IMG/VR virus record: IMGVR_UViG_3300029828_000052
Location: 1-14,002 of that record
From: a virus
Taxonomy: Duplodnaviria; Heunggongvirae; Uroviricota; Caudoviricetes
Length of the DNA: 14,002 bases
Strand: one strand, 5' to 3'
Within the stretch, counting starts at the first letter, position 1. Every line of letters begins with the position of its first letter. Under the pieces are notes generated by a model. It made no database searches, was not told where the DNA came from, and saw nothing but the letters and a program-made list of their open reading frames with translations. The position numbers and the translations under genes were made by a program. Positions 1-14,002 of the stretch are shown here, in pieces.

Positions 1-2340
1 CTGGCATCGAAGTCTATGGCTTTCCCCAGCTCAACGATTGTGCGTACATCGCGATCGTTGTAGTAACGCCACGGGCAGGGGATCCCCTGCCGTTCGTATG
101 AACGGCGCAAAATCGTGTTGTCGAAGTTGGCTCCATTCCCCCAGACCTGGACAAAAAATTCACCGGAGTTTTCATCTATAAATTCCCGCAATTGCAGTAG
201 CGCATCATCTAACGGGATTTCATCGGTCAGAATGGCAGATTGCGCCTCGCGTGATTGCTTGAGCCACCATTTAATGGTGTCACGATCAATGACTCCGCCA
301 GTAGTTTCCAGATCGATGGTCTTGCTAAATTCCGGTCCCATATCTCCGGTTTGCGGATCGAAAAATATTGCACCTATTGAGATAATCGGGGCATCAGGAT
401 TTTTTCCCATGGTTTCGAGGTCGATCATTAGATGGTCATACGTCCTGCTGGTGGATGTGATTTCGTGATGACCGTTCACCTTAATTGAGTGATCTGCCGC
501 CTCGCCAGTTTCATTATCGCTGGCGTGGTCCTGAGCGCTGCCAGCATTCTCCTTGAGTGGATGTTCAGCGCCTGCCATTTCCTCCGGATCATTTTCCTGA
601 ACTTCAACCTGATTCTCTTCATCGAATGTTTCCTGGTATGTTGCGTCGCCCATCACCGCGCCACAATCAGGGCAGTTGCCGTCGCCGGTCTGACCGCAGG
701 CGGTGCAGACTTTTTCCGCTTCCTGTTGCGCTACTGGCGCAGGTTGTTTCGTTTCTGGCTCGTTTTGTAACGCATTTGAGCTGTTTTGTTCCTCTTTCTG
801 GTCGTTCTGTTCCGTTTCTTGCTGGTTCTGGTTCACAGAATCGCGGGTTTCAATCCCCTTCACCCATTTCGGATCATTCGGGTCGCTAATCCCTGCAACA
901 AATTCACCGCGAGAGGCCGCAAGCAACTTATCGGCGTCAGGCTGGCTGATATTGGCTGCTTGCATAATTTTGTTTACTTCGTCAGCGGTAACTTTTACCT
1001 GATTAACTGGATCTATCTGTGCCTGAGCATCCAGCGATTGCGTGTCCTGGCGATGTTCAGTTGTATCCGGTTCCATTGTTTCAGCCGTTGCCTGTTCATC
1101 TGCCATTGCGTCAGACGGTTGTGATTTTTCCTCATTATTTTTTTCTTCTTCTGTTTCGCGTTCAGCAGCCAGTTCGCGGTTAACTTCTTCCAGGATATCT
1201 TTTTCCGGTGTATGTCGTGCAGCAGCGAGAGTTTCCTCGGAAGGGTTCTCGTGATCAGTCTCTGTTAAATAGGCGTTGATATACCCCTGAAGACGTCCCG
1301 GGTAATGATAAAACTCAGGGTGTGCGCTCCGGATAAGTGCAAAAATAGCGGCGCGGGAATAATCCAGGATACCCGGGATTGCGCGAAGTGCCGCGGACCA
1401 TTCTTTGAACGGACTTTCTTTCTTCCGGACGATTTCTTTTGCGCGACGATAAATGCTGCCCGGAATTTCATAAATATTAAAATCCATCGGAAGTGTGGCC
1501 GCTGCAATCTCCACATCCAGCGTATCGAAGGTGTGTACTAAATTCGGATTGCGATCGGTTTTGTTCCCTCCACCGGCATTAGCACCGGAAGCCGTGCGGG
1601 TGATGCGTGAAACACGATTTCCTTTCATCCACTCTTTTGTCAGCAGACCGCGATCGGTGTAGTCAGCGCCCAGGTATGCTTCGAAAAAAGCAGTCATCAG
1701 TCCCAGATCTGAATTACCAGGATTAGGGAAAACTTTGTCAGTGTCACGAACCAGTTTGTGGAGATCGCGAATTTCCAGCGGTTCGAGTTGCGCTGCTTTA
1801 TTTGAGATGGCCAGCGCGGTAACGGCGGGAAGTTTTTCATCCTGTGCGTTATGTAATGCGCGTAGTTCGCCCCGCGAAACGTGTGTGATCGGTTTTTCGC
1901 TGCCGTGCTGTGCCAGCCATCGAACAGGCAGAATCTGACCTGAAACCGGCAGGAGCATATTCTCCTCAATCTCAGTCATGTCTTCGCCGTTGACGTTGGT
2001 ATTGTCAGTGCTGGCTGGTTTATCCTGAACAGAGGGCGAGGGCGCGATAAGTACCATTGTGATACCATCTTCCCCGCCTTTTTCGTATCGGTTGCAGAAT
2101 TCGGTATCAAACACGCCTTCCGGAGGAAGGTCATTCACAACGGGTAAATGGACGCGAACAGGTTTTTTAAAATCCTCTTCGTCAAATCCTGCATCGTCCA
2201 TTGCGACAACACCGCGTGATATTGCAAGCGATAGTTTTTTTGCTGTGCGCCAGTAAAAACCGCCTTTAATCCCAAGACGTTTTCTGACTTTGTCATTTTT
2301 GGCTTCGTAATATAGTGCAATTTCTTCTTTATCAGTGCTC
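1..2340 (-). CDS. recE: Exodeoxyribonuclease VIII (RecE-family) protein, 3'-truncated by window edge; Cys4 motif and DnaQ-like DEDD exonuclease motifs near the window edge
   Basis: My own translation from ATG at 2340-2338 runs 780 codons to position 1 with no stop; the ORF track lists no minus-strand ORF in this frame, consistent with an open frame leaving the window. GAGG lies 8 nt upstream and an in-frame stop 8 codons upstream. Translation contains stretches I recognise as RecE-like ([50 protein letters not shown]), then [16 protein letters not shown], then MIDLETMG and VWGNGANFD. Confidence 0.7.
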
Positions 2341-2419
2341 ATTGATAAACCTCATTACAGATTTAAGGGTGAACAAATCCCTGCCATTGCTGGCATATAA
2401 AAATGAAACCGGATATTTA

Positions 2420-2623
2420 TTACGGTGCTGGTTTAAGTCCTGCCGGGATTTCGTTATTGTCCATGTGAATAACTTTATCAACCGGATAACAGTTACCGGG
2501 AATTTTCTGTTCTGCTGCGGCAGCCATGCATTCTTTCATCGAACCGTAAATGTCAATAACCAGGTCAACAGGCTCGCCAGTGTTAAGAAAAACAGTCAGA
2601 GTGAGGGCAACAGCAGTATTCAT
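2420..2623 (-). CDS. Small protein (67 aa), YdfD-like position downstream of dicB
   Basis: Internal ATG (2623-2621) of ORF 2420..2677; ATGA start/stop overlap with dicB gives translational coupling; AGGA upstream. Identity as YdfD is by position only. Confidence 0.5.
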   Translation of the reverse strand: MNTAVALTLTVFLNTGEPVDLVIDIYGSMKECMAAAAEQKIPGNCYPVDKVIHMDNNEIPAGLKPAP

Positions 2624-2808
2624 TGCCAGTATCCTTTTTGCATCAGACGTAAACGGGCCAGCATTGAAACAATGCATATTTTATTTAATAGCTCCCGTTC
2701 TTGTTTTCTCTTGTTAATGGCATCTTCAGTAAATACAGGGTTACTGATAGTGACACCAATTTCAAAACAACCTTCAGACGTATTAACGTTTGGTAATAAC
2801 GTTTTCAT
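2620..2808 (-). CDS. dicB: Cell division inhibitor DicB (62 aa)
   Basis: Internal ATG (2808-2806) of ORF 2620..2904 preceded by AGGA; the 62-aa product MKTLLPNVNTSEGCFEIGVTISNPVFTEDAINKRKQERELLNKICIVSMLARLRLMQKGYWQ matches my recollection of DicB in size and sequence; lies about 180 bp downstream of the DicF-like sRNA as in the Qin dicB operon. Confidence 0.8.
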   Translation of the reverse strand: MKTLLPNVNTSEGCFEIGVTISNPVFTEDAINKRKQERELLNKICIVSMLARLRLMQKGYWQ

Positions 2809-2991
2809 TATCGCGTCCTCAACAATGAATTTTGTGATGCAGTGCCTGGTGCCTCCAGGTGACGTTAACCAGTTAACAATTAACGCCGGATACAGAGAAC
2901 CCACCCATAAGAACCAATACGGAAGTCAACTGGCCTTTTTAACTGTTCCGCGTGCGCTGAGCCGCATTCACCGCATCACAAAATTCACTTT

Positions 2992-3050
2992 AAAAAGGGC
3001 GGACATCAGCCAGCAATGAAAACTGATGCCGCCAAAAGGTAATCAACATG
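2992..3050 (-). ncRNA. dicF: DicF-like small RNA with intrinsic terminator (boundaries approximate)
   Basis: Minus strand reads ...UUGAUUACCUUUUGGCGGCAUCAGUUUUCAUUGCUGGCUGAUGUCCGCCCUUUUU. It shares the UUUGGCGG(U/C)AUCAGUUUU core and the GCCGCCCUUUUU-type terminator with DicF as I recall it, and sits immediately upstream of dicB. Confidence 0.6.
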
Positions 3051-3281
3051 GGTTGTTGCAGCTGATTGCCACAACCGGAAGCGCACGGACGAAGATGCCG
3101 GCGGCACGCAACAGAGGGAGAAATAACTTCGCCGTGCGCTTTCGTGTTGTGCCCTGGCTTTTCAGGGATATATCCTTTCAGTAAACTGTCAGTGCCGGAT
3201 TCTTATCCGTGTCCGGCGCACGACCACACGTGGCAGCGTGTTGGTCTCCATTTTTAACCCAGAACCTCAATGGAGGATAAA

Positions 3282-3491
3282 ATGCCAAACAGACCAATAC
3301 ATCCGCTTATTGAAAAACAGATTGAATGTCTGGTTAATCAACTCAGGCAATCAGGGTTATTAAAAACTCATTCAGAGTTAAGACTCACGGAATCAGCATT
3401 TGACGATAAATTAAATAATGCGCTTTATAATGGCATCATTGATTACAATCGTGGTGCTGGTCGCCGTGGCCCTGCTGGTACTGCTTTGTAA
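3282..3491 (+). CDS. Hypothetical small protein (69 aa), convergent with the 212-aa gene
   Basis: ATG at 3282 with GGAGG 5 nt upstream (the ORF track start at 3270 lies inside that SD). Only ORF in a 440-bp stretch. Stops back-to-back with the opposing gene (TAATTA at 3489-3494). No recognisable family. Confidence 0.4.
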   Translation: MPNRPIHPLIEKQIECLVNQLRQSGLLKTHSELRLTESAFDDKLNNALYNGIIDYNRGAGRRGPAGTAL

Positions 3492-4130
3492 TTACCAGTT
3501 AATCCAGAGCGGATAGTGTTCAGCATAAATATAGCTATACACATCCAGGTTGTATTTGTGGTCTGTCCTTAGCAGGTCGCAAATACACGCCGCAGCTTCC
3601 AGGGAAGCGGCTTTGTTGCTGAATAACCATGTAGCAACATTCCAGCGATTATCTTTATCCCACTCTTTTGCGAGAGCTGACACCACGAAGGAGCCGTTGG
3701 TGTTGCCATCAAATACTTCCGTTTCCAGATTTTTAAGTAATGCCTGGTGAATTTTTGCCAGGTATTCAGTCGGAATTTCGCCACGAATTCGGATAAGGTT
3801 GTCATAAACAAACATGTTTCCCGCATATGGCGATTTTTCTTCCTTGTTTTTTAAACCAGCATCATGAGCAAACTGATCAATTTCTTCTTCCGTTGGTTTT
3901 GTATTGATGTTTTGCGCTGTCGCTTCTGCAATTTTCTTTGCCACATTCTCTGGGTCGTGTTTATTTACAGACGCACAGAAATACAATCCGGTAAACGCAT
4001 CGCGCACATTACGAACCATATTATCGATGGCTTCTTTTTCTACGGTACTCAGGTCAAGAGTCGCCAGTTGGGAACGAACTATATTCGCTGCCGTTTCCTG
4101 GAATTGCATTGGTAAATCTTTAAATTCCAT
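3492..4130 (-). CDS. Hypothetical protein (212 aa), no recognisable family; part of an apparent insertion between the ydfC-like gene and DicF
   Basis: Complete ORF in the track; start lies 22 nt downstream of the ydfC-like stop with a GAGG-type SD; translation looks protein-like, not low-complexity. Confidence 0.75.
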   Translation of the reverse strand: MEFKDLPMQFQETAANIVRSQLATLDLSTVEKEAIDNMVRNVRDAFTGLYFCASVNKHDPENVAKKIAEATAQNINTKPTEEEIDQFAHDAGLKNKEEKSPYAGNMFVYDNLIRIRGEIPTEYLAKIHQALLKNLETEVFDGNTNGSFVVSALAKEWDKDNRWNVATWLFSNKAASLEAAACICDLLRTDHKYNLDVYSYIYAEHYPLWINW

Positions 4131-4152
4131 TATTAACCTCGTTGGTTAGCTA

Positions 4153-4371
4153 TTAACGCGGGTATGTAATCATTCTGGCAATGCTTAATGCCGCTGCTTT
4201 TTCCAGCCTGGTGATATCCTGCTCCAGAGCGGACAGATTTTCAGCCTGCTTAGCCCTGGCTTCATTGGCCCATTTCAGATCCTGCGCTGCATTAATTTTC
4301 TGGCGCATCCACTCATAAAGTTCATCATCGGTATAGTCTGGCGCGATGATGACGGGTTCTCGTTTCTGCAT
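4153..4371 (-). CDS. YdfC-like small protein (72 aa)
   Basis: Complete ORF with GAGGA SD; position and size match ydfC of the dicB operon. Confidence 0.7.
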   Translation of the reverse strand: MQKREPVIIAPDYTDDELYEWMRQKINAAQDLKWANEARAKQAENLSALEQDITRLEKAAALSIARMITYPR

Positions 4372-4401
4372 ACTGAATTCCTCGCGGTGATGTTTCGCTT
4401 A

Positions 4402-4530
4402 TCAGCCGTTATATTTTGCCGAACTGGAAAGCGCCTGTTTAAATTCGTTGAAGCTGAGAGCTTCTTCGCCTTCGGCAAGGCCTTCGAAGTATTCTTCGTA
4501 AGCCTTTTCCATGATTGTGTCGAAATCCAT
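4402..4530 (-). CDS. YdfB/YdaG-like small protein (42 aa)
   Basis: My own translation (below the ORF-track size cutoff): MDFDTIMEKAYEEYFEGLAEGEEALSFNEFKQALSSSAKYNG. ATG sits 1 nt after the upstream gene's stop; AGGTGAG SD. Confidence 0.6.
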   Translation of the reverse strand: MDFDTIMEKAYEEYFEGLAEGEEALSFNEFKQALSSSAKYNG

Positions 4531-4531
4531 A

Positions 4532-4687
4532 TCACTCACCTGAGTTTCTTTCCAGCCAGCGACGCGCGCCAGATTCGGTTTTAAACATTTTGCTTTTGGT
4601 ATACGTCATCGCGGTGAACGTGCCGTCCTGGTTTGGGAACACGCCGCATACCAGAGATTCGTTGTTACCAAGATCGATAGTATCCAT
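4532..4687 (-). CDS. YdfA/YdaF-like small protein (51 aa)
   Basis: Internal ATG (4687-4685) of ORF 4532..4780 with GAGG SD: MDTIDLGNNESLVCGVFPNQDGTFTAMTYTKSKMFKTESGARRWLERNSGE. The 31-codon upstream extension runs through the operator sequence and is not used. Confidence 0.65.
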   Translation of the reverse strand: MDTIDLGNNESLVCGVFPNQDGTFTAMTYTKSKMFKTESGARRWLERNSGE

Positions 4688-4765
4688 ATTGACCTCATTT
4701 CCCCTTAACGCCGGGGTAGCGGAACTGTTTGCTGAGAACACCGTGCGGTGTCTTGATGGGTGGTA

Positions 4766-4877
4766 ATTTAGTTTTCTCATGAATTCTGGTCAAGTATTTT
4801 TAATGAGAAAACTCAACATTTAATGCAAAATAAAGCCAATACATTGAAATGTAAGGCTTTAAAATTTGTGAAGGGGG
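4766..4877. promoter_or_regulatory. Leftward early promoter/operator region (PL/OL-like) with two operator-like palindromes
   Basis: AT-rich intergenic region between repressor stop and first early-left gene. TGAGAAAACTCA at 4804-4815 and imperfect copy TTTAGTTTTCTCAT at 4768-4781, centres about 34 bp apart; same motif as the operator at 5336-5349. Confidence 0.5.
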
Positions 4878-5285
4878 TTACTGATGTTTGTTACGTTTGC
4901 GAGCTTCTAGTAGCTCGGTGAATAGGCGATTAAAATTCTCAACGCGGGCACGGAGTTCGCTGATTTGTGCTTGCTGCTCTGATTTTGGAAGTGCGCGATA
5001 CAATCGCAACATCTCCAACTCATCTTCCGATAAGTCTAAGGCGCTGTTGAGTGCAACTGGTGGATCTGGTGTTTTATCCTCGTCACCAAACAGTATCCAA
5101 GTTGGTGAACATTGCAATACCTCAGCCAGGCGATGCAAATTTTGCCCGCGCGGGGCTGTATGGTCGCTTTCCCATAGTGAAATTGATGAGCCAGATACGC
5201 CAGCAGCTTTGCTTAAATCGTTTTGACTTAAACCAACCTGTTTGCGTCTTTCTCTAATTCGTTGACCTAAAGTTTTCTCGTTCAT
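4878..5285 (-). CDS. dicA: HTH XRE-family prophage repressor, DicA-like (135 aa)
   Basis: Complete ORF; N-terminal HTH (LSQNDLSKAAGVSGSSISLWE); VLQCSPTWILFGDEDK and ARVENFNRLFTELLEARKR match my recollection of DicA; divergent from a cro-like gene. No obvious SD, so possibly leaderless. Confidence 0.9.
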   Translation of the reverse strand: MNEKTLGQRIRERRKQVGLSQNDLSKAAGVSGSSISLWESDHTAPRGQNLHRLAEVLQCSPTWILFGDEDKTPDPPVALNSALDLSEDELEMLRLYRALPKSEQQAQISELRARVENFNRLFTELLEARKRNKHQ

Positions 5286-5362
5286 ATTTAGATATCTTAA
5301 TAACCCTTGACTTGAGATTCCTTGAGTGATTACTATTGAGAAAACTCAACTTTGGAGGGGTG
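5286..5362. promoter_or_regulatory. Divergent promoter/operator region (PR/OR-like)
   Basis: -35 TTGACT (5307-5312), 18-nt spacer, -10 TACTAT (5331-5336); perfect palindrome TTGAGAAAACTCAA (5336-5349) overlapping the -10 and +1; CTTGAG half-sites at 5311-5316 and 5321-5326; GGAGGGG SD at 5354-5360. Confidence 0.6.
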
Positions 5363-5590
5363 ATGTTTAAATCAGACGTAATTAATTTTTATGGGACGAA
5401 AGCCAAAGTAGCGAAAGCTGCTGGTGTTGATCCATCTGCTGTTTCTCAATGGGGGGAATTGGTTCCTGAAGGTCGCGCGATGCGCCTGCAAGAGGCATCC
5501 GGCGGGGAACTTCAGTACGACCCCAAAGTTTATGACGAATATCGTAAGGCAAAGCGGGCGGGGCGGTTGAACAATGAAAATCACCCCTGA
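5363..5590 (+). CDS. dicC: Cro-like regulator, DicC/YdaS family (75 aa)
   Basis: ATG at 5363 sits 3 nt after the GGAGGGG SD; the track start at 5336 is a TTG inside the operator. Small basic protein divergent from the repressor gene. Confidence 0.75.
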   Translation: MFKSDVINFYGTKAKVAKAAGVDPSAVSQWGELVPEGRAMRLQEASGGELQYDPKVYDEYRKAKRAGRLNNENHP

Positions 5591-6125
5591 ACAGGTTTGT
5601 GAGGCTCTGGATGCCTGGGTATGCCGACCAGGAATGACACAGGAGCAGGCGACGATATTAATCACGGAAGCATTCTGGGCTCTGAAAGAACGCCCGAACA
5701 TCGATGTTCAACGCGTCACGTTTAATGATGGCGAGGTTGATCAACGGGCGCTGGGCGTTAACCGGGTGAAGATATTCGAACGCTGGAAAGCTATCGACAC
5801 CAGGGATAAGCGGAAAAAATTCACGGCGCTGATTCCGGCAATTATGGAGGCTATCCGAATTAGTGATTTCAGGTTGTATCGTGAGATCAGTGATGGAAAA
5901 AGCATTACGTACATGATCGCCGGATTAAACAAAGAATATGGCGATGTGGTGGAGTCTGGGCTGCTTTTTGCGGATCCATCTGTTGTGGAACGTGAGACTG
6001 ACGAGCTTATAGAAAAAGCTATTGCTTTCAAGCATGCGTATCGTCAGCAATATCAATATTACTTTGCAGATAAACAAATGTCTGCCAGGGGTTCGTATGA
6101 GTATCGATGCACTACGATGGGCTAA
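5574..6125 (+). CDS. YdaT-like (CII-like) regulatory protein (183 aa)
   Basis: Complete ORF overlapping the cro-like gene by 17 nt; second gene after cro; contains ALIPAIMEAI, resembling what I recall of Rac YdaT. Confidence 0.7.
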   Translation: MKITPEQVCEALDAWVCRPGMTQEQATILITEAFWALKERPNIDVQRVTFNDGEVDQRALGVNRVKIFERWKAIDTRDKRKKFTALIPAIMEAIRISDFRLYREISDGKSITYMIAGLNKEYGDVVESGLLFADPSVVERETDELIEKAIAFKHAYRQQYQYYFADKQMSARGSYEYRCTTMG

Positions 6126-7137
6126 AAAGGTGAAAACCGGCAGTTCATCCAGTAAGTCTGTATTGACCTGGCTTGCTGATATGTGCGGTGCCGATTTGTG
6201 TGCATACCCGTCTGTATCTGCACTGGCAGAAGTAACGGAACTGAACAAAAAGACTGTGCAGGACAGCTTACGACACCTGATGGAGATTGGGTTAATTGTT
6301 GATACCGGTGAGAGAAAAGGCAAAACAAAGCAAATTGTGGTGTACCGACTTATCGGTGTAGAAGAAAGTGTTGCCGAGCCTGAATACACCCAAAAACGGG
6401 AGTCTTTAAAGGTGGGTAAAATTGGTGCTGTTAATAAAAACAGTACCGAAAATGGTTATGTTTCAGCACAAAACAGACCCAAAAACGGAACTCTTAGCTG
6501 CATGGAAAATAACCAAAGACACCCAAATTTTCCATCAAAGACACCCAAAAACGGATCACGGAACCCAAAGGAACCCAAAGATCTAAACCCCACACATAAC
6601 GCACGCGAGAGTGCTCCGACCAGTGAGCAGGAGGTTTTGTCGTTACAGGCAGCCCCCCCTGTATTCCTGGATGGCCTGAGCGAACCCATCGGAAAATTCC
6701 CGATGAGCGATAGCTGGTATCCGTCACGGGATTTTCGACGACGGGCTGCGTTGTGGGGGATGGCTTTGCCGGAGACAGAATTTACACCTGCTGAACTTGC
6801 CGCCTTCCGGGACTACTGGGCAGCGGAGGGTAAAGTTTTCACGCAGGTTCAGTGGGAGCAGAAATTCGCCCGTCACGTAAATCACGTCAGGGCGCAGGCT
6901 AAACCAGTCAGCAAGGGGGTAAACCATGCAGCAGCACCAGGTGGCACCGCATCACGGGCAGTTCAGGAAATTCGGGCAGCACGTGAGCAGTGGGAACGTG
7001 AAAACGGATTTATCAACGACGGAAACTGCCTGGAAGCTGTGGGAACTCATGGGGGAGGTTTATTCGAACCGCTGGACCCAGAAGAACGGGGCCGCACCTT
7101 CGAAGCTCTGGATTGCACAGATTGGCGCGATGACTGA
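6097..7137 (+). CDS. Replication initiation protein, O-like (N-terminal HTH, low-complexity linker, DnaT-like C-terminal region)
   Basis: ATG at 6097 with AGGGG SD (track start 6022 is further upstream). N-terminus MSIDALRWAKK...SVSALAEVTELNKKTVQDSLRHLMEIGLI is HTH-like; linker NRPKNGTLSCMENNQRHPNFPSKTPKNGSRNPKEPK coincides with the iteron-like repeats; C-terminal DSWYPSRDF...FRDYWAAEGKVFTQVQWEQKFARHV. The last ~70 codons overlap the P-like ORF. Confidence 0.75.
   Translation: MSIDALRWAKKVKTGSSSSKSVLTWLADMCGADLCAYPSVSALAEVTELNKKTVQDSLRHLMEIGLIVDTGERKGKTKQIVVYRLIGVEESVAEPEYTQKRESLKVGKIGAVNKNSTENGYVSAQNRPKNGTLSCMENNQRHPNFPSKTPKNGSRNPKEPKDLNPTHNARESAPTSEQEVLSLQAAPPVFLDGLSEPIGKFPMSDSWYPSRDFRRRAALWGMALPETEFTPAELAAFRDYWAAEGKVFTQVQWEQKFARHVNHVRAQAKPVSKGVNHAAAPGGTASRAVQEIRAAREQWERENGFINDGNCLEAVGTHGGGLFEPLDPEERGRTFEALDCTDWRDD
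6475..6580. repeat. Iteron-like direct repeats inside the O-like gene linker (candidate origin)
   Basis: AGACCCAAAAACGGAAC (6475-6491), AGACACCCAAATTTTCC (6517-6533), AGACACCCAAAAACGGATC (6539-6557), tandem GAACCCAAAG x2 (6561-6580); 21-22 bp phasing. Confidence 0.45.
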
Positions 7138-7591
7138 GCAGCAAATCCGGCAGGTCTGCCGCCAGTGCATGGACCGTTGCAGGGCAGGTGAAACATGGCC
7201 TCCGGACCTGGCTGAGTTTGTGGCGCTGATTTCGGAGAGCGGGGCAAATCCATTTGGTCTGACGGTGGATAACGTGATGGAGGAGTACCGACGCTGGCGC
7301 AACGAGTCCTGGCGATACGACGGAAGCGATAAATACCCGTGGTCTCAGCCTGTGCTGTATCACATTTGTCTCGAGATGCGTTCCAAGGGGATTGAGCGCC
7401 AGATGACCGAAGGGGAGTTAAAACGGCTTGCAGAACGGCAACTGGCGAAATGGGCAAAGCATGTTGGTAACGGACTGAGTGTTCCACCCGTCCGTAGGCA
7501 ACTGGCAGCACCCATACGTCCTGCGGGACCAACGCCAATTGAGTTGCTGAAACAGGAATATGAACGCAGGAAAGCGGCAGGTTTTGTTTGA
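6926..7591 (+). CDS. Replication protein P-like helicase loader (221 aa from ATG 6926; alternative starts 7049 or 7130)
   Basis: WPPDLAEFVALI and DKYPWSQPVLYHICLEMR resemble lambda P (GQFVAWC, SYPWKSNAHYWLV) as I recall it. ATG 6926 has a strong SD (AAGGGGG, 6-nt spacing) but overlaps the O-like ORF by 212 nt. Confidence 0.7.
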   Translation: MQQHQVAPHHGQFRKFGQHVSSGNVKTDLSTTETAWKLWELMGEVYSNRWTQKNGAAPSKLWIAQIGAMTEQQIRQVCRQCMDRCRAGETWPPDLAEFVALISESGANPFGLTVDNVMEEYRRWRNESWRYDGSDKYPWSQPVLYHICLEMRSKGIERQMTEGELKRLAERQLAKWAKHVGNGLSVPPVRRQLAAPIRPAGPTPIELLKQEYERRKAAGFV

Positions 7592-7620
7592 GTTGATAAG
7601 TAATTTTACCGGGAGGGTTT

Positions 7621-8016
7621 ATGGCGAAACCTTTTACACCCGAACAGCGGGAAGAGCTGAAGGCACGAATTATCGGATTGGTACGCAAAAATGGACGCAT
7701 GACGATGTCGCAACTGGAGAGAGCGACGGGAGCTGGCTGGCATTCGGTCCGGCGCTGCCTTGTGGATGTACTGGCTTGTGGTGATTTATACATGTCCGGG
7801 GAATACGGTGTTTTTGCATCAGAGCAGGCGTATCGTGAATGGCGTAAGACACCGGAGAAAACAACTGACCAGACACTGATTCGAAAGTTACCAGACGGAG
7901 AAATACGCCGCTACGACAGACACCTGAACATAATCTGTCGCGAGTGCCGGAAGAGTGAGGTTATGCAGCGAGTGCTGGCGTTTTATCAGGGGAAATTTCA
8001 GGAGGTGATGCTGTGA
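7621..8016 (+). CDS. Hypothetical protein (131 aa)
   Basis: Complete ORF; GGGAGGG SD just upstream of ATG; 4-nt overlap with the next gene. Confidence 0.7.
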   Translation: MAKPFTPEQREELKARIIGLVRKNGRMTMSQLERATGAGWHSVRRCLVDVLACGDLYMSGEYGVFASEQAYREWRKTPEKTTDQTLIRKLPDGEIRRYDRHLNIICRECRKSEVMQRVLAFYQGKFQEVML

Positions 8017-8279
8017 GCGAATCAAAATGTCAGGTTAATGGCAATCAGATAGAACCATGTGCGGCACTGGCAAAAGCCCTTGAGCATGATGCTGAATACA
8101 CGATGCGAAAAGGTCTGCTGATATACAAAATCTGGAATGAGAATTTAACTCGCGCCCCTGATTTGGTGATGTTGCGTTCCGGTAAATTTTCTAAATCACC
8201 TATTCGAGTCTCATTTTGCCCGTTCTGTGGTGAAAGTCTGAAAACATGGAAAAAGGAGACAACCAGTGAGCAGGATTGA
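8013..8279 (+). CDS. Hypothetical protein (88 aa), Cys-containing (CPFCG)
   Basis: GTG start at 8013 with AGGAGGT SD 6 nt upstream; GTGA overlap with the upstream gene. Confidence 0.65.
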   Translation: MSESKCQVNGNQIEPCAALAKALEHDAEYTMRKGLLIYKIWNENLTRAPDLVMLRSGKFSKSPIRVSFCPFCGESLKTWKKETTSEQD

Positions 8280-8862
8280 CTATCAGGCACTGCGTGGGGC
8301 GGCAGAAGCAATAAAAATAGCAGCCACACCACAAAAATTGCTGGCATTTCGTATGAAAGTCACACCTCAGGTTGTGCTGGCTCTACTGGATGAACGAGAT
8401 GCATTAAATGAACGCCTAGCCGAACTGGAGGCTGATTTAGCAGGGCTGGCCGAAGACCAACAGAAATCGATTGAGTCAATTAAGCAGGCTGATGAAGCTG
8501 TTAAGTTGGCACACGAGAAGTTTTCGGCGCTTGCGGCGGAGAATGAGCTGGCTCGTAAGGCAGTTCAGGCATTCTGCGATGTTGTTGGCGACAACACCGA
8601 GGTTATCGCTGAGGTGGTTGGGCGAGATAGCGTTCTGGTTATTTTGGAGGACATGAAGGCAACAGGAAATATGCCAGCCACCGATGCTTTTCTGGCTGAA
8701 GTACGGGCGCAGGGCGTGGAGATGCTGGCAAAAAATCATCAGAGTATCGTCAATGCACTTAAGGGAGATTCTTTATTTTCTGATGGTGAATACCGACATG
8801 CAGCTATTGTTTCCGCAGCTGTATATTTCGCTGCAGAGCTTCGCAAAGGAGGCAACCAGTGA
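8266..8862 (+). CDS. ead/Ea22-like family protein (198 aa)
   Basis: GTG start with AGGAG SD; N-terminal IDYQALRGAAEA and LLDERDALNERLAELEA are typical of Ea22-like proteins; paralog of the next gene. Confidence 0.75.
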   Translation: MSRIDYQALRGAAEAIKIAATPQKLLAFRMKVTPQVVLALLDERDALNERLAELEADLAGLAEDQQKSIESIKQADEAVKLAHEKFSALAAENELARKAVQAFCDVVGDNTEVIAEVVGRDSVLVILEDMKATGNMPATDAFLAEVRAQGVEMLAKNHQSIVNALKGDSLFSDGEYRHAAIVSAAVYFAAELRKGGNQ

Positions 8863-9467
8863 GAAAAATTAATTATCAGGCGCTACGTGATGCGGCAGAA
8901 AAGGCAACACAGGGTGAATGGGTCGCATTTATTTCGCCGGGCAAATACGGCACGTACGCCGTGCACACACCAGGAGATAATCATCACGGAGATATTGTCG
9001 ACTGGCCTGGATTCGACGGACAGAAAAACGCAGAGAACAACGCTCGTTATATCGCAGCTTTCAACCCTGAAGTAGTGCAGGCGCTGTTGGATGAACGAGA
9101 AGCCCAAAGCAAACGCATTGCAGAGCTGGAGGCTAATTTCACGGTGCTGGCAGTGGAGAATGTTGGAATAAAGTCTGCAATCCCAGAGCCACGGGATATT
9201 GAGGATGACAATGACAATATGGATGACGTCTCTCTTGCTGAAGACTTCGGATTCAATCATGCAATAGAATGGATGAGGAGACGGATTGAAACTCCAGCCA
9301 CCGACGCTTTCCTGGCGGATGTGCGGGCTGGGGCGTTTAACGACCTTTGCGCGGCGTTTGTCAGGCACGCAAAAGTTGCAGGACTGGATGATGCCGATAC
9401 CGTAACGCTTAAGGAAGTGACAGAAGTATTGTTGCATTGTGCGGAACAGATTCGCGCGCCTGAATAA
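8859..9467 (+). CDS. ead/Ea22-like family protein (202 aa), tandem paralog
   Basis: GTG start in GTGA overlap with the upstream paralog; shares INYQALRDAAEKA, LLDEREAQSKRIAELEA and PATDAFLADVRAG with it. Confidence 0.75.
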   Translation: MRKINYQALRDAAEKATQGEWVAFISPGKYGTYAVHTPGDNHHGDIVDWPGFDGQKNAENNARYIAAFNPEVVQALLDEREAQSKRIAELEANFTVLAVENVGIKSAIPEPRDIEDDNDNMDDVSLAEDFGFNHAIEWMRRRIETPATDAFLADVRAGAFNDLCAAFVRHAKVAGLDDADTVTLKEVTEVLLHCAEQIRAPE

Positions 9468-9562
9468 TTAAATTTAGTGTTGTAAATAAAATTTAATCCT
9501 TAACCGGAGGGATTTCTGCACCCTCAGAACATCAGGAGGCCGCCCGAAAGGGCGGTAATGAA

Positions 9563-9745
9563 ATGCGAAAGTTCAAAATAATTATTGAAACGGGAATAGC
9601 TGGTGGAGATTTTGAAGATGTATTCGAAGTGGATGATGATGCGACACCAGATGAAATAAAGGACGAAGCAAAAGAAATTTTCTTTAACTACTGCAATTAC
9701 TCATATCACGAAATAAAAGACGAGGAGGAAGAACAAAATGGCTGA
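9563..9745 (+). CDS. Small highly acidic protein (60 aa)
   Basis: Complete ORF; very D/E-rich; AGGAGG lies about 30 nt upstream, separated from the ATG by a GCCGCCC-GAAA-GGGCGG hairpin. Confidence 0.55.
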   Translation: MRKFKIIIETGIAGGDFEDVFEVDDDATPDEIKDEAKEIFFNYCNYSYHEIKDEEEEQNG

Positions 9746-9914
9746 TTTTGGTTCAACTAAATATAACGCCAGTTTTGAAGAATGGCATGAACTGTTAATG
9801 GATTATGCAGAGTTACGCGGTGGAAGTGCCGCTGATGCTGAAGCATGGCGTGATGATTATGAAGCAGGAAAAACTCCGGTCGAAGCATATTGTGATGAGT
9901 GGGGCGATGAATGA
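9738..9914 (+). CDS. Small acidic protein (58 aa)
   Basis: My own translation (below track cutoff): MADFGSTKYNASFEEWHELLMDYAELRGGSAADAEAWRDDYEAGKTPVEAYCDEWGDE. ATGGCTGA overlap with the upstream gene; GAGGAGG SD. Confidence 0.5.
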   Translation: MADFGSTKYNASFEEWHELLMDYAELRGGSAADAEAWRDDYEAGKTPVEAYCDEWGDE

Positions 9915-9935
9915 ACCACCACAAGAGGGGGCATA

Positions 9936-10112
9936 ATGAAAATGCGGATGGGAAATTGTTTATTGCCGTATCTGGTGCGGTTTGGGGCGTCGTCATTAAC
10001 AGTTATTCCACATGTCATGATGGTTGACAATATTATCCCGGCACCGAAGCGCCGTACCGGTATTGCAGCGGCACGACGTGCAGCAAAGAAACGCAGGAGA
10101 GCAAAACGATGA
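9936..10112 (+). CDS. Small protein (58 aa) with hydrophobic N-terminus and Arg/Lys-rich C-terminus
   Basis: My own translation: MKMRMGNCLLPYLVRFGASSLTVIPHVMMVDNIIPAPKRRTGIAAARRAAKKRRRAKR. AGAGGGGG SD 5 nt upstream; ATGA overlap with the next ORF. Confidence 0.4.
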   Translation: MKMRMGNCLLPYLVRFGASSLTVIPHVMMVDNIIPAPKRRTGIAAARRAAKKRRRAKR

Positions 10113-10297
10113 AAAACCGTAAAGCAAAAATTCTGTTAGCTCGCAGAAACGGTCCTGGCGTCTGGCAGTGGGTGAGACTCAGCAACCGACGAATGGGGTT
10201 GATGAAATATTACGGGATGATGGATTGTGGTTTTTGCAAAAAGCCCAGCGCGGCGCAAAACCGCTGGAAAAACCACTTGCGCACTAAAGGAGAGTGA
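10109..10297 (+). CDS. Small basic protein (62 aa)
   Basis: Complete ORF; GGAGAG SD; translationally coupled to neighbours on both sides. Confidence 0.5.
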   Translation: MKNRKAKILLARRNGPGVWQWVRLSNRRMGLMKYYGMMDCGFCKKPSAAQNRWKNHLRTKGE

Positions 10298-10298
10298 T

Positions 10299-10814
10299 AT
10301 GGCGTTAACACACCGCGAACTCTGTCAGATTGCGTATAAGTTCCTTAAGCGCAACGGGTTCAAGGTTTGTTTTCATGACCGCTTTATAGCTGTAACCAGT
10401 ACCGGAGAACAGCCAGATGCTATGGGATTCAGAAATTCAGCATCATGCCTGATAGAGGCGAAATGTTCTCGTGCTGACTTGTTGGCAGATAGAAAAAAGC
10501 GTTTTCGTAAAAATCCGTCTCTTGGAATGGGCGACTGGCGATTCTTTATTAGTGAGCCGGGAATTATTTCAGTTGAGGATTTACCACCTGGCTGGGGATT
10601 ACTTCACGTTGTTAACGGAAGAGTACGGAAAGTACATGGGTGGCCCAAGGGGAATTGCTGTTGGGGTAACCCTGAAGATAAACCTTTTATTGGGAATAAG
10701 CAGGTTGAATGCGATTACATGTTATCTGCATTAAGGCGCATGGAGTTGAGAGGGCACCTTAATGAAATATATGACGGCGTAATTGTTAATAAGAAAGAAG
10801 GAAACGCGGCATGA
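10299..10814 (+). CDS. Hypothetical protein (171 aa) with PD-(D/E)XK nuclease-like motif
   Basis: ATG at 10299 with AAGGAG SD 6 nt upstream (the track start at 10227 overlaps the previous gene). GEQPDAMGF followed by CLIEAKCS fits a PD...ExK signature. Confidence 0.65.
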   Translation: MALTHRELCQIAYKFLKRNGFKVCFHDRFIAVTSTGEQPDAMGFRNSASCLIEAKCSRADLLADRKKRFRKNPSLGMGDWRFFISEPGIISVEDLPPGWGLLHVVNGRVRKVHGWPKGNCCWGNPEDKPFIGNKQVECDYMLSALRRMELRGHLNEIYDGVIVNKKEGNAA

Positions 10815-11317
10815 CCACTATTACCAAAGAGCGACTACTGACAATCAAGCAGTGGCGCGAAACATACGGACCTGGTAGCAACGTTATACTGCCAGCAGAA
10901 GAAGCGGAAGAACTGGCACGGATTGCACTGGCATCACTGGAAGCAGAGCCGGTGGTTTACATGTGGGATAGCGAAAGAAAAGATATTGATGCCCCCGGGT
11001 ATTATCGGGCTGAGCATTTAGTGTTCGCTGAGAGTAGTGTTAAGCAATGGGGAGGGCGAGTTGTTCCACTTTACACCGCCCCGCCAGCGACGGTAGTGCC
11101 GGAATTTGAAACATGGTTTAACAGCCAGGAGCCAGGGAGGAGTATATGCAGCACACAGATTCGTCGCTCCCTTCAGGAAATCTCATGGAACGCCTGCTGC
11201 GCCGCTCCCTTCAGGAAATCTCATGGAACGCCTGCTGCGCCGCCATGCTTCAGGGGAAAGGCGATGGTATCCTCACCAATGAGGATACCAAAGGGGACGT
11301 TCAGGTACGGGAATTAA
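10811..11317 (+). CDS. Hypothetical protein, C-terminus frameshifted by a 38-bp tandem duplication (possible pseudogene)
   Basis: ATGA overlap with the upstream gene; protein-like up to the repeat at about 11165, then an aberrant tail (PFRKSHGTPAAPPCFRGKAMVSSPMRIPKGTFRYGN). Confidence 0.55.
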   Translation: MTTITKERLLTIKQWRETYGPGSNVILPAEEAEELARIALASLEAEPVVYMWDSERKDIDAPGYYRAEHLVFAESSVKQWGGRVVPLYTAPPATVVPEFETWFNSQEPGRSICSTQIRRSLQEISWNACCAAPFRKSHGTPAAPPCFRGKAMVSSPMRIPKGTFRYGN

Positions 11318-11442
11318 CAATGCTGATTAAACAACTGGCTAGCCAATTGAGGAAAGCGAAGCCGAACTGCAAATTACCGGAGAAGGCGATGGTCTACCTG
11401 AAGCGAAACGGACTGATAAGCGCGGAGGATATTTTACGATGA
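11146..11442 (+). CDS. ORF carrying the displaced C-terminal part of the upstream gene (98 aa from ATG 11146)
   Basis: ATG at 11146 with GGGAGGAG SD; after the duplication the frame reads a protein-like tail (GILTNEDTKGDVQVRELTMLIKQLASQLRKAK...). Removing one repeat copy fuses it in-frame to 10811. Confidence 0.4.
   Translation: MQHTDSSLPSGNLMERLLRRSLQEISWNACCAAMLQGKGDGILTNEDTKGDVQVRELTMLIKQLASQLRKAKPNCKLPEKAMVYLKRNGLISAEDILR
11165..11243. repeat. Perfect 38-bp tandem direct duplication (2 copies) inside coding sequence
   Basis: GCTCCCTTCAGGAAATCTCATGGAACGCCTGCTGCGCC at 11166-11203 and again at 11204-11241, checked base by base; period-38 identity spans 11165-11243. Confidence 0.95.
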
Positions 11443-11522
11443 CCTGGCCTGAAGCATTCACAACGGTAGGAATTGCGATGGCGGTGGCGCTGGTGGTGTA
11501 TTCGATTTGCCGCTGGGGATAA
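11439..11522 (+). CDS. Putative small hydrophobic peptide (27 aa)
   Basis: My own translation: MTWPEAFTTVGIAMAVALVVYSICRWG. ATGA overlap with the stop of 11146..11442; GGAGG about 10 nt upstream. Speculative. Confidence 0.3.
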   Translation: MTWPEAFTTVGIAMAVALVVYSICRWG

Positions 11523-11674
11523 AAACGGTTTGCGGGAAAAGGAGAGTTAAGTAGAATTGCTGCGGGTGCTTGAGGCTATCTGCCTCAGGCATGAACACCA
11601 AAAGGCAGATAGAGAAAAGCCCCAGTTAACATTACGCGTCCTGCAAGACGCTTAACATTAATCTGAGGCTCCCT

Positions 11675-11887
11675 ATGCATGACAACATCAGGTTAGCCTC
11701 TTACGTGCCGAAAGGCAAGGAGAAGCAGGCTATGAAGCAGCAAAAGGCGATGTTAATCGCCCTGATCGTCATCTGTTTAACCGTCATAGTGACGGCACTG
11801 GTAACGAGGAAAGACCTCTGCGAGGTACGAATCCGAACCGGCCAGACGGAGGTCGCTGTCTTCACAGCTTACGAACCTGAGGAGTAA
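11675..11887 (+). CDS. Mok-like reading frame (in-frame N-terminal extension of hok, 70 aa)
   Basis: Complete 70-aa ORF that contains Hok; this architecture matches the annotated chromosomal mok/hok pairs as I recall them. Confidence 0.5.
   Translation: MHDNIRLASYVPKGKEKQAMKQQKAMLIALIVICLTVIVTALVTRKDLCEVRIRTGQTEVAVFTAYEPEE
11732..11887 (+). CDS. hokD: Hok/Gef-family type I toxin (51 aa), HokD-like
   Basis: MKQQKAMLIALIVICLTVIVTALVTRKDLCEVRIRTGQTEVAVFTAYEPEE: single transmembrane helix and conserved C-terminus typical of Hok; followed by a 3' stem-loop and an intrinsic terminator. Confidence 0.85.
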   Translation: MKQQKAMLIALIVICLTVIVTALVTRKDLCEVRIRTGQTEVAVFTAYEPEE

Positions 11888-11955
11888 GAGACCAGGCGAG
11901 GGAGAAATCCCTCGCCACCTCTGATGTGTCAGGCATCCTCAATGCACCCGCACTT

Positions 11956-11980
11956 AACCCGCTTCGGCGGGTTTATTTTA
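11956..11980 (+). terminator. Rho-independent terminator downstream of hok
   Basis: ACCCGC-TTCG-GCGGGT stem-loop followed by TTATTTTAT. Confidence 0.7.
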
Positions 11981-12345
11981 TCTGTAAATATTTTTATAAA
12001 AATAATGCCCACACACAGCATAAAACAAAAAGTATCACAGATAAAAAAGGAGCGTAATGTGCAGATTTGTTGTTTTCCATATTTACTCACTTTAACATAA
12101 TCAATATTGATATGGTTGTTGTTTTGGTGGTTTCAAACGAGATGTTATGGTGATCTGGTAAAATTGCATAACATTAAAATTTAATTTATCTAATCGCTTT
12201 TAATAATAAGCGTTGTGTTTATCCCAACAATCTGTTGTTTGACTTTTATTCCATTAATGTAGGGGCTTTACACTGGAACCAGTTTATTTATACTTTATAC
12301 GCCAGCCTGAACAACTGGCACCTGCTGCGCCAGCAGAGACAACCG

Positions 12346-12624
12346 ATGGCGCACGATACCAAATTACACAATTCTGATGATTCTGCCGTCTTTGCCAGCA
12401 GGTGCGGACGGCGTTTTCATGCATTCAAATCGGACTGGTTCCAGCATCCACCATGCACTGAAGAGCAGGCTGAATGGATAATTCAGTGTTACCGCAGGCG
12501 CGGATACGAGGTTAAAAAAGCCCTTAGCCTCGACTACCGTCACTGGATAATCTCCGTCAGGCTTCCTTACTCCGAACGCCCACCGCGTCCGTCCCGCACA
12601 TTCCAGCAACGCATCTGGAGGTAA
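12346..12624 (+). CDS. Hypothetical protein (92 aa), Rem-like position between hok and the DUF968 gene
   Basis: ATG at 12346 inside ORF 12235..12624 (track start is a TTG in the AT-rich region); weak SD; stop 1 nt before the next gene's GTG. Confidence 0.5.
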   Translation: MAHDTKLHNSDDSAVFASRCGRRFHAFKSDWFQHPPCTEEQAEWIIQCYRRRGYEVKKALSLDYRHWIISVRLPYSERPPRPSRTFQQRIWR

Positions 12625-12625
12625 C

Positions 12626-13675
12626 GTGCGGGTATTACTTCGACCTGTTCTGGTACCGGAACTCGGGCTGGTGATAGTTAAGCCGGGCCGTGAATCCATG
12701 CCGGTATTCCACAATACCCGGGTACTGGTGGAGCCGGAACCGAAAAGCATGCGTAATCTGCCGTCCGGGGTCGTTCCTGCCGTTCGCCAGCCGCTGGCGG
12801 AGGATAAATCATTACTGCCATTTTTCAGCGACGAACGAGTGATTCGTGCTGCTGGTGGCGCTGGCGCATTGTCTGACTGGTTACTGCGCCATGTTAAATC
12901 CTGCCAGTGGCCACACGGCGATTATCACCATAGTGAAACCGTCATTCACCGTTATGGTACCGGCGCAATGGTGTTGTGCTGGCACTGCGACAACCAGTTG
13001 CGTGACCAGACCTCCGAATCACTTGAGCAACTTGCTCACCAAAACTTGTCAGCATGGATGATTGACGTCATTCGTCACGCAATGAATGGCACACAGGAGC
13101 GGGAATTATCGCTGGCTGAATTATCCTGGTGGGCGGTCCGCAATCAGGTGGCGGACGCGCTACCGGAGGCGGTATTACGTCGTTCGCTGGGGTTGCGTGC
13201 GGAAAAAATCCGCTCAATGTACCGTGAAAGCGACATCGTACCGGGAGAGCAGACCGCCACCAGCATACTGAAACAGCGCACAAAAAATCTTGCGCCGCTG
13301 CCTCACGCCCACCAGCAACAGAACCCACCACAGGAAAAGACGGTGGTCAGCATTGCCGTTGATCCTGAGTCTCCGGAATCTTTCATGAAACGACCTAAAC
13401 GTCGCCGCTGGGTTAACGAGAAATACACACGCTGGGTGAAGACACAGCCGTGTGCGTGTTGTGGTAAGCCAGCCGACGATCCCCATCACCTGATTGGTCA
13501 TGGTCAGGGCGGAATGGGGACAAAATCTCACGATATTTTCACGCTACCGCTGTGTCGGGAGCATCACAACGAGCTTCATGCGGATCCGCTGGCGTTCGAA
13601 GAAAAGCATGGTTCTCAGGTTGATTTAATTTTTCGTTTTCTTGATCACGCCTTTGCAACTGGCGTGCTTGGGTAA
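12626..13675 (+). CDS. DUF968 domain protein, YdfU-like (349 aa), with Cys/His HNH-like motif
   Basis: GTG start with GGAGG SD; C-terminal CACCGKPADDPHHLIGHGQGG...CREHHNELH; sits immediately upstream of rusA as in Qin-type prophages. Confidence 0.85.
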   Translation: MRVLLRPVLVPELGLVIVKPGRESMPVFHNTRVLVEPEPKSMRNLPSGVVPAVRQPLAEDKSLLPFFSDERVIRAAGGAGALSDWLLRHVKSCQWPHGDYHHSETVIHRYGTGAMVLCWHCDNQLRDQTSESLEQLAHQNLSAWMIDVIRHAMNGTQERELSLAELSWWAVRNQVADALPEAVLRRSLGLRAEKIRSMYRESDIVPGEQTATSILKQRTKNLAPLPHAHQQQNPPQEKTVVSIAVDPESPESFMKRPKRRRWVNEKYTRWVKTQPCACCGKPADDPHHLIGHGQGGMGTKSHDIFTLPLCREHHNELHADPLAFEEKHGSQVDLIFRFLDHAFATGVLG

Positions 13676-13687
13676 AAGAGGTGACTG

Positions 13688-14002
13688 ATGCTCATAGATT
13701 TGGTTTTACCTTACCCGCCGACGGTGAACACTTACTGGCGACGCCGTGGCAGCACATATTTTATCTCGGAGGAGGGAAAGCGTTATCGCCGGGCTGTGGT
13801 GCTTATTGTTCGCCAGCAGCGGCTGAAATTAAGCCTGTCCGGAAGGCTGGCGATAAAGGTGATTGCAGAGCCACCGGATAAGCGCCGCCGCGACCTGGAC
13901 AATATCCTGAAGGCACCACTGGATGCGCTGACGCATGCCGGACTACTTATAGACGACGAGCAGTTTGATGAAATCAATATTGTGCGCGGTCAGGTCGTTC
14001 CT
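13688..14002 (+). CDS. rusA: Holliday junction resolvase RusA, 3'-truncated by window edge
   Basis: My own translation from ATG 13688 (AAGAGG SD): MLIDLVLPYPPTVNTYWRRRG...PDKRRRDLDNILKAPLDALTHAG, matching the RusA signature (PDRRRRDLDN..K...DAL); open to the window end. Confidence 0.9.
   Translation, partial: MLIDLVLPYPPTVNTYWRRRGSTYFISEEGKRYRRAVVLIVRQQRLKLSLSGRLAIKVIAEPPDKRRRDLDNILKAPLDALTHAGLLIDDEQFDEINIVRGQVVP

What the first reader, a model, noticed from the sequence alone, without database searches (positions are those of the whole stretch)
11439..11990. hok/mok type I toxin locus without relBE, preceded by a coupled 27-aa hydrophobic ORF
The Hok toxin is intact (51 aa) with an in-frame Mok extension, a 3' stem-loop (GGCGAGGGA-GAAA-TCCCTCGCC, 11895-11916) and a terminator, so the locus may be functional; chromosomal hok copies are often inactivated. 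An inverted repeat GCTATCTGCCT/AGGCAGATAG (11574-11614) lies in the presumed mRNA leader. I could not place the Sok antisense RNA confidently; by analogy it should be encoded on the minus strand across the mok start (about 11640-11720). A 27-aa membrane-like ORF (11439-11522) is translationally coupled to the upstream gene. In K-12 Qin, relBE sits upstream of hokD; it is absent here.
Basis: partly seen in the sequence, partly recalled or inferred. Interest (0 to 1): 0.5.

Follow-up and report, generated by a model that had tools for sequence, protein, structure and literature searches.

The report
Intact prophage hok/mok/sok toxin–antitoxin locus
This is an ordinary, complete copy of the well-known hok/sok RNA-controlled toxin–antitoxin module that many E. 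coli prophages carry (same type as hokW/sokW of Shiga-toxin phage 933W), and the small 27-codon gene in front of it is a separate, widely conserved but never annotated phage mini-gene.

Summary
Window 11530-11981 holds a complete hok/mok/sok type I toxin-antitoxin locus.

- **Toxin:** hok (11732-11887) encodes a protein identical to K-12 HokD. mok (11675-11887) is in frame with it.
- **RNA elements:** tac, ucb, fbi, the post-stop hairpin and the terminator are all present.
- **Sok:** it lies on the minus strand at 11683->11615. Its promoter is TTGCCT-17-TAACCT (11718-11690), identical to that of sokW.
- **Closest known:** the locus is 93% identical to hokW/mokW/sokW of phage 933W/Sp5, which was shown experimentally to be a working type I TA.
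- **Frequency:** such leaders occur in 4263 of 5426 complete E. coli genomes. The K-12 relE-hokD junction occurs in only 1201, so "no relBE" is the common state.

The hok part is therefore already known.

The 27-aa ORF (11439-11522) does not belong to hok. It is an independent conserved module that follows at least four different upstream genes, always with an ATGA overlap and a Shine-Dalgarno sequence. It precedes hok in only 72 of 127 copies. It keeps 27 codons in copies down to about 60% identity, with dN/dS of 0.09-0.57. It is probably a real, unannotated membrane mini-protein.

In this window its upstream partner gene is broken by a private 38-nt tandem duplication (11165-11240).

The parts
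10811..11442 (+). Upstream early-region gene (PHROG 660 type, no known function). It is split into two frames here (10811-11317 and 11146-11442).
   Evidence: ORF list. PHROG hits. Deleting one 38-nt repeat copy restores a single 197-aa ORF that matches the ETEC1706 protein.
11165..11240 (+). Perfect 38-nt tandem duplication (two full copies) that frameshifts the upstream gene.
   Evidence: TRF: period 38, 100% match. All 25 E. coli genomes that carry this gene lack the extra copy: the 141-nt query spans 103 nt in them.
11424..11428 (+). GGAGG Shine-Dalgarno sequence for the 27-aa ORF, 10 nt before its ATG.
   Evidence: Sequence. An equivalent GGAGG or GGGG element is kept in four unrelated upstream contexts.
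11439..11522 (+). 27-codon ORF MTWPEAFTTVGIAMAVALVVYSICRWG. Predicted single-pass membrane mini-protein. It is an independent conserved module and is not part of hok/sok.
11530..11557 (+). Probable hok promoter: -35 TTGCGG (11530-11535), 16-nt spacer, -10 TAGAAT (11552-11557).
   Evidence: Read from the sequence. Identical in 933W. Below the threshold of the consensus scan, so it is placed by position relative to the mRNA 5' end and is an inference.
11564..11981 (+). Full-length hok mRNA (about 418 nt).
   Evidence: The Rfam RF01794 model starts at 11564. Terminator. Fold z=-9.6.
11564..11575 (+). tac element GGGTGCTTGAGG at the mRNA 5' end.
   Evidence: Pairs with fbi in the MFE fold. Pairs with ucb in the isolated 5' segment. 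Forms a local metastable hairpin in the 3'-truncated RNA.
11575..11612 (+).
   Evidence: An A-U to G-C compensatory change occurs in 5 of 49 loci.
11617..11625 (+). ucb (anti-SD) AAGCCCCAG, which pairs with the mok SD region in the full-length fold.
   Evidence: MFE fold. Helix 4 is 95.9% paired across 49 loci.
11615..11683 (-). Sok antisense RNA (about 69 nt): a single-stranded 5' tail, a long hairpin, then GGGGCUUUUCU.
   Evidence: Maps onto annotated K-12 sokC and 933W sokW. Fold -33 to -35 kcal/mol, z about -5.6.
11690..11718 (-). sok promoter: -35 TTGCCT (11718-11713), 17-nt spacer, -10 TAACCT (11695-11690). The predicted start site is G at 11683.
   Evidence: Identical to 933W. The same -10 element was mutated to silence sokW in PMC8621323 (primer YO-421). 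The R1-type plasmid has TTGCGC/TATCCT at the same place. Not found by the generic consensus scan.
11665..11668 (+). mok Shine-Dalgarno sequence GAGG.
   Evidence: Sequence. Sequestered by ucb in the full-length fold.
11675..11887 (+). mok ORF, 70 aa, in frame with hok.
   Evidence: The geometry matches K-12 mokC/hokC and 933W mokW/hokW. The exact 70-aa product is seen on 814 contigs.
11732..11887 (+). hok toxin gene, 51 aa, identical to K-12 HokD. Its SD is AAGGAG at 11717-11722.
11870..11872 (+). Tyr47 codon TAC inside an invariant TACGAA motif. This is the reported TadA A-to-I editing site type (Tyr to Cys).
   Evidence: Invariant columns in 49 loci. Statement in bioRxiv 10.1101/2025.08.07.668861.
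11895..11916 (+). Post-stop hairpin.
   Evidence: Five of its 9 pairs show changes on both sides.
11937..11949 (+). fbi element CCTCAATGCACCC, complementary to tac with one bulged base.
   Evidence: The helix is 98% paired across 49 loci.
11956..11981 (+). Intrinsic terminator of the hok mRNA.

Best explanation
Window 11530-11981 is a complete hok/mok/sok type I toxin-antitoxin module of the prophage hokD/hokW type. It sits in the nin region of a lambdoid prophage, between the replication genes and DUF968-RusA-Q.

The mechanism is inferred by homology to R1 hok/sok and to hokW/sokW.

- A weak promoter makes a stable mRNA of about 418 nt.
- The mRNA's 5' tac element pairs with the 3' fbi element, and ucb masks the mok Shine-Dalgarno sequence. 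The full-length RNA is therefore translationally silent and does not bind Sok.
- Slow 3' trimming removes fbi. tac then pairs with ucb, the mok SD opens, and translation of mok drives translation of hok.
- Sok is a labile RNA of about 69 nt made constitutively from the opposite strand (11683->11615). It pairs across the mok start, blocks translation and targets the duplex for RNase III.
- When Sok synthesis stops, for example on prophage loss or induction, Hok (51 aa) inserts into the inner membrane and kills or lyses the cell.

Shown here: all sequence and structure elements are present and undisrupted. Inferred: transcription, processing and toxicity.

The 27-aa ORF upstream is a separate gene, most likely a small inner-membrane protein translated by coupling to whatever gene precedes it.
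For: - **Toxin:** Pfam HOK_GEF E=1e-23. The Hok protein is identical to HokD.
- **Leader:** Rfam RF01794 scores 118 bits against a gathering score of 59 over 11564-11737.
- **Full-length fold:** the MFE structure pairs tac (11564-11575) with fbi (11937-11949) and ucb with the mok SD, z=-9.6.
- **5' segment:** the isolated first 62 nt fold as a tac-ucb stem at 80% ensemble frequency.
- **Conservation of structure:** across 49 related loci, 93.4% of cells are paired against about 40% when partners are slid. 22 pairs show changes on both sides.
- **Sok:** its position agrees with two independent annotations, K-12 sokC and 933W sokW. It has a strong hairpin followed by a U-tail.
- **sok promoter:** identical to that of sokW, whose -10 mutation abolished antitoxin activity (PMC8621323).
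- **No disruption:** the locus aligns gap-free with 933W except for a 2-nt indel before the mok ATG and a 1-nt indel in the loop of the 5' leader hairpin, at 93% identity. There is no IS element and no frameshift.
- **Experimental precedent:** hokW-sokW was shown to be a working type I TA.
Against: - No expression data exist for this copy.
- The sok promoter (TTGCCT/TAACCT) and the hok promoter both fall below a generic sigma-70 consensus threshold.
- The MFE fold of the 3'-truncated RNA shows the local metastable tac hairpin, not the tac-ucb stem. The activating rearrangement is therefore supported only for the isolated 5' segment.
- Intact chromosomal hokA, hokB and hokC loci were reported unable to mediate post-segregational killing (summarised in bioRxiv 10.1101/2025.08.07.668861).
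- Full toxicity may need A-to-I editing of Tyr47.
Confidence: 0.9

Rival explanations
1. The locus is a structurally intact but physiologically inert relic, like other chromosomal hok loci. Sok is in permanent excess or the mRNA is never activated, so it neither stabilises the prophage nor kills.
For: [quoted passage not shown] Both promoters here are weak by consensus.
Against: The 93%-identical hokW-sokW is toxic and is neutralised by its own Sok. It is switched on by mitomycin C in a RecA-dependent way and doubles phage release (PMC8621323). All elements are conserved, with compensatory changes across 49 loci, which argues for ongoing selection.
Confidence: 0.2
2. The 27-aa ORF is not a gene. 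It is a conserved non-coding 'linker' of DNA at a mosaic junction that promotes recombinational exchange of neighbouring modules.
For: The 84-nt block sits exactly where flanks change on both sides. Its first 20 nt are invariant in all seven sequences aligned before the pattern scan, which selected on those 20 nt. Among close copies, variable sites are not concentrated at third positions (15/14/18). RefSeq (PGAP) records do not annotate it.
Against: - Conservation starts at the ATG and ends at the stop codon.
- 121 of 127 copies keep 27 codons, and the only length variants that stay open are in-frame 6-nt deletions.
- Copies at 59-67% identity (VT1-Sakai, PhiR12_4) still have exactly 27 codons, conservative hydrophobic replacements and a fixed WP...YS.CRWG frame.
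- dN/dS is 0.09-0.57 in this frame and is higher in the other two frames in 8 of 10 pairs.
- A Shine-Dalgarno sequence and an ATGA or 1-nt overlap are kept behind at least four unrelated upstream genes.
Confidence: 0.2
3. hok here is expressed mainly as a passenger of the phage early-right operon by read-through, as hokD is in the K-12 relBEF operon. Sok control would then be secondary.
For: No terminator lies between the 27-aa ORF stop (11522) and the hok promoter. hok has the same orientation as the replication-nin-Q genes. In Sp5, sokW RNA vanishes and HokW appears on RecA-dependent induction. That would fit sense read-through interfering with the convergent sok promoter, which is an inference.
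Against: A 5'-extended transcript would bury tac inside the RNA and would probably not follow the tac/fbi/ucb pathway that is so clearly conserved. The locus keeps its own promoter-like -10 TAGAAT. Nothing here tests read-through.
Confidence: 0.25

Closest known systems
hokW/mokW/sokW of Stx2 phage 933W and Sakai prophage 5 (RefSeq NC_000924.1; Takada et al. 2021, PMC8621323)
   Same: - 93% nucleotide identity over ORF27 plus the whole hok locus.
- Same order: upstream gene, unannotated 27-codon ORF, sok (minus strand), mok and hok in frame.
- Identical sok promoter, hok promoter, tac, ucb and hok SD.
- A 51-aa Hok with the same first 44 residues.
   Different: - The mok codons 2-6 and the Sok 5' tail differ (MHDNI here, MLNTC in 933W), with a 2-nt indel before the mok ATG. 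The Sok/hok pairing specificity is therefore probably different.
- The Hok C-terminus is TAYEPEE here and VDYESEK in 933W.
- The terminator differs.
- Here the locus lies in the nin region. In 933W it follows ead/Ea22-like genes.
hokD (relF) of the E. coli K-12 Qin prophage
   Same: Identical 51-aa Hok protein, identical 3' UTR including fbi and the post-stop hairpin, and the same downstream neighbourhood with a DUF968 (ydfU-type) gene.
   Different: K-12 has relB-relE in place of everything upstream of the hok SD. It has no tac, ucb, mok or sok. That arrangement is found in 1201 of 5426 complete genomes. Full leaders like the one here are found in 4263.
hok/mok/sok (parB) of plasmid R1 and IncFII relatives
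   Same: Same architecture: a tac...fbi fold-back, ucb, mok upstream of and in frame with hok (in the IncFII copy read here), and Sok from a TTGCGC-17-TATCCT promoter at the homologous position. The mok N-terminus here (MHDNIR) resembles the IncFII one (MSDNIR).
   Different: About 45% identity at the Hok protein level (HokW against R1 Hok is 44%). The leader hairpins differ in length. The -10 is TAACCT rather than TATCCT. The locus is carried on a prophage, not a plasmid.
hokC/mokC/sokC (gef) of E. coli K-12
   Same: Alignable leader with an identical tac. mok is in frame and shares its stop with hok. The sokC 5' end lies 8 nt inside mok, exactly as placed here.
   Different: The Sok hairpin is 18 nt shorter in hokC. 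K-12 hokC has IS186 immediately downstream, and nothing of the kind is present here.

Membership tests
[quoted passage not shown] | Small hydrophobic Hok/Gef toxin (Pfam PF01848) | tested here: met
   E=1.2e-23, 82.9 bits against a cut-off of 22, full-length domain. PHROG 251, E=2.8e-33.
[quoted passage not shown] | mok reading frame that starts upstream of hok with its own SD and overlaps hok | tested here: met
   ATG 11675 with GAGG 6 nt upstream, 70 aa, in frame with hok. The geometry matches the annotated mokC and mokW. Translational coupling itself was not tested.
[quoted passage not shown] | Antisense Sok RNA gene on the opposite strand across the mok start, with promoter and terminator | tested here: met
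   Homology mapping from sokC and sokW gives 11683->11615. [quoted passage not shown] Hairpin plus U-tail, z about -5.6. The transcript itself is not testable here.
[quoted passage not shown] | Long-range tac (5') / fbi (3') pairing that closes the full-length mRNA | tested here: met
   12 pairs in the MFE fold between 11564-11575 and 11937-11949. 98% of cells paired in 49 loci. The tac sequence was fixed by the way those loci were collected.
[quoted passage not shown] | ucb masks the mok SD in the full-length RNA, and tac-ucb pairing can replace it after 3' trimming | tested here: inconclusive
   ucb-SD pairing is present in the full-length MFE fold. The tac-ucb stem forms in the isolated 62-nt 5' segment. 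The MFE fold of the 369-nt truncated RNA shows the local metastable tac hairpin instead.
[quoted passage not shown] | Match to the curated covariance model of the hok leader / Sok region (Rfam RF01794) | tested here: met
   118.2 bits against a gathering score of 59, full model 1-157. The hit is on the hok-sense strand.
[quoted passage not shown] | Locus not interrupted by IS elements, deletions or frameshifts | tested here: met
   Colinear with the 933W locus and with 48 other loci. hok and mok are open.
[quoted passage not shown] | Toxicity of Hok, its neutralisation by Sok, and slow 3' processing of the mRNA | not testable with these tools
   Shown only for the 93%-identical hokW-sokW (PMC8621323) and for R1 (described in PMC9841398).
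relBE-hokD (relBEF) operon arrangement of K-12 Qin | relE immediately upstream of hokD, replacing the hok leader | tested here: not met
   Alignment with K-12: similarity begins only at the hok SD. There is no relB or relE ORF in 10800-11730.
Any described protein family, for the 27-aa ORF | Significant match to Pfam, NCBIfam or PHROGs | tested here: not met
   Pfam: none. NCBIfam: only KdpF at E=0.024, below its cut-off. PHROG 4612 at E=0.019. No paper contains the peptide string. A few GenBank records call it 'bacteriophage protein' or 'hypothetical protein'.

The most novel reading that the evidence does not exclude
The 27-codon ORF (11439-11522) is a genuinely translated and so far undescribed family of phage mini membrane proteins (consensus M-x-W-P-E/D-A-F/I ... 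Y-S-I-C-R-W-G). It is present in about a quarter of E. coli genomes. It is always the translationally coupled last cistron of an early-region gene block, and it marks the junction where cargo such as hok/sok or type II TA pairs is inserted. Because the published functional hokW-sokW clone began at this ORF's start (primer YO-432), the ORF may have contributed, unnoticed, to phenotypes attributed to hokW-sokW.
Probability: 0.55. Interest if true: 0.35.

Novelty: already known. Interest (0 to 1): 0.15.

Why it matters
For the hok/sok locus this is a confirmation, not a discovery. It is a correctly recognised, intact copy of a module that is annotated in thousands of genomes and characterised experimentally in 933W/Sp5. 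The practical gain is precise coordinates for Sok, its promoter and the folding elements, which automated annotation leaves out. It also corrects the impression that the K-12 relBE-hokD arrangement is the norm.

The modestly interesting by-product is the 27-codon ORF. It is conserved, apparently under purifying selection, widespread, unannotated in RefSeq, and placed at a recurrent mosaic junction of lambdoid phages. That makes it a cheap candidate for small-protein validation.

Tried and rejected
- **Generic promoter scan.** It found neither the sok nor the hok promoter, because both fall below its 9-of-12 threshold. The promoters were placed by homology instead.
- They were replaced by tblastn on phages, an exact-pattern scan of IMG/VR and an exact cluster look-up.
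- **Cluster look-up artefact.** The look-up grouped the 27-aa peptide with DUF551 proteins. Reading those sequences showed that they do not contain it and are simply the upstream neighbours. The idea that the ORF is the C-terminus of a DUF551 protein was rejected.
- **ORF27 as part of the hok locus.** Rejected. Only 72 of 127 copies are followed by hok. The others are followed by type II TA genes, xis-int, ea22 or terminators.
- **Low-stringency Rfam search of 11300-12700.** It gave nothing beyond RF01794 (ceN48 and rsmX at E above 0.03 are noise).
- **In-frame mok as unusual.** My recollection that R1 mok is out of frame with hok could not be confirmed. In the IncFII plasmid copy with an R1-identical Hok, the upstream ATG is in frame. 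The in-frame mok here is therefore not treated as unusual.
- **Literature search for the peptide string.** It found nothing.
Full report
**1. What is in the sequence**

The region was read directly and its ORFs were listed. hok runs from ATG 11732 to the stop codon that ends at 11887 and encodes 51 aa. An upstream ATG at 11675 is in the same frame and gives a 70-aa mok product.

The hairpin GGCGAGGGA-GAAA-TCCCTCGCC lies at 11895-11916 (-19.7 kcal/mol, z=-5.9). An intrinsic terminator lies at 11956-11973.

The 27-aa ORF occupies 11439-11522, and its ATG overlaps a TGA (ATGA). All the stated features are therefore present, with coordinate errors of only 1-2 nt.

**2. Identity of the toxin and the leader**

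The 51-aa product matches Pfam HOK_GEF (E=1.2e-23) and PHROG 251 'MokW-like host killing'. It is identical to K-12 HokD (alignment, exact look-up).

Rfam RF01794 ('sok') matches 11564-11737 with 118 bits against a gathering score of 59. The hit is on the plus strand. The model describes the region in the hok-mRNA sense, so the strand of the hit does not give the strand of Sok.

**3. The folding elements of the hok mRNA**

The defining elements of the family are summarised in PMC9841398:
- a tac/fbi stem that closes the full-length mRNA;
- ucb, which masks the mok SD;
- a tac/ucb stem after 3' trimming;
- a metastable 5' structure in the nascent RNA.

The fold results for this locus are as follows.
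- **Full-length RNA (11564-11981):** the minimum-energy structure pairs GGGUGCUUGAGG (11564-11575) with CCUCAAUGCACCC (11937-11949). It also pairs AAGCCCCAG (11617-11625) with the CUGAGGCU that contains the mok SD. The energy is -177 kcal/mol with z=-9.6.
- **First 62 nt alone:** these fold as a tac-ucb stem around the leader hairpin at 80% ensemble frequency.
- **RNA truncated at 11932:** the MFE fold shows tac in a local hairpin with GCCUCAGGCAUG. This looks like the described metastable structure and not the tac-ucb stem. I therefore score that feature as inconclusive.

On an alignment of 49 distinct related loci, the window's structure is 93.4% paired, against about 40% when partners are slid by 1-3 columns. 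22 pairs show changes on both sides. These occur in the leader hairpin, the hairpin that is the complement of the Sok terminator, the post-stop hairpin and the terminator. Two caveats apply. The structure was derived from one of the aligned sequences. The tac box was fixed by the way the loci were collected.

**4. Where Sok is**

Two independent annotations were transferred by alignment.
- K-12 sokC starts 8 nt inside mokC and maps to a 5' end at window 11683.
- The misc_RNA sokW of phage 933W maps to 11683->11615.

On the minus strand the promoter reads TTGCCT (11718-11713), a 17-nt spacer, then TAACCT (11695-11690), with G11683 seven bases further on. The R1-type IncFII locus has TTGCGC/TATCCT at the same place.

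The stretch 11690-11727 is identical in the window and in 933W. In PMC8621323 the 'pro-less' construct that abolished antitoxin activity was made with primer YO-421. That primer replaces exactly this AGGTTA.

The predicted RNA has a free 5' tail, a long hairpin and a GGGGCUUUUCU tail (-33 to -35 kcal/mol, z about -5.6).

**5. Integrity**

The locus is colinear with 933W hokW at 93% identity. No IS element or frameshift is present.

The main differences are confined to three places:
- mok codons 2-6 and the Sok 5' tail, with a 2-nt indel;
- the Hok C-terminus;
- the terminator.

Across loci, the five residues after the Mok start are hypervariable: MLYTR, MLNTC, MNGKS, MSHKC, MLDTC and others, with MHDNI here. 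The following RLASYVPKGKEKQA, which overlies the sok promoter and the hok SD, is conserved. The variation therefore falls on the stretch that corresponds to the Sok 5' tail, where Sok binding starts in the R1 model. The allele here is common: the exact 70-aa product is on 814 contigs, and the 168-nt leader is 100% identical in E. coli SE11.

**6. relBE**

Similarity to K-12 relE-hokD begins only at the hok SD. K-12 lacks tac, ucb, mok and sok.

Among 5426 complete E. coli genomes, 4263 carry at least 80% of a leader like this one. 1201 carry the K-12 relE-hokD junction. 'Without relBE' is therefore the usual, complete state, and the K-12 arrangement is the derived one.

**7. What is known**

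hok genes are known to be enriched in prophages (bioRxiv 10.1101/2025.08.07.668861).

hokW-sokW of Sakai prophage 5 has been characterised experimentally (PMC8621323):
- it is toxic;
- it is neutralised by its own Sok;
- the antitoxin effect depends partly on RNase III and Hfq;
- it is switched on by mitomycin C through RecA;
- it doubles phage release.

The hok part of the finding is therefore already known.

The same survey reports that several intact chromosomal hok loci did not give post-segregational killing, and that hokC, hokD and hokE mRNAs are A-to-I edited at the position of Cys46. The window keeps TAC(Tyr47) within TACGAA (11870-11875), and this motif is invariant in all 49 loci.

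**8. The 27-aa ORF is a separate thing**

*Distribution in phages.* tblastn finds it in 94 phage records at 59-100% identity.

*Neighbours.* The block has different neighbours on both sides.
- Upstream are at least four unrelated gene ends: ...ISAEDILR*, the DUF551 end ...PEPPQEVNQ*, ...IEQKVNQ* and an EaA-type end.
- Each of these keeps a GGAGG-like SD and an ATGA overlap (1 nt in VT1-Sakai).
- Downstream, hok follows in 72 of 127 copies. Elsewhere the ORF is followed by a type II TA pair (ArgO145), ea22 (TH18), xis-int (VT1-Sakai), or directly by terminator hairpins.

*Evidence that it is coding.*
- Conservation begins at the ATG and ends at the stop codon.
- 121 of 127 copies keep 27 codons. 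The only variants that remain open are two in-frame 6-nt deletions and a few with a lost stop.
- Divergent copies still have exactly 27 codons: VT1-Sakai MNWPEAFTAVGVAIAVAFILYSLFRWG and PhiR12_4 MSWPDAIVTLGMVFAAAFVVYSICRWG.
- Pairwise dN/dS in this frame is 0.09-0.57, and it is lower than in both other frames in 8 of 10 pairs.

*Status.* No described family matches and no paper contains the peptide string. A few GenBank submitters called it a 'bacteriophage protein'. RefSeq records leave it out, including 933W, where it sits in exactly the same place before sokW. It occurs in 1348 of 5426 complete E. coli genomes, with up to five copies per genome.

*Reading.* I take it to be a real mini-gene for a single-pass membrane peptide, with a short acidic N-terminus, a hydrophobic stretch of about 18 residues, and a C-terminal RWG. 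I put this at about 0.75 confidence, and its function is unknown. The main rival is a non-coding recombination linker. The cloned hokW-sokW fragment of PMC8621323 starts at this ORF's ATG (primer YO-432).

**9. The upstream gene is broken here**

Tandem Repeats Finder reports a perfect 38-nt duplication at 11165-11243, 2.1 copies. Removing one copy fuses the two overlapping frames (10811-11317 and 11146-11442) into one 197-aa ORF. Its last 100 residues or so match the 181-aa protein of ETEC1706.

All 25 complete E. coli genomes that carry this gene lack the extra copy.

Ribosomes on the true gene would stop at 11317, 122 nt before the 27-aa ORF.

**10. Context**

The window's gene order matches lambdoid prophages: exonuclease ... 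dicB ... repressor/cro ... YdaT, DnaT-like and P replication genes ... nin-type small genes ... [ORF27] hok ... DUF968, RusA, Q. hok points the same way as the early-right operon, and no terminator separates it from the genes upstream.

It is an inference, not a result, that antiterminated read-through on induction could oppose the convergent sok promoter and so contribute to the RecA-dependent loss of Sok seen for sokW.

**11. Verdict**

The hok/mok/sok locus is an intact, ordinary member of a known and experimentally characterised type, so it is already known and of low interest. The 27-codon ORF is the only part that is not already described, and it deserves a small-protein validation experiment.

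Noticed in passing
window 11165-11240 (within 10811-11442): A perfect 38-nt tandem duplication frameshifts the gene upstream of the 27-aa ORF. Deleting one copy restores a 197-aa ORF. None of the 25 complete E. coli genomes that carry this gene has the duplication. It may be a recent private mutation or an assembly artefact.
   Followed up: yes
window 11678-11692 (mok codons 2-6 / Sok 5' tail): This short stretch is hypervariable among otherwise 90-97% identical loci (MLYTR, MLNTC, MNGKS, MSHKC, MLDTC, and MHDNI here), while the flanking sok promoter is fixed. The window's allele (MHDNIR, TGACAACATCAGG) resembles that of an IncFII R1-type plasmid hok (MSDNIR). Cross-talk between the prophage Sok and plasmid hok mRNA was not examined.
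   Followed up: partly
window 11868-11875: hok codon 47 is TAC (Tyr) inside CTTACGAA. TACGAA is invariant in all 49 aligned loci even where neighbouring codons vary. A recent survey states that hokC, hokD and hokE mRNAs are A-to-I edited at this position (Tyr to Cys), as hokB is by TadA. The encoded toxin may therefore need editing for full activity.
   Followed up: partly
window 11564-11737, + strand: The Rfam family named 'sok' (RF01794) matches the hok-sense strand. The real Sok RNA is on the opposite strand and covers only part of the hit. Automated annotation from this model would put Sok on the wrong strand.
   Followed up: yes
L134 (phage 933W) 901-984; PMC8621323 primer YO-432: The 27-codon ORF sits unannotated in front of sokW in 933W. 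The published functional hokW-sokW clone starts exactly at this ORF's ATG, so that construct carried the ORF.
   Followed up: partly
L136 (Shigella phage POCJ13) 901-909: In this phage the 27-codon ORF has a TGG to TAG nonsense mutation at codon 3, so the ORF is dispensable in at least one phage.
   Followed up: no
window 12235-12624: The mechanical ORF of 129 aa (TTG start) is probably a 92-aa gene starting at ATG 12346. Only residues 64-129 match PHROG 1212, and relatives annotate a 279-nt CDS that ends 1 nt before the DUF968 gene. The AT-rich 11990-12340 stretch in front of it carries the two promoter-like sites found by the scan.
   Followed up: partly
IMG/VR loci (downstream 50-mers): When hok is absent, the 27-codon ORF is very often followed immediately by a GC-rich hairpin with a T-run. 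Examples are CCCCGGATTGATGGTCCGGGGTTTT and CCAGCCCTTATGGGGCTGG. This suggests it is typically the last cistron of its transcription unit, and that hok/sok or TA pairs are inserted at that operon end.
   Followed up: partly
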